Assembly (NCBI GenBank): GCA_963848815.1
Contig: CAWKFY010000019.1
Coordinates: forward strand, 13,286-77,285
Direction of reading: 5' to 3'
DNA length: 64,000 nucleotides
DNA from: an uncultured Chloroflexia bacterium
GTDB taxonomy: Bacteria; Chloroflexota; Dehalococcoidia; GIF9; UBA5629
This document shows, one piece after another, positions 1-64,000 of this stretch. The stretch's first letter is position 1; every line of letters begins with the position of its first letter. Made by a program: the position numbers and the translations under genes. The notes beneath the pieces were generated by a model. The model had not been told where the DNA came from, did not search any database, and saw only the letters and a program-made list of their open reading frames with translations.

Positions 1-798
1 CTTTCACTGATAACTTGGACCGAAGTGGGATCATAATAGTCCACGGTCCAGGTATTATTGTCCCAGTTAGTCCAGTCCTGATTGATGGTAAACTGGTGCC
101 CGACCACGGCCTGGATATCGGTATAGGGCGCTGCCTGGACGGGCAGGAATACGGCGCCGCCGCCCGGTTCCTCGACGTCGGCCACCACCTGGGCTGTTAC
201 CTGTCCCGAGGAATTGCCGGCAGTCAGGGTGAAAGCTGTGGTTGTGTAAAGGATAAGGCTGTAACGCCCGCCGGTCGCAACCGAGCCGATGCCGTTATTG
301 ATACTGACAGTATCAGCGCCGGTCGTCTTCCATACAAGCGTGATGATGTCTCCGGGAGCTATTATATTGGGTGTAGTATCGAAGTAGACAACGGTTGGCA
401 GCGGCGCCGGCGGCGTAGGGGCAGCCGCGCTGAACAGCGGGAGCGGGTGCGGGCGTGACGACCACCGTGTTTGAATCGGTGGTCGTGCGGGTTCCCGACC
501 TGGCCGTGAGAGTATAGGTTGTCGTGATGGTGGGCGATACGGTCAGGTTGTCTGCCGGGGCGACTTGGCCGATGCCCTGGTCGATACTGATATTGTCGGC
601 CCCCGTAACGTGCCATTTAAGGCTAATATTATCGCCGCAGTTGCTGCAAGCGGGACTCGAGTAGAAATAATCTATCACAGGCCCGGATTGGGCTATGGGC
701 TGCTGTGATGACGGCGTTGTTTGCTGTTTTACAATGGGCAGGCTGCAACTGAATGCCAGAAGGGCCGACAGCAGCACCAAGATCAAAGGAACTTTCAT
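1..798 (-). CDS. Secreted protein with tandem ~90-aa Ig-like repeat domains (TxTYTLTA motif); 5' partial at window edge and frameshifted around 440-470
   Basis: ORF 313..798 carries an N-terminal signal peptide (MKVPLILVLLSALLAFSCS). A second in-frame repeat domain (PTVVYFDTTPNIIAPGDIITLVWKTTGADTVSINNGIGSVATGGRYSLILYTTTAFTLTA) continues to position 1 in another frame. The two domains are clear paralogous repeats. Confidence 0.55.
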
Positions 799-933
799 GA
801 ATCCACCTCCCCTTTACAGCGCACGCATAAAATTTCAGGTGTCTGCGTATTTAATATACAACTAAAAACGGGACTGGCAAAATGCCGTTCCGACCCATTA
901 AAATAAGATGCCCGTGATTTAAAGGAAGGCGCA

Positions 934-1389
934 TTGCGAAGGTCTGATAAAGAAATAACCGACCGCTCCGAGATAGACGATATACTCCGCCGCGCTAAAG
1001 TCTGTCACCTCGGGTTGAACGATAGGGGCGAATGCTATGTCGTGCCGGTAAATTACGGCTATGACGGAAACTGCCTGTACGTGCATTCGGCCCCGGAGGG
1101 CAGAAAAATCAGTATCCTGAGGGCCGATAACAGGGTAAGCTTTTCCGTATACACCGGCCTGGTCATGCAAAAGTCTGATAAAGCCTGCAGCTTCACTATG
1201 AAGTATAAAAGCGTAATGGGACGAGGACTGGCCTCGCTTTTAGAGAGCCCTGCGGAAAAGACCAAGGCGCTGGATATAATTATGCAGCACCATGCCCGCG
1301 GCGAGTTCAGCTACGATCCGGCCAGGCTGAATAAAATCGTAATAATAAAAATCGACATCCAGAGCCTGACAGGGAAGAAATCTATCTAA
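934..1389 (+). CDS. Pyridoxamine 5'-phosphate oxidase family (flavin-binding, Nim-like) protein
   Basis: N-terminus MRRSDKEITDRSEIDDILRRAKVCHLGL is typical of the PNPOx-like split-barrel family; 151 aa. Confidence 0.75.
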   Translation: MRRSDKEITDRSEIDDILRRAKVCHLGLNDRGECYVVPVNYGYDGNCLYVHSAPEGRKISILRADNRVSFSVYTGLVMQKSDKACSFTMKYKSVMGRGLASLLESPAEKTKALDIIMQHHARGEFSYDPARLNKIVIIKIDIQSLTGKKSI

Positions 1390-2335
1390 CAGGCGGATCG
1401 TGACTAGTGGAAAATCTGGCACTGGGTGTGCAGCAGAAGTTATCTATGAGGCAGCGGTTCCTGCCGGCTTTTTTACACTTGTACATATAGTCGTCAATTC
1501 GCTTGATGATGCTCTTCTCGCTATCACCCGTCTTTACCAGCGTGCCCCCGATGGAAACGGTAATTGTGATCGTCTTTGATTCCAGGCGCAGCCCGGCATT
1601 CTGCACCATGATGCGCAATCTCTCTGCCGAGTTCCTCAACTGAAGCTCGTCGACGTTGGCAACGATTATCAGGAACTCTTCGCCGCCCCAACGGAAGATG
1701 AAATCGAAAGACCTTAAATTATTGAGCATAGTCCGGGCCACTATTTTGAGGACCTCGTCGCCTGCGTCGTGCCCGAAAGTATCGTTTACGCGTTTGAAAT
1801 CGTCCAGGTCGGCAAAAAGCACCCCAAAGGGCCAGCCGTAACGTTTCAGCTCGGAAAGCTTATTTTGCAGGCTCATATCGGCATAGCGGCGGTTTCCTAC
1901 CCCGGTAAGCGGGTCGATAAGGGTCATTTTTTCCAGGTCTGCGGCCCTTTCCCTGATGGCAATGACCGCTGAATTGTCGGCGAAGCTCTGGATGCCGCCG
2001 ATGATGGCGCCCCTGGAGTTACGCATGGCGCTTAGTTTGAGCAGGGCGGGAAGCATGTGCCCGTCTTTGTGACGGAGATAGGTGTTGACCTCACGACGGC
2101 GGCCGTCCTTTATGGTGGCCCGTAGAGGGCAATCCGACTCGCACAAAGGATGGCCCAGCTCGTCAACGTGGGCCAGCAAATTATCACAGCAGCCCTTGCC
2201 CAGGACCTCGTCTTCGCTGTAGCCGGTTATGCGCTCGGCTGACCTGTTCCAGAAGGTGATTGTCCTGTTCAGGTCAACGAAGTAAACACCGTCGTAGAGA
2301 TTGTCCAGCAGTTCCCTGTAAGCAAGATTGTCCAT
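1382..2335 (-). CDS. PAS-sensor diguanylate cyclase (GGDEF domain)
   Basis: PAS-like N-terminus (FWNRSAERITGY) and a GGDEF domain with an RWGGEEF active-site motif. Confidence 0.9.
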   Translation of the reverse strand: MDNLAYRELLDNLYDGVYFVDLNRTITFWNRSAERITGYSEDEVLGKGCCDNLLAHVDELGHPLCESDCPLRATIKDGRRREVNTYLRHKDGHMLPALLKLSAMRNSRGAIIGGIQSFADNSAVIAIRERAADLEKMTLIDPLTGVGNRRYADMSLQNKLSELKRYGWPFGVLFADLDDFKRVNDTFGHDAGDEVLKIVARTMLNNLRSFDFIFRWGGEEFLIIVANVDELQLRNSAERLRIMVQNAGLRLESKTITITVSIGGTLVKTGDSEKSIIKRIDDYMYKCKKAGRNRCLIDNFCCTPSARFSTSHDPPVR

Positions 2336-2728
2336 ACGGATTTATTTGATTAAAACAGCTGCCGCGCCACCTTTAAAAGTATTCTTCTCCCGACGTTGTC
2401 TTATAAAACGCAATTCCTGCATAAAGGTTTAAAATTGCACTGTACATACTTGCGAAGTGATCCTCGGTCTGCCTCAAGGAGCCTCCACTTAAGCAATTAG
2501 TTTGGGGTATCGGCATAGATATTCGGAAAATAATCGAGCGCGTATTTTAGCAAGCCCGGCGGGAGATTTCAAGACCTTTTCTTAAAGCTGGCTTAGCTTC
2601 GCAGCACGATTGAAAAAAAATTTACAAAACTTAATAATTAATCGTAAATTTCATAAACGCCGGTCGGGGACGGGTGAAAATTTGTACCGCCGGCGGAAAA
2701 ACCCGTAAAATTAAACTTCGGTTGCAAC

Positions 2729-3478
2729 ATGCTTAAAGCTGTTTTATTCGATATCGATAACACGCTGATCCTCTTTGACGAAGCCAGGTTCCTGCGAAAT
2801 TATTTTCCCCTGCTGTCGGTCCGGTTTACCGATATCATTCCCGCAGACAGTATCGCTGACAGATTGATGCAGGCAACCCTGATAATGCACCAGAACGACG
2901 GTTCCATGACCAACCGGGAAAGGTTCACTGCCGCTTTCTGCCGTGACACTGATTGGGACACGGATGAGATCTGGTCACGCTTTGAAAAATTTTATCTTGA
3001 GGACTGGGACAAGTTAGGGGACATGGTAAAGACACCCGATCATGTGCGTGACGTTCTTTCCGAGATCGCCCGCAGGGGTCTTAAAACCGTCATCGCTACC
3101 AACCCCATCTTTCCGCTGATAGCTCAGGCAAAGAAACTTGAATGGGCCGGGCTGGGAGATATCGATGCGGCCCTCATCACCAACATCGATAATATGAGCT
3201 ATTGTAAGCCCCAGTTGGGATATTTCCGGGAGATTTGCAGCAAAACCGGCTTGAATCCCGAGGACTGTCTGATGGTGGGCGACGACCCTGCCAACGATAT
3301 GGTGGCAGCCAGGATAGGCATGAAGACATTCCAGACTTGCGACGGACTTGCTTACCAGGAGATACCCAGGGAAGTTAGCAAAATAGTCACGGGCAACAAT
3401 ACGGATGGGATACCGCCCGCCGATTTCCAGGGTCCGCTATCCTGCGTGACGCAAGCCGTGGACACCCTCCTCAAATAA
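2729..3478 (+). CDS. HAD-superfamily hydrolase
   Basis: Motif I (FDIDNTL) at the N-terminus, and a later GDDPANDM motif. Confidence 0.8.
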   Translation: MLKAVLFDIDNTLILFDEARFLRNYFPLLSVRFTDIIPADSIADRLMQATLIMHQNDGSMTNRERFTAAFCRDTDWDTDEIWSRFEKFYLEDWDKLGDMVKTPDHVRDVLSEIARRGLKTVIATNPIFPLIAQAKKLEWAGLGDIDAALITNIDNMSYCKPQLGYFREICSKTGLNPEDCLMVGDDPANDMVAARIGMKTFQTCDGLAYQEIPREVSKIVTGNNTDGIPPADFQGPLSCVTQAVDTLLK

Positions 3479-3574
3479 GACAACCTCATCGGAATCCATT
3501 GATACCATTCTGCTTTTCATGTATAGTGGTACTGCTCTTAGCTTTAGAGCGAATTTAATCAGGGTTTAGGAGGC

Positions 3575-4927
3575 ATGATGACTGAAGATTATGCAGAGAA
3601 AAGCTTCTGGCTGGGCAACTCAGGCAGCTACCAGGCCAATCCACCGTTGCAAGGAGACCTTAAGTGCGATGTCGCAATTGTGGGAGGCGGATTTGCCGGG
3701 ATTGCCACCGCTTATTACCTCAAGAAAGCGCAACAGTCGTTAAAGGTGGCCGTGCTGGAGAGCAACGTGATCGGCTATGGGGCATCGGGCCGCAACGCCG
3801 GCTTTGCCATGACTACCTTCGGCCTGATGATGTCGATTACCAAGATGCTGTTCGGGGTCGAGAGGACCAAGCAGTCGCACCGCTATATGGAGAGGGCGGT
3901 GGACCTGGTGGGCGAACTGGTAAAGGAACATAAGCTGGATTGCGAATATGAGCTTCCGGGCTTCCTGCGTATCGCTACGACGCCGGCATATGTAAAACGT
4001 ATTAAGGAGGAGGTAGACCTGGTCAAGGAGTTGGGGTTGACGGGCGTGGACTGGATAGAAGCGGATGAGGTCCAGAAACGCGTCCGCTCGCCGCAATATA
4101 TGGGGGCTTGGTGGGAGCCAAGGTGTGCATTGGTCAACCCGGCCAAACTGGCGCGTGAGATGAAGAGGGTGGCTTTGCAATATGGGGCGGAGGTTTACGA
4201 GATGACCCCTGTGGAAGAAATAAAACGGACTTCGCAGGGCTTCACGCTTAAGACGCCCGGGGGGACCGTGTCTGCGGATAAGCTGGCCCTGGCCACCAAT
4301 GGCTACTCACTGGCTATCCCCGAGCTGAAAGCCATGCAACAGCCGGTGTGGACCTATATCATACTGAGCGAGCCCCTCAAAAAGGAGCAATTGGATGAGA
4401 TAGGCTGGCAGGGCCGTGAGGGTATAGAGGACTACCGCAACCTGGTGCATTACTACCGGCTGACGCCGGACAACCGGCTTCTGATGGGAGGCCGCGATAT
4501 CATCGTGAAATACGGCGCAAATATGGACAACGATATGAACCCGCTGATCTTCTCTCAGCTTGAGCAGGATATAGCCGATTTCTATCCCTGCCTCAAGGGG
4601 CTGCAAATAACCCACCGCTGGGGCGGCCCCGTCTCAGTGCCCATGGATATGGTGCCGGCGCTGGGATACCTGGGAGACAAGCGGGCCGTATACAGCCTGG
4701 GATGTATGGGCCACGGCGTTTCGTTGACGCATCTTAACGGCGAAGTGATGGCCGACCTGCTGATGGAACGCAAATCGGAATGGACGGAGTGTTTCCCTGT
4801 GAACCGCAAGGTATTCAAGTGGCCTCCCGAGCCCGTACGGTTTGTAAGCGAGATGGCCATCCTGAGCTACCTTCACGCTGAAGATGCCTGGCTGGAAAGG
4901 AAAGGGCTTGGACCAGTAAAAAAGTAG
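3575..4927 (+). CDS. FAD-dependent oxidoreductase (DAO family)
   Basis: Rossmann dinucleotide motif VAIVGGGFAGIATAYYL; GGAGG-like SD sits upstream of the ATG; 450 aa. Confidence 0.85.
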   Translation: MMTEDYAEKSFWLGNSGSYQANPPLQGDLKCDVAIVGGGFAGIATAYYLKKAQQSLKVAVLESNVIGYGASGRNAGFAMTTFGLMMSITKMLFGVERTKQSHRYMERAVDLVGELVKEHKLDCEYELPGFLRIATTPAYVKRIKEEVDLVKELGLTGVDWIEADEVQKRVRSPQYMGAWWEPRCALVNPAKLAREMKRVALQYGAEVYEMTPVEEIKRTSQGFTLKTPGGTVSADKLALATNGYSLAIPELKAMQQPVWTYIILSEPLKKEQLDEIGWQGREGIEDYRNLVHYYRLTPDNRLLMGGRDIIVKYGANMDNDMNPLIFSQLEQDIADFYPCLKGLQITHRWGGPVSVPMDMVPALGYLGDKRAVYSLGCMGHGVSLTHLNGEVMADLLMERKSEWTECFPVNRKVFKWPPEPVRFVSEMAILSYLHAEDAWLERKGLGPVKK

Positions 4928-5040
4928 ACGGCTTTGTAAGCTAAAGCACTTCTACCGCATGACAGCGCGGGAATGAAGTGATAAAATCGTTCAGCCTTTA
5001 TAAGCGGACCTCTAATGGTCCGCTTACAAATTAAAAAGAC

Positions 5041-5799
5041 ATGGTAAATCCGATTCTGATCAACCTTTTCCTGCTGGTGCTGGTGCTGGTGCTGGCCCAC
5101 ACGGTCGAGACTGTGCTGGGATTTGGCGCGACCACCATAGCCCTGGCACTGGGCATCTTTATACTGCCGCTAAATACCCTGCTCCCCGTGCTGGTCATAC
5201 TCGGCCTGCTGCAGAGCGCCTGGCTGGTGGCGCGCTGGGGACGCCACATCCAGTGGCGCGTGCTGCTGCTCAAGATATTGCCCGGGGCGGTCATAGGCCT
5301 GGCCATAGGCATCTACTACAGGACGCAGGTGGCGAGCTATACGCAGCTTCTCATACTGTTGGGCGTCTTCATCATGGCCGTATCCATAATGGAGACAATT
5401 CTTATTTACAAGACCAAAGCGGCGGGAGGCAGCCTTCCCTGGTATATAGGCTGGCCGATCCTGATATTTGGCGGGATATTCCACGGCATCTATGCTGCAG
5501 GGAGCCCGATGATCATCTATTACTCCAGCCGCGAATTTAAGGAACCGGCGGATTTTAGGGCCACGCTCTCTACTCTATGGCTGATCCTTAACATCACCCT
5601 GCTGGTGAGCCTGCATTCTACGGGGCAGATAAACGTCGATACACTCACCACCACGGGCATCCTACTGCCGGGACTTATCGCCGGCATAGTTCTGGGCAGC
5701 TACATGAAGTTCAGAGCTCTGGTTTTCAAAGTGCTCATCTATGCCATCCTGTTTGTGGCGGGCCTGCTGCTCTTCATTCAGCAGGTGAGCAGTCTCTGA
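5041..5799 (+). CDS. TauE/SafE (DUF81) family sulfite/anion exporter-like membrane protein
   Basis: Polytopic hydrophobic protein of 252 aa with a duplicated 4-TM architecture. Confidence 0.7.
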   Translation: MVNPILINLFLLVLVLVLAHTVETVLGFGATTIALALGIFILPLNTLLPVLVILGLLQSAWLVARWGRHIQWRVLLLKILPGAVIGLAIGIYYRTQVASYTQLLILLGVFIMAVSIMETILIYKTKAAGGSLPWYIGWPILIFGGIFHGIYAAGSPMIIYYSSREFKEPADFRATLSTLWLILNITLLVSLHSTGQINVDTLTTTGILLPGLIAGIVLGSYMKFRALVFKVLIYAILFVAGLLLFIQQVSSL

Positions 5800-5856
5800 T
5801 TTCAAATACTACGGGAAATGTTAAAATAGGCAAAAATATTTTTTTAATATTGAATA

Positions 5857-6874
5857 ATGGCTAATAAACCCTCTCGCAGGCACATACCCGCCGGGTTGGC
5901 TTACATAGCCGACAATATACAGGCCGGAGACAATATTCTTGGGCTTCCCAAAGCGGATAAGGCAGCGTGGGCGAAGGGGATCGATTTTTCCAGGGACAAT
6001 TCCACCATATTCTTTGCCGGCTGCGGCTACCAGTATTCGGCCGCGCTCGAGCCGCTGGTGGCTGCCCTGCTACAGGCAGACCGCGTATCGATGGACCCCG
6101 ATCTGCCCGTAAAAGTAGGCGGCATATCCATGAGGCTCGGATTTAACGCGGCAAATGTTTTTTCGAAGGTTGCTTCCCGGGATGCTGCCGGTGATTCATT
6201 TGTACTGCGGGACGCGGTCAGGGTCCTGAAAGCCCTCGGGATGGATATCGCATATCTGGGTGAGGACGAGCCTTGCTGTGGTGCGCCTCTTTACCATACG
6301 GGACTTCGGAATGAGTTCGCAGCCAGGGCGGCCTGGATTCACTCCAGGTTGAAGTCTATGGGTGTGAAGAAGATCATCGGCATGGTGCCTTCCTGCACAT
6401 ATGCTGTGCGCGACCTTTTCCCCAAAGCGGCGCCGGGCTTCGATATTGAAGTTAAACATTTTATCGAAGCCGTGGCTGAGAATATTGGGCAAGGCAAGCT
6501 TTAAATATCCCCGCAAGGTAAAAGTGGCATATCATGATCCCTGCCAGCTCGGCAGGTACATGGGGTTGATCGAACAGCCGCGTGCGGTGCTGAGAGCCGT
6601 CGAAAATGTCGAGCTGGTCGAGCCGGAATGGACATCGGGTGAATGGTCCACCTGCTGCGGAGGCGGGGGTGGCTTCGAAGTGGTCTTTCCCGATATGAGC
6701 CGTACACTGGCTGTGAACAGGGCGGCGGAGCTGGCCGAAACCGGGGCGGAAATCATAGCCACCCAATGCCCTGGCTGTATAATGCAGCTCAGAAGCGGGC
6801 TTAAGGAACTTAAAAAGGTTGATATAGAAGTGGTCGATCTGGCCAGCCTGCTGGCAAGGTCTTTGCCTGAATGA
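5857..6874 (+). CDS. lutA: LutA-like (Fe-S) oxidoreductase with two CCG cysteine-rich domains; frameshift near 6490-6505
   Basis: Pieces are 5857..6504 and 6401..6874. The first CCG domain (CCGAP) is in piece 1. In piece 2 the in-frame sequence KVAYHDPCQLGRY...CCGGGG...CPGC only begins mid-ORF, and the first ~30 aa of that ORF are out-of-frame junk. Confidence 0.75.
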
Positions 6875-6890
6875 ACACAAAGCAAGTTCA

Positions 6891-8081
6891 ATGACGATAT
6901 CTAAAGACTATAGAAAAGAGCTTAAAGAGGCCCACGCCAACGACAGGATACGCCTGGCCGTATCGCGTGCCGTAAAAAGCTACCGTACGAACACAAAAAA
7001 TGCTCTAAAGAAGTTTCCCAAGACTGTAAAGATGGCCGAAGAGGTCAGGAAGATCAAGGAGCACTCAATCCAGCACATGTGGGAGCTGGCCGAAGAGGCA
7101 GGCCGGTGCATCGAGGAAAACCACGGCAAGGCTTATATGGCCAGGACGGCCGGGGAGGCTCTGGCTATCATCGAGGGCCTGGTCGGCAAGGGCAAACTGA
7201 TCGTAAAATCCAAAAGTATGACGGCCGATGAGATCGACCTGCGGGAACATCTCGAGAAGGCCGGGAACGAAGTTTTCGAGACCGACCTGGGCGAGTTCAT
7301 CATTCAGAAGATGGGGCATCGTCCCATGCACATCCTTTCCCCTGCCATTCACGTCCCGCGTGAAGATGTGGCTGAGCTTTTCTCCAGGATAACGGGCAAG
7401 AAATTGCCGCCGGACATTCCCACGCTGGTGGCTACAGCCAGGGAGCTGCTGCGCCAGAAATTCTTCAGCGCTGATATCGGAATCAGCGGGTCCAACGTTG
7501 TTGCCGCCGACACCGGCACGTTATTTATCATCGAAAATGAGGGCAACATACGGTTGACAACAGGGGCGCCCCCGGTACATATAGCGCTGGTCGGGCTGGA
7601 GAAGCTGGTGCCTTCGCTGGAGGATGCCTTCAAAGTTGCCCAGGTCACCTGGCGCTATGCCAACTACACGGTCCCTTCTTACGTCAATATGGTCTCCGGG
7701 CCCAGCAAGACCGGCGATATTGAGAAAGTGACAACCTACGGGGCCCACGGCCCGAAAGAGTTTCACGTCATATTTATGGACGATGGCAGAACGCGGCTGG
7801 CGGCGGACCCCGTCCTGCGGCAGGCCCTCTATTGCCTGCGTTGCGGCGGATGCCTTTATGAATGCCCGGTCTTCGGGCTAACAGCCGGCTTTTTCGGCGA
7901 TAAGTATTTTGCAGGTATCGGGGCCGTCTGGGCCGGGGAAATCACCGGAGACCTCGAAAAAGCCTCGTCCATGGCCTATACCTGCCTGACATGCGGCCGG
8001 TGCCGGGTAAGGTGTCCCATGAAGATAGATGTTCCCGAGATGGTACTGGCCCTGCGCAAGTCGTTCGCCGAGCCGGAATGA
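6891..8081 (+). CDS. lutB: LutB-like iron-sulfur cluster-binding protein (LUD domain plus 2x[4Fe-4S] ferredoxin motifs)
   Basis: CLRCGGCLYECPVFG and CLTCGRCRVRCPM motifs; sits immediately downstream of lutA. No lutC in the window. Confidence 0.8.
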   Translation: MTISKDYRKELKEAHANDRIRLAVSRAVKSYRTNTKNALKKFPKTVKMAEEVRKIKEHSIQHMWELAEEAGRCIEENHGKAYMARTAGEALAIIEGLVGKGKLIVKSKSMTADEIDLREHLEKAGNEVFETDLGEFIIQKMGHRPMHILSPAIHVPREDVAELFSRITGKKLPPDIPTLVATARELLRQKFFSADIGISGSNVVAADTGTLFIIENEGNIRLTTGAPPVHIALVGLEKLVPSLEDAFKVAQVTWRYANYTVPSYVNMVSGPSKTGDIEKVTTYGAHGPKEFHVIFMDDGRTRLAADPVLRQALYCLRCGGCLYECPVFGLTAGFFGDKYFAGIGAVWAGEITGDLEKASSMAYTCLTCGRCRVRCPMKIDVPEMVLALRKSFAEPE

Positions 8082-8437
8082 AGACCGCCGGAGACCGCAG
8101 GCTTTCAATCTGCTTACGTTCGTTTAAAAACGTCACCAAAAGGGTACAAAAGTCACAGAAAAATCGCACATGAAGGACTAGGATAAGATCATAAGAGAGG
8201 AAGAGGCAGAGGAGGCAGAAGGAAGGAGGTGAAAGACATGATGAAGATACTAAGCATGTTGGGTCGGCGCCAGCTGATCGCAGCCCGCTCCTCCAGGGTT
8301 GATCTGAAAGATCGGCCAGGGAGGAGGGAGGAAGGTTCCCGAGCTCCTTGATTTGATTGGGAAAAAGGGCCCAGCAGGTTATCTGACAACAATAGCTCAG
8401 GAGAGCTAAAGGAAGGAGTAGTGGAACGAAGCAGAGG

Positions 8438-8479
8438 ATAGGCTGCCGGAGTAAAAATCCGGAGCCTATTCTTTTTTTA
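8438..8479 (+). terminator. Rho-independent terminator (ATAGGCT-g-CCGGA loop TCCGG-AGCCTAT followed by T7)
   Basis: Hairpin and U-run read directly from the sequence at the end of the GA-rich region downstream of lutB. Confidence 0.5.
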
Positions 8480-8542
8480 TACGCTCTATTCAGTTATCCC
8501 CGCCGGGGACAGAGAGTGATAAGAGCGGGGCTACGTCAAATA

Positions 8543-8932
8543 CTAATGCAAAGCCAGGCTCAGTGTAATCGCAATCAGGACCACCCCGGTTATGACGGTA
8601 TATATAATGTCCTTCCTCCAGACGAAATATATTACCGATACGATCACCCTGGCGTAAACGGTCAGAAGCATCATCACAATCCCCAGTGTAATAAATAAGA
8701 TGGCGTTATCCTGCGCATAGCGGTTCGAAAGCAGCTCGTAAATCAGGCTGAAAAAGTTTTGCCCGTGCACGTACATCGAGCTGTCACCCAGGGATATATT
8801 CAGGTTGCCGTGAGAGCCATAGAAAAAGACGATTCCGATTATGATAAGGGCGAGGCTGGCTATAATACCGGATATAAGCAGATAGCTGATCGCCGTTTCC
8901 AGTTTGGATTCGCCGCTGCCTAAATTGATCAT
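8543..8932 (-). CDS. DUF1634 membrane protein (TauE/SafE partner)
   Basis: 129 aa with 3-4 TM segments. Its start overlaps the stop of the upstream DUF81 gene by 4 nt, which is the classic DUF81-DUF1634 pairing. Confidence 0.7.
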   Translation of the reverse strand: MINLGSGESKLETAISYLLISGIIASLALIIIGIVFFYGSHGNLNISLGDSSMYVHGQNFFSLIYELLSNRYAQDNAILFITLGIVMMLLTVYARVIVSVIYFVWRKDIIYTVITGVVLIAITLSLALH

Positions 8933-9750
8933 AGTGCGGATATCCCCTTATACACCATCTGGACAATCAGGATGGCGACTATAATGAAAAAAAGTACCCT
9001 GACCGTTTTGTCGTTCAACTTATTTAAAACCCTGGCTCCCAGCAGCGCACCTATTGTAGTGCCGACTGCAATGGGGGCCATCAACGTCAAATTTAAGAAC
9101 CCCGAAAAAAGATAGACGCTGGTGGCGGCCAGGGCGGTCATGCCGATGATAAAGTTGCTGGTGGTGCTGGAGACCTTGGGCGGCAGCTTGAGGACATGCT
9201 CCTGGACGGTTACCTTAAAAGCGCCAGCCCCTATTCCCAGCATGCCTGCCGCCAGCCCTGCCACCGCCATCCCCAGGCCTCCCAGAAGTGAATTGGTGGC
9301 CTTATATTCGATGACCTCCTTTCGGGCTTCATCGAAATAGCTGCCTTGAAGGTCCAGCGCGGCGGAAATCTTATCCTGCCGCTGCACGGAAGGAACGTAG
9401 TCCTGAGCAAATTCGCTTACCTTAGCAAAAGAAGTCAGCAGGAATGCGGCGAAGAAAAAATAGAGGAATACGGGAGCTATGAAAGTCGTGATGGTGGCCC
9501 CTATGATTGCGCCCGTGATGGTGAATACCTCCAGGAACATGGCAATTTTAATATTAGTAATACGGTCCCTGATATAGGCCGAAGCTGCGCCTCCCGACGT
9601 TGCAATAATGCTGACCATCGAGGAAGCTATGGCAACTTTGACCGGCACGCCTAAAAGCACGAGTACGGGAATAAGTATGCTGGCCCCTCCCAACCCCGTA
9701 AGAGCACCCAGGAAGCCCACCAATACGGAGACAATTGCCAGAGTGATCAT
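8929..9750 (-). CDS. TauE/SafE (DUF81) family anion exporter
   Basis: Polytopic 273-aa protein with the Gly-rich motif LGALTGLGGASILIPVLVLL; paralog of the gene at 5041..5799. Confidence 0.8.
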   Translation of the reverse strand: MITLAIVSVLVGFLGALTGLGGASILIPVLVLLGVPVKVAIASSMVSIIATSGGAASAYIRDRITNIKIAMFLEVFTITGAIIGATITTFIAPVFLYFFFAAFLLTSFAKVSEFAQDYVPSVQRQDKISAALDLQGSYFDEARKEVIEYKATNSLLGGLGMAVAGLAAGMLGIGAGAFKVTVQEHVLKLPPKVSSTTSNFIIGMTALAATSVYLFSGFLNLTLMAPIAVGTTIGALLGARVLNKLNDKTVRVLFFIIVAILIVQMVYKGISAL

Positions 9751-9930
9751 GCTGATATCGATATTACTGCCCTCATCACCGGATGTTCGATGAATTTATT
9801 TTAGCACGGCTTACCGGCCAATTACTGTAATGCAGGACTCGCGTGGCCTCCGCTGATATATGCAGAGAAGAATGAAAGTAGTATATTTAATTTGACAATA
9901 CTGTTTATCGAAGGCTTGTGGAGGTGTGCC

Positions 9931-10167
9931 ATGCAATCGAATACGGAGACGCAGGTAAATAAAGTTGGTAGTGCAGAGTGGTGGGGATCCTTCTCTACCT
10001 ATAGCGTTTTCTCCCTGATATTTGGTATTTTTGGCCTTGACCGGTTTTATAAGGGTCAAATTGCGGCAGGAATCATCAAGTTCATCACGTGCGGAGGCTT
10101 CCTGATCTGGTATTTCATTGATATATTTATCTACGGGTACCGTTTGGGGAAGACCGGCCGCTGGTAG
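9931..10167 (+). CDS. TM2 domain membrane protein
   Basis: GIFGLDRFYKGQ...KFITCGGFLIWYFID is a TM2 domain signature. GGAGGTG SD lies 8 nt before the ATG at 9931. The listed ORF start at 9892 is a TTG further upstream. Confidence 0.7.
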   Translation: MQSNTETQVNKVGSAEWWGSFSTYSVFSLIFGIFGLDRFYKGQIAAGIIKFITCGGFLIWYFIDIFIYGYRLGKTGRW

Positions 10168-10195
10168 GCTGTTTGCAGGGTTACCACACTGCTGG

Positions 10196-10408
10196 CTAAG
10201 AGAGTAGTTTTTCCCTGGATTGCAGAAGGTGCTGCATTACCAGTGGGAACTCACGTGTATAGCCGATGGCGCCGCAGTTCGGGCACCTGCGTAATGACCC
10301 TTCGCCATATTTATTCCAGTGGCCTGTACCATATGATATAGGCCTGAGCTCACCGCCGGCGAACACTGCACCACAGGCCGGGCATTTTCGGAAACGCCAG
10401 GCCGCCAT
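10196..10408 (-). CDS. Small zinc-ribbon protein (CPxCG...CPNCG), hypothetical
   Basis: Two CxxC pairs in 70 aa; no other support. Confidence 0.4.
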   Translation of the reverse strand: MAAWRFRKCPACGAVFAGGELRPISYGTGHWNKYGEGSLRRCPNCGAIGYTREFPLVMQHLLQSREKLLS

Positions 10409-10611
10409 TTTACTCCCGCCCTCGGTTCCGGTTCTTGCTGGCTATATTGTAGATCAGACCAGTCATCTCAGTTTCAGGATAGCAGGCCCAGGTTAAGCCG
10501 TGGTTAAGCCCGTTTTATAAAATTGTTAAAATTTCCTGCCATTTTGAGAACTCTGCCCAAAGATTTAAATTATATTTATAGGTAATGAGTCTAATGAGGG
10601 GTGGAGTTATA

Positions 10612-11511
10612 ATGAAAGGCATTCGGCGGGTCAATATAGCGTTTAAGAGCAAGCCGACACTTGAAGGAGCGGGAGTCCATCTAAGACGGGCCTTCGGCTT
10701 CGATTATACTAATTTACTCGATCCTTTCCTGCTGTTGGACGATTTTCACTCGGACAATCCGCGGGACTACATCAGGGGTTTTCCCTGGCATCCGCACAGG
10801 GGTATTGAGACGATCACCTATATGCTGAACGGCAGGGTGGAGCACGGCGACAGTATGGGGAATTCAGGCGTCATCAGCCCCGGCGACGTCCAATGGATGA
10901 CCGCTGGAAGCGGCATCATCCACCAGGAAATGCCCAAGGGGCAAGATAACGGGCTGATGTGGGGCTTTCAGCTCTGGGCCAATCTGCCGGCTTCGCATAA
11001 AATGATGCCTCCACGCTACCGAGGGATCACGGCGGAACAGATACCCGAGGTCACCTCTTCCGGCGCCAGGGTGAAGGTCATCTGCGGAAAGGTTGGCAAT
11101 ACCACCGGTCCCGTAAGGGATATAGTCACCAATCCCGAGTATCTCGATGTGACAGTTCCGCCCGGGTCCGATTTCAAGCGGTCTATTACCGGAACGCATA
11201 CCGCATTCGCCTATGTCATAGGCGGCGCCGGATATTTCGATGACCGTCGGGACCCCTATCATTATGAGGTGGTAAACGAGAGGTATTTCGATTTTGAAGG
11301 GGATGCTACCTTCGGACCCGAATTCCTGCTGGTATTTGGAGATGGTGACGAAGTGAACATCAGCGCCGCGGATGAACCGGTAAGGTTCCTGCTGATCTCC
11401 GGCAAGCCCTTGCGCGAGCCGGTGGCCTGGTACGGTCCCATCGTGATGAGTACCGAGGAAGAATTAAGGATAGCCTTCGAAGAATACCGGAAGGGGACGT
11501 TTATCAAGTAA
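10612..11511 (+). CDS. Pirin family protein (cupin; quercetin 2,3-dioxygenase-like)
   Basis: HPHRGIETITYMLNG...QEMP motifs. Strong SD (GAGGGGTGGAG) precedes the ATG at 10612. Confidence 0.9.
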   Translation: MKGIRRVNIAFKSKPTLEGAGVHLRRAFGFDYTNLLDPFLLLDDFHSDNPRDYIRGFPWHPHRGIETITYMLNGRVEHGDSMGNSGVISPGDVQWMTAGSGIIHQEMPKGQDNGLMWGFQLWANLPASHKMMPPRYRGITAEQIPEVTSSGARVKVICGKVGNTTGPVRDIVTNPEYLDVTVPPGSDFKRSITGTHTAFAYVIGGAGYFDDRRDPYHYEVVNERYFDFEGDATFGPEFLLVFGDGDEVNISAADEPVRFLLISGKPLREPVAWYGPIVMSTEEELRIAFEEYRKGTFIK

Positions 11512-11527
11512 CCAGCTTGAGCGGGCG

Positions 11528-12052
11528 TCATTGGCGCCCGGGGGGCCAGCGCTTGATGATGCCTTCTTTATTGACCCTGACATATTCGCAGCTCGGCGAA
11601 GCACCGCACTTGCGGCAGGCCTTATCGTAGGCTGAGTTTAGTGTCCCGCATTGCGGACACGAAAAGTGCTCGACCATCTCCTCGTACCACTGCTCCCAGC
11701 CAACCTCTTTGATACGGTCCTGCGCCTTCCATAGTTCCAGCCTGTGCGGGAGGATGGACTGGAAGGCCTTCAGTTCATCGCAGGGATATTGGCTGCATGG
11801 CCCGCAGAAGTCCAGCCCCTTATCCGAAGCGCATTGAATGAGTTTACACGAACTGCAATAGAAGTTTCTGCGTTCTGCGCGGCAGCCGTCGCATTTCAGA
11901 GATTCCACCGGCTGGTTAAAAGCTCCTGCCATGACCTCCAGCCTGCGGGGGTCTTCATGTGTGCCTATAAACAGCGAGCAAGACGGGCAAAAGAGCCCGC
12001 ACACTGCGGCCTCCCGTTTGTCCGGTTTTCGACGTTTGTTTGGTTCCTTCAC
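11528..12052 (-). CDS. DUF3795-like cysteine-rich protein
   Basis: CGLFCPSCSLF...CDGC...CSSC...CGPCSQYPC...CPQCG; last gene of a Cys-rich operon. Confidence 0.55.
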   Translation of the reverse strand: MKEPNKRRKPDKREAAVCGLFCPSCSLFIGTHEDPRRLEVMAGAFNQPVESLKCDGCRAERRNFYCSSCKLIQCASDKGLDFCGPCSQYPCDELKAFQSILPHRLELWKAQDRIKEVGWEQWYEEMVEHFSCPQCGTLNSAYDKACRKCGASPSCEYVRVNKEGIIKRWPPGRQ

Positions 12053-12090
12053 TGTGCCTGCGAGTATTATAGCCTATATACCCGGCCAAT

Positions 12091-12876
12091 TCAGTTTTTG
12101 ACTTCACCCCGGATGCCGATGATCGTCTCTTTGAAGGGGATATCCTTGCCGCTGGCCAGAATGGCCTGCATGGCCATACGTGTCAGCCCTGAGCAGCAGG
12201 GGACCTCCATGCGGAGCACATTCAAGCTCCTAATATCCGATTGCCGCAGTATTTCCGTCAGCTTTGCTAGGTGCGCTTCGTAGTCGTCCAGCTTGGGGCA
12301 GGCTACCAGCAGGGCGTGTCCCTGTAAAAAGTCGGTATGGAAGCCTCCCAGTGAGAAGGCAGTGCAGTCGGCCGCAAGCAATACATTGGCTCCCTGAAGA
12401 AAAGGCGCTTTGGGCGGCACCAGTGTAAGCTGAACGGGCCAGTGCCCCAGGGCCGAAGGCTGGCCCATTTTGGTAGCCGGCTCGGCACCGGCGGCCCTCT
12501 CTTTAAACTCCGAGACGTTCGATGAAGAGCAGCCGCAGGGCAGGGTGTCCTTCTTCTCGAACTCTTGCACCCTGGCCGACGGGCAGCCGCAGGCCGGCTC
12601 AGAACTCAGGGCAGGCTTTTTCTCCAGGTGCTGTTGGACGGCCTTTTCATCGAAAGCCTCTGCTTCCCGTTCCTCGATGCTGATGGCCCCCTGCGGGCAT
12701 TCCGACAGGCAGGCGCCCAGGCTGTCGCAGTACCTCTCCGATACCAGCCTGGCTTTTCCGTCAATAATCTGCAGCGCCCCTTCAGCGCAGGAAGGTATGC
12801 ATATGCCGCAGCCGTTGCATTTGGCCTCGTCGATTTTGACTATCTTCCTCTTGATTTTAGTTGCTGTGTTTTCCAT
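12091..12876 (-). CDS. 4Fe-4S dicluster domain protein with an additional Cys-rich central and C-terminal region
   Basis: CNGCGICIPSCAEGA and CDSLGACLSECPQGA ferredoxin motifs, then CGCPS / CGCSS / CCSG. Confidence 0.75.
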   Translation of the reverse strand: MENTATKIKRKIVKIDEAKCNGCGICIPSCAEGALQIIDGKARLVSERYCDSLGACLSECPQGAISIEEREAEAFDEKAVQQHLEKKPALSSEPACGCPSARVQEFEKKDTLPCGCSSSNVSEFKERAAGAEPATKMGQPSALGHWPVQLTLVPPKAPFLQGANVLLAADCTAFSLGGFHTDFLQGHALLVACPKLDDYEAHLAKLTEILRQSDIRSLNVLRMEVPCCSGLTRMAMQAILASGKDIPFKETIIGIRGEVKN

Positions 12877-13126
12877 TTCTTTCCTCCCGGAGCTTGCTTC
12901 GCTGTTGCTTCAACTTTTGATACATCTCCGTGCCCAGGCATTGCTCGGCATACCCGCAGTACTCGGCGCAGGAGTTGATGTTATTGAAGACGGCCAGGCC
13001 GCAGCCCGGGCAGTCCACCTTCATATCGGTGGAGAAAAGCTCCACCTCGGCCCCGCACTGAGGGCACTTCTTTAGTGTGACGGTTGGAGTACCCTGGGCT
13101 ATATTGCCCGGACAGCGGAAAATCAT
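12857..13126 (-). CDS. Small zinc-ribbon / Cys-rich protein (CPQCG...CPGCG...C-x3-C-x5-C)
   Basis: 89 aa. Overlaps the start of the downstream Fe-S gene by 20 nt, which suggests translational coupling. Confidence 0.5.
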   Translation of the reverse strand: MIFRCPGNIAQGTPTVTLKKCPQCGAEVELFSTDMKVDCPGCGLAVFNNINSCAEYCGYAEQCLGTEMYQKLKQQRSKLREERNGKHSN

Positions 13127-13223
13127 CTCATTTGCTCCTTTATATGAAGTAATTATAGCTGTAGATATGAGGAGATTGTATGATTTGCGTCATATTGGGA
13201 TGCGATATCGCGGCGAGAGCGAA

Positions 13224-14006
13224 TTATTGACGGGATGGGCCTTCGCTGACAGCACGAAGGCTATTTTTGTCGAGTACTGTTATCCTGCCGCGTGCGGACT
13301 TGATCACGCAACTCTCTTTGAGACGGGCCATGACGCGGATGGTGGTCTCGATGGTGGTGCCGGCCATGTCCGCGATCTCCTGTCGAGTGAAGGGCAAGTC
13401 GGGGCCGAATTTAGATGAAAGCATGAGCAGTATGCCCGCTATGCGCTGCTCCACGCGCTCTCCCGCCAGGTCGCGCAGGCGTGCCAGGGCGTCACGCAGC
13501 CTGCCGCCCAGCATGTTGATGATCTTGAGCGCCACCTGCGGATTTCCGGCTAAGAACCGGGCGAAACCTTCTTTATTAACAGCCAGGACACTGGCAGGTT
13601 CGGTGGCTTGCGCAGAAGCCGGGTAGGGCTTGTCCTCGAAGGCCGCCACCTCGCCGAATACATCGCCCGGCCCGAAAAAGGCCACCACAAACTCCCTGCC
13701 GGAGGGAGCCATCTTGGAGACTTTTATACGCCCTTTGTCCAGGATAAAAAAATTATCGGGGCTGTCGCCTTCCCAGAAGACATATTCGCCGGGCTTGAAG
13801 TTTTTTTCCGATGCGATCCCAGCCAGCTTGGCTAACTCGCCTTCAACCAGTCCCGAGAAAATCGGGGCCGACTTCAGTATCTTGATTTTTGATGTTTTAT
13901 CCAGCCCACCGCCCCCTGTATTACTCCCCGAATCTGCGCAATAGCGTGTAAAGGGCGTCCGCGCCGAACTCGAGCGCCGATACTGGCACACGCTCATCGG
14001 CGGCAT
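13224..14006 (-). CDS. Crp/Fnr family transcriptional regulator
   Basis: cNMP-binding beta-roll (GEYVFWEGDSPDNFFILDKGRIKV) plus C-terminal HTH (TRQEIADMAGTTIETTIRVMARLKE). The true start is probably downstream of 14006, because the listed ORF overlaps the upstream peptidase by 86 nt. Confidence 0.8.
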   Translation of the reverse strand: MPPMSVCQYRRSSSARTPFTRYCADSGSNTGGGGLDKTSKIKILKSAPIFSGLVEGELAKLAGIASEKNFKPGEYVFWEGDSPDNFFILDKGRIKVSKMAPSGREFVVAFFGPGDVFGEVAAFEDKPYPASAQATEPASVLAVNKEGFARFLAGNPQVALKIINMLGGRLRDALARLRDLAGERVEQRIAGILLMLSSKFGPDLPFTRQEIADMAGTTIETTIRVMARLKESCVIKSARGRITVLDKNSLRAVSEGPSRQ

Positions 14007-15255
14007 GGAATAGCCCTTCGAAATTAAGCTCCGGCGGCAGGTTGAGCGGCGTGAAGCCGTAGGTCTGGATGCCCAGCCTGGAGAATATGCGGGCGTCTGT
14101 CACTGCCGGGAAGAGCATCGGTGTGGGTGTGCTGCCGGGATCGGCCTCGCGCAGGATGGTAGCCAGAGTCTCATACAAGCCCATGTCCGGCTCGGGCGGC
14201 CCCGGATTAAATACGATAGTCTCGTAATCGACATCCTTCCCTGCCAGCGCCTTCAATTCGGACACCAGCTCGTCGGGCGTGAAGCCGGGCAGCAGCCGGC
14301 AGTCCAGCGTTATGCAGACCTGGCTGGGGACCATATTGTAGTTTTCTCCGGCATGTATGGCCGTGATAACGGCCGTATTATGCAAAATGGGGTCGAACAT
14401 GCGGACCATCGGCCCCAGCGTATCAAGAATGGAGCTCGTCAGCGAGGGGACAAGCAACTGCATGACGGTCTGTTTGAGGGGAGAAGGCAGACCCTCCGCG
14501 GTCATGCGCACCTGCTCCTTGGCGACCGGCGTGATGTGGACGGGCAGGCGGTGCTCGAGGCTTTGAAGATAGCGGGCCACCCTGGCCATGATGCCTCCGC
14601 GGGCCGGCCACGCCCCGTGTCCTCCCTTTCCCCGGATATAAGCCACCAGTCCGCAGCCCTGTTTCTCAGCAACCATGATAGGATAAAAACGACGCTTGCC
14701 GATGTAGCTGGTGTAGCCTCCGAACTCGCCTATGGCATACCTGACATCCTGAAAGAGCTGGGGATGGTTATTGACCAGGAAATCGGCGCCCATAGCGCTG
14801 GTATTTTCTTCGTCGCTGAGCATAGCCAGTATCACGTCGCCGGGCGGCATCGGGCCTTCCAGCTTAGCCTTCATAATGACTGAAAGCATCATTGCGATGG
14901 CCCCCTTCATATCCAGGGCGCCTCTGCCCCAGATGTAGCCGTCCATCTCCTGGCCTAGGAAAGGGTTCACCCTCCATTGCTGGTTGGCCGTGGTGACGAC
15001 GTCGACGTGGCCGTAGAGCAAGAGCGGTGGTGCGGCGCCCATACCCTGCAGCCTGGCTATGAGGTTGGGGCGCGAGGGGTCGGAGGCCACTACCTGGTTG
15101 GGTACTCCCGACCAGTCCAACAGGCTTTTAATAAAGTTGATGCAGCCTGCCTCGTTGCCGGGCGGGTTCGTCGTATTGTACTGGATCAGGTGTTTAAGTA
15201 TCTCAGCAGGTTGGTTGTAGATCGGGTCCCGGGCGTCTCCGGATGGACTGTTCAT
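13921..15255 (-). CDS. M20 family metallopeptidase (ArgE/DapE/dipeptidase-like)
   Basis: GHVDVV metal-binding motif. Start assigned to the ATG at 15255, preceded by GGAGGC. Confidence 0.85.
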   Translation of the reverse strand: MNSPSGDARDPIYNQPAEILKHLIQYNTTNPPGNEAGCINFIKSLLDWSGVPNQVVASDPSRPNLIARLQGMGAAPPLLLYGHVDVVTTANQQWRVNPFLGQEMDGYIWGRGALDMKGAIAMMLSVIMKAKLEGPMPPGDVILAMLSDEENTSAMGADFLVNNHPQLFQDVRYAIGEFGGYTSYIGKRRFYPIMVAEKQGCGLVAYIRGKGGHGAWPARGGIMARVARYLQSLEHRLPVHITPVAKEQVRMTAEGLPSPLKQTVMQLLVPSLTSSILDTLGPMVRMFDPILHNTAVITAIHAGENYNMVPSQVCITLDCRLLPGFTPDELVSELKALAGKDVDYETIVFNPGPPEPDMGLYETLATILREADPGSTPTPMLFPAVTDARIFSRLGIQTYGFTPLNLPPELNFEGLFHAADERVPVSALEFGADALYTLLRRFGE

Positions 15256-15373
15256 AGGGAAGCCTCCGTGAAAGTCACAACACTCCACACCAGGTGGTGG
15301 CAATTTTCAACATTTTAGACGATGGTCAACGGACTGTCCAGAAACTTACCCGCAGTGCTAATGAAGCACGATG

Positions 15374-15583
15374 CTATTTCTTTTTAAGTGTATTAAATTT
15401 CAGGAGTGTGTACAGGTGGCAGTATCCGATTATGCCCGTGACCAGTGCAGCTAAGCCCAGAACAACCAGGATAATGGCAGCTACCCAACCCCACGAGTTG
15501 AAGAAATATACCCCCAGGCCGATTAATACAACGCCTAAGATGATACGTATGAACCGGTCAACAATGCCTTCGTTCTTTTTCAT
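15374..15583 (-). CDS. DUF2892 (YgaP-like) small membrane protein
   Basis: MKKNEGIVDRFIRIILGVVLIGLGVYFF; AGGAGG SD before the ATG at 15583. Confidence 0.6.
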   Translation of the reverse strand: MKKNEGIVDRFIRIILGVVLIGLGVYFFNSWGWVAAIILVVLGLAALVTGIIGYCHLYTLLKFNTLKKK

Positions 15584-15711
15584 GCCGCCTCCTACTGAAA
15601 CATTGTAAATATCGTGTGGCGGCCGGTCAATAACTGCCGATGATTTGACCGGGTATGTCCGGCCCCCTATAATAATGGGCATATGCCCAAAATAAATCGA
15701 ACAGTACTGAA

Positions 15712-16134
15712 ATGACAAGGCCGAGAAAATGCTGCCGGGTGGCTTTGCTGCCGGGTACCAGTTATTTTAAGCCCGCCGGAATACCTTTAAGGTTTCTGGA
15801 GGAGGTCTGCCTCACCATTGAAGAGATGGAGGCGGTACGCCTGAGGGATATACAGGATCTTGAGCAGGCGCAGTGTGCCCGGCAGATGAATATATCACGC
15901 ACCACCTTTCAAAGGGTTCTGGAGTCAGCCAGGAAAAAGATCGCAGATGCTCTGGTCGGCGGCAAGGCGATTAAAATCGAGGGGGGCCACTTCGAGATGG
16001 CCTGCCCGCGAACGCAGGCGCAGGAGGCTGGCATGCCCGGTGACTTTCAGGGATGCCGCTTGGCGAAACGTGTGAAAGCTTCCGGAGAGAAAGATGGCGC
16101 GTCATGCAGCTCTCAGGATCAGGACAAAAAGTAA
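15712..16134 (+). CDS. DUF134 (UPF0251) predicted DNA-binding protein
   Basis: The N-terminus MTRPRKCCRV and the sigma-70 region-4-like HTH are characteristic of this family. Confidence 0.75.
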   Translation: MTRPRKCCRVALLPGTSYFKPAGIPLRFLEEVCLTIEEMEAVRLRDIQDLEQAQCARQMNISRTTFQRVLESARKKIADALVGGKAIKIEGGHFEMACPRTQAQEAGMPGDFQGCRLAKRVKASGEKDGASCSSQDQDKK

Positions 16135-16182
16135 CAACGGCATTTGCCGAAGGAAATATTGATTAAAACGGAGGTAACTAAA

Positions 16183-16587
16183 ATGAAAATAGCAGTTGTA
16201 ACGGATGATGAAGTAAACATCAGCCAACATTTCGGACGGGCGTCGCTTTATATGGTCTTTACCGTAGAAGGCGACAAGATAACCGCTAAGGAGAAAAGGC
16301 CGAAGATGGGCCACAGCCATTTTGCCGCTGGAGATCAGCACGGGGGCCATGGGGGTCACGGAGCGCCTCATGGCTTCGATGCCGCATCGCAGGGCCGGCA
16401 TGCCAGCATGGCTGAGGCGATCGCCGATTGCCAGGTGTTGATAGCCGGGGGTATGGGTATGGGGGCCTTCGAGAGCATGAAGAGCTATAATATCGAACCT
16501 GTCGTCACCGATAAAATAAATATCGACGAAGCTGTTAAGCTCTATGTCGAAGGCAAACTGCCCAACTTAATGAACAGGCTGCATTAG
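16183..16587 (+). CDS. NifX/NifB-type dinitrogenase FeMo-cofactor-binding domain protein (PF02579-like) with a His-rich insert
   Basis: MKIAVVTDDEVNISQHFGRASLYMVF...ADCQVLIAGGMGMGA. GGAGGT SD precedes the ATG at 16183. Unusual HGGHGGHGAPHG stretch. Confidence 0.8.
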   Translation: MKIAVVTDDEVNISQHFGRASLYMVFTVEGDKITAKEKRPKMGHSHFAAGDQHGGHGGHGAPHGFDAASQGRHASMAEAIADCQVLIAGGMGMGAFESMKSYNIEPVVTDKINIDEAVKLYVEGKLPNLMNRLH

Positions 16588-16621
16588 AGCTGTCGGCTGG
16601 GTTGTCGTCCAGGTCCGTGAG

Positions 16622-17461
16622 GTGGATATGGAAATTCGAATTAGCACGCTCAGCGAGAATACGGCGGGATACGGATTCCTAGGCGAGTGGGGCCTGAGTA
16701 TACTCGTCGAAGCGGATGGGAAGCGCATCCTTCTGGATACGGGACCGGGCGCCTCGGCGGTCTATAATGCGGACCGGTTGGGTGTCGATCTTTCCAAGAT
16801 CGATGCCATAGTTCTCAGCCATGGCCATATGGACCACACCGGGGGCCTCGTCAACATCCTCGATAGATGCGGCGGCTGCGAGGTGATTGCGCAGCCGTCC
16901 ATCTGGGTTACAAGATATACGGAGCGCACTCCGGGGGAAATCCATGAGATAAGCATGCCGTTCTCGCGGGCGGAACTTGAAAAGCACGGAGCCAGGTTCA
17001 ATTTAGATAGAAAGCCTGTCAGGCTTACTGAGCGTATCATGACCACCGGCGAAATTGAGAGGACAAGTCCCTTTGAAGTTGTTGAGGAGAACCTGTATGT
17101 CAAGGAATCCGGTGGTTTACAGCAGGATAATGTTGCCGACGACATGGCGCTTGTAATCGATGTTGAATACGGGCTCGTCGTCATACTGGGGTGCGCGCAT
17201 AGCGGACTAATAAACACGCTACGGCATGCACAGAAATTGACGGGCAAAGAAAAGGTGTATGCCGTGATCGGAGGTACACACCTCGTGCGGGCCTCTGATG
17301 AACGGATAGAGCAGACCATTGCCGAGCTGAATCACTTGCAGATTGAAAGGTTGGGAGTTTCCCACTGCACGGGCTTTGCCGCTTCGGCACGCATGTCACA
17401 GGAATTCGCAGGCTCTTTTTTCCTTAATAACGCCGGCACACGTTTTACGCTTCCCGTCTAG
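16622..17461 (+). CDS. MBL-fold metallo-hydrolase
   Basis: LSHGHMDHTGGL motif; 279 aa. Confidence 0.8.
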   Translation: MDMEIRISTLSENTAGYGFLGEWGLSILVEADGKRILLDTGPGASAVYNADRLGVDLSKIDAIVLSHGHMDHTGGLVNILDRCGGCEVIAQPSIWVTRYTERTPGEIHEISMPFSRAELEKHGARFNLDRKPVRLTERIMTTGEIERTSPFEVVEENLYVKESGGLQQDNVADDMALVIDVEYGLVVILGCAHSGLINTLRHAQKLTGKEKVYAVIGGTHLVRASDERIEQTIAELNHLQIERLGVSHCTGFAASARMSQEFAGSFFLNNAGTRFTLPV

Positions 17462-17478
17462 CGACAGGTGATACTCTG

Positions 17479-17751
17479 ATGATTAAGATCGTATTGAAGC
17501 CCGACCTCGACCACTGTATACAAACGCTGGCCAAGAAGGAGTATGAAAAGATATCGGGCCGTTTATTGTCGGGTGAAATGGCAGATACCCGGTTGCAAAA
17601 GAAGCTTGAAATGCTGGCGATAATGTTGAAAGAGCTTGATTTTGCAGAGCTCCGCAGGCAATCGGAGTTGTATCTGGCGCAGGGCAAAAAGGTGACCTTT
17701 GTTTTTTATATGAAAAGCGGGTTACCCGGTTACGAGATGCATATCGGTTAA
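17479..17751 (+). CDS. Hypothetical protein (90 aa)
   Basis: AGGTGA SD before the ATG. A 13-bp-stem hairpin (AAGCGGGTTACCC...GGGTAACCCGCTT) plus T5 overlaps the stop and acts as a terminator. Confidence 0.4.
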   Translation: MIKIVLKPDLDHCIQTLAKKEYEKISGRLLSGEMADTRLQKKLEMLAIMLKELDFAELRRQSELYLAQGKKVTFVFYMKSGLPGYEMHIG

Positions 17752-17781
17752 GGGTAACCCGCTTTTTATCGGTACTATCGC

Positions 17782-18123
17782 TTACACGGCCAGGCTTTTG
17801 GTCAATTCACCTTCCAGCAGCTTCTTGGGCAGGGCGCCGACTTTGCGGTCGGCCAGCTTGCCGTCTTTGAAGATGAGCAGCGTAGGAATGGCTTGGATGA
17901 GGTATTTTTCCGCTATCTCCCGGTTTTCATCGGTATTGAGTTTGCCGAAGGTGATCTTGCCTTTGTAATCCGTAGCAAGCTCCTCGATGACGGGCGACAT
18001 CATACGGCAGGGGCCGCACCAGGGCGCCCAGCAGTCGACTACCAGGGCGGGATTAGTTTTGACTGTATCGTCAAAGTTCTTTTCGGTTACTTCGAGTACC
18101 AGTCCGTTCTCTTTTTCCATCAT
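17782..18123 (-). CDS. trxA: Thioredoxin
   Basis: WAPWCGPCRM active-site motif; 113 aa. Confidence 0.9.
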   Translation of the reverse strand: MMEKENGLVLEVTEKNFDDTVKTNPALVVDCWAPWCGPCRMMSPVIEELATDYKGKITFGKLNTDENREIAEKYLIQAIPTLLIFKDGKLADRKVGALPKKLLEGELTKSLAV

Positions 18124-18186
18124 TTTCCTCCAATTAATTGCAAATTAAATAGATTATACGCCGGAGGGAAGCGGGGAGAAGTGATT

Positions 18187-18540
18187 TTAGTCACCCGGAG
18201 GAGGGAAAAGGCGGTCGATCTCGGCGGCCAGCAGCGCCGCCAGCCTATCTTCGTTCATAGAGGTGCCGGAAAGACTTTCACCGGCTATGATTATGTGCTG
18301 CCGGGCGGACCCCCAGATATCCTCCTTATCAACACAGGCGCGGCAGGCAGCCGCAAAGGACTATGAGAAGGTCCAGTCCGGCTGTATCAGCGGAGAAAAA
18401 CTGGATGTCGCTGCGGCTGGAAACATGGCGCTTCACCTGCCCGGCCAATGCCGACAGGTCGATTTCGGGATTGCATGACCCGCAGAATTTCAGCGCTATT
18501 TTAATCTTACGCCTGCCTTGCAGGACTTCTTCAGCAGACG
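18187..18540 (-). CDS. Small Cys-rich protein (CGSC...CGC...CRAC motifs), frameshifted near 18330; start uncertain
   Basis: ORF 18329..18598 (KIKIALKFCGSCNPEID...LIVLCGC) continues after a shift of reading frame as AAACRACVDKEDIWGSARQHIIIAGESLSG...IDRLFPPPGD and stops at 18187. It lies between abfD and trxA on the same strand. Confidence 0.4.
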
Positions 18541-19992
18541 AAGAAGGGCTGGTCGCCGATCTTGGCCAGCTTCTCGGCCAGTTTCTTCTTGCGCTCAAGG
18601 CTGCCGCGCCTTTCGATCATGATCTTCTGCGCCTGAGGTGAGCCGGCGCCGTGCATGGATTCGGCCAGTGCGGTGCCGCAGGTCATGGCGTCGATCAGGC
18701 GGATGAGGCGGATGCTGCGTCTCGGCCGGCACGCGGCGACACCTTTCATATATTTATCCACCCATTTGCCGGTGGTCGGGATCATGCAGGTCGAACTCGA
18801 GGGCATGGTGGCCAGCAGTCCGCCGGTTATATCGTGCGCCAGGCGGGCTATCTCATAGACGTTGCGCGTGACGTTGAGCTTGGTGATATTGGCCAGAAGG
18901 GGGTCGGCCTGGTAGCAGCCGGCCGGCTGCTGGAAGCCCTGGCAGGAGCAGGCGATGGAGCAGCAGTAGATGGTCTCGGCCAGGTGTATCATCTCGGCCA
19001 GCTTGTCCTTGACGTGTGAGGCTTTGCTGGTGCCCTGCGCCTGGGCGAGGGCGTAAACGGCCCCGACCAGCACATCGGCCAGGCCGCCCTTGCAGCCTCC
19101 GTAGTTCTGCCTGTGGAAGGTGGCGAACCTCTCAACCAGCTCTCCGGCGAAGTCGTACTCGCCGCACATGAATACGTACTCATTGGGAACGAAGACCTTG
19201 TCGAAGACGATCAGGGCTTCGCCGCCCACGCAGCCGTACTCGGCATTGCCCTGGTCCATGGAGCATTCACATTTGCGCGTATCGTTGGATTGCCGGCCGA
19301 AGATGTGCAGCAGCGCCGGGGGCATCGATAGGAACGTAGAAGATTACGGCATAGTCCTTATCCTCCGCGCGCATGGCCGCGGTGGGCATGACCAGGTGGC
19401 CATGCGAGTTGACCGCGCCGGTGATATGCGCCTTGGCGCCGCTGACCACGATGCCGTCCTTCTTCTTCTCAACGAGATGGACGTAGAGGTCGGGGTCTTT
19501 CTGCTGGCTGGGAGAGAGGCTGCGGTCACCCTTGGGGTCGGTCATGGCGCCGGAGGGCATGAGGTCCTTGCCCTGGATCATTTTCACGAAGTTCTTGAAG
19601 CGCTCGTGGTAGTTGGTGCCGTATTTCTTATCGATATCATAGGTGATGGAGTAGGTGGCGTTCATGCCGTCGAAGCCCACGCACCTCTGGAAGCAGCTTC
19701 CCGTCTGCTGGCCGATGGCGCGCAGCATCTTGACCTTCTTGATAAGGTCGTCGTGGTTCTGGTGGATATGGGTGAAGCGGTTGATCTTCTCACCGGTTAG
19801 GTGAGACCTGGCGGAGCATAGTTCCTCGAACTCGGGCGCCAGCGCCATATCATATGTAAGCGCCGCGGCGTTAATATGCGGTATAAACGCCGGGTGCTCG
19901 GTAATATTTTCGACTTTCTCGCCCATGTAGTAGATCACGGGTTTCAATTTTTTGAGGCTTTCCCTGTATTGCTTGCCGGTCATCTGCGCCAT
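18531..19992 (-). CDS. abfD: 4-hydroxybutyryl-CoA dehydratase / vinylacetyl-CoA delta-isomerase (AbfD); frameshift near 19300
   Basis: Pieces are 19267..19992 (N-terminal) and 18531..19325 (C-terminal). Strong end-to-end similarity to Clostridium aminobutyricum AbfD, including KKVKM...TGSCFQRCVG, YGTNYH, GAMTDPKGDR and HRQNYGGCK. Confidence 0.85.
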
Positions 19993-20083
19993 GAGAGATA
20001 CCTCCGAAATTAATTTTATATTAATAAGATGGTATCGGGTATTTCAAGAATGTAATTATACATCATGCAGTTGATAAATGGGA

Positions 20084-20118
20084 TTGTTGTATATTATAAT
20101 AGTTGGCATATACAACAA
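20084..20118. promoter_or_regulatory. 11-bp perfect inverted repeat TTGTTGTATAT-N13-ATATACAACAA with a TATAAT hexamer in the spacer; probable MarR operator/promoter
   Basis: Read directly from the sequence, 30 nt upstream of the marR-family start codon. Confidence 0.5.
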
Positions 20119-20147
20119 TCATGCTAAAAACCAGTTGGGAGGAGTCA

Positions 20148-20594
20148 ATGTTACAGGAGAAGCAGTACATCCAGTTTAATCAGGCACTGTTCTCGCTGGC
20201 CCATTCTTTTGAGCGCCGTGTGATGCAGGACAGGAGAGCGCGGGATGCCGGCCTTAAGCTATCCGACTGTGCAGTGCTGATGGTGCTGGGACAGACGCAG
20301 CCCACAACGGTCAGCCGTCTGTCCGACAACATGGCCATCAACAGGGGAACCATATCTCTTTATGTTCAGAGGCTGGAAGGGCGCGGCTTTATTGAACGTG
20401 AAAGAGATAAAAAGAATCGAAGGCTATGGTGGCTCACATTGACGGAGGCGGGCAAGGCAGCCTACAGTGCTATCGTGGACGGCACCATTGAACATGGCAG
20501 GGAATTGCTATCGTCGCTTGATCAGGATGAGCAGAAAGGTCTGCATAGACTGCTTTTAAAAACCTCTCATGCGCTGGGTTTCGGATGGCAATAG
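20148..20594 (+). CDS. MarR family transcriptional regulator
   Basis: Winged-helix region LSDCAVLMVLGQTQPTTVSRLSDNMAINRGTISLYVQRLEGRGFIER. GGAGG SD before the ATG at 20148. Confidence 0.85.
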   Translation: MLQEKQYIQFNQALFSLAHSFERRVMQDRRARDAGLKLSDCAVLMVLGQTQPTTVSRLSDNMAINRGTISLYVQRLEGRGFIERERDKKNRRLWWLTLTEAGKAAYSAIVDGTIEHGRELLSSLDQDEQKGLHRLLLKTSHALGFGWQ

Positions 20595-21928
20595 TCATGC
20601 AAAGAAGGCTTATTTTGATTAACCCCATCAACACCAGCCGCGCGGGCCTGTCGGTAAATCGAAGCTCCCGCTTTCCTCCACTGAGCTTGGCTATCATTGC
20701 TGCATTAACGCCGGATTCCTGGGATGTAATGCTGCTGGACGAGACATGGGAACCCTTTGCTTACCATGATGCCGACCTTGTCGGAATCACTTCCTTCACA
20801 GCGACCGCTTCACGGGCCTATGAAATAGCCCGGGTATACCGCGCAAAAGGTGTGCCGGTGGTACTGGGGGGTATACATGCCTCAATGTGTCCTGAAGAAG
20901 CCTTGAAATATGTAGACTGCGTAGTTGTCGGTGAGGCCGAGGCCGTCTGGCCCGCCATAATTACGGATTTTGAACGGGGTGCCCTGCAAACACGTTATCA
21001 CGGCTCCTGGGGCGACCTTGCTGGATATCCGCCACCCAAGCGCGACCTGTTCGACCCACGTTACATGTTTGCATCTGTACAGACTTCGCGCGGCTGCCCC
21101 ATGAACTGCGACTTCTGTTCGGTGACAGCCTTTAACGGAAGGCGTTACCGTCGCCGACCAGTAGCTGAGGTACTGGATGAACTATCGGGTATCCGTGAGA
21201 AACTGGTCTTCTTTGTCGACGACAATATAATTGGCTATGGCGAGGATGCAAAGAAGGGTGCGCTTGCTCTTTTTAAGGGAATGGTGGAGAGAAAGCTGGA
21301 CAAGTGGTGGTTCTGCCAGGCATCCATTAATTTCGCCGATGACGAAGAAATACTGAAATGGGCCTCGCTCGCAGGCTGCAAAATGGTCTTCCTTGGTTTA
21401 GAAGCGGATGACGAGAGTGCTCTGGCTGAGATAAATAAACAACTGAATTTAAAGCGCAAACCCTTAGCCTATAGTGAAGCCTTTAAACGCATTCATCGGG
21501 CTGGCATCGCAGTCTTGGGCGCCTTCATTTTTGGCATGGACGGTGATAACCCGGCAAAGCTTTGTGCACGGGCAAAATATATGGCGAAAAGTGCTATAGA
21601 TGTCATGCAGATTACGCATCTGACTCCTCTGCCGGGGACGCGCCTTTTCGAGAGGATTAGGGAGGACGGACGGCTTATTTATACGGATTTCCCCGCTGAT
21701 TGGAACCGTTATGACATGACTCAAGTGGTTCACAGGACCCTTTCAATGACCGAAGAGGACCTGGCGGCCGGCATATCGCGTTGCAGCCGTAAATTGTATT
21801 CCTGGCCGGTGATATTGAGAAAGGCTTACCAAAGCCTGTTATGGACACATAAGCTCACCACGACGATGTTTGCCCTTCAATCTAATATCAACTACCGCAA
21901 CGTTAGCAAGCACATTTTGAACGAGTAA
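20585..21928 (+). CDS. B12-binding domain radical SAM protein
   Basis: N-terminal B12-binding-like domain and a CPMNCDFC radical SAM cluster motif; 447 aa. Confidence 0.85.
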   Translation: MAIVMQRRLILINPINTSRAGLSVNRSSRFPPLSLAIIAALTPDSWDVMLLDETWEPFAYHDADLVGITSFTATASRAYEIARVYRAKGVPVVLGGIHASMCPEEALKYVDCVVVGEAEAVWPAIITDFERGALQTRYHGSWGDLAGYPPPKRDLFDPRYMFASVQTSRGCPMNCDFCSVTAFNGRRYRRRPVAEVLDELSGIREKLVFFVDDNIIGYGEDAKKGALALFKGMVERKLDKWWFCQASINFADDEEILKWASLAGCKMVFLGLEADDESALAEINKQLNLKRKPLAYSEAFKRIHRAGIAVLGAFIFGMDGDNPAKLCARAKYMAKSAIDVMQITHLTPLPGTRLFERIREDGRLIYTDFPADWNRYDMTQVVHRTLSMTEEDLAAGISRCSRKLYSWPVILRKAYQSLLWTHKLTTTMFALQSNINYRNVSKHILNE

Positions 21929-21956
21929 CGGGATCAGAATTACCGTTTGACAGCAT

Positions 21957-22514
21957 TCAGCCCTTTAACTTGTGCACAAGGTCCACCAGGGTCTGTACCA
22001 GTTGCTTGACAACGTCCCTGGTCGGCTGGTCCGTCAGCTTTCCGCTCTCATCGAATTTCTGCAGCGCGAAGGATACAAAAACTTCAGGATGGACGACCGC
22101 AACAACATCGAGGAAAAGGAAGGACTGCCTGAGGTGGTACTGCGACCTGGCGCCGCCCAGCATGCCGGTCGAGGCGCTCATAATGGCCACCGGCTTGCCG
22201 GACCAGACGCTGTCGCCATATGGCCTGGAGGCACAGTCGATGGCATTCTTGAGCACGCCCGGCACCGAGTAGTTATATTCGGGTGTGGCGATCAATACGG
22301 CATCGGCTGCACGGATCTTGCTTTTGAATTCCTTGACCCGGTTGGGCGGGTCCTTCTCCAGGTCCTGGTTAAAAGGGGGAATCCCTTCCAGATCGAAAAT
22401 TTCCATTGTAACGCCTTCTGGCAACATCTCCCCGGCCGCCCGCAGCAGCGACTTATTGAAAGAACCCTTTCTGAGGCTGCCGGCAACTCCCAAAATCTTA
22501 ATGTCTTTAGCCAT
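21957..22514 (-). CDS. NAD(P)H-dependent FMN reductase (flavodoxin-like fold)
   Basis: MAKDIKILGVAGSLRKGSFNKSLL N-terminus. Confidence 0.85.
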   Translation of the reverse strand: MAKDIKILGVAGSLRKGSFNKSLLRAAGEMLPEGVTMEIFDLEGIPPFNQDLEKDPPNRVKEFKSKIRAADAVLIATPEYNYSVPGVLKNAIDCASRPYGDSVWSGKPVAIMSASTGMLGGARSQYHLRQSFLFLDVVAVVHPEVFVSFALQKFDESGKLTDQPTRDVVKQLVQTLVDLVHKLKG

Positions 22515-22661
22515 TTAAAACCTCCTGCCATCCGATAAGCACTTCTTATATTGTACAAATATTTCCGGCAAATGCGTAAAACTGTATATAGGTGCGTACT
22601 ATGACGGATTTTGCACAATTTGCCTCATCTCCTTACACTATACCAGTAGGATATCGAATTT

Positions 22662-23084
22662 ATGAAGTGCCCGGTAGATAGGAGCGATATGATGGTGGTC
22701 GAGCATCGCAGGATCGAGTTGGACTACTGTCTGAAGTGCTCCGGGGTATGGCTGGCTTCGGAGGAATTGGAATTGCTGACGGCGCTATTGGAAGCCGGCG
22801 GCGCCGATCTTTCAGGCGGCCTGTTTTCCCCCCGCAAAGCGGTGGTGAATGAGGCCAAACGGAGGTGTCCCATCTGCGGCCGTAAAATGGACAAAGCCTG
22901 GCTGGGTAAGGAACCCGAAGTACTGATCGATAGCTGCCCTCGGGGCGACGGACTGTGGTTCGATAACGGGGAACTCCAGAAGGTTATACACCAGATGGAA
23001 CAGCCGGGCAACGCGCAATCGTCCGAAATTCTGGCCTTCCTGGGACATGCCTTCCAGGGCACGCATCAACATGGCGTTACATAG
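22662..23084 (+). CDS. zf-TFIIB-type zinc-ribbon domain protein
   Basis: CPVD...CLKCSGVW and CPICGRKM...CPRGDGLWFDNGEL. Confidence 0.55.
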   Translation: MKCPVDRSDMMVVEHRRIELDYCLKCSGVWLASEELELLTALLEAGGADLSGGLFSPRKAVVNEAKRRCPICGRKMDKAWLGKEPEVLIDSCPRGDGLWFDNGELQKVIHQMEQPGNAQSSEILAFLGHAFQGTHQHGVT

Positions 23085-23132
23085 GAATTTACACATATTA
23101 TCAACACCGGATGTTTTAATCGGAGGTGAAAG

Positions 23133-23723
23133 GTGATTTTCGGGATCGTTATCGCAGTAATCGTCGTTATTCTCATTTTAATCATCATAGGCATCTATAA
23201 CGGGCTGGTCGGGGCCCGCAACCAGGTCAAGAACGCCTGGGCGCAGATCGACGTTCAGCTCAAACGCCGGCACGACCTGATACCCAACCTGGTCGAGACC
23301 GTCAAAGGCTATATGGAACATGAGCGGGGCACGCTGGAAGCCGTCACTAATGCACGCAACCTGGCGCAGTCGTTGTCCAGCGCCGGACCCGCCGACCGGG
23401 CGAAGGCGGAAGGTGATCTGAGCTCGGCCCTCTCCCGCCTGCTGGCCGTGGTGGAAAACTACCCCAACCTGAAGGCCAACGAGAACTTCCTGTCGCTACA
23501 GGAAGAGCTATCCTCCACCGAGAACAAGATCAGTTTCTCCCGCCAGTTCTATAACGATACCGTGCTTAAATACAACAATATGATCCAGATGTTCCCTTCC
23601 AATATCATCGCCGGGATGGGCAATTTCAAGCAGGAAGAGTTTTTCGAGGTCAAGGCAGCCGAAGAGCGTGAAGCCCCTAAAGTCAGCTTCGCTAAACCCG
23701 GTGACACTTCAGGCACTAAGTAA
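23133..23723 (+). CDS. LemA family protein
   Basis: N-terminal TM helix plus NQVKNAWAQIDVQLKRRHDLIPNLVE. Confidence 0.85.
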   Translation: MIFGIVIAVIVVILILIIIGIYNGLVGARNQVKNAWAQIDVQLKRRHDLIPNLVETVKGYMEHERGTLEAVTNARNLAQSLSSAGPADRAKAEGDLSSALSRLLAVVENYPNLKANENFLSLQEELSSTENKISFSRQFYNDTVLKYNNMIQMFPSNIIAGMGNFKQEEFFEVKAAEEREAPKVSFAKPGDTSGTK

Positions 23724-23728
23724 AATCA

Positions 23729-24933
23729 ATGTGGGAACAGATCAGGGATAATCAGATCAGGTCGGTGATTCTGGTAACCTTCATGGGCATTATCTTGCTC
23801 TTGATTGGTTTCTTCATCGGGCTATATTTTTTAGACAGCCCCATCGCCGGCGTGATCATCGCCGCCCTCGTCTGGGGCATCATGAACCTGATAGCCCTCT
23901 TCCAGGGCGACAACATATTGCTGGGCATGTCGGGAGCAAAAAAATCGGGCCCGACGACCATCCCCGCCTTTATAACGTGGTCGAGGAAATGAAGATTGCC
24001 TCCGGACTGCAGAAGATGCCCGACGTCTACATCATAGACGACCCGGCGCTCAACGCCTTTTCTACTGGACGTGATCCGGACCACGCATCTATAGCCATCA
24101 CCTCGGGACTGCTTAACAAGCTCAACCGCGACGAGCTGCAGGGCGTCATCGGCCATGAAATAGGCCATATAGTCAACCGGGATATACGGTTGATGATGCT
24201 GGCCAGCATCCTGCTAGGCTCCATCGTCATACTGGCATGGTATGCCACCCGCATCTTATTTTTCAGCGGCATGGGGGGCAGGAGAAGCTCCGGTGGTAGC
24301 GGAGGCGGAGCGGCCATGCTGATCATCCTGATAGTGGGTCTGGTGCTGATGATACTGGCGCCCATCATGGCGCAGCTCATCTACTTCGCCGTCTCCCGCA
24401 GGAGGGAATACCTGGCCGACGCCTCTTCGGCCCTGTATACTCGCTACCCGGAAGGCCTGGCCTCGGCGCTGGAGAAGCTGGAAAACAATGATACCAAGGT
24501 GCAGACTGCCAACAAGGCCATGGCCCCCTTGTATATCAGCAACCCGTTCTATAAGGGCGGCTCGGCAGGCAACGACCTCTTCGCCACGCACCCTCCTCTG
24601 GCCGACAGGATACGTATCCTGCGTTCAATGCACGGCGCTTCCTACGCCGATTATGATAGTTCTTACAAACAGGTGGAGAACGAGAACGTCATCCCGGCCT
24701 CCATCCTGAAAGACGCCTCGACAGTAGGCCTGAGGGAGGCATCCGCCGGCGCCCAGGCCGGCGAGGTACAGGACCGTATAGACCGGGCCCGCGAGACATC
24801 TAACCTGTTGTGGAAGATGAACAACTACAGGTCCCTCAACTGCGAGAACTGCGGCACCGGGCTGAAGCTTCCACCGGGTTATAACCAGCCGACCGTCCAA
24901 TGCCCGCATTGCGGATATGTAAACAAATTGTAG
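23729..24933 (+). CDS. M48 family zinc metalloprotease (HtpX-like) with a C-terminal zinc ribbon; frameshift in an A7 run at 23938-23944
   Basis: Pieces are 23729..23992 and 23977..24933. HEIGH zinc motif. The reading frames join as GAKK|IGPDDHPRLYNVVEEMK exactly at the homopolymer. Confidence 0.8.
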
Positions 24934-24959
24934 ACGGTCCGATTACGATATCTTCCGGC

Positions 24960-25634
24960 CTAGGTGTAAAACTTCGCCACTTTATCCAGCGGTTCCCTTT
25001 CGGTGCGGAACTTATTGACGGGATCGTCCGCCGCGTATCCAATGGGTATGCCCATGACCAGCAGTTTGGAGTCGGGTAGGCCCAATATCTTGCGTATAAC
25101 GTCGGGATAAAGGACGGGCTGTATGGCGGGTATGGTACCCAGGCCGAAATCGGTCGCCAGCAGCATGATACCCTGCGCTATGAGGCCGCAGTCAAACAGG
25201 TTCCATACATTGGTGGTTTCTTCCGCCATATAGAAGGAGCGTTCTATCATCACGTAGATGCAGCTGGGTGCGCCCCACAGGTTGAAACCGCGCAGCCCCC
25301 ACTCCATTCTTTTCTGCTTATCTTCACGGGCAACGCCCAGCTTATCCAACACCCCGGCCATTACAGCGCTGCGCCGGCTGGCCCATGGCTCAGGGTATTT
25401 CATGGGTATGGATATGTCCAGGACGGGCAACTTGCCGGAACTGGCTATAAAGGCCTTTTTGATCTCCTCCAACTTTGCGCCTGAGACTATGGCAAACTCC
25501 CAGGGCTGGCTATTGGACGCCGAGGGCGAGCGCAATGCGCCGGCAACGATGTTCTTTAATATATCCTGAGGTACCGGGTCGGGTTTAAAGCTTCTGATAG
25601 ATCTCCGTTTGTTGATGGCTTCAGATACATCCAT
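24960..25634 (-). CDS. Nitroreductase family protein
   Basis: INKRRSIRSFKPDPVP...SASNSQPWEF. Confidence 0.85.
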   Translation of the reverse strand: MDVSEAINKRRSIRSFKPDPVPQDILKNIVAGALRSPSASNSQPWEFAIVSGAKLEEIKKAFIASSGKLPVLDISIPMKYPEPWASRRSAVMAGVLDKLGVAREDKQKRMEWGLRGFNLWGAPSCIYVMIERSFYMAEETTNVWNLFDCGLIAQGIMLLATDFGLGTIPAIQPVLYPDVIRKILGLPDSKLLVMGIPIGYAADDPVNKFRTEREPLDKVAKFYT

Positions 25635-25782
25635 GTCACCTGCTCCTCCTGCTCTTGCCTGCAGACTTAATAAACTAATGATAGCCCCTATAGGGGTTGC
25701 GGTAAAATCATTAGGGCGAAACGCATCCGGCTATTATAATATAAAAAGCAGGCTAAAACCGTTAATTTTTCGAGGTGACAAA

Positions 25783-26829
25783 ATGGAAAAAATAAGGCTG
25801 GGAAAGACCAATTTGATGGTTACCAGGGTCGGCTTCGGAGGGATACCTATACAGAGGCTCAAGGAGGATGAGGCCATAGCCGTGGTCAAGAGATGCCTCG
25901 ACCTCGGCATAAATTTTCTGGATACGGCCAACGCCTATTCTACCAGCGAAGAAAGGATCGGCAAGGCCATCGCAGGGAGAAGGGAAGGCCTGATACTGGC
26001 TACGAAAAGCACCTCCAGGTCGGCCGATGGGGTCAGGAAACACCTCGACCAGAGCCTCAGGCAACTCGGCGTGGACTCGATCGACCTTTACCAGTTTCAC
26101 AGTGTCAGCGACTTCGCGTCACTGGACATGGTGCTGGCCCCCGAAGGTCCCATGGCGGTCGTGGAAGAGGCCAAAAAGGCGGGAAAAATCAAACATGTCG
26201 GCATAACCAGCCATCAGATCGACGTGGCCAAGAAAGCGGTGGCCACCGGCCGCTTCGAGACGGTCATGTTCCCCTTCAACTTCGTTACGGATGAGGCGGA
26301 GAGCGAGCTGCTGCCGCTGGCCCGGAAGTACGACGTGGGGTTTATAGATATGAAACCGTTGGCCGGCGGCATGATAACCGATGCCGAAATCGCTTTCAAG
26401 TACCTTTTCCAGTTCCCGGACGTGGCGACCATACCCGGTATAGAGAAACCGCACGAGATCGACGAGATAGTCGGGATTTTGAAGGGGCCCCTGAAGATAA
26501 CGGCAGCGGAAAAGAATCAGATGCAGAAATTGAAAAAACAGCTCGGCACCAGGTTCTGCCACCGCTGCGACTACTGCCAGCCCTGCAAGGAGGGCATCGC
26601 CATATCGACCGTTATGATTTACCCCAGCCTGGCACAGCGCCTTCCGTCATCTCAACTATTCTCAGGTATATGGTCGGCCGTAATGGAAAAAGCTGCAACC
26701 TGCAGCCTGTGCGGCGAATGTGAAGAACGCTGTCCCTATCACCTGCCCATCAGGGACATGGTCGCCGAGCACTATGAGCAGTATGAAAGGGATAAGACCA
26801 ACTTTGAGAAGACCGGGGCTTTGCCATAA
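25783..26829 (+). CDS. Aldo/keto reductase with a C-terminal 4Fe-4S-type cysteine cluster
   Basis: MEKIRLGKTNLMVTRVGFGG AKR N-terminus. C-terminal CDYCQPC...CSLCGECEERCP. GAGGTGA SD precedes the ATG. Confidence 0.85.
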   Translation: MEKIRLGKTNLMVTRVGFGGIPIQRLKEDEAIAVVKRCLDLGINFLDTANAYSTSEERIGKAIAGRREGLILATKSTSRSADGVRKHLDQSLRQLGVDSIDLYQFHSVSDFASLDMVLAPEGPMAVVEEAKKAGKIKHVGITSHQIDVAKKAVATGRFETVMFPFNFVTDEAESELLPLARKYDVGFIDMKPLAGGMITDAEIAFKYLFQFPDVATIPGIEKPHEIDEIVGILKGPLKITAAEKNQMQKLKKQLGTRFCHRCDYCQPCKEGIAISTVMIYPSLAQRLPSSQLFSGIWSAVMEKAATCSLCGECEERCPYHLPIRDMVAEHYEQYERDKTNFEKTGALP

Positions 26830-26830
26830 T

Positions 26831-27571
26831 TCAAGCCGATGAAGATGCCGGCCTGCGGGCCAGGGCCACTGTAAGGATACCGATTATGGTGATTAAGAGT
26901 GTGAAGGCCAGCACTCCCCAGGTCTCCGGTTGGTCCATCTGCATGATAAGCAGGACGTCCATAATCATCATGCCGAAGAAAAAAGCCAGGTAGCGCGGCC
27001 AGATACGGCCCGGTTTGGCCGCCAGTACTTCGATAAGCAATATGATGACGAATGGTATGAGCAGTGCATCGAAGGCCTTAACGTCAACATCGGTTTCGGT
27101 AGTTCCCCCGGGCAGCCGGATCAGGTAGTAGGTCAGCGCCAGAGACCCCAGCAGTACGTAGGATATACAGGCCAGGTACTTTTTCACTTTTCCCGCCTGC
27201 GGGGCCGAAGGTGTGAGCAGATCGTCCTTATGATGATGTCTCTCCACTATCATGTCCACGACGATCAGGATTACCAACACGGCACTAATGGCTGCAGTGT
27301 TGGGATGCGGAAGCCACTCCAGCGAAATGGGGATGATTAAAGCGGTCGCCAGAAGCGCCAGTATCCATGAGACGGTCCTATGGTTGAAAAAGGCCAACCC
27401 TACCGCCAGGAAGGCCATTGACTCGCCGTAGTTGTGCCCCCAGTGCGGATTCTGCAAAAAGGTCTGATACCAGGGAAAAAGCCACAGCCCCAGCCAAAGA
27501 AATCCCATGAGCACCAGCGGTGAACCCCCATTGATAAAGATTTCGTCGATTTCCCTAGCCAGTTTGTTCAT
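26831..27571 (-). CDS. Polytopic membrane protein, hypothetical
   Basis: About 6 TM helices; no family recognised. Confidence 0.5.
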   Translation of the reverse strand: MNKLAREIDEIFINGGSPLVLMGFLWLGLWLFPWYQTFLQNPHWGHNYGESMAFLAVGLAFFNHRTVSWILALLATALIIPISLEWLPHPNTAAISAVLVILIVVDMIVERHHHKDDLLTPSAPQAGKVKKYLACISYVLLGSLALTYYLIRLPGGTTETDVDVKAFDALLIPFVIILLIEVLAAKPGRIWPRYLAFFFGMMIMDVLLIMQMDQPETWGVLAFTLLITIIGILTVALARRPASSSA

Positions 27572-27731
27572 GATCCTTCTTGCCTCCCTGAGTCGGAACG
27601 TTAGTTAAGCCAGGACAATTTTATAGCAAAGTGGCCCGCCTGTTAAATTTGACCGCAATATTCGTGGCGGATGAAAGCCAATGCTATACTATGAACATAC
27701 TCATAGCCAGTCGAGAAACGGCGGGAAAATC

Positions 27732-28385
27732 ATGGATTCCGTTCTTATTATGGTTCGTTACCCGGCTGCGGGCAAGGTAAAAACGAGATTGGCCGCAGCT
27801 ATGGGAGAGGAGAAGGCTGCCGACTTCTACCGCATATGTGCCCACCGCATTTTACGGGAAATGGGAAACCTGCCGGATAGTATCGGCAAGTATATCTTTT
27901 ACACAGACAGCAGGGACCGGCAGGGTATGATGGAGTGGGCCGGACCGGGTTTTATGCTGCGGGAACAGGTCGGAGTTGACCTGGGGCAGCGCCTGACCAA
28001 CGCTTTTAAAGAAGCCTTTGCCGATGGGGTGGGGAAAGCCGTTATTCTTGCCAGCGACGTACCAGATATCTCGGCCGACATCATTAACGAGTCCCTGCAG
28101 GCGCTGGACCATTACGATCTTGTCCTGGGACCATGCCATGATGGTGGCTATTACCTGTTAGGGATGAACGCAGCGCATCCACAGCTTTTCCAGGGTATTC
28201 CCTGGAGTTCTCCTGAGGTGACTGAGAGGACGCTGGCGCGAGCCGGCAAGCTAGGATTAAAAATATTCATGCTGCCTGCACTGATCGACATCGACGACTT
28301 CGCCGACTTCAAAGCGTGGCTATCGCAATGTGGCGAAACGAAGGGGGCGCTGGCCGATTTCCTAGCCGGTTTTTCTGCAGTGTGA
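27732..28385 (+). CDS. DUF2064 / TIGR04282-like glycosyltransferase (arsenosugar-biosynthesis-type)
   Basis: MDSVLIMVRYPAAGKVKTRLA...DVPDISADIINESL...HDGGYYLLG. Confidence 0.7.
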   Translation: MDSVLIMVRYPAAGKVKTRLAAAMGEEKAADFYRICAHRILREMGNLPDSIGKYIFYTDSRDRQGMMEWAGPGFMLREQVGVDLGQRLTNAFKEAFADGVGKAVILASDVPDISADIINESLQALDHYDLVLGPCHDGGYYLLGMNAAHPQLFQGIPWSSPEVTERTLARAGKLGLKIFMLPALIDIDDFADFKAWLSQCGETKGALADFLAGFSAV

Positions 28386-28424
28386 CTATAATTAGTTAAG
28401 GCAATTATTTTGGAGGGGAATGAT

Positions 28425-28757
28425 ATGAGCTACTATGAGCCTGAAGACCTTAAACGGTTCGGAGAAATAGGTGATTTCAGGAAGGACCTGGCCGATAAAT
28501 TTTTTTCTTACTATGGCGCAAGCACTTCCACCGAAGGCGCTTTGACGGTGCGCGAAAAGGCCCTCATCGGGCTGGCCGTGGCGCATGCAAAGGAATGCCC
28601 TTATTGCATAGATGCCTTCACCACCAAGTGCCTCGAGGCCGGGGCCAATCCGGACCAGATGACCGAGGCGGTCCACGTAGCATCGGCAGTCGGCGCCGCC
28701 GCTATACTGGTCATGGGAGTACAAATGCATAATGCCATGAAACGCAGCGGGGTCTAG
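28425..28757 (+). CDS. Carboxymuconolactone decarboxylase / AhpD-like peroxidase-like protein (arsenosugar-cluster type)
   Basis: AHAKECPYCIDAF CxxC motif. GGAGGGG SD precedes the ATG at 28425. Confidence 0.75.
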   Translation: MSYYEPEDLKRFGEIGDFRKDLADKFFSYYGASTSTEGALTVREKALIGLAVAHAKECPYCIDAFTTKCLEAGANPDQMTEAVHVASAVGAAAILVMGVQMHNAMKRSGV

Positions 28758-28758
28758 A

Positions 28759-29749
28759 ATGGACCAGGCAGAATTTAATTTCACAGCCACGCTGGCACGG
28801 CACCATCTGGAGATAATGCCTGTATCTCTGGACACGATGCAATTAAATATCACCAGACAATGCAACCAGGCGTGCGTCCACTGCCATGTCGACGCTTCGC
28901 CGCAAAGAAATGAAGCGATGGGCCGGCCCGTTATCGAGCGCTGCCTGGAAATCCTGGCCGCGCAACGACAGGATAAGCATCGTGGATATAACCGGCGGCG
29001 CACCGGAGCTACATCCGCAATTCCGTGACTTGGTGGAAAAAGCCGCTAAACTGGGGAAAAAGGTGATGGTCAGGCATAACCTGACTGTGATGCTGGATGG
29101 TAATCCCCAAGACGGGGAAAAGATGGATGACCTGCCGCAATTCTTTGCGGAGAACCGGGTGGAGATCATTGCTTCATTACCCTATTACCAGGAATTTTTT
29201 ACCGACAGGCAGCGCGGCGCAGGCGTATTTGAAAAAAGCATTGCCGCCCTTAAGCTGCTAAATAAAGAGGGCTATGGCAAGGATGGCAGCGGGCTTATAC
29301 TCAACCTGGTCTACAACCCGGCCGGGGCTTTTCTTCCCGCCTCCCAGGCCTCGCTGGAGGCCGACTTTAAACGAGAGCTGCTTACACGCTACGGCATAGT
29401 TTTCAACCGGCTCTACGCTCTGACCAATATGCCGGTAAACCGCTTCAGGGCACAGCTTGAACGGTCGGGCATATACGGGGACTACATGCTGAAACTGAAG
29501 AGCGCTTTTAACCCGGTTGCTGCGCTGAACATGATGTGCCGCAGCCAGATGAGTGTAGACTGCGACGGAAAGATATATGATTGCGATTTTAACCAGATGC
29601 TGGGGTTGCAGTCAGCCATCCCGGAGGGTGCTGTGACGGTCTTCAATTTTGACTGCCATGAATTCTTGAAGAGGCGCATCGTTTTCGGAGCGCATTGTTT
29701 CGGCTGCACCGCAGGCGCCGGGAGCAGTTGTGGCGGAGCCATTACATAG
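28759..29749 (+). CDS. arsS: ArsS-like radical SAM protein (arsenosugar biosynthesis type); frameshift near 28955
   Basis: Pieces are 28759..29028 and 28886..29749. CNQACVHC radical SAM motif. Reading frames rejoin at ...EILAA|NDRISIVDITGGAPELHPQF. Confidence 0.75.
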
Positions 29750-31091
29750 GTGACGGTTGCGCTGGCTCGTCCGCCAGCTTCAGCTCATGTTTAAACAGTA
29801 ATTCCCATGCCATCCACGCGCCGACTACCATGTATTCCACGCCCACCAGCCATAAATTTTCCGTATAGGGGAAGGTCTGATAGGCGGAATAACTCAAAAT
29901 AATCAATCCCGACCATACTATCGCATAGCGGAAACGGGTAAAGACCGAGAACATGACCAGCGGCGTCACATACCAGGGGTGAATGGTGGTTGAACAAAGC
30001 AGATAGACCGTCAGGCAGAAGAGCATGCCGGTGAACAAGGACTGCCAGTTAATCGTCTTCTGCCTCCAGGCTATGGCAATAATGGCTGCCAAGGCCAGCA
30101 GGCCGAGGGCAATGCCGTTAAACGCGATCGTATCGTAGCCCTTGACCAGGTAGCCGATCCACCTGGCAATATAATAAAGGCTGGCGTTGAATTCGAAGAC
30201 CTGAAAATAAAGGGACAGGCTTGTCAGGAAATTCGAGACTGACTGAAGGCTGAGGAAGGGTGCAAAGAGGAGCAACACCACAACGCCCACAATGGCGAAA
30301 TAACGGAGGCTTTTAGCCAGGCCGAGGCGCTTGATCAGCAGGGGCAGAAAGATAAGCGGTATCAGCTTGCTTCCAACCGCCAGGGCGAAGCCCAAGGCCG
30401 AGAGAACCTGCCGTTCCCGGATAAGCAGGTAGACTGCCAGTAGCAAGAAGAAGATCATCAGAGATTCAGGGTGCAGGTTGCCGGTCAGCTCTACAATGAC
30501 CAGGGGATTAAAAGCGTATAGAAGCACCGAAGATGGCGGAAAGCCCAGCAGTTTGGCTGTCCTGCCGAGGAGAATCAGTGTGCCGAACTCGGCCGCCAGC
30601 GTAAAAATGCGGATGGAGATGATATTGGCCAGGAGGTTGCTTCCCCAGATTCCCGCGCTCAGGCCGAAGATGAACTGGCAGACCGGAGGATATACGGTGA
30701 AATAGCCCTGGGAATTCAGGTCTGAGTAAAGCGACGGATCGATGCCAGGCACTGTCTGGCCGCTCTGCATGAAAGCAGACGGCGACGTCAGGAAGGGGTT
30801 ATGGCCGTGGGCGAAAAGAAGGCCGTCCCAGATGAACCTGAAAAAATCGTCCGACAGGTTGGGTGTCATGAGAAGCAGGGACAGCCGGAAGAGCAGCGCT
30901 ATCCCAATGGCAAAATTCAAGTTATTGGAGAAAACTCTGCTGCGGATTATCACCAGGTAAAGAGCAAAGAGGAAAAGATAGAGCAGCAGGACCTGGACAA
31001 AGCTGGTCCTGACCGTAAAATAGCCCAGCCAGATGTAGCCTGCCAGTGAAAAAGCGACAAGACACGCCTGGAGCGCTTTATATCTCAGCAT
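29742..31091 (-). CDS. Large polytopic membrane protein, possibly a GT-C-fold glycosyltransferase (DUF2029-like)
   Basis: 449 aa with 12 or more TM segments. Placed with GT2/DPM-synthase-like genes. The family assignment is inference. Confidence 0.5.
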   Translation of the reverse strand: MLRYKALQACLVAFSLAGYIWLGYFTVRTSFVQVLLLYLFLFALYLVIIRSRVFSNNLNFAIGIALLFRLSLLLMTPNLSDDFFRFIWDGLLFAHGHNPFLTSPSAFMQSGQTVPGIDPSLYSDLNSQGYFTVYPPVCQFIFGLSAGIWGSNLLANIISIRIFTLAAEFGTLILLGRTAKLLGFPPSSVLLYAFNPLVIVELTGNLHPESLMIFFLLLAVYLLIRERQVLSALGFALAVGSKLIPLIFLPLLIKRLGLAKSLRYFAIVGVVVLLLFAPFLSLQSVSNFLTSLSLYFQVFEFNASLYYIARWIGYLVKGYDTIAFNGIALGLLALAAIIAIAWRQKTINWQSLFTGMLFCLTVYLLCSTTIHPWYVTPLVMFSVFTRFRYAIVWSGLIILSYSAYQTFPYTENLWLVGVEYMVVGAWMAWELLFKHELKLADEPAQPSPM

Positions 31092-31095
31092 TCGA

Positions 31096-32606
31096 CTATT
31101 TCTGCGTTAACCTGGATTGCCATACGGTATAGCCTGCCACCAGTCCGAATCCCACCGCCAGCATAATATGGAAGGGCAGCAGCGCGTATTCCCGCAGATA
31201 GAAGGCGAGAAACACGCCGCTCAGAAAATACAGCGACAGGAGGAATTCTATGGCGGTGATAGTGTCTGTGCCGTTAACCACGTATTTCTTGCCCTTCCAG
31301 CTATCAGTGTGTTTGTGGATATTATATTTGGGCGTCCTGATGAAGGGCATTTTCTTTCCTGCATAGCCCTCGACGGCAGCTACCGAATTGTGGAGTGAAA
31401 ATCCCATGGAGAACGAGAGGAACAGGAGGAAATCCTTGAGAAAAGGGGAAAATGGAACAGCTTTGCCAAAACCCCTGGAAGCCCGAAAGAACAGGCCGAG
31501 CGCCAGCAGGCTTAAAAGGGAAAAGGAAGCATATAAATAAATGCCGGCATACATCGGGTAACTACTCTTGATGAAGAGAAAGGGTATGCTAAGAAGTGAT
31601 GAAATCAGTATACAGGGGAATACCGTGCTATTGGTCAGGTGAAAAAAGGCGTGGATTTTAGTTAAAGCCGAAATTTTGGAGGACTTAAAAACGGCGGGCA
31701 GGTTTTTCCTCGCGCACTCGGCTGCACCCTTGGTCCAGCGGAATTGCTGGGTCTTGAGGGCGCTCATAGTAACCGGTAATTCGGCGGGGGTTCCCACGTT
31801 TTCCAGGTATTTGAACTTCCAGCCCCTGACCTGCGCCCGATAGCTAAGGTCGAGGTCCTCGGTCAATGTATCATGCTGCCAGTTACCCGCATCCAGGATA
31901 CAGGTCCTGCGCCATACGCCGCCCGTCCCGTTAAAATTGATGAAATAACCTCCGGCGCAGCGTCCTCTTTGCTCGATGCGGAAGTGGGCATCCAACCCGA
32001 ATGCCTGCAGGTGCGTTAACAGAGAATAGTCTTCGTTGACATGCTCCCACCTGGTTTGCACTACCCCTATTCCGGCATCCTGAAAATAAGGGATGGTCCT
32101 CCGCAGGAAATCGGGAGGAGGAAGGAAATCGGCGTCGAAAATAGCGATAAACTCGCCCCTGGCCAGCGTAAGCCCATGCGCCAGGGCGCCGGCCTTGAAG
32201 CCTATGCGGTCGTTCCTGGTAATATGTGATATATCGACGCCCCCGGCTCTGAGCGTCTTTGCATTTTGATTCGGCCAGGTCGAAGGTCTCGTCGGTAGAA
32301 TCGTCCAGGACCTGGATTTCAAACCTGTTGGCGGGGTAATCGAAGGTGCTTACGGCGTCGATCAGCCTTTCGACCACATATAGCTCATTATAAACGGGCA
32401 ATTGCACGGTTACGAAGGGCAGGTCCTCAGGCAACGGCGGATCACAGTCATCTATGCGGGTTTGCCCGTGACTTTTTGTTTTGTTTGAAACAGCGGTAGA
32501 CCAGGTTGACCTGCGTGAGGCTGTATAAAAAGATAAACAGCAGCGGCAGAGCATAGACCGTGAACACAATTACCATCCAGGCTGGAATATTCGCCATTGC
32601 TGCTTT
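31096..32606 (-). CDS. Membrane-bound family-2 glycosyltransferase (processive synthase-like); two frameshifts (~32270 and the A5 run ~32490)
   Basis: Pieces: N-terminal [21 protein letters not shown]..., then 31931..32569 ([12 protein letters not shown]...[10 protein letters not shown]), then 31096..32322 ([15 protein letters not shown]...QxxRW-like FRWTKG) plus C-terminal TM helices. Confidence 0.7.
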
Positions 32607-32611
32607 CCAGC

Positions 32612-33317
32612 CTACCCGTACCTCAAAATGGAGCTGATTATTTTATATCCGGCCATGATAGTTCCCTTTATTGTACCCGATATTTTAGATTTGCCGATTC
32701 TGGGACGATAGCTGACCGGCACTTCGCAGACCCTGAAATGATGCTTGACCGCCTTTAACTGCATTTCGACGGGCCAGCCGTAGGTCCTGTCCTGCATATC
32801 CAGTTCGATCAGCTTATCGAATTTTATGGCCCGGAAAGGGCCGAGGTCCGTGAACTCAGCACCGTGGAAGGTCTTTATTAGCCAGGTTGCCAGCCTGTTG
32901 CCGAGTACCTGCTGGGCAGGCATGGCGCCTTTGCGAACTTTCCCCAGTGATCTGGAACCCAGCACCATATCGAAGTTTTGTTTCGAAGATCGGTTCGATC
33001 AAGGCTGTCATTTCAGCCGGATAATCTGAGTAATCGGCATCCAGAAATACCACGATATCCGGCTTTTGCGGATGTGACTCCAGATATTCGACGCCTCTCA
33101 TGCAGGCGTAACCATATCCCAGCCTCGGCTCTTCCACCACTGTGGCGCCCTTTTCCGCTGCGATCCTGCCCGTGTCGTCGGAGGAGCTGTTGTTTACCAC
33201 AACTATCTCGGCCTCCAGGCTTGGGGGTATATCCGCCAGGACTTTTGCAATAGAAGCCGCCTCGTTGAAGGCGGGTATGATCACCGCAATGCCGGTTACC
33301 CATTTATTGCTAATCAA
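32612..33317 (-). CDS. GT2 glycosyltransferase, dolichol/polyprenol-phosphate sugar synthase-like; frameshift near 32970
   Basis: Pieces are 32856..33317 (IAVIIPAFNEAASI...VVNNSSSDDT...FLDADYSD) and 32612..32968 (MVLGSRSLGK...). Confidence 0.75.
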
Positions 33318-33334
33318 CGCTATTCCTGGTGTGT

Positions 33335-34042
33335 TTATTGAAACAGGTCGGTCTCTCTAGCTTTCTTATGAGGGTGGGCCAGATAGAGGAACTCCTTATG
33401 GGTAAAAGGTAACTCCCGATTACTGCGCAGCATTTTAATGAAGTCCCGCGCGTCCTTCTGGGACCTGTGACATTCCAGGGCCTTGATCTTAATGTCCAGC
33501 GAGCCGGTGACATCTATGGTAGTGGTGATCTCGTTATCGGGACGTGTCACGATCCCCATTTCGTCTGGGTTGGGTACCAGGCTGGCCGGGACCGTTACAT
33601 AGTAGAGCTTGGCCGGGTTGTCGTCTGCCGTGAACTTTTTATAAGCCGCCGTTGCCGCCTTGCCGATGGCGATATGGTCGGGGTGGCGGCTTACGCCGTC
33701 GGGGCCGAAGGTTATGATAACTGCGGGACGGAGGCTTTGCATTATGCCGAGGACTTTGCCGGCGATCTCGTCCTGGGGCGCCTTATCCAGGTCGGCATCG
33801 ATATAGCCTAAAAAGTAAATCTCCCGTATGCCGAGGATGGCAGCGGCGCATCGTAACTCCGCCTCCCTGGCCGTGCCCGTCGGCATGCCTTCCGGCACGC
33901 CGAGCCGCTTTCCACGTTCACCCCTGGTAGCGCAAACCAGGTCCACAGGGACGCCCTGCCGGGTGTATTTGAGTATGGTGCCGGACAGGCCGAAACTCTC
34001 ATCATCCGGATGGGCAAATACCAGGAGGATACTGCGTTTCAT
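33335..34042 (-). CDS. PIG-L / LmbE family N-acetylglucosaminyl deacetylase
   Basis: VFAHPDDESFG motif at the N-terminus. Confidence 0.85.
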   Translation of the reverse strand: MKRSILLVFAHPDDESFGLSGTILKYTRQGVPVDLVCATRGERGKRLGVPEGMPTGTAREAELRCAAAILGIREIYFLGYIDADLDKAPQDEIAGKVLGIMQSLRPAVIITFGPDGVSRHPDHIAIGKAATAAYKKFTADDNPAKLYYVTVPASLVPNPDEMGIVTRPDNEITTTIDVTGSLDIKIKALECHRSQKDARDFIKMLRSNRELPFTHKEFLYLAHPHKKARETDLFQ

Positions 34043-34095
34043 CGATCACCATATTAATAACAAGAGTGGCGCCGACTCAAACAGGCAAGTAGATG

Positions 34096-35596
34096 CTAAG
34101 GTTTGAGCGCGTTGAGAATGGCGGGATCGAGTCCGCTGAACTGCGAAAGCCATTCCACCCTTTCCTTTTTTAACTTCCGGCAAAGCTTGTTTATCTGGTC
34201 TTCCGAATAGTAGTTGTTCAGGTCGAAACGGGACATGTCCAGCCCTGGGATCTCCACGGGCACTTCGTATCCCCAGAAATCATCCGTTTTCCAGACTATC
34301 TTATCCCTGGCAATCATCTCGAGGATTTTCACCGAGTCATGCACGGTTATCTTCTGTCCACTTACAGTCCCGCCCACGGTGCCTGTGTTTAGCAGATAGC
34401 ATTGCATGTGCGGGTTATCTTTCAATATTTTGAGGAAAAGGTTACCTTCGTCTTCCTCTGAGCCGACTATGAAAGGATTGGTGCCGACCACGCGGCGGGG
34501 TTTGCCTGCCTGGCTGGGATCGCCTGCCGATGTCTCGACCGATTCCCCCAGCATGAAGGCGGCGGCGCCCCACTCCCGTGAAAGCCTTACCACGGGAGGG
34601 ATGATCTCGTTATGCCTGGTTATGAATATCAGGTTATCCACTTTCTCAAGGTCGATATTGTTATCGGTAAAGGCGATATCGCGCCTTTTTACCATGGCCC
34701 GGCCATTGGAGGTGAGCGTGGAGTCGAAGAAGTCGACTTTGCCCGTAGCCGCGTCGACGTGAACATTCTCGAGTATGGCCCGTGGGCTGATGGCGGCTGC
34801 ATATAGCAGCGGCTGCGCTCCGGGCTCCAGCGCATCTGTCTTCATATAGAATGATTCTTCGGTCCCGATGGCGCTACTATTAGATTTCAATATTACGACG
34901 TCATCCTGCCGGATTATCACCCTCTCCGGAGGACGCAGCCAGTGGGAATGGCAGGCCAGCGACGTCTTGCCCGTGCCGCTGAGGCCAAACAGCAGAAAGC
35001 CCTTGTCAACCAGCTTTCCATCTCTGCATTATGCGTAAAATTTTACTGGCGGCGTGAAGCCCCAGGTTGCCGTCTTTTTTAGACCAGTACATAACCTGCC
35101 GCAGCATGGCTTTCTTATTTTCGCCCTTATAGTCGCTGCCCATGATCAATGTCATGCCGGACTCGGGGAAGACCAGCACTTTCTTCTCAGGCCAGTCAGG
35201 GACGGTAATGGTAATGAAGTCCGGCTCACCGGGCTCAGCAGGGAAAAGCGTGTTGCCCCACATAAGCGGGATGCGCGGGTAGTCGGCCACGACGTAGACG
35301 CGGCACTTCCTTTTATAGCCATCCTTCTGGCACATTACGCGGTCCAGCATGATCATCTCCTTGTCCTTCAGATATGCCATTACATCCATAACCAGCTTCA
35401 TATACTCATTCTCAGGTTCCCCCAGCACGATCTCAGTAAACTTGGCGATGCGGTTGCGAACCCTGGTCGTTACAGCGAGGTTGCCGAATTCGGTAATGAC
35501 GCCTCCCTGCTCCAGAGCCCAGTCCCTGAGCTGGCCCTCGGAAGGATTATCGATGATCTTTTTAGGATGAAACTGCTGATTAAAAATATCTCGCAT
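34096..35596 (-). CDS. pckA: Phosphoenolpyruvate carboxykinase (ATP); frameshift near 34935
   Basis: Pieces are 35006..35596 (N-terminal) and 34096..34920+ (C-terminal). Kinase-1a motif FGLSGTGKTSL is recovered across the frame junction. Confidence 0.85.
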
Positions 35597-35730
35597 AGTG
35601 AATTCCGCCTAATTTACGTTTGCGTTTATTATACTATATTTGATGCGCGGTAGAGGGAATCGGTTGGTTATCTAAGGTATAGATGGACGGCGGTTCTTCT
35701 GTGCCGCATATTGTATTAAAATAATACGTT

Positions 35731-37029
35731 ATGGTTGCCGACAATAACCTGCATGGCGCGCAAGCCCCGGAACAACCTGCGGGGGTGGCCCTGGTATTCA
35801 GGGCGCTACGCGGCCGCAATTACCGTTTGTTTTTTATAGGACAGGGCATTTCGCTGATCGGCACCTGGATGCAGCAGGTAGCCATGAGCTGGCTGGTCTA
35901 CAGCATGACCAACTCGGCTTTCCTGCTGGGCGTAGTAGCATTCTCCTCGACTATCTTCAGCTTTATCCTGGCCCCTTTTTCCGGGGTGGTTATCGACAGG
36001 CTCAACCGCCACCGTATCGTGATTATCACGCAGAGTCTCTCCATGGTGCAGGCACTGGTGCTGACCGCCGTGGTAATGACCGGATCAGCGGCCGTGTGGA
36101 ACCTGATACTTTTGAGCGCATGTCTGGGCATTATAAATGCCGTCGACATGCCGACACGCCAGTCTTTCGTAGTAGAGATGGTAGATAACAGGGAAGATTT
36201 AAGCAATGCCATAGCACTAAATTCGTCGTTATTTAACAGCGCCAGGCTGATTGGTCCTTCCGTGGCGGGCATACTGGTAGCAATAATAGGCGAAGGGCTG
36301 TGCTTCCTTTTGAACGGCTTGAGCTTCATTGCTGTTATAGCCTGCCTGCTGGCAATGAAGATAGCTCCTAAGCCGGCAGCGACTGAACAGCCTCATTTTT
36401 TCAAGGGGATGAAGGAAGGTCTGACCTACGCTTTCGGATTTGCTCCCATCAGGTACATCATACTGTTACTGTGCTTTGCCAGCCTGGTGGCCATGCCTTA
36501 TACCGTCCTTCTGCCGGTCTTTGCCAGCCAGATACTCAGCGGCGGCGCCAATATATTTGGATTCCTGACTACGGCTGCCGGGACCGGGGCGCTGGTCGGC
36601 GCCATCTATATGGCGTCCCGCAAGAGTGTTGTAGGGATAATTAAGGTACTCGTGATAGCATCGCTGGCCTTCGCCACAGGCCTCATTGCCCTCTCCTTTA
36701 CCAAGGTATTGTGGCTCTCCCTGATTGCCATGTCCATCGCAGGCTTTGGCATGGTGGTGACTATGGCGTGCTGCAATACATTTTTGCAAACCATCGCAGA
36801 AGATGATAAACGCGGCCGGGTTATGGGCTTTTATGTAATGGCTTTCATGGGGCTGTCGCCCTTCGGCAGTCTGCTTTATGGCGGCCTGGCCAGCGCCATG
36901 GGGACTCCCGCAACGCTGATGACGGAGGAGCGCTGTACCTGGCGGGTGTACTGATATTCGCCTGGAAGTTTTCCTCTCTCCGAAGTTTTATGCACGAGGT
37001 CTACCTGAAGAAAGGGATTATCCCGGAAT
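35731..37029 (+). CDS. MFS transporter (EntS/YbdA-like); C-terminal frameshift near 36925
   Basis: 12-TM MFS architecture. After 36925 the frame continues as GGALYLAGVLIFAWKF...KGIIPE to 37029. Confidence 0.75.
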
Positions 37030-37095
37030 GAATCGGTCCTGGCCAATCGGACCGGACCATTATACTTCCAAAGGTTCCCAAAACAAACAAGACAA

Positions 37096-37126
37096 AGACG
37101 GCTTACGAAACCGTCTTTGTCTTGTA
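37096..37126. terminator. Perfect hairpin GACAAAGACGG-cttacgaaa-CCGTCTTTGTC between convergent genes
   Basis: 11-bp perfect stem read from the sequence. A/T-rich runs flank both sides, so it may act bidirectionally. Confidence 0.45.
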
Positions 37127-37145
37127 AATGTCAGCTTAAAAAAAT

Positions 37146-37287
37146 ACTAGGCTTTGCCGATGCGGAACATCTTGGTGCCGCATTTTGCGCAGACGCCCTG
37201 GGTTGCCGGTTTGCCATTCTTCATCTTAATGGCCTTGGCATTTTTCATTTCCCTCTTGGCCCTGCATTTCATGCAATAAGCTTCCAT
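37146..37287 (-). CDS. DUF5679-like small zinc-ribbon protein (47 aa)
   Basis: MEAYCMKCRAKREMKNAKAIKMKNGKPATQGVCAKCGTKMFRIGKA; perfect SD (AGGAGGTAAATTC) before the ATG. Not in the supplied ORF track because it is under 60 aa. Confidence 0.6.
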
Positions 37288-37569
37288 GAATTTACCTCCT
37301 ACGTATTTACGATTAGAATAGTGGATTGTTTGAAGCTTGTCAAGTACGGCGTCGTAGCTGTTATAGATAGGCGGGGGAAATTTCTTAAAAGTGATCGTAA
37401 AAAAGTATAAAAAATTCGCAAAATTTCATACAGGCGACCTTCGTAAGAAATGATAAGGCAATGGCAAAGACTGACACGAGAGATGTCACCCCGGGTCTTA
37501 ACGCCGTTTTGCCAGGGAAGTTCCTTTTCCCTATAATTGGCAGTTGCCGAAAGGAATATTTTCTTATTT

Positions 37570-38108
37570 GAATTCTGCTATGAAGTTAGTAGCGCTGGTA
37601 GGGATGCCCGGCTCGGGAAAATCGGAGGTGGCCGAAGTTTTGAATACAATGGCTATAAGACCATCAGGTTCGGCGACATGACGGACGAAGAGGTAAAAAG
37701 AAGAGGGCTTGAGTTAAATGAGCAGAACGAGCGCAGCGTGAGGGAAGACCTGCGAAAGCAATATGGAATGGCCGCCTACGCCATCCTGAATTTGCCCAGG
37801 ATCGAAGCCGCCCTTAAGATCATCGAACGTGGTGCTGGACGGGCTTTATTCCTGGGAAGAGTATAAATATCTGAAAGAGAAGATCAAAATTAAATTGAAA
37901 TAGTTGCCGTGTGGTCGCCGCCCGCTTTACGCTACTCAAGATTGCAAGCGAGGAAAATCAGGCCGCTTTGACCGAAGAGCAGGCCAGAGCCAGGGATTTT
38001 GCCGAAATTGAAAATGTTAATAAGGGCGGTCCCATAGCCATGGCGGATTACACTCTGAAGAATGACTCGACGCTGCGAGATCGCTTAAAGAAAAGGCCGA
38101 TAAAATAA
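37570..38108 (+). CDS. P-loop nucleotide kinase-like protein (archaeal-type adenylate/dephospho-CoA-kinase-like family); at least 3 frameshifts, likely pseudogene or error hotspot
   Basis: MKLVALVGMPGSGKSEVAEVL (Walker A) in frame A, GYKTIRFGDMTDEEVKRRGLE... in frame B, VVLDGLYSWEEYKYLKEKIKIKLK in frame C, and the C-terminus in ORF 37911..38108. Confidence 0.45.
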
Positions 38109-38121
38109 TTAAGGCAGTGAA

Positions 38122-38604
38122 ATGAAAAAAGCCAGAAGGCCCGGCCTGGACGAATATTTTCTCAAGATAGCGTGGGTTGTGGCCGAGAGGGCAACCTGCG
38201 AGCGGCACCACGTCGGCGCCGTAGCGGTCAGGGATAAGCATATCCTGTCCACGGGCTATAACGGCGCGGCGGCAGGGGTTAAAGATTGCCTGGAGCTGGG
38301 TTGTCTCCGGGATGAGCTGAAAATACCATCGGGCACACGGCATGAGATTTGCCGCGGCATCCATGCCGAGCAGAATGCCATCATCCAGGCTTCACTGCAT
38401 GGAGTCAGCCTCGAAGGCGCAACCCTTTATTGCACGCATACTCCCTGCATACTCTGCGCCAAGATGCTGGCCAATGCCCGCATCAAGCGCTTCGTAACCT
38501 TCGGAAAATATGCGGACGATGCCTTCCTGGAGCTATTCAAGGAAGCGGGAATCGAGTTTGAATTGAAGCCGAAGCCCTCTTCGCATATAGGCTCACTGGA
38601 TTAA
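38122..38604 (+). CDS. dCMP deaminase (cytidine/deoxycytidylate deaminase family)
   Basis: HAEQNAI...PCILCAKM zinc-binding motifs. Confidence 0.85.
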
Positions 38605-38635
38605 TATGATCTTGTTAATACCGGGGTGAACACAA

Positions 38636-38839
38636 ATGAGGGAATGCAAACTGAGCGATAATAAGTCCAGGTGCAACTGTACATATGAGCCGTGCCCGCG
38701 CAAAGGCCTGTGCTGCGAGTGCATAAGGTATCATCAGGAGTTCGGCGAATTGCCGGCCTGCTGCTTCCCGGCGGAAATCGAACGCACTTACGACCGCTCG
38801 ATTGAGAGATTCATTGCCTTCCACCAGAAGAAACGCTGA
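38636..38839 (+). CDS. Small Cys-rich protein (DUF6485-like)
   Basis: [21 protein letters not shown]...ACCF; 67 aa. Confidence 0.5.
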
Positions 38840-38856
38840 ACAGGGGGTCTAATCGA

Positions 38857-39393
38857 TCAACCGGGCTTATCACCCCGGCTGTAAAGGCAGCCGCAATAGT
38901 TCTGCCGGTATATTTCCCAGCTTCTGGCCAGCTCCGTGGCCTTCTTAAAACCGTCCTTCTTCTTGAAGTCCCTCGCCAGGAACCTTTCTCCGCCTATTTC
39001 CGCGCCGATGGCGTTAATGATTCCGGCGGACTTGTGTGGACTGATGGTCAGGGTCGACGTGAAAGCGTCGTGGCCGCTCTCCAGCATAAACTTAAATGAC
39101 GTTTCGAGACGGATGCGGTAGCATATGGAGCAACGCCGGCCGCCTTCCGGCTCATGCTTGAGCGCTTCGGTCGCCGCCAGCCAGGCCGCCGGATCGTAAG
39201 GCCCTTCGAAAAGAGAGAAGCCCAGGCGTTCGGCAGTTGTGCGGGCGGCCGCCAGCCGGCGCTTATATTCGTCTTCAGGGTGGATGTTGGGATTGTAGAA
39301 ATAGCCTGTAACGGTATGGCCTTCAGCCAGCAACACGCTGGCGGCGCCTGCCGCGCACACGCCGCAGCAGACGTGCAGAACAATCTTCATCAA
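38857..39393 (-). CDS. queH: Epoxyqueuosine reductase QueH (DUF208)
   Basis: MKIVLHVCCGVCAAGA N-terminus and C-terminal CGCLYS. Confidence 0.85.
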   Translation of the reverse strand: MMKIVLHVCCGVCAAGAASVLLAEGHTVTGYFYNPNIHPEDEYKRRLAAARTTAERLGFSLFEGPYDPAAWLAATEALKHEPEGGRRCSICYRIRLETSFKFMLESGHDAFTSTLTISPHKSAGIINAIGAEIGGERFLARDFKKKDGFKKATELARSWEIYRQNYCGCLYSRGDKPG

Positions 39394-39411
39394 GCTATAT
39401 TTTAACGGTCT

Positions 39412-40191
39412 TCAGCCTTTTTTGCCTTTGACTTTATCCAGGAAGCGCTGTTCGATCCTTTTCAAGAAGCTGGGATCGGAGAAGGCCAGGCTCTGCGCCA
39501 TGCCGGCGCATTCGAGAGCATCATCCATGCTCATGTTCATACTCATATCAACATTGCGCTTTGAGAGGCCGACGCCGATGATGCCGTTGGCCATGATCTC
39601 TTTGGCCCAGGCGATCCCCGTCTTCTCCAGGTCCTCCGGTTTGACGATCTCGTTGACCAGCCCCCATTTCTCCGCCTTTTGGGCATCGATTATTTTACCG
39701 GTCAGGATAAGTTCCTTGGCCCGGCCCAGGCCAACCACACGCGGCAACCTCTGGCTGCCTCCTCCATCTGGAACGATGCCCATGTTGACTTCGGGTATAT
39801 TGAAGACGGCCTCGGGAGTGCATATCCTCATATCGCAGGCCAGCGCCAGTTCCAGGGCTGCGCCGAAGCAGAAGCCGTGTATGAGAGCGATGACCGCTTT
39901 TTCCAGCAACTCGATCTCACGAAAGGCGCTCTGAAAGTAGCGGACAAACCTTCGAATCTCCTGCTGGTCGGCGGTGGACTGAAATGAAGTCAGGTCGGTC
40001 CCGGCGCAGAACCCCTTTCCTTCACCCGAAAGAAGAACCACCTGCACGCTGGGCCTGGTAGCAACTTCAGCGAAGCACTGGCGGATGTCCGTGATTACCC
40101 GTTGGTTGACGGCATTTCTCTTTTCAGGACGATTGAGTTTTACATGTAGGATGCCTTCTTTTTCACTGTACGAGAGGGTTTGAAATTGCAT
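39412..40191 (-). CDS. Enoyl-CoA hydratase/isomerase (crotonase) family protein
   Basis: Crotonase fold motifs (GEGKGFCAGTDL). AAGGAG SD before the ATG at 40191. Confidence 0.85.
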   Translation of the reverse strand: MQFQTLSYSEKEGILHVKLNRPEKRNAVNQRVITDIRQCFAEVATRPSVQVVLLSGEGKGFCAGTDLTSFQSTADQQEIRRFVRYFQSAFREIELLEKAVIALIHGFCFGAALELALACDMRICTPEAVFNIPEVNMGIVPDGGGSQRLPRVVGLGRAKELILTGKIIDAQKAEKWGLVNEIVKPEDLEKTGIAWAKEIMANGIIGVGLSKRNVDMSMNMSMDDALECAGMAQSLAFSDPSFLKRIEQRFLDKVKGKKG

Positions 40192-40281
40192 CGAACTGCT
40201 CCTTAAATAATATTGCGAGAGTTGCACAAATACAGTAATGGCCTGTGAACTGTATAAAATTACGTCTCTTCAGCCCGTCTG

Positions 40282-41615
40282 TCAAGCTTCAAGTGCAGCA
40301 GACTTGGGCGGCGCGCAGAAAAGTATCAGCATCAGGCCGATCAATGCACCTGCACAGCCTATGATGACGGCGGCGGCGTAATTCCCATTGATGTCAAAAA
40401 TGAATCCGGCTATAGCAGGCGCAGAATACTGAAAAATCGACCCGACAGGATTGCTGATCCTGCTCATTTTGGGAAATGATTCAATCCCGAAATAGTTGCC
40501 TATTATCAGGGGTTGGCAAACATAGGTGGCCCCGAATCCAAAACCGGTAAAGAGAGGGTACAGGTATACGGCCCAAAGTGTTTCTTTGGAGGCCATCCAG
40601 AAAAGGGCGCCCCCAATTAAAAGAGAGACTCCGGCCAAAGATATAATGAAGCGCGGCTCCATACGGTCTCCCATTAAGGAAACGCTCAGCCTTCCGATGA
40701 TGCTGAAAGCCAGAATAAGACCGTAAACAAATGCGGGCTGCAAAACCAATAAGGGGTCCGAGGGCGAGAATCCCCGGTCTTGCAGATGGGCAGGTGTTTG
40801 GGTAAGTATGGTTTGCCATAAATAGAAAATAAGTCCTATCGATATCACGATCATCCAGAGTGAACGGGTTCGAATTGCATCGCTGAAACGCCAGTTCACG
40901 GGCGAACGGTAGGTTTTGATCAACCGTTGTTTGGGCTGTTTAATAGCTTCATGCAATTGGTCCGGCGATAGGCCGTCAGGGTGTTGACCGAGGTCTTCCG
41001 GCCGGTTGCGGACTGCCAGCATCGCTATGACCGCTCCGGTGAAACAGGCCAGGGCGATCACATACCATCCTATGTGCCAGTCTCCCCCTGAATTGACGAT
41101 GGCGGCGTTTATGATCTGGGGGTAGACAAAACCGCCTATAGCGCCTCCACCCAGCACCAGGCCCATAGCCAGTGCCCGGTGCACATTGAACCACAGCATC
41201 ACCAATGCCTGGACGGGACGACGGTGCCGAAGGATACTCCCAACCCTACAAAGAAGCAGATGATCCAGTAGGCAACCGGATAGATGTGGCCGCCGAGAGT
41301 CAGTGAAATGTGACCCAGCAGGGCGACCAGGATGCTGGAAATTGCCGCTATAACGGCGCCGATCGCCAGAGTTTTTCTTGGCCCGAAGCGGTCTATCATC
41401 CAGGGTACTAGCAATGCCCCTATGCCCAGCATTAAGCCGATGATGGAATATCCCAGATTGATCTCGCCGCGCGGCCATTTCAGGCTGTCGGCCATAAAGG
41501 TGTTAATCACCGGGGGGCCGTAAAGAGCAAAGCCGATGGGAATGGAATAGACCAGGCAAAGGACCGGCAGCAGCCACCATCCGTAGAAACCGCGGTCCCG
41601 CATTTTATCGGCCAT
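40282..41615 (-). CDS. MFS transporter (oxalate/formate antiporter-like family); frameshift near 41210
   Basis: Pieces are 41199..41615 (N-terminal) and 40282..41478. Confidence 0.75.
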
Positions 41616-41801
41616 CTGTTAATTTACCGGTGTAATTTACAGGACTATTATGATTGCCCATGAGTTTAGCTGGGTATTATAACATCGCCTGAAATATTTG
41701 GATAACGGGCAGGAGTATCGTCAGCCTGCCAAATATTGTAGCGGGGGCGGACATTTAATACGGTAAAGTTTGTGGCCATATGCATCTTCACTAATATGCA
41801 G

Positions 41802-41817
41802 TTGCGCAAAAGCGCAA
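41802..41817. promoter_or_regulatory. Palindrome TTGCGC-AAAA-GCGCAA, 94 nt upstream of Cys-rich paralog A; conserved GTGTTAAATT box 44 nt downstream
   Basis: Read directly from the sequence. The identical half-sites and spacing recur upstream of paralog B. Confidence 0.5.
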
Positions 41818-41910
41818 TTGCTTACTAAGTATTACGGCGGATGCTGTGGCCTCAGTATGGTGTTAAATTATATTCAACTGAAAGATGATGGAAGACAGGA
41901 GGCAAAGAAA

Positions 41911-42252
41911 ATGGCGAAGACATTAGAAAAAATTGAAACTCAAGCTGAACCGAAGGAAGACCGGGGATTCAATTTCTGGACTGATAAGACCCCATGCTGG
42001 GAGGTCTCCCACTGCACGAATATGATCAAGGGCGAGTGCCCTGCATTTAAGTACCAGTTCCTGCCGTGCTGGGAAATAGAAGGGACTTACTGCAAACTGG
42101 ATGACTACGGTTCCGATGGTAAAGACACCAGCATTTGCGAGGTCTGCCGTGTATACAAGACCTACGGTGACGGGAAACCGATCCAGTTGAAGTTGATGGG
42201 ACGTGGGATCAACACGTCGATACAGATGCTCGAAAAAACAGCAGTAGCCTAA
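41911..42252 (+). CDS. Small 7-Cys protein, paralog A (113 aa; PCWE...GECP...LPCWEIEGTYCKLDD...SICEVCRVYK)
   Basis: AGGAGG SD 8 nt before the ATG. Followed directly by an intrinsic terminator. About 65% identical to paralog B over the core. Confidence 0.6.
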   Translation: MAKTLEKIETQAEPKEDRGFNFWTDKTPCWEVSHCTNMIKGECPAFKYQFLPCWEIEGTYCKLDDYGSDGKDTSICEVCRVYKTYGDGKPIQLKLMGRGINTSIQMLEKTAVA

Positions 42253-42280
42253 CCTCCTGAGATATCATTAAGCGCTTCAA

Positions 42281-42310
42281 TCCCTCCCCGCTGAGGGGAG
42301 GGATTTTTTA
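42281..42310 (+). terminator. Rho-independent terminator (TCCCTCCCC-gctga-GGGGAGGGA + T6)
   Basis: Read directly from the sequence, 29 nt after the stop codon of paralog A. Confidence 0.7.
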
Positions 42311-42339
42311 TTTACCTTTCAGCATAGGCCGGCGGACAC

Positions 42340-42355
42340 TTGCGCTTTTGCGCAA
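42340..42355. promoter_or_regulatory. Palindrome TTGCGC-TTTT-GCGCAA, 97 nt upstream of Cys-rich paralog B; nested in ACTTGCG...CGCAAGT
   Basis: Read directly from the sequence. A GTGTTAAATT box recurs at the same offset as for paralog A. Confidence 0.5.
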
Positions 42356-42451
42356 ACGCAAGTTAAGCGTTAAAACGGATGGCGGTAAGCAAGGCCTGTG
42401 TTAAATTGGTAACGTAAACAAACAAACTGACCGATAAAGGAGGCAAATCAA

Positions 42452-42787
42452 ATGGCTGAGACTAAAGTAAATGTGAAGAAAACCACCGGGGTAAAGGAAG
42501 AGAGCGGCGTAAATTTCTGGACCGGTAAGGCGCCCTGTTTCGAGCTATGCAATTGCCCTGAGATGATTAAGGGCGAATGCCCGGTTGAGAAATATCAGTT
42601 CCTGCCGTGCTGGGAGATCGAAGGGACCTATTGCAAACTGGATGACAAGGGAGCAACGGGCCGTGATACCAGCATCTGCGAGACTTGCAGGGTTTACAAG
42701 AAATATGGCAACGGTGAACCCATCGTGCTGAAGCTGTTCGGCAAGGGCATTGACACTCACCTCAGGGAACTCGATAGAGTTGCGTAG
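42452..42787 (+). CDS. Small 8-Cys protein, paralog B (111 aa)
   Basis: AAGGAGG SD; a conserved core shared with paralog A; its own terminator downstream. Confidence 0.6.
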   Translation: MAETKVNVKKTTGVKEESGVNFWTGKAPCFELCNCPEMIKGECPVEKYQFLPCWEIEGTYCKLDDKGATGRDTSICETCRVYKKYGNGEPIVLKLFGKGIDTHLRELDRVA

Positions 42788-42815
42788 TAGACAGCAACTC
42801 AGGTTTTAGTTTGCA

Positions 42816-42846
42816 GAAGGGGGCCGATATTGAGTCGGCCCCCTTC
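42816..42846. terminator. Hairpin GAAGGGGGCCGA-tattgag-TCGGCCCCCTTC between convergent genes
   Basis: 12-bp perfect stem, read directly from the sequence. Confidence 0.6.
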
Positions 42847-42858
42847 TCTATTTCAACT

Positions 42859-43380
42859 TCATTCATCGATGGTTTTGGCCCGGTCCAGCAAATCCAACTT
42901 CTCTCGAAGGTCCCTTAGATTGACCACATCGTCCCGATTGTAGCGCAGCAGCAGGTCGAGGGACTTCTCGTCGTTATAGGCACAATATTTTTTCCACAGC
43001 CATACAGCATGCCAGCCGGTCAGTCCTTCGGTCTCGCGCGATATGCCCAGCCGGTTGAGCACGACTTTTAATCCGCCTTTTAACATATGCTGATGACAGC
43101 GGTGCATCAGGTCGCTGTGCAGGTACATCCGGTTCAGGTCAGGGCCCAGCCGATGGCGTATAAAGGGCAGGTCGAAGCGCTCCCCGTTATAGGTGTAGAG
43201 ATAGTCCGAACCTTCCAATACCTCCAGCAGCCGGCGGCGTGTCAAGTCCTCATTATAAAGCTGTACCAGCGTGCCCTCATATTCATTACAGAAATAGATG
43301 CCGATCACGGTAATGCTGCAATTGCCGCTATAAAGGCCGGTTGTCTCGATATCCAGGTAGGCGTCAGGGAATCCGATCAT
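42859..43380 (-). CDS. RNase H-like / DEDD-type exonuclease domain protein (YprB-like)
   Basis: YLDIETTGL exonuclease motif I near the N-terminus. Confidence 0.65.
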   Translation of the reverse strand: MIGFPDAYLDIETTGLYSGNCSITVIGIYFCNEYEGTLVQLYNEDLTRRRLLEVLEGSDYLYTYNGERFDLPFIRHRLGPDLNRMYLHSDLMHRCHQHMLKGGLKVVLNRLGISRETEGLTGWHAVWLWKKYCAYNDEKSLDLLLRYNRDDVVNLRDLREKLDLLDRAKTIDE

Positions 43381-43436
43381 GATGAATCCTTACTTTGATT
43401 ATACTGCACCGGCGAGGCGATGCCCGGTTTCACAGC

Positions 43437-44291
43437 TTACCCGGCGCCGTCTTTCATACGGGCATTGACGGCACTCAGCTTGGCGCAAAACAACAATATC
43501 CAGGCAGCGGTGTAGCTGAAGGCCAGCAGCGCAAAGACTGCACCCAGCGAGCCGTAGACGAGATTATACTCGTCGAAATTATTGATATACCAGATGAAAA
43601 GGAACCTTATGAGCTCAAATACTATCGCTGCTATCAATGCCCCCATCCAGATATCTCTCCAACGGGGCCTTGCTGCGGGGACAAATTTGTAAAGGACGAG
43701 GATGATGGCGAAAGCCAGGAAGGCGCTTATAGCCGTGGTAACTGTGGTGGAAAGCGTTGTACTGTTGAGGAACGGGAAAACCTCGCTGTGGAAATTTCTG
43801 AACTGCAGAATGCTGAGGGCGGTGGATATCCAGATATAAAGGGTCAGCACAATGAAGGCTCCGATCATCATGGCGATATCCATGGCCCCGCCTTTGAAGA
43901 AGGAGAGCTGCTTCTTAACGCCCCATGCCCTATCCAGCGACTCACGCACGGCGGAGAAGAATGACGACGCGCTCCAGATCAATATCAACAGGGCAATGAT
44001 CCCGGTTTCCAGACGTGCGTTGACCAAATCGCGCAGCGTTGTCAAAACTATGTTTCTGGCCATGGGAAGCATGCCTCCGAGCACGTTAACGACACTCTGT
44101 TCGAATTCGGGAGACTCCATGATGAACCCCGCTATGGAGATCAGCGCAAGGGCAAAGGGAAAAAGGGAAAACAAAAGGTTGAACGCCACGGCCGCCGATA
44201 ACAGATTGCCGTTGTCCATATCGAAGCCGGTATAGGTCCTGGTTAGCAGGCGTACCACCCTGTTTTTCTTCAGGCGTTCCAGTATTTTCAT
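43437..44291 (-). CDS. YihY/BrkB family inner membrane protein
   Basis: Polytopic 284-aa protein with the family signature LSAAVAFNLLFSLFP. Confidence 0.8.
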   Translation of the reverse strand: MKILERLKKNRVVRLLTRTYTGFDMDNGNLLSAAVAFNLLFSLFPFALALISIAGFIMESPEFEQSVVNVLGGMLPMARNIVLTTLRDLVNARLETGIIALLILIWSASSFFSAVRESLDRAWGVKKQLSFFKGGAMDIAMMIGAFIVLTLYIWISTALSILQFRNFHSEVFPFLNSTTLSTTVTTAISAFLAFAIILVLYKFVPAARPRWRDIWMGALIAAIVFELIRFLFIWYINNFDEYNLVYGSLGAVFALLAFSYTAAWILLFCAKLSAVNARMKDGAG

Positions 44292-45719
44292 ATTCTCAGT
44301 CCTTTAAGATAGGCGTTGGCCGCATGTACACCGCACATGCCGTGCACGCCGGCGCCGGGCGGGGTCGAGGCGGAGCACAGGTATACGTCCTCGAGAGGGG
44401 TGCTGTAAGGGATGATGCGGCAGGTCGGCCGGCAGAATATTTGCTTCAGGTTCTGGGCGCCCCCGACTATATCTCCGCCGACCAGGTTGGGATTTTCGGC
44501 TTCCAGTTCGGCAGGACCGGATATGTGCTTTTGGAGGATCAAATCTTTAAAGCCCGGCGCGAAACGCTCAATCTGCGATTCTATGGCTTCCGTCATATCG
44601 ACGGTACAACCATTGGGTACGTGGCAGTAGGCCCAGGCCGTATGCCGTCCGGCCGGTGCGCGAGAGCTATCGAAAAGGCTGGGCTGAGCCAGGATGACGA
44701 AAGGCCTGGGATGGACCTTACCCTGCCAGGCCCAAAGCTCCGCCTCTGCGATCTCGGCAAAGGTCCCTCCGATATGCACGGTCCCCGCCGAATTGCAGTC
44801 CCCGGCCTTCCAGGGTATGGGGCCGGACAGCGCCCAGTCGACTTTAAATACGCCGGGCCCGTAATGGTAATTCTGCAGGGACCGCTTATAGCCGGCGGGC
44901 AGGCGCGGGCCGAAGACTTGGATTAGCTGTTGCGGAGAAGTGTCGAAGAATATGGCCTTTGCATCCGGCAGGTCGGATGAAGAATTTACCTTGTGGCCTG
45001 TTATGAGTTTGCCTCCCAGTGATGATAAGCGGCGTGCCAGGGCGGACGAGATGCTTGCCTGCGCCTCCGGCAGGGATTGGCCAGCCGGCGGCGTGCCCGG
45101 TAACGCTCAGGACCAGGCCGAAAGCAGCCGACGGCCTCTTATTCAAAGGCAGGACGGAGTGGGCGGAAAGGCCGGCCCAGAAACCCCTTGCAAGGTAGCC
45201 TTTGAAATAGTCCCCGCAAAGGCTTTCGGCGGAGTGAAGAGCACGCATTCCGAAGCGTGCAAGCAGCAGTGGATGGTGTGCCGAGCGCATAGTACCGAGC
45301 AGGTAGCCGCTTAATTCGCCGAACCGTTCTACAAAGGGCCGGACCAATTTGGTATAGGCCGGTCCGTCGCCTTCCAGGGTCAGCGCCGTCTCTTCTAACG
45401 AGGCCTTAAGCAGGGCGGCGCGTCCATCCTCGAAGGGATGTGCCATCTGGATGGGTGGGCGAATCCACTCCACGCCGAGGCTTGAGAGAGGCAACGATGA
45501 AAAAAATGGAGACACGGCTGCCATGGGATGGACAGCCGATCCCACATCGTGGCGGAAGCCGGGCAGCGTCAATTCCGCCGTGCGGGCGCCTCCTCCCGCT
45601 TCCGCTGCCGCCTCCAGAACGACTACCTTGAGGCCGCGCCCGGCCAGCGTTATGGCTGCGGCCAACCCGTTGGGCCCTGAACCTATAACTGCGGCGTCGT
45701 ATTCGCAGGATCTTTTCAT
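44288..45719 (-). CDS. Phytoene desaturase-family NAD(P)/FAD-dependent oxidoreductase (CrtI-like); frameshift near 44950
   Basis: N-terminus DAAVIGSGPNGLAAAITLA (Rossmann fold). Pieces are 44886..45719 and 44288..44779, with an intervening in-frame segment found by hand translation. Confidence 0.7.
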
Positions 45720-45862
45720 AGGTATTTGCCTGTTACTTGCGGTTTAAAGGATGCGTGATACTGTGAAGCATGCTCAGGATCTGCGCATTTTGAAAGAAGT
45801 TGAAAAACCTGGACCACTGCAGGGAAGCATCAAGGCATTTCTTTTCGAGGTAAACCTGCCCT

Positions 45863-46789
45863 TTACTGCCCGTGTATTTGGCTGCGGACTCTAAGCACAT
45901 GCGTCCATATTTTTTCCTGGATGTGTGAACCTGCCAAACGGAAAGCCAGCTCGTAAATGGGATCGCTGGCGCGGGCCAGTCCCTGTATCTGCAAGATGGT
46001 ATGGCCTGCTTCCTCGAAAGCCCTGAATGTCACCCATCCGGCTTCGGGATGTCCCTGCGGTGTTATAAAAGTGAAAGTATGATCCTCGGCGTAAAGCACC
46101 AGCACGCCCGTTGCTACCAGGCCGCCGGGAGTGACGGCATTGATCAGCACTATCTCGCCTGGTGCAATGCCCCTGTCGGTCGGGTAGAAACGGTTTTCAG
46201 GAGGTTGAAGCTCCGGGAATTTGCTTTTAACCGTGGCAATGATCTGGGATGGAGTCAGCTTGGTATCCGAGAGGTCGATCCGGTAGGTCTTTTCCCATAG
46301 CTGGCCGAAGCCCTGCACCGGGCCCGCCGTTCTGTGGCCGTTCACGTTCAGGTTTATAGCCTGCCTTGGCGTAGCCGACACTTTCAACTTTCCTGCCGTC
46401 GTGGCCCAGCGGCTGTCAGCCTGGGATTCGGGTCTGGATATCTCCCTGCTACCGGTGATACTGGCAGTTTTGAACATGACTGAAGCTCTGGTGTTTATGT
46501 TAAATATTTTATCCAGCCCGGCCACTCCAAATACATTGCGGTAGGGAGAGCTCAATCCGATAGCGAATAAATGATTCCGCGTTTTGTGGGCGCGCACATA
46601 CAGCTTGACCAGGACATTAATTCCGAGATTGTCCAGCGACTCCACTCCTGTGAAATCCAGGATGAGCGCTTTACCGTGGGAAATGCCGGATTGTTCGAGG
46701 ATATCGAATAGCTCTCTTTCGGATTTGGAAGTGAATTCCCGGTCCAGGACTATAACTACTGCTCCGGAACCTGCCTTGACAAGCTTCAT
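45863..46789 (-). CDS. STAS-domain protein with an uncharacterised C-terminal domain
   Basis: N-terminal anti-sigma-antagonist-like fold (LILDFTGVESLDNLGINVLVKL). Confidence 0.55.
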   Translation of the reverse strand: MKLVKAGSGAVVIVLDREFTSKSERELFDILEQSGISHGKALILDFTGVESLDNLGINVLVKLYVRAHKTRNHLFAIGLSSPYRNVFGVAGLDKIFNINTRASVMFKTASITGSREISRPESQADSRWATTAGKLKVSATPRQAINLNVNGHRTAGPVQGFGQLWEKTYRIDLSDTKLTPSQIIATVKSKFPELQPPENRFYPTDRGIAPGEIVLINAVTPGGLVATGVLVLYAEDHTFTFITPQGHPEAGWVTFRAFEEAGHTILQIQGLARASDPIYELAFRLAGSHIQEKIWTHVLRVRSQIHGQ

Positions 46790-46926
46790 AACCCCTCCTT
46801 CATGCCTGGAGACCGCTGAATTGTTCTCTCAATATATTATCAGATTATAGCGTGTTGTTTTGCCGAACGCCTCGGTGGCTGGTTTAAAGTAAAATAGATT
46901 GCGGTAATTAATTTGGGAGGCCGATT

Positions 46927-47217
46927 ATGGAACAGAATGAGAACCAGAAAAATAGGAAAGCGTCGGAGAATCTGGCCGACATGGCCGATGCCCTGGGCAG
47001 CGCCATGAGCCAGATATTCAACGATCCCAAGCTAAAGGAAAAGGCTGCGGAGCTGGGCAAAGCAGTCAGGGAGTCCGCCCAGACGCTGGGGGACAGGTTC
47101 AAGGATGAGGAAGTAAAGGCTAAATTCAAGGAGGCGGGCAAGGCCGCACAGGCCTTCGGGAAAAGCGTGGCGGACATGTTGAACGAGGATAAGCCAGGCG
47201 AATCGAAGAAGCCTTGA
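46927..47217 (+). CDS. Small Lys/Ala/Glu-rich hypothetical protein
   Basis: GGGAGG SD before the ATG; 96 aa. Confidence 0.35.
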   Translation: MEQNENQKNRKASENLADMADALGSAMSQIFNDPKLKEKAAELGKAVRESAQTLGDRFKDEEVKAKFKEAGKAAQAFGKSVADMLNEDKPGESKKP

Positions 47218-47220
47218 GCT

Positions 47221-48714
47221 TTAAGATTTGGCAGCGGAGCCCGGTTTTTTATTCAGCATCTGCGAGTAGGCCAGTGCAGCGGCTATGGCAGCCGTCCGTT
47301 TGCTGTCATCGAATACCTGCGAGAGCTTCTCCTCGAGCGGTTGTTCACGGGCCATAATGGCCTGCATATCGTCGATAAGAGTCGTTTCCTGGGTGATGAA
47401 ATGTGTCCCCAGTTCACCGCTCTGGAAGCGTTTGTTCTCCATCACAGCCTTGTGGAAGGGGATATTGGTCTTGACCCCCACAATAACGTATTCGTAGAGT
47501 GCGCGCCGCATCCGCTGGATGGCCTCGTCCCTGGTGCGGCCCCAGGCCACCAGCTTGGAGATCATGGGGTCATACATGGGCGATATCGCATAGCGCGTGT
47601 GCACGCCGCTATCGACGCGTATGCCGATGCCCCCGGGCGAGCGGTAGCCGCGCAGCTTTCCCGGCGAAGGCACGAAATTGTTGAGCGGGTCTTCGGCATT
47701 GATGCGGCACTCGATGGCCCAGCCGTTCATGTGCACATCTTTCTGCTTGATGCTCAGTTTTTCGCCCGAGGCGATCAGCAACTGCTCTTTTACTATATCG
47801 ATGCCGGTCACCATCTCGGTGACCGGGTGCTCGACCTGGATACGGGTATTCATCTCCATGAAATAGAACTCTCCATTGGAGAAGATGAACTCGATGGTCC
47901 CGGCATTCTCGTAATTGATCTGCCGGGCAGCTTTGACGGCTATATCTCCCATGCGTTTACGCAGGTCGGCAGTCAGGGCCGGCGAGGGGGCTTCCTCGAT
48001 CAGCTTCTGGTGCCGGCGCTGGATGGAGCATTCGCGTTCGCCCAGGTGTATCACGTTGCCGTGCGAATCGGCCAGCACCTGGAACTCGATATGGCGCGGA
48101 TGCTCGATATATTTTTCGATATATATTTCGGGCATGCCGAAGGTGCTGGCGGCGATCTTGCTGGACATCTCCAGCCCTTTCTTCAGGTTGTCCTCGTCAT
48201 GCACAATCGTCATGCCGATGCCGCCTCCCCCTCCGGAAGGCTTGATTATGATGGGATAACCTATCTGCCGGGCGATCTCCCGCGCCTCTTCAAATTCGCT
48301 GACCGACTTACTGGTGCCGGGCGTGATCGGTACCCCGGCTTTGGCCATTTCCTGTCGGGCGGCTATTTTATTGCCCATCAGCTCGATGACTTTGCTGGAT
48401 GGGCCGATAAACTTGATGCCTTCCCGCTCGCAGGCATAAGCGAAGCTCGGATTCTCCGCCAGGAATCCATAGCCCGGATGTATCCCTTCGCATCCGCTCT
48501 CCTTGGCCACGCTTATGATTTTCTTGATATTGAGGTAGCTTTCCGAGGCCGGCGCGGCGCCGATGTAATAAGCCTCGTCGGCATATTTGGCGAACAGCGC
48601 ATCCTTGTCCGCCTCGGAATAGACGGCCACCGTGCGTATGCCCAGCTCACGGCAGGCGCGCATCACACGTATGGCTATCTCGCCGCGGTTGGCGATCAAG
48701 ACTTTCTTAAGCAT
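47221..48714 (-). CDS. pycA: Biotin carboxylase (pyruvate carboxylase subunit A / AccC-type)
   Basis: [22 protein letters not shown]-terminus and an ATP-grasp domain; 497 aa, intact. Confidence 0.9.
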
Positions 48715-48715
48715 C

Positions 48716-50433
48716 TCAGTCTATAACCATCAGTACATCATCTTTATTGACGATTTCACCGTTGAAGGCGAAAATCTCTTTGACCGTGCCGGTGAACGGG
48801 CTGTGCACATCGTTCTGCATTTTCATGGCTTCGGTGACGACGACCATATCGCCCTCCTTGACCTTATCTCCCACTTTGACTTTAACGGTCAGTATCATGC
48901 CCTGCATGGGCGCCAGCACCGATCCCTTGACCATTTCACTGGGCTTGCTCTTTTTCTCCAGCTCGATGGTTTTACCCAGCACCGGTGTGATCTTGATGTT
49001 GAAGACCTCTCCGTCGACATCGACGCTGAACTCAGATGGAACATCGTCGCCGCGTTGGCTTGCGGCGGCTGCCATGGGGCTTGCCAGCACCTCTTCCTTG
49101 GCCTCGCCCCGCAGGAACTTGACGGCTACCTGGGGATAGAGGGCATAGGTTATCAGGTCTTCTTCCTTGTGCAGTATGCCCAGCTTATGGCTCTCGTCCT
49201 TCAGTTTCGCCAGCTCCGGCCTCAATGTGGTCGCCGGGACGGCCGTCGATGGTGGGCGAATCCCCGACGATGGTCCTGCGTACCTCTTCGTTCAACTGGC
49301 CCGGCGGCCTGCCGTAGTAGCCCAGGAAATAGTCCTTGACCTCTTTGGTAACTTTTTTATACCGCTCGCCGTTCAGCACATTGAGGACCGCCTGGATGCC
49401 CACGATCTGGCTGGTGGGAGTCACCAGCGGCGGATATCCCAGGTCGGCGCGCACCTTCGGAATCTCCTCCAGCACGGCGCCTATCTTATCCAGCGCATTC
49501 TGTTCGCGAAGCTGGCTGATGAGGTTGGAATACATACCGCCCGGTATCTGGTGCAGCAGGACGTTGACGCTGGGCCTGGTGGCCTCGGCGGTAAGCAGCA
49601 TGTGGTACTTGACCGCCATGGAGGCGAAATCTTCGCCGATCTCGTAGAGGAGCTCAAGGTCGAGGCCGCTCTCGTAGGGCGTGCCCTGGAAGGCCGCCAC
49701 CACGCTTTCCGTGGGAGGCTGCGAAGTTCCCCAGGCAAACGGCGAGAAGGCCGTATCGAGTATATCTACGCCCGCCTCGGCGGCGGCCTGGTAGCTCATC
49801 GGCGCCATGCCGCTGGAGCAGTGGGAATGCAGGTCGATGGGGATTTTAATTCCTGGCCTTGATAGCCTTTATCAGGGCGGTAGTCTGCGGCGGCGAAATA
49901 AGCCCGGCCATGTCCTTAATGCAGATGGAATCGCAGCCCAGGTTTTCCAGTTCCTTTGCCATCGAAGCAAAGCCTTCTACGCTGTGTACGGGGCTGATGG
50001 TATAGCAGATGGTCCCCTGCACGTGGGACTTGTATTTCTTGCATTCACGGATGGCCAGCTCCATATTGCGGATATCGTTGAGCGCATCGAAAACACGGAA
50101 CACGTCGACGCCGTTTTTATGGGCAAAGCGCACGAACTCCTTAACAACGTCGTCGGAGTAATGCCTGTAGCCTACCAGGTTCTGGCCACGCAGCAGCATC
50201 TGGAGGCGGGTATTCTTGACCCTGGAGCGGATATCTTTGAGGCGTTCCCAGGGGTCCTCGTTCAGGTAGCGGATACAGGTATCGAAGGTGGCGCCGCCCC
50301 ACATTTCCAGCGAGAAGAACCCGACCCTGTCCATCTTTTCCACGATTGGTAGCATATCCCGGGTCCTCATCCTGGTAGCAATGAGCGATTGATGCGCATC
50401 CCGCAAGGTTGTATCGGTAATTTTTATTCCCAT
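48716..50433 (-). CDS. pycB: Pyruvate carboxylase subunit B (carboxyltransferase 5S plus C-terminal biotinyl domain); two frameshifts (~49240 and ~49830)
   Basis: Pieces are 49846..50433 (TIM-barrel carboxyltransferase N-terminus), 49185..49808, and 48716..49225 (biotinyl domain with the EAMKM motif). Confidence 0.85.
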
Positions 50434-50608
50434 ATCGATCCTTTGATTCCGGTGTTAACTAACCGGCCAACTGAAAATAGGCCTAACCCGCTTATGATAT
50501 AAATTGCTGGCCCTTTCGTCAATTTGTCGAAATGCACATATGGAACCTTGTATTGATGCGAGACCGTGATATATAATCCCGAATTGAAACATAAGGTTTA
50601 ACAAAACT

Positions 50609-51160
50609 ATGGCTGAATATGGATTTGGAGCTCCGCTGCCCGAAGAAACTCACGTCTTCGGCGGGCGCCGGCCCGGCTATCCCGGGAAGTTCGTTGAGAG
50701 ACAACTTGTAGACGAATGGCTGGCTTACATGAAAAAACAGGAGATCAGCCGTCTTGTATGTATGCTATCCGAAGAGGAACTCAAGTATTATCCGACACTG
50801 TCGGGCGGGCTGCTGGGTGTGTATGGCGAGAACTTTGGGCAGGACAACGTATTGTGGGCGCCCACGCAGGATAAGCACCTTTGCAGCGGCGAGGCCCTCA
50901 AGCATATATGCTATTTTTTACAGCAGGCCGTCTCTCAGGGTGAAAAGACGGTCATACACTGCTCGGCGGGGCTGGGCAGGACGGGACAGGCACTGGCGGC
51001 CTGGCTCATCTACAATTACGATATGACCGAGCGCAAAGCGCTCAAAACGCTCGACGCATTGAACCGCAGCCCACGGGAAGCCGTGTATTACGGCGCTGCC
51101 GACGAAGCGGCTTTACTACGTTTGCTGGCTGTGGCCAGGGAACTGGAAAAGCCGGCCTGA
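50609..51160 (+). CDS. Dual-specificity / tyrosine protein phosphatase family protein
   Basis: HCSAGLGRTG CX5R active-site motif. Confidence 0.8.
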   Translation: MAEYGFGAPLPEETHVFGGRRPGYPGKFVERQLVDEWLAYMKKQEISRLVCMLSEEELKYYPTLSGGLLGVYGENFGQDNVLWAPTQDKHLCSGEALKHICYFLQQAVSQGEKTVIHCSAGLGRTGQALAAWLIYNYDMTERKALKTLDALNRSPREAVYYGAADEAALLRLLAVARELEKPA

Positions 51161-51706
51161 TCAGTCCTCAAACTCTTTTCTATATTTTTCCCAGAGGGCG
51201 CCGGCCTTAAAAGCCTCGATGCAGGCGCGCATGACATCATACTGGGACAGGTTGGTTTCCATAACCGCGGTTATGATCTTGATCCAGTCCTCGGAAGGAG
51301 CGATTTCTTCCGAGCTTTTTTCGTACCGCTTCACGAACTTCTCGAACTTATCCTGCAGACGCAGCTCACGCACCTTTTTATGATAGACGGTGGCATCCTT
51401 TTTCAGGATATCCTCGATCTGTTTTTGCCACAGGGGCTGCTCGGGTTTGGTTTCCTTTGCGTTGTCCTGCTCTTCGCTCTTAGTATAAATATAGCGGGGG
51501 AACCTGTAACGGGTCAGCAGGACGTCCCAGGATAGCTTGATCTTCTCGGTTTTTTCCATATTCAGCAGTGCCGGCAGGATTTTCTTGAATATAATAGTTT
51601 CCTTCTCAGTGCCGGTGACATCGTGCGTAAAATGGGCGATAACTTCGGTTAGCCTGACTTTGCCGGCATTCAGTTTGGATATGTATCTGATGATTTTGTC
51701 TTCCAT
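51161..51706 (-). CDS. Hypothetical protein (181 aa, charged and helical)
   Basis: ORF only; no family recognised. Confidence 0.45.
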   Translation of the reverse strand: MEDKIIRYISKLNAGKVRLTEVIAHFTHDVTGTEKETIIFKKILPALLNMEKTEKIKLSWDVLLTRYRFPRYIYTKSEEQDNAKETKPEQPLWQKQIEDILKKDATVYHKKVRELRLQDKFEKFVKRYEKSSEEIAPSEDWIKIITAVMETNLSQYDVMRACIEAFKAGALWEKYRKEFED

Positions 51707-51829
51707 CGTTAATCACCTCCGGTGCAAAGGTCATTGCAGAGGCTCCTTGTATTATTGTAGCAAAAACTTGGAAACAAGACGGCCAAACGCTTACAATAAT
51801 GCTTTGTTAATTTTAAGGAGGATATTTTA

Positions 51830-52957
51830 TTGCACCGATTACAAATAGTCCAGCAGGGCAAAGCTAACGGGGAAAGCGTAATACTGCTCTGCCGGACAGC
51901 CAAAGGGACTGAAATATATTGTCTGGGCGTCCCGATCTATTATGCGTCGGGCGAGGATTGGGACCTGGGACCTTCGTGGTGCTATGTAATTCCGGGGAAG
52001 AAGCTGACTCTGGTCGATACCGGTCAATTCGATAGATATGAATTGTTGAAGCCCATGATTAAGAGCGCCGGCTTCGATATAAAGGACGTGGGGCGGGTGG
52101 TAGTTACCCATGGCCACGAGGACCACGACGGGAATCTCAGCGATATTATCCGGGATAGCGGCGCTGAGGTGTGGGCGCATTATGCCTATCAGAACATGAT
52201 TGCCTACCATCCCGGCATCGATGACGGCGCCAACCGTCCCGATTTTCCCGGCTCGTGCCGCAACTGCGTAATGCCGGACGAGTTCAATAAAAATTGCCGG
52301 CATTATCAAAGCGAGAGAAGCCGGATTAAAGTCGACAATCCGGTGAAAAACGGCGCAATATTGCCGGGAATGGATATGCGTTTCATAGAGACGCCGGGGC
52401 ATTCACCGGATTCAATTTGCGCAATTCTCGAAGAAGAGATCGTCTTCGGCGGAGATACTCTTCTGCCCAGCATAACTCCCCACCCTTCACTGGTGCTGGA
52501 ATACCTGGTAAACAGGCGTATTCTGCCCGACGGCTACGGCGGACACAATGATGCCTACGGGTTGATAGCCTATATCAATTCGATCAACAGGGTTAAGGCA
52601 GAATGCGCTGAATGTGACCTGCTCCTGCCTGGCCACAGGCTTTACGAGCATGGAGAAATAAACTGCCTGAAGCCAGCTCAGAGGGCGGGAGAGGTAATTA
52701 ATTTCCATCGGGAGCGCTGTGAGAATATACTGAAAATATTGGACGGCAGGGTCCTTGGCCTGGAGGAGATATCCGTGGAACTGTTCCCGGCCAGGCTGCG
52801 CAAGGGATGGGGAAAATACATGGCCAGGCGGGAGGTTATGAGCCACCTGGAATTGCTCGAAGGCCTGGGCGATGTAGAGTGGAAGGACGGCAGGAATTTC
52901 ACGTCCCGGACCACGGGAGAACGGGGATATATCGACTATTTCAATGGGTTAAATTGA
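51830..52957 (+). CDS. MBL-fold metallo-hydrolase
   Basis: VVTHGHEDHDGNL motif. Confidence 0.8.
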   Translation: MHRLQIVQQGKANGESVILLCRTAKGTEIYCLGVPIYYASGEDWDLGPSWCYVIPGKKLTLVDTGQFDRYELLKPMIKSAGFDIKDVGRVVVTHGHEDHDGNLSDIIRDSGAEVWAHYAYQNMIAYHPGIDDGANRPDFPGSCRNCVMPDEFNKNCRHYQSERSRIKVDNPVKNGAILPGMDMRFIETPGHSPDSICAILEEEIVFGGDTLLPSITPHPSLVLEYLVNRRILPDGYGGHNDAYGLIAYINSINRVKAECAECDLLLPGHRLYEHGEINCLKPAQRAGEVINFHRERCENILKILDGRVLGLEEISVELFPARLRKGWGKYMARREVMSHLELLEGLGDVEWKDGRNFTSRTTGERGYIDYFNGLN

Positions 52958-52967
52958 AGGAGGAAAT

Positions 52968-53252
52968 ATGATAGTAATTACGGCAATGATGAGGGCCAAG
53001 GAGGGCCAGGGGGATGAACTGGCCAAAGTAATCAAGGACTTCGCTCCTAAATTCCTGAAGGACCCGGGATGCGTTGACTACAACGTGCAGCGCCGCACCG
53101 ATAACCGCAACATATTCTTGTTCTATGAAAGGTATGAGGACGATAAGGCGCTGACCTTTCATTCGACGGCGCCCCATTTCAAAGAGATGTTCACCGCAAT
53201 GAAACCTTTCCTGGAAGGCAAGGCCGAAATTGCCATGTACGAAGAAATCTAA
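52968..53252 (+). CDS. Antibiotic biosynthesis monooxygenase (ABM) family protein
   Basis: 94-aa ferredoxin-like ABM fold. Confidence 0.8.
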   Translation: MIVITAMMRAKEGQGDELAKVIKDFAPKFLKDPGCVDYNVQRRTDNRNIFLFYERYEDDKALTFHSTAPHFKEMFTAMKPFLEGKAEIAMYEEI

Positions 53253-53261
53253 CCGGCTTAT

Positions 53262-53831
53262 TTAACCGGGAAAAATCTTAAACGGCGACGGCAGCCAGAG
53301 GTAAATAAGAAGGAGCACCGCCATATAAACCAGCCAGCCCGGCAGGCAGGTGGCCGTTGCATTGCCTGAAGAGAAGTCAAGTGTTTGCCTTACGGCTATT
53401 ATGCCGGATGCCAGTGTCCAGATGCCGGCTATAAGGATGATAACCCAGCCCAGCAAGGGGATAAACGTTAGGACCCGTAGCACACCCGGAGAGTTGGCGA
53501 AGCCCAGTGTCCGGCCGAGTTCGGCCATGCTTACCTTTTCGGGGCCTTTGAGAAAGGTTGTGCCCAGGAAGTACGTTATCAGTACCCAGCCGAACCAGCC
53601 TGCGAGCGAGGCGAAAAAGCCGCTGATGAGCCCCCACAGCGGCCAAAGGAGGCCCGCTCCACCGATCAACCCGGCTATGGCCATGCCGATGCCCATAAGC
53701 AGGCTGGACAGGAGTGCGATCATTACCGCCTGCCCCAGCGCCTCATCGTCGGTCTCTATCTCTTCGTAGAGGCTCGAATCCATCCTGGATGCCCGGATCA
53801 TACGATTTAAAAGTTTTTTCCAGATTTCCAT
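53262..53831 (-). CDS. Yip1-domain membrane protein
   Basis: Soluble N-terminus followed by 5 TM helices. Confidence 0.6.
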   Translation of the reverse strand: MEIWKKLLNRMIRASRMDSSLYEEIETDDEALGQAVMIALLSSLLMGIGMAIAGLIGGAGLLWPLWGLISGFFASLAGWFGWVLITYFLGTTFLKGPEKVSMAELGRTLGFANSPGVLRVLTFIPLLGWVIILIAGIWTLASGIIAVRQTLDFSSGNATATCLPGWLVYMAVLLLIYLWLPSPFKIFPG

Positions 53832-53863
53832 TTACAACCTTTCCCAACGCATTATTATAGCAG

Positions 53864-54307
53864 TCAATGTGCGGGGATTCCCTTATCCGAAAGCAGGTCC
53901 CAGGACTTATCACATATCGCAGATACGATTTTGCAGTTGGATAGCGTTACTTGAGCGAGGTGGCTGGTGATCACATCGGCCAAAGCCTGGCCGGACCTGT
54001 CGCCGTGGCCGGGATGGGCCGTTTGAAAGCTGAACTGAGTGTTCCAGGTCTGGCCGTTGTCGGGTGAATCTATACTGACCTGCTTGACGCTTCCACTGAT
54101 CCCATCGTATTTGAAAGTGGAGCTGTTTTTAATCAGGTCAGCGGCGAGCGAAGCGGCCCTGTCCTGCGTACAGGCTGAGGTTTTAGCGGAGTGCCCGAAA
54201 AATGACGGCCCCCTGACCACCAGAACTACGATCCCGAATACGAGGCTGACGAGCATGAAGCTGGCTAATACCAGGATCATGGCGGTTTTCAGATATTTAC
54301 TTTCCAT
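53864..54307 (-). CDS. Membrane-anchored hypothetical protein
   Basis: Single N-terminal TM helix followed by a Ser/Thr-rich ectodomain. Confidence 0.45.
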   Translation of the reverse strand: MESKYLKTAMILVLASFMLVSLVFGIVVLVVRGPSFFGHSAKTSACTQDRAASLAADLIKNSSTFKYDGISGSVKQVSIDSPDNGQTWNTQFSFQTAHPGHGDRSGQALADVITSHLAQVTLSNCKIVSAICDKSWDLLSDKGIPAH

Positions 54308-54431
54308 AGGTAATTACCGCGCATATTATAGATTGTGACTAGCTGGCTCGCAATGGTAAAAAGCTTTTCAGGGCCGTTCCGCAGGTCTATAATAGCTTAA
54401 GAACCAAATAGGACCTAAATAGGAGGTGTGT

Positions 54432-54977
54432 ATGCTGGAATCGTTGGTGCGCAATTGGTGGCTGGTTTCACTGCGCGGCCTGGTAGCACTCATCCTCGGC
54501 GTCATCCTGCTGGTCATACCCCATGAGGTTGCCGCCGGGTTACTGGTGATTTTTATCGGTGCATATGCATTAGTGGACGGCTGTTTTGCATTGGTAGTAG
54601 GCATCGTCAACAAGCCTGCTCACAGGGACAGGTGGTTGCTGATAATCGAGGGCATCATAGGCATACTGGCAGGCATTATGATTTTCTCATCGCCGCTGCT
54701 GGCGGGAATAATCCTGCTTTTCGTGATTGCCTTCTGGGCCCTTTTGACAGGGTTATTCGAAATTGCATTTGCCGGGGCTCAGTGGAAGACCCTGCCGGAC
54801 AAATGGCTGTTATTGCTGGGCGGGATTTTCTCGGTGCTGCTGGGCATCCTGATATTCTCCAATATGGCCGTAGGAGCTGCGCTGATAATAGTGATGATCG
54901 CCGTATATATGGTGCTCTTCGGAGTGGCGCTGATAGCGCTGGGATTCTCGCTTAAGAACGCGACAGTGCAGCCATAG
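54432..54977 (+). CDS. HdeD/DUF308 family membrane protein
   Basis: Repeated GxxxG-rich TM helices. AGGAGG SD precedes the ATG at 54432. Confidence 0.7.
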   Translation: MLESLVRNWWLVSLRGLVALILGVILLVIPHEVAAGLLVIFIGAYALVDGCFALVVGIVNKPAHRDRWLLIIEGIIGILAGIMIFSSPLLAGIILLFVIAFWALLTGLFEIAFAGAQWKTLPDKWLLLLGGIFSVLLGILIFSNMAVGAALIIVMIAVYMVLFGVALIALGFSLKNATVQP

Positions 54978-55011
54978 GCTGCGAGTACCAGTAAGGTTGA
55001 AAAATTGATAG

Positions 55012-55100
55012 ATGGCGGAGGGGGCGGGATTCGAACCCGCGTTAGCACGAAGCTAAAACGGTTTTCAAGACCGTCACCATCGGCCGCTCGGTCACCCCTC
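55012..55100 (-). tRNA. tRNA-Ser (anticodon UGA)
   Basis: Reverse complement gives GGAGGGGTGACCGAGCGGCCGATGGTGACGGTCTTGAAAACCGT...GGTTCGAATCCCGCCCCCTCCGCCA. It has a 7-bp acceptor stem, anticodon loop CTTGAAA, a long variable arm, discriminator G and an encoded CCA. It closely resembles E. coli tRNA-Ser(UGA). Confidence 0.85.
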
Positions 55101-55152
55101 CATGCTGTTTTGGGTAGTTAAAAATCAGGCGCTCGATGCGCCCGGGAAATGC

Positions 55153-55671
55153 TCATGCTTTTGCGGCGTCCCTTTCCTGTTGCTCCAATATTAATTCAAC
55201 GGCGAGGCTTGCCACCTCGCCGGCCAGCGAAGAGCATCTATCAGGTACGCCGGCCTTGACTGCCTCACCCAATTCGGAGGCCTCCATCAAATTAAAAAAC
55301 CGGCCGAAAAATTGGGTCTGGAGCTCCTTGCAGCGGCATGTACCGTATTTATCCATGAACTTCTGTTTAAGCTGACGGCACAGAAGAAGTGATTTCATCA
55401 TCTTGCCGCGGCGGTGAAACTCCTCTTTTTTACGCCCGAATAAATAGCTTATGGCCATCACAGCACCCGAAAGTGCTCCACAATGGCCTTCGCCCGACAG
55501 CCCGATACCGTCGGCGAAGCCTGTCGCAGCACGAAAAACATCGTTGTTTTCCGCGTCAAGTGATTCCGTTACGGCTGCAAATACGCTCTGGGCGCAGTTT
55601 CCATTCTCCATCTCATACTTTTTTGCCAGTGCGAATGCCGCGGCTGCTGCTTCCTGCGGTGATTTATTCAT
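55153..55671 (-). CDS. C_GCAxxG_C_C family protein (putative redox-active)
   Basis: NCAQSV and GHCGALSG motifs. AGAGGT SD before the ATG at 55671. Confidence 0.75.
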   Translation of the reverse strand: MNKSPQEAAAAAFALAKKYEMENGNCAQSVFAAVTESLDAENNDVFRAATGFADGIGLSGEGHCGALSGAVMAISYLFGRKKEEFHRRGKMMKSLLLCRQLKQKFMDKYGTCRCKELQTQFFGRFFNLMEASELGEAVKAGVPDRCSSLAGEVASLAVELILEQQERDAAKA

Positions 55672-55841
55672 CTTACCTCTCATGCCTCAGTTCCTCTAGG
55701 GATGAGGCAATTTTATACTTCTTATATTCTGCAATAGGATATTATCATTGCATACCACTGTCAATTCTGCCAACATGCGGGATTTATTGTCGGGTGATGT
55801 GATAATATGGTTGAAATGTGAAGACAGGAGGTTAGTTTGAC

Positions 55842-56891
55842 ATGCCTCAACTTCAGTTCGACAAGGACAAATGTGCCAGATGCAAGACCGTTTCGTGCTT
55901 GACTAAATGCCAGTACATCCATCTAGATGCTGCCGCCGCCAAAAAGGAATGGCGCAAGATCATAAATGGAGAGGATTCCATGATTCTGGAGGCCTGCACC
56001 ACGTGCTATTCCTGCGAGGAATACTGTCCACACGGGAACCACCCTTTCTACATGATTGTGGACAGGCAGGAAGAGCACGGCATATTGCCCTCTCCCAGGC
56101 CGATAATTACCATGTGGATTAATCAATGTGAGCCGGTCGGCAAGTTCATGGTTGGAGCGCTACAGGAACGTGCGCTATCCTACTGTTTTCTGCCTCATTT
56201 CAATGCGCTGGCCCACGGCAAACTATTCGAGGGTTTGGAATGGTCGGTAATTTTCGGTCAGGAATTTTTCTGCAATGCTGTGTATCTGCACTATGCCAGG
56301 ACCTCGCTCATACAGAAAAGGCTGGCTGAAGTACTGGCGAATATTAAAAAGCAGGGCATAAAGGAGTTGATCTGCCTTCATGACGAGTGTTATGCCACCT
56401 ATGCCTCGCTTGCGCCCGCCTATGGAATCGATATTCCTTTCAAGCCGGTACACTATTTTGAATACCTCCTGGAACGTTTGGCCAAATTGAAAGGCCAGAT
56501 AAAGCCTTTAAAGATGAAGGTGGCTTATCAGAGGAACTGTTCAACAAGGTTGATTCCGCAGGTAGACCATATGGTGGACGATATATTCGGTATGATCGGG
56601 GTGGAGAGGCTGAACAGAAAATATGACAGACAAAATGCCATGTGCTGCGCAGAGATTTTCCGCATGGCCAAAGGACCGGTGCTGGCCGACGAAGTTCAGC
56701 AGAAGAATCTTGATGATATGCGGGACTGCGGGGCCGAGTACGTGGTTTTCAACTGCCCTGCCTGCTGGGACACACTGGCAACGAAGGTGGTTGAACGGGG
56801 CCTTAAACCTATACATATGATCGATCTATGCAAGCTGGCAATAGGCGAGCAGCAGAGCTTAAAGCTTTCCAGTACGGAAGCTGAGGAGTAA
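55842..56891 (+). CDS. GlcF-like (Fe-S) oxidoreductase: ferredoxin-type N-terminus plus CCG domains
   Basis: CARCKTVSCLTKC / CTTCYSCEEYCP and CCAEIFRM / NCPACW. Confidence 0.8.
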   Translation: MPQLQFDKDKCARCKTVSCLTKCQYIHLDAAAAKKEWRKIINGEDSMILEACTTCYSCEEYCPHGNHPFYMIVDRQEEHGILPSPRPIITMWINQCEPVGKFMVGALQERALSYCFLPHFNALAHGKLFEGLEWSVIFGQEFFCNAVYLHYARTSLIQKRLAEVLANIKKQGIKELICLHDECYATYASLAPAYGIDIPFKPVHYFEYLLERLAKLKGQIKPLKMKVAYQRNCSTRLIPQVDHMVDDIFGMIGVERLNRKYDRQNAMCCAEIFRMAKGPVLADEVQQKNLDDMRDCGAEYVVFNCPACWDTLATKVVERGLKPIHMIDLCKLAIGEQQSLKLSSTEAEE

Positions 56892-56897
56892 TTGCGA

Positions 56898-58283
56898 ATG
56901 AACGATGTATATGTTGAGCTAACCAAAATCCTGGATGAAGACTACGTCTCGAATACACCGGAAGAGAAATACCTGTATGGACGCGACCCGGGTTTGATGC
57001 CTCCGCATGAGCCGGACTATATCGTCATGCCTTCCACCGCCGAAGAAGTCCAGGCCATCGTAAAACTGGCCAACAGCCAGAAAATAGCTATCGTACCGAA
57101 GGGCGGTGGGCTCTCGCTGACCGGGCTTGTCATCCCGCAGCGGGGTGGGATTCTCATGGATATGAAAAGAATGGACAAAATCATCGAGGTCAATGAAAAA
57201 GGCGGTTACGCGGTATTAGAAGGCGGGGTAAATCACGGGAAGCTAAAGAGCTACCTGCTAAAGAACTATCCGCATCTTCGTCACAGCATCCCCGATTCCC
57301 CGCCTATAACAACGGTGGTGGGCAATGCCGTTATACATGGACAGGGGCGGCTGACACAACAGCGAGGATTTAATTCTGATATGGTATGCGGTCTTGAGGT
57401 AGTTTTAGCTACCGGGGAGATATGCAAAATCGGATCGTGTTCCGTCACGAACTACTGGTTTTCCAAGGGGCCTCCGCTGCCGGACTTGAGCAGCCTTTTC
57501 TTTGGCTGGTTTGGAACAACCGGCATTATCACCAAGATCGCTCTGAAGCTTTATCCCGCCAAGAAGATACGGGATGTCATGCTGTTCATTACGGATAGAG
57601 CAGAGTTGGTACCGGAGATAATGTCCAAACTTGGACGCACAGAAATGATCGAAGACCTGGTTGTCACTGCGCAGCCTATACCCCTCAGGTACCGGGGCAA
57701 CTACTATATTTTGTTCTATATTACCGGCGATACTGAGGAGGAGATCGAGTTCAAAAAGAAGATGGCGTGGAATACTCTCTGGCCTTATTTCGAGAGCAGG
57801 GACGGGGGTTTTGTCAGCCTTATGCCAGCTATGAAGGCGCCCATGCTGGCTATGCCTTCCAAGGATACAACCAAGTTTGCCGATGTGAGCAAGGGAGGCG
57901 GGTTTGAATACAGCGGGCCCATTGCCCCTATAGAGAAATACCCCATATATGTGAAAAAGCTGGCTGAACTGGCGGAAAAATATGGCCTGTTCTATTCAGC
58001 AGCCACCCGCATGATAGACGGTGGTCACAGCATGATGTTTTCATTTTCCTATACATTTAACAGGGCTGAGCCTGAGACTATGAAAAAGGCCAAGGCAGCG
58101 CTGGACGAGGCGGCCGAATTCGCCCTGGACAACGGCGGCGTTATGTGGAAACCCAATCTGAGTGAGCAAAAAATGACCATGGCAAGGATGGACCCCAATA
58201 CGCTGGAATTAATGATGAAAATCAAGCACCTGCTCGACCCGAATGGCATCTTAAACCCCGGCAACTGGGAGGTGGCAAAATGA
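56898..58283 (+). CDS. FAD-linked oxidase (GlcD / D-lactate dehydrogenase-like, PCMH-type FAD-binding domain)
   Basis: GAGGAG SD precedes the ATG. FAD-binding N-terminal domain (IVPKGGGLSLTG). Confidence 0.85.
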   Translation: MNDVYVELTKILDEDYVSNTPEEKYLYGRDPGLMPPHEPDYIVMPSTAEEVQAIVKLANSQKIAIVPKGGGLSLTGLVIPQRGGILMDMKRMDKIIEVNEKGGYAVLEGGVNHGKLKSYLLKNYPHLRHSIPDSPPITTVVGNAVIHGQGRLTQQRGFNSDMVCGLEVVLATGEICKIGSCSVTNYWFSKGPPLPDLSSLFFGWFGTTGIITKIALKLYPAKKIRDVMLFITDRAELVPEIMSKLGRTEMIEDLVVTAQPIPLRYRGNYYILFYITGDTEEEIEFKKKMAWNTLWPYFESRDGGFVSLMPAMKAPMLAMPSKDTTKFADVSKGGGFEYSGPIAPIEKYPIYVKKLAELAEKYGLFYSAATRMIDGGHSMMFSFSYTFNRAEPETMKKAKAALDEAAEFALDNGGVMWKPNLSEQKMTMARMDPNTLELMMKIKHLLDPNGILNPGNWEVAK

Positions 58284-59431
58284 AGAACTATCAAACCCAG
58301 ATTCACAGATGTTTCCGTTGCGGCTACTGCAAGTTTCCCACCGACTATTCGGCCTTCAATTGCCCCTCCTATAATCGCTTCAGATTCGACACATATTCTA
58401 CCGGTGGCAGGCTGTGGTTATCCTACGCGTGGCTTAAAGGAGAGATCCCCTGGTCGGAACACCTTGCTGAGATACTATATGCCTGCACTACGTGCAACAA
58501 CTGTGTAGAACAGTGCCCGATGAAATTCGCTCCCGATATCGTTGACTGGATCATAGGGGCCAGGAGCGACATGGTTGAGCAGGGCAAGCTGCCCGCCAGA
58601 GTCAAGCGGTTTTTCGAATCGGTCTACAATTACGGCAACCCGTTTAAAAATCTCAGGGAGGAGCGGGGCGCGTGGGCGAAGGACATTAAAATCTATGAAA
58701 AGGGCGACGATTTCCTGCTCTACGTAGGCTGTCTCGGCTCTTACGATGAAAATGGGCAGGCAATGGCCCGCAACCTGGCCGGGCTGATGAAAAAGGCGGG
58801 CCTGTCATTTGGCATACTGGGCAACGAGGAGGAATGCTGCGGCAACGAAGTTTATTCGTTGGGAGAGATGGACTTATTCAAAGCCCTGGCTGAGAAAAAT
58901 ATAGAGAAATTCAGGGACTTACAGGTGAAGAAGGTGGTAACATTGTGCCCTCACGGCTATAACATAATGAAGAACCAATATCAGCAGATGGGCTACAACT
59001 TTGAAGTCTATCATTACACGCAGATGATAGACAGCTTGATAATGGATAAAAGGTTGAAGCCTGCGCATAAGGACTCAGTAGTCACTTTCCATGATCCGTG
59101 CTATCTTGGCAGGCATAATAAACTCTACGACGCTTCTCGTAAAATACTGCAAAGCGTGCCGGGAACAAAGGTAGTTGAGATGGATAGAAACCGGGCCAAT
59201 TCATTTTGCTGCGGGGGCGGTGGTGGTAACTTCGTCACAGATTTCCTGGCAGGAGGAAAGGAGAGCCCGGCCAGGGTCCGCGTCAGGGAAGCCGCGGATA
59301 CAGGAGCGGACGTGCTGGCCGTAGCATGCCCCGGATGCATGGTGATGTTGAATGACGCTTTAAAAGCTGAAGACCTCGAAGGGAAAATGCAGCTCAAGGA
59401 CATCTCTATGATCCTCTCGGAACTGCTGTAA
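58280..59431 (+). CDS. GlcF-like (Fe-S) oxidoreductase with two 4Fe-4S motifs and two CCG domains
   Basis: CFRCGYCKF / CTTCNNCVEQCP, CCGNEVY, CCGGGGGNF and CPGC. Its start overlaps the upstream stop by 4 nt. Confidence 0.85.
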   Translation: MKNYQTQIHRCFRCGYCKFPTDYSAFNCPSYNRFRFDTYSTGGRLWLSYAWLKGEIPWSEHLAEILYACTTCNNCVEQCPMKFAPDIVDWIIGARSDMVEQGKLPARVKRFFESVYNYGNPFKNLREERGAWAKDIKIYEKGDDFLLYVGCLGSYDENGQAMARNLAGLMKKAGLSFGILGNEEECCGNEVYSLGEMDLFKALAEKNIEKFRDLQVKKVVTLCPHGYNIMKNQYQQMGYNFEVYHYTQMIDSLIMDKRLKPAHKDSVVTFHDPCYLGRHNKLYDASRKILQSVPGTKVVEMDRNRANSFCCGGGGGNFVTDFLAGGKESPARVRVREAADTGADVLAVACPGCMVMLNDALKAEDLEGKMQLKDISMILSELL

Positions 59432-59452
59432 ATTTACCGGGTACAGGCCAAC

Positions 59453-61696
59453 CTAGTAAGAGTTCAGCATGGTCTCTATTTCACTGAGGCCACCGAATTC
59501 GCCGTCCTGTATCTTCTTGATCGTCCCTCCTTCATCGAGGAAGAACGTCCGCGGTATGGTATTGATGTTGTAGAGCTCCCCAACCTGGCCGGTATCGTCA
59601 ATGGGCACCGTGAGTGTCAATGAGTTCTGGCTGATATAGCCCCCTATCTGCGGACCGGTAGGTGATCCAAGTATGTTCGAATGAACACAGATGATGGGCA
59701 GGTTGGGGTGGTTTACATGCATCTGCTGAAGGGCCGGCATCTCCTCCCTGCAGGGCCCGCAGTTGATCGACCAGAAGTTAAGAATTACCTTGCTTCCGCG
59801 AAAGCTGGCAAGGTTGAGGTTAGTGCCGTCGGTAGTCACCAGGGTGAAATCAGGAGCGAGCTGGCCGATTTGCGTCCCGGAGGCTGCCGGCGTTGTGAAA
59901 GTGGTGTCCACCGAGGAGGCCTCGTTGCCTGAGGAATCCCTGGACGTGACCTTGAAGTGGATGGTGGCCGTCAGAGGCAGCATATTCAGGGTTACGCTGT
60001 GGTCCGTGACCAGGGTTGTATCGGTCTGCGCCGGCTGTACCGTGCCGTAAGTGGCAGATGTGCCGTAGGCGACCTGGCTGGTGGACGGCTTGTCGGTCGT
60101 CCACTCGACAGTGGCGGTGGCGGCGGTTGAGCTGCTGACCAGGTTCATCACGGTTGGACCAGTGATCTTGGGCGGGGTCTTATCGACGATGGCGGTAGTC
60201 TGAAGGTCATTAGTCGCTTCCTGGCTGCCCTGGGCCGCATTGATATCTGAACTTAGCCCCGATAGTACCGTAATATGATACGATTTGCCGGGCTGCAGGT
60301 CGGACAGCTTCACGCTGTGATCGGTTACCAGTGCGTCATCCCTGGCGGTCTGGCAGTCCGTGCCGCCTTCGAGGCAATAAACTACACGGCTATTGGAACG
60401 CACGTCCGTTTTCCAGTTCACCGTGGCGCTGCTCTCAGTGATATCGCTGTATTGGATGGCCGAGATGACCGGGTTTGCTGCGGTAGCTACCGTGGTGTTG
60501 GTGGATGTCGTCGCATGGGGAGCTACGACCTGCTGGGGTGTTTGAAGCTGGTCCATGACCAGTACCACGACGATTATCACCACGCCGACCATGGCCAGGA
60601 GGGCAAGCAGGATAGGCATGGGAGATTTCTTTTGCCGGTGCGCCCTCTCGGGACGCTGTCTTGGCTCTTTTTGCGGCTTCTCCCTGGCCTTCTTGCGTTC
60701 AGGGCGAGGCCTTTCCATCACTTCGGGGAAGGGGGCCGGCTGGGCCATTTCAAAAGGCTGCACGGCAGGCCGCCCATAATACTGCTCAGCGGGCTGCGAA
60801 TAAGCATTGGGCTGGGGCATGGGCTGTGACACAGTGGATACCCTGCTCTTATAATATTCTTCCGCCTTGAGCATGGGGTTACTTCTCTGGTAGGGTATGC
60901 GGTTGTTGCCGCAATTAGGGCAGATCTTGCTGCGGTCGGGGACCGGGGCGCCGCAACTGGGACAGGTACGAAGATCGCCGCCTTCAGGCGGGGCAACGAA
61001 CTCCTGCTGCGGGGCGACAAACTCCTGCTGCGGGGCGACAAACTCCTGCTGCGGGGCCTGGCTCATTTGAGGGTAAATCTGCTCGGGTGGAGTATGGCGG
61101 ACCGGCACATCCCTCGTCGGTGCATTCGAGCCGCGTTCCATCATACGTCTGTAAACTTCGCCTTCAAACTTCTTATCTTTCGTCGGTGTAAAGCCTTCGG
61201 TAAGCTTTGCCCCGCCTCCGAACTTTCCATGGATCGGGCACAAGCTGGAACCCGGCGGGATCGGCGTGCCGCATTTCTGACAGACTTTCTGTTGAGTAGG
61301 CGCTTCAGGTTCCGTCCGCGAATATGCGGAAACGGGTTCGCCGTGCGCCGGCTTCATAACACCGTAGCCCTGCTGAGGGGTCTGGGTAACCAGGTCGCCC
61401 AACCTGCCACAATAAGGGCATTTCTTCATGCCGGGATCTATCTTCGAGCCGCAATTGGAGCAGTAGGTCTGATTTACGGCTGTGCTGCTTTGTGCGCTGG
61501 GTGGAATATATGTGGTAGCGGCAAATTTGCCCGGCTTGAAGCCCAGGTCTTTCTTGCCGCAATGAGGACAGATGCTGGCGCTGGGTGACTCGATTACCAG
61601 GTGGCAACTGGGACAGAATCTGGCGCCGCATTTCTGACAGGTGGTGGCGTTAGACTCGTTGATATCATGACATCTCTGACAGATTATACTGGGCAT
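59453..61696 (-). CDS. Multidomain membrane protein: cytoplasmic tandem zinc ribbons, Pro/Gln-rich repeats, a TM helix, 2x fibronectin-III-like domains and a TlpA-like thioredoxin (CGPC) domain
   Basis: Repeated CxxC-x10-20-CxxC zinc ribbons, the hydrophobic segment MPILLALLAMVGVVIIVVVLV, FN3-like repeats (ATVNWKTD..., ATVEWTTD...) and a C-terminal WSINCGPC redoxin motif. Confidence 0.75.
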   Translation of the reverse strand: MPSIICQRCHDINESNATTCQKCGARFCPSCHLVIESPSASICPHCGKKDLGFKPGKFAATTYIPPSAQSSTAVNQTYCSNCGSKIDPGMKKCPYCGRLGDLVTQTPQQGYGVMKPAHGEPVSAYSRTEPEAPTQQKVCQKCGTPIPPGSSLCPIHGKFGGGAKLTEGFTPTKDKKFEGEVYRRMMERGSNAPTRDVPVRHTPPEQIYPQMSQAPQQEFVAPQQEFVAPQQEFVAPPEGGDLRTCPSCGAPVPDRSKICPNCGNNRIPYQRSNPMLKAEEYYKSRVSTVSQPMPQPNAYSQPAEQYYGRPAVQPFEMAQPAPFPEVMERPRPERKKAREKPQKEPRQRPERAHRQKKSPMPILLALLAMVGVVIIVVVLVMDQLQTPQQVVAPHATTSTNTTVATAANPVISAIQYSDITESSATVNWKTDVRSNSRVVYCLEGGTDCQTARDDALVTDHSVKLSDLQPGKSYHITVLSGLSSDINAAQGSQEATNDLQTTAIVDKTPPKITGPTVMNLVSSSTAATATVEWTTDKPSTSQVAYGTSATYGTVQPAQTDTTLVTDHSVTLNMLPLTATIHFKVTSRDSSGNEASSVDTTFTTPAASGTQIGQLAPDFTLVTTDGTNLNLASFRGSKVILNFWSINCGPCREEMPALQQMHVNHPNLPIICVHSNILGSPTGPQIGGYISQNSLTLTVPIDDTGQVGELYNINTIPRTFFLDEGGTIKKIQDGEFGGLSEIETMLNSY
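60995..61057. repeat. 3 tandem copies of a 21-bp in-frame repeat (GACAAACTCCTGCTGCGGGGC), encoding (VAPQQEF)3
   Basis: Read directly from the sequence; the first copy is imperfect. Confidence 0.7.
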
Positions 61697-61859
61697 TAAT
61701 TATTCCATGGGTGATAACGTAAAATTTAATATTAAAGTTAAGACAGAATATTACATATGTCAAGTCTGAAGAGACGCTCACGCATTGAAGACGGCTGTTT
61801 TAAAAGAACATTGCAGTATAGCACAACTCAGTAAAGTGGGGAATCAATAAGAGTCGAGC

Positions 61860-63404
61860 GTTACTGTGACTGATTTGTCGGTCTTGAGTTAGAGAGGCCT
61901 TGTAAAACATTATATCGCTATCCTGGTTAGAGATTTCAATATTTCAACCCAAGGACGGGCTGCATGTGGGCCAGATATCGCTGGCATTCCAACATTGAAA
62001 TAACTCGTGTAATCATATTTTATTGTACGATCGAGCACTCTCCTTACTTGTTTTTCCGGCATTTTTATAGATGTAGTTTCAGCGATGCGGAAGCACAGGC
62101 GATCCGCCAGAGTCCCTTCACGTATACTGATTCTCAGCCAGAGCATCCGGCGTATTCCCTGGCGCGACCAACTCATGCCCTGGTTCTTCATCCTTCGTAC
62201 GATCAACTTGTCAATATTTCCCTCGATAGCCCCTGTTCTTCGTAAGGTAATTCCCTGTTGTCCCATGCTTTCCCGATAATCCTGCAATCCGGAGGCATTG
62301 GAACTGATATATTTGATCACCTGCCTGATGTCTTTGGCCTTATCGTCTGGCGCCCGGTCTACCGCTTCTTTGAGCTGCTTAAGAGCGGCATCATGTTGGC
62401 CACAACTGCAATGATATTGAACCGACCGTAAGATAGCTCGATCATGCTTCAGTGCATGACAAAGAGCATGGTTGAGGTGATATCGGCATAGCTGATATTG
62501 GCCTCCGAAATAATCAACACCTTCTTTGATCCATGTTGCGCCGTCTCCACCGATGACGTATTGCGTCCCACCAAGATCGTATTTCTGGTGCAGTTTTAAG
62601 GCCATTCCTGTCCAGAATCGATCAGTGCTTAATATGTCTGCATAAAGGGTCTTATTGACCGTGCTGTAACGGTCTTTGCCTACTTTCCGCCAGCTCTCAT
62701 AGGCAATGCCCAGCTTTACCTCAGCCCTACGTGCCGTTTCCCTTTGCAAGGGTAGCACAACGCCGTCCGCCTCGATAATCAGACAGCTCGCCTTCCTGCC
62801 TTCAGTCTGTTTCAACTCGCCAGTATCTTCAAACCAAGCCGCACTACGATCTGCATCATCTTGACTGTCGGCAATAGCCAATTGGACTAACCTGTGAATG
62901 GTTCTATAAGAAAGGCCGATAGAAGTGGTTCTGTTTAGTACCTCAGCGCTTCTGCGGAAAGGCATCTCGGCCGCCAACCCGCATGCCAGCTCTTTCACAG
63001 CCAAGGTGGTGTGACGGTATTTGCCCATACCCATCAATTCATCCAGCGGATATTGATATTTCCCGTCTCGCCCTCGATATTGTCTCCTGGTAACCATGAT
63101 CGGTCCAAGCCTGGTCCGATACCAGGTGCTTCGCTTATGAGCGACTACTAAATCAGCAGGCCTATGCTGTTGTATCAGCGAGTCGATCTGCTCAAGTACG
63201 TTTCCAAATGCCTTACGTGCGCATTCAACTGCTTTGTCGAATAAATCCTTCTCCATTGAGACTACGATCTGTTTGAGTTCCTCAGCGTTTTTGGTTAGAC
63301 TGGTTTTCAAGAGATATCTCCTTTATAAATTTATTGGTGGTAGATTTATTTTGTGAGGTCTCTCTTGCTTTTTGCAACCTGACCGACAAAACTGTCACTG
63401 TATC
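61860..63404 (-). mobile_element. ISLre2-family insertion sequence (1545 bp) with 24-bp imperfect terminal inverted repeats (20/24 match) and 9-bp target-site duplication GAGTCGAGC
   Basis: IRL 61860..61883 GTTACTGTGACTGATTTGTCGGTC. IRR 63381..63404 is its reverse complement with 4 mismatches. Direct repeat GAGTCGAGC at 61851..61859 and 63405..63413. Confidence 0.8.
61910..63310 (-). CDS. ISLre2-family (UPF0236) transposase
   Basis: 466 aa; GGDGATWIK...LCRYHLNHAL matches the family GDGAxWI / FHL signature. Confidence 0.85.
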   Translation of the reverse strand: MKTSLTKNAEELKQIVVSMEKDLFDKAVECARKAFGNVLEQIDSLIQQHRPADLVVAHKRSTWYRTRLGPIMVTRRQYRGRDGKYQYPLDELMGMGKYRHTTLAVKELACGLAAEMPFRRSAEVLNRTTSIGLSYRTIHRLVQLAIADSQDDADRSAAWFEDTGELKQTEGRKASCLIIEADGVVLPLQRETARRAEVKLGIAYESWRKVGKDRYSTVNKTLYADILSTDRFWTGMALKLHQKYDLGGTQYVIGGDGATWIKEGVDYFGGQYQLCRYHLNHALCHALKHDRAILRSVQYHCSCGQHDAALKQLKEAVDRAPDDKAKDIRQVIKYISSNASGLQDYRESMGQQGITLRRTGAIEGNIDKLIVRRMKNQGMSWSRQGIRRMLWLRISIREGTLADRLCFRIAETTSIKMPEKQVRRVLDRTIKYDYTSYFNVGMPAISGPHAARPWVEILKSLTRIAI

Positions 63405-64000
63405 GAGTCGAGCATGAACTCTATTTCGCCGGGGCTGGTGAACATACCCTGCTGTATATTGTGTATTACACCGTTTTTATCGATGAAGTAAGTCTTGGGA
63501 ATGCTGGTGATACCGTACTCGTTAAAGACGTTGTCATCGGAGTCAAGCAGGACCGTGAAATTGAAATTGTTTTGCGCCATAAAAGCTCTTATTATGCTCT
63601 CATCGGATTCGCTGCCGGCTACGGTCAAGACCATGACATCAGAACCGCTGCTGTATTTAGTCCACACCGTCTGCAGATGAGGGAGTTCGATTTTGCAGGG
63701 TGTGCACCAGCTCGCCCAGAAATTGAGGATCACTTTTTTGCCGCGGAATTGGCTGAGGGAGACATATTCGTTTTGCAGGTCCTTGAGCTGAAAATCGGGC
63801 GCCACGCTGCCGGAGTAGGGGGCGGTATTGGTAACGGGCTGGGTCGTAAAGGTGCGGTCGTCCAGGTTGCTGACCGTATCGCCCGCAGCGTCGGTCGAAA
63901 ATACCTTATAGTGATAGCGTGTATTGGCGCTAAGCCCATTGATATAGATACTGTGATCCAACGTTTGTTGCAGCACCTGCGTCGATGGGAAAGGCAGCGA
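63395..64000 (-). CDS. FN3-like plus TlpA-like thioredoxin domain protein (paralog of 59453..61696); 5' partial at window edge, 3' end altered by the IS insertion
   Basis: WASWCTPC redoxin motif. The last codons (...LDSIQ*) are supplied by the target-site duplication and the IS inverted repeat. Confidence 0.75.
   Translation of the reverse strand, partial: SLPFPSTQVLQQTLDHSIYINGLSANTRYHYKVFSTDAAGDTVSNLDDRTFTTQPVTNTAPYSGSVAPDFQLKDLQNEYVSLSQFRGKKVILNFWASWCTPCKIELPHLQTVWTKYSSGSDVMVLTVAGSESDESIIRAFMAQNNFNFTVLLDSDDNVFNEYGITSIPKTYFIDKNGVIHNIQQGMFTSPGEIEFMLDSIQ

Follow-up and report, generated by a model that had tools for sequence, protein, structure and literature searches.

Within the 64-kb window, the whole stretch of DNA analyzed here, two small genes lie in tandem on the forward strand: gene A (41911-42252, with its ATG at 41911), which encodes a protein of 113 aa with seven cysteines (C29, C35, C43, C53, C61, C76, and C79), and gene B (42452-42787), which encodes a protein of 111 aa with eight. 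Both products are stand-alone two-CW-domain proteins of 12-13 kDa, with predicted pI values of 5.4 and 6.6 (family median 6.6). The original prediction of tandem paralogs encoding Cys-rich mini-proteins is thus borne out in the sequence, with its length of about 112 aa for each corrected to 113 (A) and 111 (B); the two are indeed close paralogs, while the core identity of about 65% proposed for them becomes 61% (77% positives) in an ungapped BLASTP alignment of 111 aa (E = 5e-53). Gene A has CW at both positions for which the domain is named, whereas in gene B the first of these dipeptides is CF and the second CW. The window neighbors of the pair are unrelated (an MFS transporter, an RNase H-like protein, and a BrkB-family protein), and gene B is convergent with 42859-43380.

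Each gene appears to be a complete transcription unit. A Shine-Dalgarno sequence, AGGAGG, stands 8 nt before the ATG of both gene A (41897-41902, forward strand) and gene B (42438-42443, forward strand), in agreement with the near-consensus sites proposed earlier. Gene A is followed by an intrinsic terminator at 42279-42311 (forward strand), with an 11-bp stem, a 5-nt loop, and a T-run; its hairpin (42279-42305) was called by the terminator scanner and has a folding energy of -22.1 kcal/mol (z = -4.0). Gene B is followed at 42815-42847 (forward strand) by a hairpin with a 14-bp G+C-rich stem that folds at -30.8 kcal/mol (z = -6.2), and which the scanner missed because its T-tail (CTATTTC) is weak; this hairpin occupies the gap between gene B and the convergent 42859-43380. 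Gene A therefore shows both features of a Rho-independent terminator, and gene B a strong hairpin with a weak U-tract; the earlier claim that each gene has its own terminator stands with slightly corrected coordinates. Terminator-like hairpins also occur within 110 nt after the stop codon in 91 of 103 family genes, which, together with the promoter-like elements, ribosome-binding site, and terminator hairpin found at both window genes, upholds the view that A and B are transcribed separately.

The same palindrome precedes both genes, as had been noticed originally. Dyad A, TTGCGC-AAAA-GCGCAA (TTGCGCAAAAGCGCAA), lies at 41802-41817 with the core TGCGC-N4-GCGCA, and extends imperfectly to 41798-41821; dyad B, TTGCGC-TTTT-GCGCAA (TTGCGCTTTTGCGCAA), lies at 42340-42355 and is the exact reverse complement of dyad A. 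These are the only two exact occurrences of TTGCGC-N4-GCGCAA in 64 kb, where shuffled sequences give an expectation of 0.02 and none of 100 shuffles reached two. When up to two mismatches are allowed, in contrast, the window still holds two sites and there is no enrichment (4.8 expected), so the signal of the dyad resides in its exactness and its position. Downstream of the dyad of gene A, all on the forward strand, are a TAAG box (CTAAGT, family consensus TTAAGC; 41825-41830) that begins after 8 nt, a CGGATG box where a -35 element would be expected (41838-41843, about -38 to -33), and an extended -10-like element, TGTTAAATT (TG-n-TAAATT; 41861-41869), which would place the transcription start near 41875-41878. 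The corresponding elements of gene B are TTAAGC (42363-42368), CGGATG (42376-42381), and TGTTAAATT (42399-42407), with a predicted start near 42413-42416. The conserved box that had been proposed downstream of the palindrome, GTGTTAAATT, is present before both genes (41860-41869 and 42398-42407), at an offset of 42 nt from the end of the dyad and not 44 nt. About 54.5 nt separate the center of the dyad from the -10 hexamer downstream of it, and relative to the predicted start this center is at about -66.5. The conserved TGnTAAATT would be a candidate sigma-70 extended -10 promoter, in which TGn directly precedes a TATAAT-like hexamer and transcription begins 6-8 nt further downstream. A simple promoter scanner made no call here, since it found no -35 match. 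Apart from a weak match with two mismatches at 4956-4987, no further copies of the module beyond these two were found in the 64-kb window.

The arrangement is far better conserved than the window alone would indicate. The module consensus reads TGCGC-N4-GCGCA, 8 nt, TAAGC, 7 nt, CGGATG, 17 nt, TGnTAAATT, and the three spacings of 8, 7, and 17 nt are invariant in all 73 modules parsed from 79 genome loci (representing dozens of species-level genomes) and from this window. Other parts of the same modules vary: the -10 element and the ATG are anywhere between 38 and 52 nt apart, the n of TGnTAAATT can be any of the four bases in relatives, and the dyad center occurs in either orientation, as AAAA or TTTT. 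CGGATG is found upstream of 102 of 105 family genes, and a perfect dyad core (10/10) at 171 of 223 box-anchored sites. The same dyad recurs in the same place before orthologs and paralogs at 79 genome loci and 105 metagenome loci, which argues against chance and agrees with the original view of the palindrome as a shared cis-element. The outer left base of the dyad is variable (T, A, or G), so the conserved unit is TGCGC-N4-GCGCA and not the TTG-N10-CAA described initially. Across 824 kb of flanks, dyad and boxes are encountered almost nowhere but upstream of family genes. An independent metagenome scan, for which the boxes alone served as the query, returned 113 matches, 81 of them with the dyad: 75 lie before a family gene, five at a contig end, and one before a desulforedoxin-like ORF, so that 75 of the 76 interpretable dyad-positive matches are upstream of family genes.

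Several readings of these elements were set aside. The dyad is not the terminator of an upstream gene, given that dyad B lies downstream of terminator A and has no T-run after it; nor is it an operator of the divergent MFS gene, as its distance is fixed to the two-CW gene and not to the neighbor. A sigma-54 or other alternative-sigma reading of the boxes was rejected by eye, there being no GG-N10-GC and the 7 nt between TAAGC and CGGATG being too short for a -35/-10 pair. The palindrome might also act in RNA, as a hairpin in a transcribed leader (an attenuator, a processing site, or a protein-binding stem-loop). The dyad does fold, with 6-10 bp and a tetraloop, and copy A is markedly stable (-16.8 kcal/mol, z = -4.6), but copy B is no better than shuffled sequence (z = -1.2), compensatory changes are absent from 17 distinct variants, A..A is a frequent outer pair, and mutations in the arms are single-sided. 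Moreover, the center is seen in both orientations, as AAAA or as TTTT, the extended -10-like element stands downstream of the dyad at invariant spacing, and an Rfam scan of 41500-43000 gave nothing beyond two sub-threshold chance matches. The lack of covariation leads us to reject this reading as highly improbable.

A protein-bound DNA site is the reading that we retain, and the question becomes which type of regulator would bind it. The original prediction regarded TTG-N10-CAA as typical of Crp/Fnr-family operators, and pointed to a regulator of that family encoded at 13224-14006. Fnr binds TTGAT-N4-ATCAA (TTG-N8-CAA) and Crp binds TGTGA-N6-TCACA; redox genes are often controlled by regulators of this family. 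The resemblance is real in outline, as the dyad is a symmetric site of 14-16 bp upstream of a promoter and its 14-bp core has the 5-N4-5 layout of Fnr-type boxes. The gene at 13224-14006 is also a genuine Crp/Fnr gene, with cNMP_binding and HTH_Crp_2 domains. The conserved core, however, matches neither box: the half-site is TGCGC, with G positions unlike those of TTGAT or TGTGA, and the outer TTG/CAA is not conserved. Furthermore, the regulator gene lies 28 kb from the pair with no dyad near it, and no Crp/Fnr homolog was found within the flanks of about 6 kb around any family gene at 184 loci, which leaves the proposed link between that regulator and the dyad without support. Hence we think it very doubtful that the dyad is a Crp/Fnr-family operator and that A and B belong to the regulon of the 13224-14006 regulator. 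A closer characterized match is the box of ComA, a NarL/FixJ-type response regulator of Bacillus subtilis with a tetrahelical HTH of the LuxR type, which binds TTGCGG-N4-CCGCAA, with additional downstream elements, upstream of the RNA polymerase site (PMC4797271). The two sites share an inverted hexamer in 6-4-6 geometry and match in five of six bases per half-site, differing at position 6 of each. Judged by this geometry and sequence, a protein bound at the dyad would more likely be a helix-turn-helix regulator of the NarL/FixJ/ComA type than one of the Crp/Fnr type. The parallel has limits: it joins different organisms and regulons, neither of the downstream boxes, TAAGC and CGGATG, is a ComA-type repeat, and a NarL-type regulator adjoins the one paralog class that lacks the dyad.

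At the protein level, the original prediction could not assign the pair to a named family, and here a name can now be given. In searches of the profile libraries the only match was NF045718, the two-CW domain of NCBIfam, with 27.2 bits (E = 3.8e-6) for A and 22.5 bits (E = 1.1e-4) for B; both are below the curated cut-off of 35 bits, and each spans profile positions 2-77 of 80. In a profile-profile comparison by hhalign, the family aligned with the two-CW domains of sensor proteins at a probability of 99% (E = 4.7e-18), with all seven cysteines in register, and the family profile retrieves proteins that clear this cut-off themselves (78 bits for P0185, 91 for P0202, and 39 for P0121). A and B are thus, by sequence comparison, divergent stand-alone members of the two-CW domain superfamily, which is named but uncharacterized. 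The module comprises about 60 residues with seven invariant cysteines, CW-x4-C-x7-CP...CW-x6-C-x14-C-x2-C, and the pattern common to the curated domain and the window family is CW...C...CP(A/S)(Y/F)...CW..GT.C...C..C.VY. The window family differs from the curated domain in its sub-cut-off scores, its stand-alone occurrence, a conserved N-terminal FW-x2-K, a C-terminal extension of about 25 aa (G-x-G-x-PI-x-LKL-x-G-x-GI), and, in protein B, the CF at the first CW position; it is a clade confined to Dehalococcoidia, with multiple paralogs and a promoter module of its own. Even with E values of up to 1 allowed, Pfam yields no family for either protein, the family profile matches no solved structure among PDB sequences, and neither Pfam nor NCBIfam gave a profile match to ferredoxin, rubredoxin, metallothionein, or WhiB. 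These searches connect the pair to no well-characterized family of the ferredoxin or rubredoxin kind, so that the refuting match named in the original prediction did not turn up. A literature search found no paper on the function of the two-CW domain, and nothing relevant on Cys-rich cytoplasmic sensors of chemoreceptors. Structure models were made, at low confidence (pLDDT 72 for A, with five models at 47-72, and 49.5 for B).

Among 21 long two-CW representatives examined, all 14 with recognized domains carry a signaling domain: MCPsignal, HisKA/HATPase, GGDEF, GGDEF-EAL, an HD domain of the HD-GYP type, or, in one of them, PAS alone. In other phyla, then, two-CW is an additional domain of chemoreceptor, histidine-kinase, and c-di-GMP proteins, with records from Nitrospirae and Omnitrophota, and these fusions give it the appearance of a sensor module. 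The stand-alone family to which A and B belong has a narrower distribution. We found 324 homologs; among the 120 listed, which are 100-179 aa long, every one with a named source is from a Dehalococcoidia or Chloroflexi MAG. Relatives in species-representative genomes number 199, with at least 4-5 paralogs per Dehalococcoidia genome. Nearly all paralogs are monocistronic, each equipped with its own terminator and a strong ribosome-binding site, and synteny of the tandem pair extends to 28 other loci. One paralog class immediately precedes an oxygen-defense cluster: at about 23 loci, the genes that follow it in the same orientation code for rubrerythrins, a flavin reductase-rubredoxin fusion, an ODP/flavodiiron-type protein, and desulfoferrodoxin. 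A Cu-ATPase-like gene also adjoins family members. The oxidative-stress cluster is separated from the adjacent paralog by a strong terminator and has a different conserved operator, TGTGACTTTnATTACTT, so this link is one of adjacency and not of co-transcription or a shared site. A third paralog class is flanked at nine loci by a Response_reg+GerE regulator and a histidine kinase, in genomes that also hold the tandem pair. This class has no dyad, and none was seen upstream of the flanking NarL-type regulator gene. The 64-kb window itself contains no homologs of NarL-type (GerE-domain) regulators, histidine kinases, rubrerythrin, flavodiiron protein, superoxide reductase, or NuoE.

Taken together, the reading that we favor, and to which we would give an even chance, takes A and B for small sensors linked to redox or oxygen, built on the two-CW domain and co-regulated through one family-specific promoter. 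They would be cytoplasmic, contain a metal or Fe-S cofactor with which to sense redox state or oxygen, and pass the signal on by contact with other proteins, a role suggested by the fusions of two-CW to signaling modules. The metal-binding redox or sensor function proposed at the outset is plausible on these grounds, and gains from the adjacency to oxidative-stress genes. The pair would represent a conserved tandem unit within the Dehalococcoidia paralog family, in which nearly every copy is presumably driven by one promoter module of fixed geometry. A dimeric DNA-binding protein would occupy the dyad, centered near -66.5. The absence of a recognizable sigma-70 -35 hexamer points to an activator-dependent promoter, and activation may accordingly be expected in preference to repression; a dyad center at -66.5, counted from the predicted start, is not a canonical class I activator position. 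The paralogs would be switched together, most likely on oxidative or redox stress.

Other functions can be weighed against the same evidence. A and B might be abundant electron carriers, thiol or metal buffers, or antioxidant proteins that are induced with oxygen-defense enzymes, and so be functionally comparable to rubredoxin, desulforedoxin, or metallothionein. Seven or eight cysteines in about 110 aa, of which seven suffice for one 4-Cys and one 3-Cys cluster, the strong ribosome-binding sites and terminators, the paralogs that adjoin rubrerythrin, flavodiiron-like, superoxide-reductase, and Cu-ATPase-like genes, and a desulforedoxin-like gene behind the same promoter on metagenome contig L099 are all compatible with such a role. 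Rubredoxin, desulforedoxin, and the 7Fe ferredoxins are likewise small Cys-rich metalloproteins tied to the oxygen defense of anaerobes. Yet A and B show no detectable homology to these or to metallothioneins, their cysteine spacing is different, and the domain is fused to signaling modules and not to redox enzymes; distinct A and B orthologs and 4-5 paralogs per genome have been retained over the long term, which argues for specific partners over bulk buffering. We consider a non-signaling role rather unlikely. That the genes are precursors of ribosomally synthesized, post-translationally modified Cys-rich peptides (RiPPs), which are typically multi-copy, is scarcely credible: the small Cys-rich ORFs are multiple, tandem or paralogous, and variable at the N-terminus, but this terminus has no signal or leader-like conservation, signaling proteins contain an intracellular domain homologous to the Cys-rich core, and none of the three conserved contexts has a recurrent gene for a radical SAM enzyme, a cyclase, a protease, or an exporter. 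We reject the RiPP reading for this want of recurrent maturation genes.

A further possibility is autoregulation: the two-CW mini-proteins, singly or as an A/B heterodimer, would sense redox state and control their own genes as transcription factors or RNA polymerase co-factors, in analogy to the WhiB-like (Wbl) proteins of Actinobacteria. Wbl proteins are redox and NO sensors that act with RNA polymerase. The analogy is purely functional: both groups are small, Cys-rich, cytoplasmic, mostly monocistronic, and present as several paralogs per genome, but A and B have no sequence similarity to Wbl proteins (no Pfam match), seven conserved cysteines as opposed to four, and come from another phylum. 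Action of the proteins at the family module would account for its near-confinement to the family's own genes (75 of 76 metagenome matches, and the 824 kb of flanks), and the CGGATG box at the -35 position, the small, Cys-rich, multi-paralog, monocistronic nature of the family, and one database record that names a member "MerR family transcriptional regulator" would be in keeping with it. Against this stand searches of Pfam and NCBIfam (E up to 1) that detect no DNA-binding domain, the acidic to neutral pI of the proteins, homologous domains that are additions to signaling proteins and not DNA binders, a regulon that is not definable from flank sampling, and the absence of domain support for the "MerR" name; we judge this autoregulatory scheme to be distinctly unlikely. 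The same can be said, with slightly less emphasis, of its most far-reaching form, in which the stand-alone proteins represent a novel type of Fe-S or metal-thiolate redox/oxygen sensor with a fold that has no solved relative, serve as transcription co-factors autoregulating the paralog family in a Dehalococcoidia counterpart to WhiB, and belong to a domain that provides redox input elsewhere. The partner of such co-factors would be either RNA polymerase, at the CGGATG box, or, at the dyad, a NarL-type regulator.

If the two-CW domain is a redox sensor, as the favored sensor reading of A and B would have it, a function could also be assigned to it where it accompanies the other domains of chemoreceptors, kinases, and c-di-GMP enzymes outside this phylum, and the co-factor form would further imply a previously unrecognized cytoplasmic redox input for such signaling proteins in several anaerobic phyla. 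The domain had previously been catalogued only as an HMM, and this locus shows its expansion into a highly conserved stand-alone protein family in uncultured Dehalococcoidia. With 73 of 73 modules in agreement, the family promoter is probably among the most rigid architectures found by comparison. The locus offers two expressible proteins, and a 70-bp module that could serve as bait for the regulator, and it leads one to expect that redox or oxygen stress would switch the paralogs jointly. Oxygen-defense genes of these anaerobes are linked by position to the family genes as well as to their promoter. For the promoter this is seen on contig L099, where the full module precedes a desulforedoxin-like ORF of 41 aa that is followed by NADH-oxidase/CoADR-like, rubrerythrin-like, and hemerythrin-like ORFs, as identified from their translations and one weak BLAST match to the rubrerythrin cluster.

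Neither gene A nor gene B matched any family in a Pfam search, and the original prediction had left both proteins without a named family. That view fails: an HMM search of NCBIfam gave a single match for both, the two-CW domain NF045718, which is catalogued but uncharacterised, with scores below the cut-off of 35 (27.2 bits for A and 22.5 bits for B) and with profile positions 2-77 of 80 covered. A database search returned 324 homologs; the 120 matches listed are 100-179 aa long, 53-83% identical, mostly unnamed and devoid of Pfam domains, and those with a named source all come from Dehalococcoidia or Chloroflexi MAGs. Invariant positions in this family of stand-alone mini-proteins include seven Cys (C29, C35, C43, C53, C61, C76, and C79), two Trp, P44, and G58. 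Profile-profile comparison of the family with 21 sensor-embedded domains gave a probability of 99% (E = 4.7e-18), and all seven Cys line up; because of this match A and B are best read as divergent stand-alone two-CW proteins. Unlike the domain in sensors, they add a conserved N-terminal FW-x2-K and a C-terminal tail of ~25 residues.

When the family profile was searched against 1.84 billion representative proteins (E up to 1e-3), only 303 clusters were matched. Among 148 representatives inspected for length, 92 had at most 160 aa and 35 had at least 300 aa. Domains were examined in 21 long proteins, three of which passed the NF045718 cut-off (P0185, 78 bits; P0202, 91 bits; P0121, 39 bits). 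No confident recognised domain was present in seven of the 21, including P0240, which had eight matched stretches in the profile search. In the remaining 14, the two-CW domain is fused to signalling modules: MCP signalling domains, several with HAMP, Cache or CZB (eight proteins), HisKA/HATPase histidine kinases (three), GGDEF or GGDEF-EAL (two), an HD-GYP-type HD (one), and PAS only (one). In the Cache-type chemoreceptors P0223, P0229, and P0259 it has the periplasmic Cache domain on one side and the MCP signalling domain on the other, which would be roughly the usual place of a HAMP domain. In P0202 it occurs together with a zinc-binding CZB domain, and two copies are present in four proteins.

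These fusions suggest how A and B might act: the seven Cys would bind a metal or Fe-S cofactor, redox state or oxygen would be sensed, and the signal would pass through protein-protein contact. Other roles have to be weighed against this one. A non-signalling redox or metal-buffer protein is a less likely reading, against which stands the recurrence of the domain in sensors. That they are peptide precursors is very unlikely, given the alignment of all seven Cys with sensor-embedded domains. Finally, and with low probability, the mini-proteins could regulate their own genes in a WhiB-like manner; one NCBI record does call P0058, a 112-aa family member, a "MerR family transcriptional regulator." In A and B themselves neither a MerR domain nor any other DNA-binding domain could be detected.

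The tandem pair, its Shine-Dalgarno sequences, hairpins and paired palindromes were all borne out in the sequence. Gene A (41911-42252, ATG at 41911, 113 aa) and gene B (42452-42787, 111 aa) lie on the same strand, each with AGGAGG 8 nt ahead of the ATG, and their products share 61% identity and 77% similarity over 111 residues with zero gaps. Gene A has a textbook terminator found by the scanner (42279-42305 plus T-run; -22.1 kcal/mol, z -4.0). Gene B is followed by a hairpin with a 14-bp G+C-rich stem (42815-42847; -30.8 kcal/mol, z -6.2), absent from the scanner list because of its weak T-tail. A and B are two independent, well-signalled transcription units. A terminator-like hairpin lies within 110 nt of the stop in 91 of 103 family genes, and monocistronic units are therefore the rule. 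A 71-aa antisense ORF overlapping gene B (42545-42760, - strand), with equivalents at many loci of relatives, is most likely an artefact of a strongly conserved sense gene and not a gene.

The shared "operator" proved to belong to a longer promoter that is rigid, of fixed geometry and specific to the family. The window and 79 further loci, taken from species-representative genomes (each a Dehalococcoidia or Chloroflexota MAG), contain 105 family genes, for which the upstream consensus is TGCGC-tttt-GCGCAA ... tTAAGC.TtA.ggCGGATGg ... aTGtTAAATT. CGGATG precedes 102 of the 105 genes; the other three are a partial gene and two that stand second in tight operons. Gaps between elements are exactly 8, 7, and 17 nt in 73/73 fully parsed modules; the ATG follows the last element at a variable distance of 38 to 52 nt. 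TGnTAAATT, whose n position shows all four bases (T 46, A 10, G 7, C 6), bears the signature of a putative extended -10 element; oxidative-stress operons nearby in these genomes have TGcTATAAT, so extended -10 promoters are apparently in use in these organisms. Placing the start site ~7 nt past the hexamer would put the dyad centre at about -66.5, the TAAGC box at about -51 to -46, and the CGGATG box at about -38 to -33. The module contains no recognisable sigma-70 -35 hexamer, which suggests an activator-dependent promoter.

Exact TTGCGC-N4-GCGCAA occurs twice in the 64 kb (41802-41817 and 42340-42355), against 0.02 copies expected from shuffles. With two mismatches tolerated there is no enrichment, and the signal therefore lies in exactness and position. 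The palindrome is kept in relatives, 171 of 223 box-anchored sites having a perfect 10/10 TGCGC-N4-GCGCA core. That it is an RNA element is most unlikely: Rfam gave no match, and the 223 sites show no compensatory change in the arms and frequently have an A..A outer pair. The 16-mers of A and B are reverse complements, and the centre follows gene type (AAAA in 19/22 A-type, TTTT in 25/26 B-type genes). Because of the uncompensated arms, outer pairs, and centres, the dyad looks like DNA that a symmetric dimer recognises by its sequence, and not like an RNA stem.

In 824 kb of flanking DNA, dyad and boxes occur almost only 5' of family genes, and in the window the module is found at genes A and B only. 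An independent scan of metagenome contigs with the boxes only (TTAAGC-N6-8-CGGATG-N16-18-TGNTAAAT) gave 113 matches. In 81 of them an exact dyad lies upstream, at most 40 nt away; 75 of these 81 are ahead of a two-CW gene, five are cut by contig ends, and one precedes something else. The 32 without a dyad comprised 26 in unrelated DNA, which look like chance, five cut by contig ends, and one ahead of a two-CW gene. The only non-two-CW target found, on metagenome contig L099 (113-355), has the full module (dyad 113-126, TGGTAAATT 171-179) in the same ribosome-binding-site context. There the module appears directly to control oxygen-defence-like genes, namely candidate ORFs resembling a desulforedoxin (41 aa), then NADH-oxidase/CoADR, rubrerythrin, and hemerythrin, as judged from translations read by eye and one weak BLAST match to the rubrerythrin cluster. 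The window also has a weak likeness to the module (4942-4987; TAAAGC...CGCATG-N17-TGATAAAAT) 5' of the gene for a TauE/SafE-family exporter (5041-5799), probably no more than an extended -10 promoter.

Neighbour clustering placed the paralogs, at least 4-5 per genome, in three recurrent settings, and they recurrently adjoin oxygen-defence genes. Type I is the setting seen in the window, with an MFS transporter on one side of the A-B tandem and an RNase H-like gene on the other; synteny extends to 28 further loci, where A and B orthologs stay distinct. Type II, with about 23 loci, has one paralog, which ends in a strong terminator and precedes a same-strand operon encoding, by Pfam, rubrerythrins, a flavin reductase-rubredoxin fusion, an ODP/flavodiiron-type protein, and desulfoferrodoxin, together with a Cu-ATPase-like gene identified by eye. 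Upstream of this operon is a separate, highly conserved element, TGTGACTTTnATTACTT, which precedes a perfect extended -10 (TGcTATAAT) by 16 nt; it is seen at L047:6422-6463 and at another 22 type II loci within L029-L070. The element includes a Crp-like TGTGA half-site and is a candidate for a further operator, different from the dyad, of the oxygen-defence genes. In type III (nine loci), a longer paralog with TTAAGC-N7-CGGATG and no dyad is flanked by a divergent histidine kinase with a Response_reg+GerE regulator and by NuoE/NuoF-GltD/NuoG-like genes. A terminator-like hairpin and T-run only ~30 nt ahead of the NuoE-like gene (L071:6394-6422, others) may be an attenuator or leaky terminator controlling that operon. 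The literature searched contained no description of the Dehalococcoidia stand-alone clade, the conserved A/B tandem, the promoter module, or the oxygen-defence link.

Several window genes deserve mention. The MFS transporter gene 5' of gene A (40282-41615, - strand) is split into overlapping ORFs (41199-41615 and 40282-41478), and its orthologs are whole at about 444 aa (e.g., L027:347-1681); the gene is frameshifted, which makes it a pseudogene unless the indel arose in assembly. An FAD/NAD(P)-type oxidoreductase gene (44288-45719, - strand) is likewise split (44886-45719 and 44288-44779), with whole orthologs of about 476 aa (L005:7685-9115). Taken together, the two splits point to recent gene decay or to an assembly with indel errors. 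At 28381-28397, TGTGACTATAATTAGTT, with two mismatches to TGTGACTTTnATTACTT, lies directly 5' of a 115-aa ORF with a CPYC motif (28410-28757); the next ORF (28886-29749) seemingly lacks its N-terminus, with stops in the upstream frame.

A dimeric regulator on the dyad, making additional contacts to the TAAGC and CGGATG boxes, would switch all paralogs together. Control by Crp/Fnr had been proposed from the TTG/CAA ends and a regulator gene in the window, and it fails the tests that were run. The Fnr box is TTGAT-N4-ATCAA and the Crp box TGTGA-N6-TCACA; the dyad's half-site and G positions misfit both, and its TTG/CAA ends are unconserved across sites. The regulator gene is real but lies 28 kb from the pair with no dyad nearby, and no Crp/Fnr homolog was found within about 6 kb of any family gene across 184 loci. 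The closest characterised box documented is that of ComA, a TTGCGG inverted repeat with a 4-nt spacer; it lies upstream of the polymerase site, and the protein that binds it is a dimer of the tetrahelical HTH kind (NarL/FixJ type; PMC4797271). This box shares the 6-4-6 geometry and five of six bases per half-site with the dyad. The same genomes encode a regulator of this NarL/FixJ family beside the type III paralogs, a possible binder but a lead and not a result, since the type III class lacks the dyad. The window's Crp/Fnr gene (13224-14006) adjoins a Cys-rich 89-aa ORF (12857-13126) and a 4Fe-4S dicluster protein (12091-12876) on the - strand, which are more plausible local targets for it than genes A and B.

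Follow-up and report, generated by a model that had tools for sequence, protein, structure and literature searches.

The window, the whole 64-kb stretch of DNA analysed here, carries a complete ISLre2-family insertion sequence (IS) between two minus-strand paralogues, a TlpA-like redoxin gene and a gene for a 747-aa protein (Table 1). We consider it highly probable that this element was targeted to the region upstream of the predicted promoter of the 747-aa gene, clipping the redoxin gene as it inserted. In the proposed event, the 1545-bp IS with its Mutator-like DDE transposase would have transposed to a point 16 bp upstream of this promoter's -35 position, by a 9-bp staggered cut and in the one orientation used by the family, its right end toward the promoter. 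The 9-bp target would have fallen on the redoxin codons Leu-Asp-Ser, because the promoter begins immediately after the redoxin stop codon. The expected outcome is a doubled GAGTCGAGC, a redoxin gene whose terminal Tyr is replaced by Ile-Gln and a stop codon from the left IS arm, and a core promoter of the downstream gene left untouched.

Table 1. Features of the insertion and its surroundings (positions in the window).
Feature	Position	Strand	Detail or basis
ISLre2-family insertion sequence, complete	61860..63404	minus (transposase)	1545 bp; BLASTN homology to relatives
Transposase gene	61910..63310	minus	466 aa, TTG start, AAGGAG ahead of start
Left inverted repeat (IRL), transposase 5' side	63381..63404	minus	reads GATACAGTGACAGTTTTGTCGGTC on minus strand
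Right inverted repeat (IRR), transposase 3' side	61860..61883	minus	reads ...GACCGACAAATCAGTCACAGTAAC on minus strand
Target-site duplication GAGTCGAGC, copy by right IS end (IRR) and promoter	61851..61859	.	formerly redoxin codons L-D-S (GCTCGACTC, minus strand)
Target-site duplication GAGTCGAGC, copy remaining within redoxin gene	63405..63413	.	9-mer search of window
TlpA/ResA-like redoxin gene, 3' part	63395..64000	minus	N-terminus past window end; Pfam matches
Original redoxin last codon TAT (Tyr) and stop TGA, now orphaned	61844..61849	minus	in-silico excision; gap-free alignment with L022, L020
Putative sigma-70-type promoter of 747-aa gene	61815..61843	minus	sequence prediction
Putative promoter, TTCCCC at -35 position	61843..61838	minus	followed by 17-nt spacer
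Putative promoter, extended -10 TGC TATACT	61823..61815	minus
Downstream paralogue	59453..61696	minus	747 aa: zinc ribbons, transmembrane stretch, two Fn3-like domains, C-terminal redoxin domain
Occupied junctions			...ATGCTCGACTC / GATACAGTGAC... and ...CACAGTAAC / GCTCGACTCTTATTGA...
Reconstructed empty junction			ATGCTCGACTCTTATTGATTCC

The element, its termini and its transposase

BLASTN matches to five relatives span the IS from position 1 or 2 to position 1545 and never continue beyond it, so that homology stops exactly at 61860 and 63404; the elements of the relatives measure 1544–1580 bp. With a single 466-aa ORF in 1545 bp, this is a simple IS that fits the ISLre2 pattern of one ORF in ~1.5–2 kb. 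The two 24-bp arms match at 20/24 positions, and a degenerate pattern derived from them hit the window at these two arms only, with none expected from shuffles. The element tips read 5'-G...C-3', in agreement with the 18–39-bp repeats and terminal cytosine of the family, and the terminal C is conserved at IRR, the arm that faces the downstream gene. The clade consensus of the ends is gATaCAGTAACA...TTGTCGGT; the same termini recur in ~90 relatives, the tips are kept in ~84 loci, the repeats are conserved over 74 distinct pairs, and the ends stay conserved among relatives down to 45% amino-acid identity. Left/right asymmetries are likewise conserved in the clade, at position 2 in 71/74 pairs and at position 6 in 57/74. 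Since the mismatches of the window copy at positions 2 and 6 correspond to these asymmetries, the imperfection of its repeats does not indicate decay. Rfam and tRNA scans gave no match inside or beside the element.

A search of both strands of the window found GAGTCGAGC exactly twice, once at each flank, and the repeat is exactly 9 bp with no extension on either side. Perfect 9-bp duplications flank 10 insertions, the window copy and nine relatives. They are seen in only ~12% of metagenomic copies, and most of the copies without one lie on short contigs in which assembly may mix flanks. C61859 and G63405 are complementary and would also permit a reading as 25-bp repeats with an 8-bp duplication; the perfect 9-bp duplications carried by relatives make this reading the less likely one.

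The transposase scored 246.2 bits against NCBIfam NF033529 (ISLre2; cutoff 200) and 6.8e-51 against Pfam PF06782 (UPF0236), and its homologues are nearly all of the same modal length. ISLre2 transposases are described as having a Mutator-like DDE triad in which 99–138 aa are inserted between D2 and E, together with a C/D(2)H motif 11–19 aa after D2, and a signature, a conserved Asp between domains N1 and N2, has been linked to promoter targeting (PMC3942029). Among 24 homologues D182 and D256 never vary and E363 is conserved in at least 90%, the catalytic residues being assigned here from position and conservation rather than from an IS256 alignment or a structure. D256 and E363 lie 107 aa apart, and the CxxH motif C275-R-Y-H278 begins 19 aa past D256. 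Other assignments were rejected: the transposase scored 115.6 bits against the ISKra4 model (cutoff 205), fell below the cutoffs of the ISH6 and Mycoplasma ICE models, and matched no IS256 model of Pfam or NCBIfam. The element is a complete, unnamed, new and divergent member of the already known ISLre2 family, and one Dehalococcoidia protein (P0111) already carries the label ISLre2 family transposase at NCBI. The initial annotation, which had proposed this family, an intact transposase ORF, a perfect 9-bp direct repeat and 24-bp imperfect inverted repeats as true termini, agrees with these data throughout.

The altered redoxin gene and its IS-free counterparts

The C-terminal 201 aa of the redoxin protein encoded in the window matched Pfam AhpC-TSA (3.7e-27, 95 bits) and Redoxin (1.8e-22, 80 bits) and contain the active-site motif WCTPC (in WASWCTPCK), which has the WCxPC form of the TlpA/ResA type. 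This portion remained under the NCBIfam cutoffs for ResA (117.6 versus 170 bits) and TlpA (53.5 versus 230), and the name is therefore kept at the level of 'TlpA-like' or 'redoxin-domain protein'. Its homologues are 311–347 aa long and are named 'TlpA disulfide reductase family protein' at NCBI.

With the IS in place, the redoxin protein ends in ...GEIEFMLDSIQ; the last two codons and the stop are IS-derived (63395–63403, with the stop at 63395–63397 within the IS arm), IRL supplying the G of the Ser codon followed by Ile, Gln and stop. Removal of 61860..63413 in silico returns the ending ...GEIEFMLDSY, and a terminal SY is present in 13/13 fetched homologues, bearing out the earlier claim that excision restores ...MLDSY. 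The redoxin gene should accordingly be annotated with an IS-derived C-terminus (...DSIQ for ...DSY).

The 747-aa paralogue, which is 38% identical to the redoxin protein over 186 aa, ends in ...SEIETMLNSY. Two related Dehalococcoidia-type metagenome contigs, L022 and L020, carry the orthologous pair without an IS and with a spacing of ~150 bp, and the excised window aligns with both without a gap across the junction, as expected from the initial proposal that the two paralogues were once adjacent. These loci belong to relatives of only ~68–73% protein identity rather than to the same species; the L022 ortholog of the 747-aa protein has 751 aa and is 68% identical.

The insertion had also been called clean and probably recent. 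Clean it is, as excision reconstructs the site; recent is plausible, though 18 bp of duplication can hardly serve as a clock. That the window copy may still be active, and its insertion recent, is plausible from an ORF of full length with all family-invariant residues, from the unmutated duplication and orphaned TAT-TGA, and from database transposases on three large contigs that are identical or differ by 1 aa or ~9 aa, which suggests recent copying. These three near-identical transposases are known as database proteins only and need not share one genome. Exact-sequence look-ups of the window transposase with two starts, the 747-aa protein, and the near-identical database proteins P0001, P0121 and P0122 found no indexed contig, and the best hit among GTDB representative genomes was 85% identical. 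The element could instead be an old, fixed and possibly immobile resident of the lineage. In the JGI metagenome collection the 24-mer of the reconstructed empty site had no exact match and no same-species empty site was found, the nearest IS-free loci come from organisms as distant as noted above, and a perfect 9+9-bp duplication is too short for dating; against the intact ORF, unmutated duplication and near-identical database copies, we regard long residence as unlikely.

The predicted promoter and the probable targeting of insertion

The putative promoter of the 747-aa gene begins right after the original redoxin stop codon, with the first base of its -35 position 16 nt from the IRR tip. Both IS-free loci have a conserved counterpart of the block GTTGTGCTATACTGCAAT, in which the -35 reads TTCACC. 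The window hexamer TTCCCC is poor, matching at 3/6 positions. A simple scan of 61600–63600 called no minus-strand promoter, missing this one on account of its weak -35, and no terminator. Our promoter call rests on cross-genome conservation and on the clade-wide positional profile.

For this profile, 68 non-redundant right-end flanks were examined. At a match of at least 5/6, TTGACA occurred at offset 16 in 28/68 flanks (shuffle mean 0.41, maximum 4), and TATAAT at offset 39 in 23/68 and at offset 40 in 9/68. Full promoters were present at offsets 15–17 in 42/68 flanks versus 0–2 at any other offset, and the left-end flanks gave no promoter signal. The position matrix of the right-end flanks displays TTGAC at 16–20, G at 37, and TA...T at 39–44; the window flank has T16, T17, C20, T36, G37, and TATACT at 39–44, the same geometry. 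The window copy belongs to a class of 12/68 flanks in which a weak -35 is paired with a good -10 (offsets 38–41), several of which, the window included, have a TG-extended -10. Neither box reached threshold at the expected offsets in 7/68 flanks.

Members of the ISLre2 family and TnGBS are known to insert with IR-right beside the promoter, 15–17 bp upstream of the -35 box, generating 8–9-bp duplications and ending in a terminal C (PMC3942029). The clade examined here shows this oriented insertion as well, at ~16 bp ahead of the -35 and with IR-right by the promoter; the promoter of the window copy is a predicted one. This family property explains the hit on the end of the redoxin gene. We infer that the TGnTATACT block works as a promoter and was recognised by the transposase. 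The promoter-targeted, oriented insertion of the family had been missed in the initial annotation.

If the IS had landed at random, its position at a gene end beside a promoter-like block would be a coincidence, a reading compatible with the 3/6 hexamer that the scan passed over and with the 7/68 flanks in which both boxes fell short of the threshold. We consider this quite improbable, in view of the concentration of full promoters at offsets 15–17 among relatives, the placement of the window TGnTATACT at the modal offset 39 with TT at 16–17, the conservation of the block in two IS-free relatives, and the published targeting of the family. An assembly artefact in which a multi-copy IS joined two unrelated contig ends is extremely improbable: relatives of the IS do often assemble in metagenomes as IS-length contigs or with mismatched flanks, but a chimera would not give the same 9-mer on both sides, nor flanks that, when joined, rebuild a conserved C-terminus and match the gene order of two independent loci free of the IS.

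Insertion upstream of the predicted promoter also bears on the earlier suggestion that the IS may uncouple transcription of the two paralogues. This suggestion appears weak, because the IS spared, and probably targeted, a conserved predicted promoter belonging to the downstream gene itself; any uncoupling is probably of little consequence.

Tentatively, and with the odds rather against it, the clade might find promoters via the bound RNA polymerase or sigma factor instead of the -35 sequence. The idea derives from the +16 register, which is kept at promoters with a very poor -35 and a good, often TG-extended -10 (the 12/68 flanks that include the window). If true, the many metagenomic insertion sites would mark housekeeping promoters of uncultured Dehalococcoidia to the base, a map obtained for free, and orientation would be set through the conserved asymmetry of the left and right ends.

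The promoter-targeted, oriented insertion of Firmicute ISLre2/TnGBS elements extends to a highly divergent clade found in Chloroflexota-type MAGs, which makes such insertions useful as promoter pointers where transcription data are lacking. The known workings of ISLre2-type elements are unchanged by the window insertion, and the case is an ordinary one.

Comparison with known systems

The ISLre2 family (ISfinder) was defined by Guerillot et al. 2014, with a prototype from Lactobacillus reuteri (PMC3942029). The element shares with it a single Mutator-like DDE transposase of ~450–470 aa, a length of ~1.5 kb, 24-bp repeats that end in C, the 9-bp duplication, and insertion in one orientation, IR-right toward the promoter, at 16 bp upstream of the -35. 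It differs in its amino-acid identity of only 25–28% to named members on Firmicute plasmids, such as ISGsp3-like elements, and in the hosts of its clade, Chloroflexota/Dehalococcoidia-type MAGs, a phylum absent from the ISLre2 hosts of the 2014 survey (PMC3942029).

TnGBS, the integrative and conjugative elements of Streptococcus agalactiae (p-MULT 3 transposase), have a transposase of the same family and insert 15–17 bp upstream of the sigma-A -35 in a fixed orientation. Whereas TnGBS elements are large and conjugative and carry genes for transfer and replication, the window element is no more than a 1.5-kb IS with one ORF. For ISGka4, an ISLre2-family element of Geobacillus kaustophilus HTA426, transposition with 9-bp duplications has been observed experimentally (PMC8024623). 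The family and the duplication length are common to both, and ISGka4 is an example of in vivo activity within the family; its host is a thermophilic Firmicute, and Geobacillus plasmid relatives are ~25–27% identical to the window element.

The ISKra4 group (p-MULT 4), discovered in Ktedonobacter (Chloroflexi), resembles the element in its related Mutator-like transposase and its occurrence in Chloroflexi, and some of its members likewise insert upstream of sigma-A promoters. However, the repeats of ISKra4 elements are nearly perfect and their insertions occur in both orientations, whereas the window clade has conserved asymmetric repeats and a single orientation. The IS256 family shares the superfamily, 8–9-bp duplications and a presumed circular intermediate, but IS256 inserts without promoter preference.

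Insertion site and its reconstruction

The insertion is real and can be reconstructed cleanly: a complete ISLre2-family insertion sequence (IS) entered the end of a TlpA/ResA-like redoxin gene. This supports the overall reading of the initial annotation. A search of both strands of the window placed the 9-mer GAGTCGAGC only at the two element borders, and a degenerate pattern derived from the inverted repeats matched just two sites in the window, with none expected from shuffles. This repeat-pattern search revealed no second copy of the IS in the window. Elsewhere, the window displayed an ordinary chromosomal setting with oxidoreductases, glycosyltransferases, biotin carboxylase, and a single tRNA-Ser.

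Coordinates of the element, its borders, and neighboring features in the window
Feature	Position	Strand	Description
Copies of the 9-mer	61851-61859 and 63405-63413		Direct repeat bordering the IS
Insertion sequence	61860..63404		1545 bp
Inverted repeats of the IS	61860-61883 / 63381-63404		20/24 positions matching; directly inside the 9-mer copies
Transposase ORF	61910..63310	minus	466 aa; TTG start, AAGGAG in front; sole long ORF between the repeats
Upstream redoxin gene, 3' part	63395..64000	minus	TlpA/ResA-like; enters from beyond the window end
Downstream redoxin gene	59453..61696	minus	747 aa
Tandem repeat in downstream gene	60988-61057		21 bp x 3.3, encoding APQQEFV x3
Conserved intergenic block	61722-61765	minus	Between predicted promoter and start codon
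Perfect TTGACA in the block	61763..61758	minus	
AT-rich palindrome in the block	61722-61739		
tRNA-Ser (anticodon TGA)	55013-55101	minus	Sole RNA gene detected in the window (Rfam and tRNA scans)

With the IS present, the upstream minus-strand ORF ends in ...GEIEFMLDSIQ*; in silico deletion of 61860..63413 yields ...GEIEFMLDSY*, and the downstream protein ends in ...SEIETMLNSY*. The duplication, inverted repeats, ORF, both gene ends, and excision product had thus all been described correctly in the initial annotation. Each of the 13 homologues retrieved for the upstream protein (56-73% identity over its in-window part) ends in ...(L/I)(D/N/E)SY.

Two IS-free orthologous loci from related organisms disclosed the original arrangement. 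In L022 (ENA ERZ25039519, contig_28280), a 191-aa call ending in MLDSY precedes, by 152 bp, a 751-aa protein with 68% identity to the downstream protein of the window, and L020 (JGI 3300038417) has the same layout. Because the excised window aligns with both loci without a gap over the junction ...GAGTTCATGCTCGACTC(T/C)TATTGATTC..., the insertion was clean and without deletion, and the gene pair shared with these loci supports the former adjacency of the tandem paralogues. The two paralogues are 38% identical over 186 aa and were spaced 147 bp apart before the insertion.

Upstream of the orthologous pair, L022 carries a third zinc-ribbon/Fn3/redoxin paralogue (2796-4219) split into three short calls, probably by frameshifts in that assembly, and in L020 the corresponding place holds an intact paralogue of 495 aa. 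These organisms therefore possess a cluster of at least three such redoxin genes adjoining seryl-tRNA synthetase.

Consequences for the two redoxin genes

In the upstream protein, Ile-Gln now stands in place of the terminal Tyr, a residue shared by 13/13 homologues. The predicted core promoter of the downstream gene, together with 16 nt upstream of it, would be left intact, IS DNA replacing only the sequence from about -52 upward. No intrinsic terminator was predicted in 61600-63600, and the transposase points the same way as both redoxin genes; transcription reading through from the upstream gene would now traverse the IS and not end at it. On these grounds, the transcriptional uncoupling suggested earlier is possible, but probably of little consequence.

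The architecture of the downstream protein is unusual: several N-terminal zinc ribbons, a hydrophobic stretch, and two Fn3/purple-acid-phosphatase-N-like domains are followed by a redoxin domain with CGPC at the C-terminus. A second intergenic block with strong conservation, CTTGACATATG.AAT.TTCTG.CTTAACTTTAATATTAAAT, contains the TTGACA and palindrome listed in the table and is conserved in L022 and L020. Rfam gave no match for this block, which might act as a second promoter, as an operator, or as a 5'-UTR element.

Element ends among relatives and signs of activity

BLASTN alignments of the 1545-bp IS with relatives L002, L001, L004, L005, and L103 (70-89% identity) run from position 1-2 to 1545 and then stop, the flanks outside being unrelated. 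Different termini in other copies would have argued against true inverted repeats; instead, the same tips recur at ~84 loci and are conserved down to 45% protein identity, with the consensus GAT(A/G)CAGTAACA...TTGTCGGT at the left end, ...ACCGACAA.....GACAGTAAC at the right end, and element lengths of 1544-1580 bp. At repeat position 2, 71/74 distinct repeat pairs have A in the left arm and T in the right, and position 6 has the same left/right split in 57 of the 74. Since this split is conserved, the four mismatches between the window arms do not reflect decay.

Nine independent relatives (L004, L006, L031, L035, L057, L091, L098, L103, and L104) carry perfect 9-bp duplications at their borders, and L002 matches at 8/9; unrelated flank pairs show a 9/9 match at a frequency of ~0.0004. 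Most remaining copies lie on contigs barely exceeding the IS length, making their flanks unreliable for this check. Many contigs carrying relatives are of near-exact IS length (1522-1700 bp). The closest relative collected, L103 (ENA ERZ25039519, contig_40912; 89% DNA identity, duplication CTCGCCAGG), comes from the same sample as L022, and its transposase call is only 368 aa, probably due to a frameshift. L105 versus L104, and L030 versus L031/L032, share an identical right flank with different left flanks, or the reverse, which points either to rearrangements mediated by the IS or to contigs joined during assembly across a multi-copy repeat.

In a distant clade (L058-L102, e.g., L066, L079, and L084; 45-50% identical transposases), the right end, ...TTGACAGTAAC, has a perfect -35 hexamer that faces outward and lies 5 nt from the tip, and the left end carries TACAGT; the window IS has GTCACA (4/6) at the corresponding right-end position. 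Speculatively, joining these two ends into a circle across a 9-10-nt spacer would give this clade a junction promoter for the transposase.

The perfect duplication, the unmutated orphaned TAT-TGA, and the intact transposase favor a recent insertion of an active element. So do three database proteins at least 98% identical to the transposase (one identical, one 1 aa off, and one ~9 aa off) on three separate contigs (168, 83, and 180 kb), and the demonstrated transposition of the family member ISGka4 with 9-bp duplications (PMC8024623). We make no firm claim of recency or activity, since 18 bp cannot date the event and an exact 24-mer search of the JGI metagenome collection for the reconstructed junction found no same-species empty site; as L022 and L020 represent other species, the age is not tightly bounded.

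Promoter targeting and family relationships

Insertion of ISLre2 elements and of the related TnGBS ICEs has been shown to occur 15-17 bp upstream of sigma-A promoter -35 boxes, with the right inverted repeat (IRR) facing the promoter and orientation set by the asymmetry of the two repeats (PMC3942029, Guerillot et al.). We scored boxes at >=5/6 in 68 non-redundant right-end flanks of relatives, counting offsets from the IRR tip. TTGACA occurred at offset 16 in 28/68 and at 17 in 4/68 (shuffles at 16: mean 0.41, maximum 4), and TATAAT at offset 39 in 23/68 and at 40 in 9/68. Complete promoters at offsets 15-17 were present in 42 of the 68 flanks, compared with 0-2 in any other three-offset window, and the position matrix reads T16 T17 G18 A19 C20, G37, T39 A40 ... 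T44. Left-end flanks gave no promoter signal in the same positional test.

On the minus strand, the window right flank reads from IRR as GCTCGACTC TTATTGA, TTCCCC, 17 nt, and (TGC)TATACT, so that TT occupies 16-17, TG occupies 36-37, and a -10 box matching 5/6 lies at offset 39. A weak -35 with a good -10 (offsets 38-41) characterizes 12/68 flanks, the window copy included, several being TG-extended as in the window. Both L022 and L020 retain the block GTTGTGCTATACTGCAAT, with TTCACC at the -35 position. The insertion site thus appears to follow the known targeting rule of the family. Because the predicted promoter begins directly past the upstream stop codon (TAT TGA TTC CCC), a staggered cut of 9 bp, placed 7-15 nt upstream of the -35 position, would necessarily fall on the Leu-Asp-Ser codons of the redoxin gene. 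The insertion is of use in annotation and as a pointer to promoters in uncultured Dehalococcoidia.

With 246.2 bits, the transposase exceeded the cutoff of 200 for NCBIfam NF033529, 'ISLre2 family transposase', and it matched Pfam UPF0236 at 6.8e-51, consistent with the family assignment in the initial annotation; ISKra4, ISH6, and Mycoplasma ICE transposase models (NCBIfam) scored under their cutoffs. An alignment with 23 homologues (46-85% identity) revealed invariant D182 and D256, and E363 conserved at >=90%; since nearly every homologue shares the length of 466 aa, the ORF is full length and, as proposed, intact. The closest relatives derive from MAGs of Dehalococcoidia/Chloroflexota and from metagenomes of sediment and groundwater type. 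D256 and E363 lie 107 aa apart and C275-x-x-H278 begins 19 aa past D256, which fits the published Mutator-like layout, in which the insert spans 99-138 aa and a C/D(2)H motif follows the second Asp by 11-19 aa (PMC3942029). Compared with the named, plasmid-borne Firmicute ISLre2 elements, the window transposase is only 25-28% identical, and the flanks analyzed here show that the targeting rule holds in this very divergent Chloroflexota-associated ISLre2 clade.
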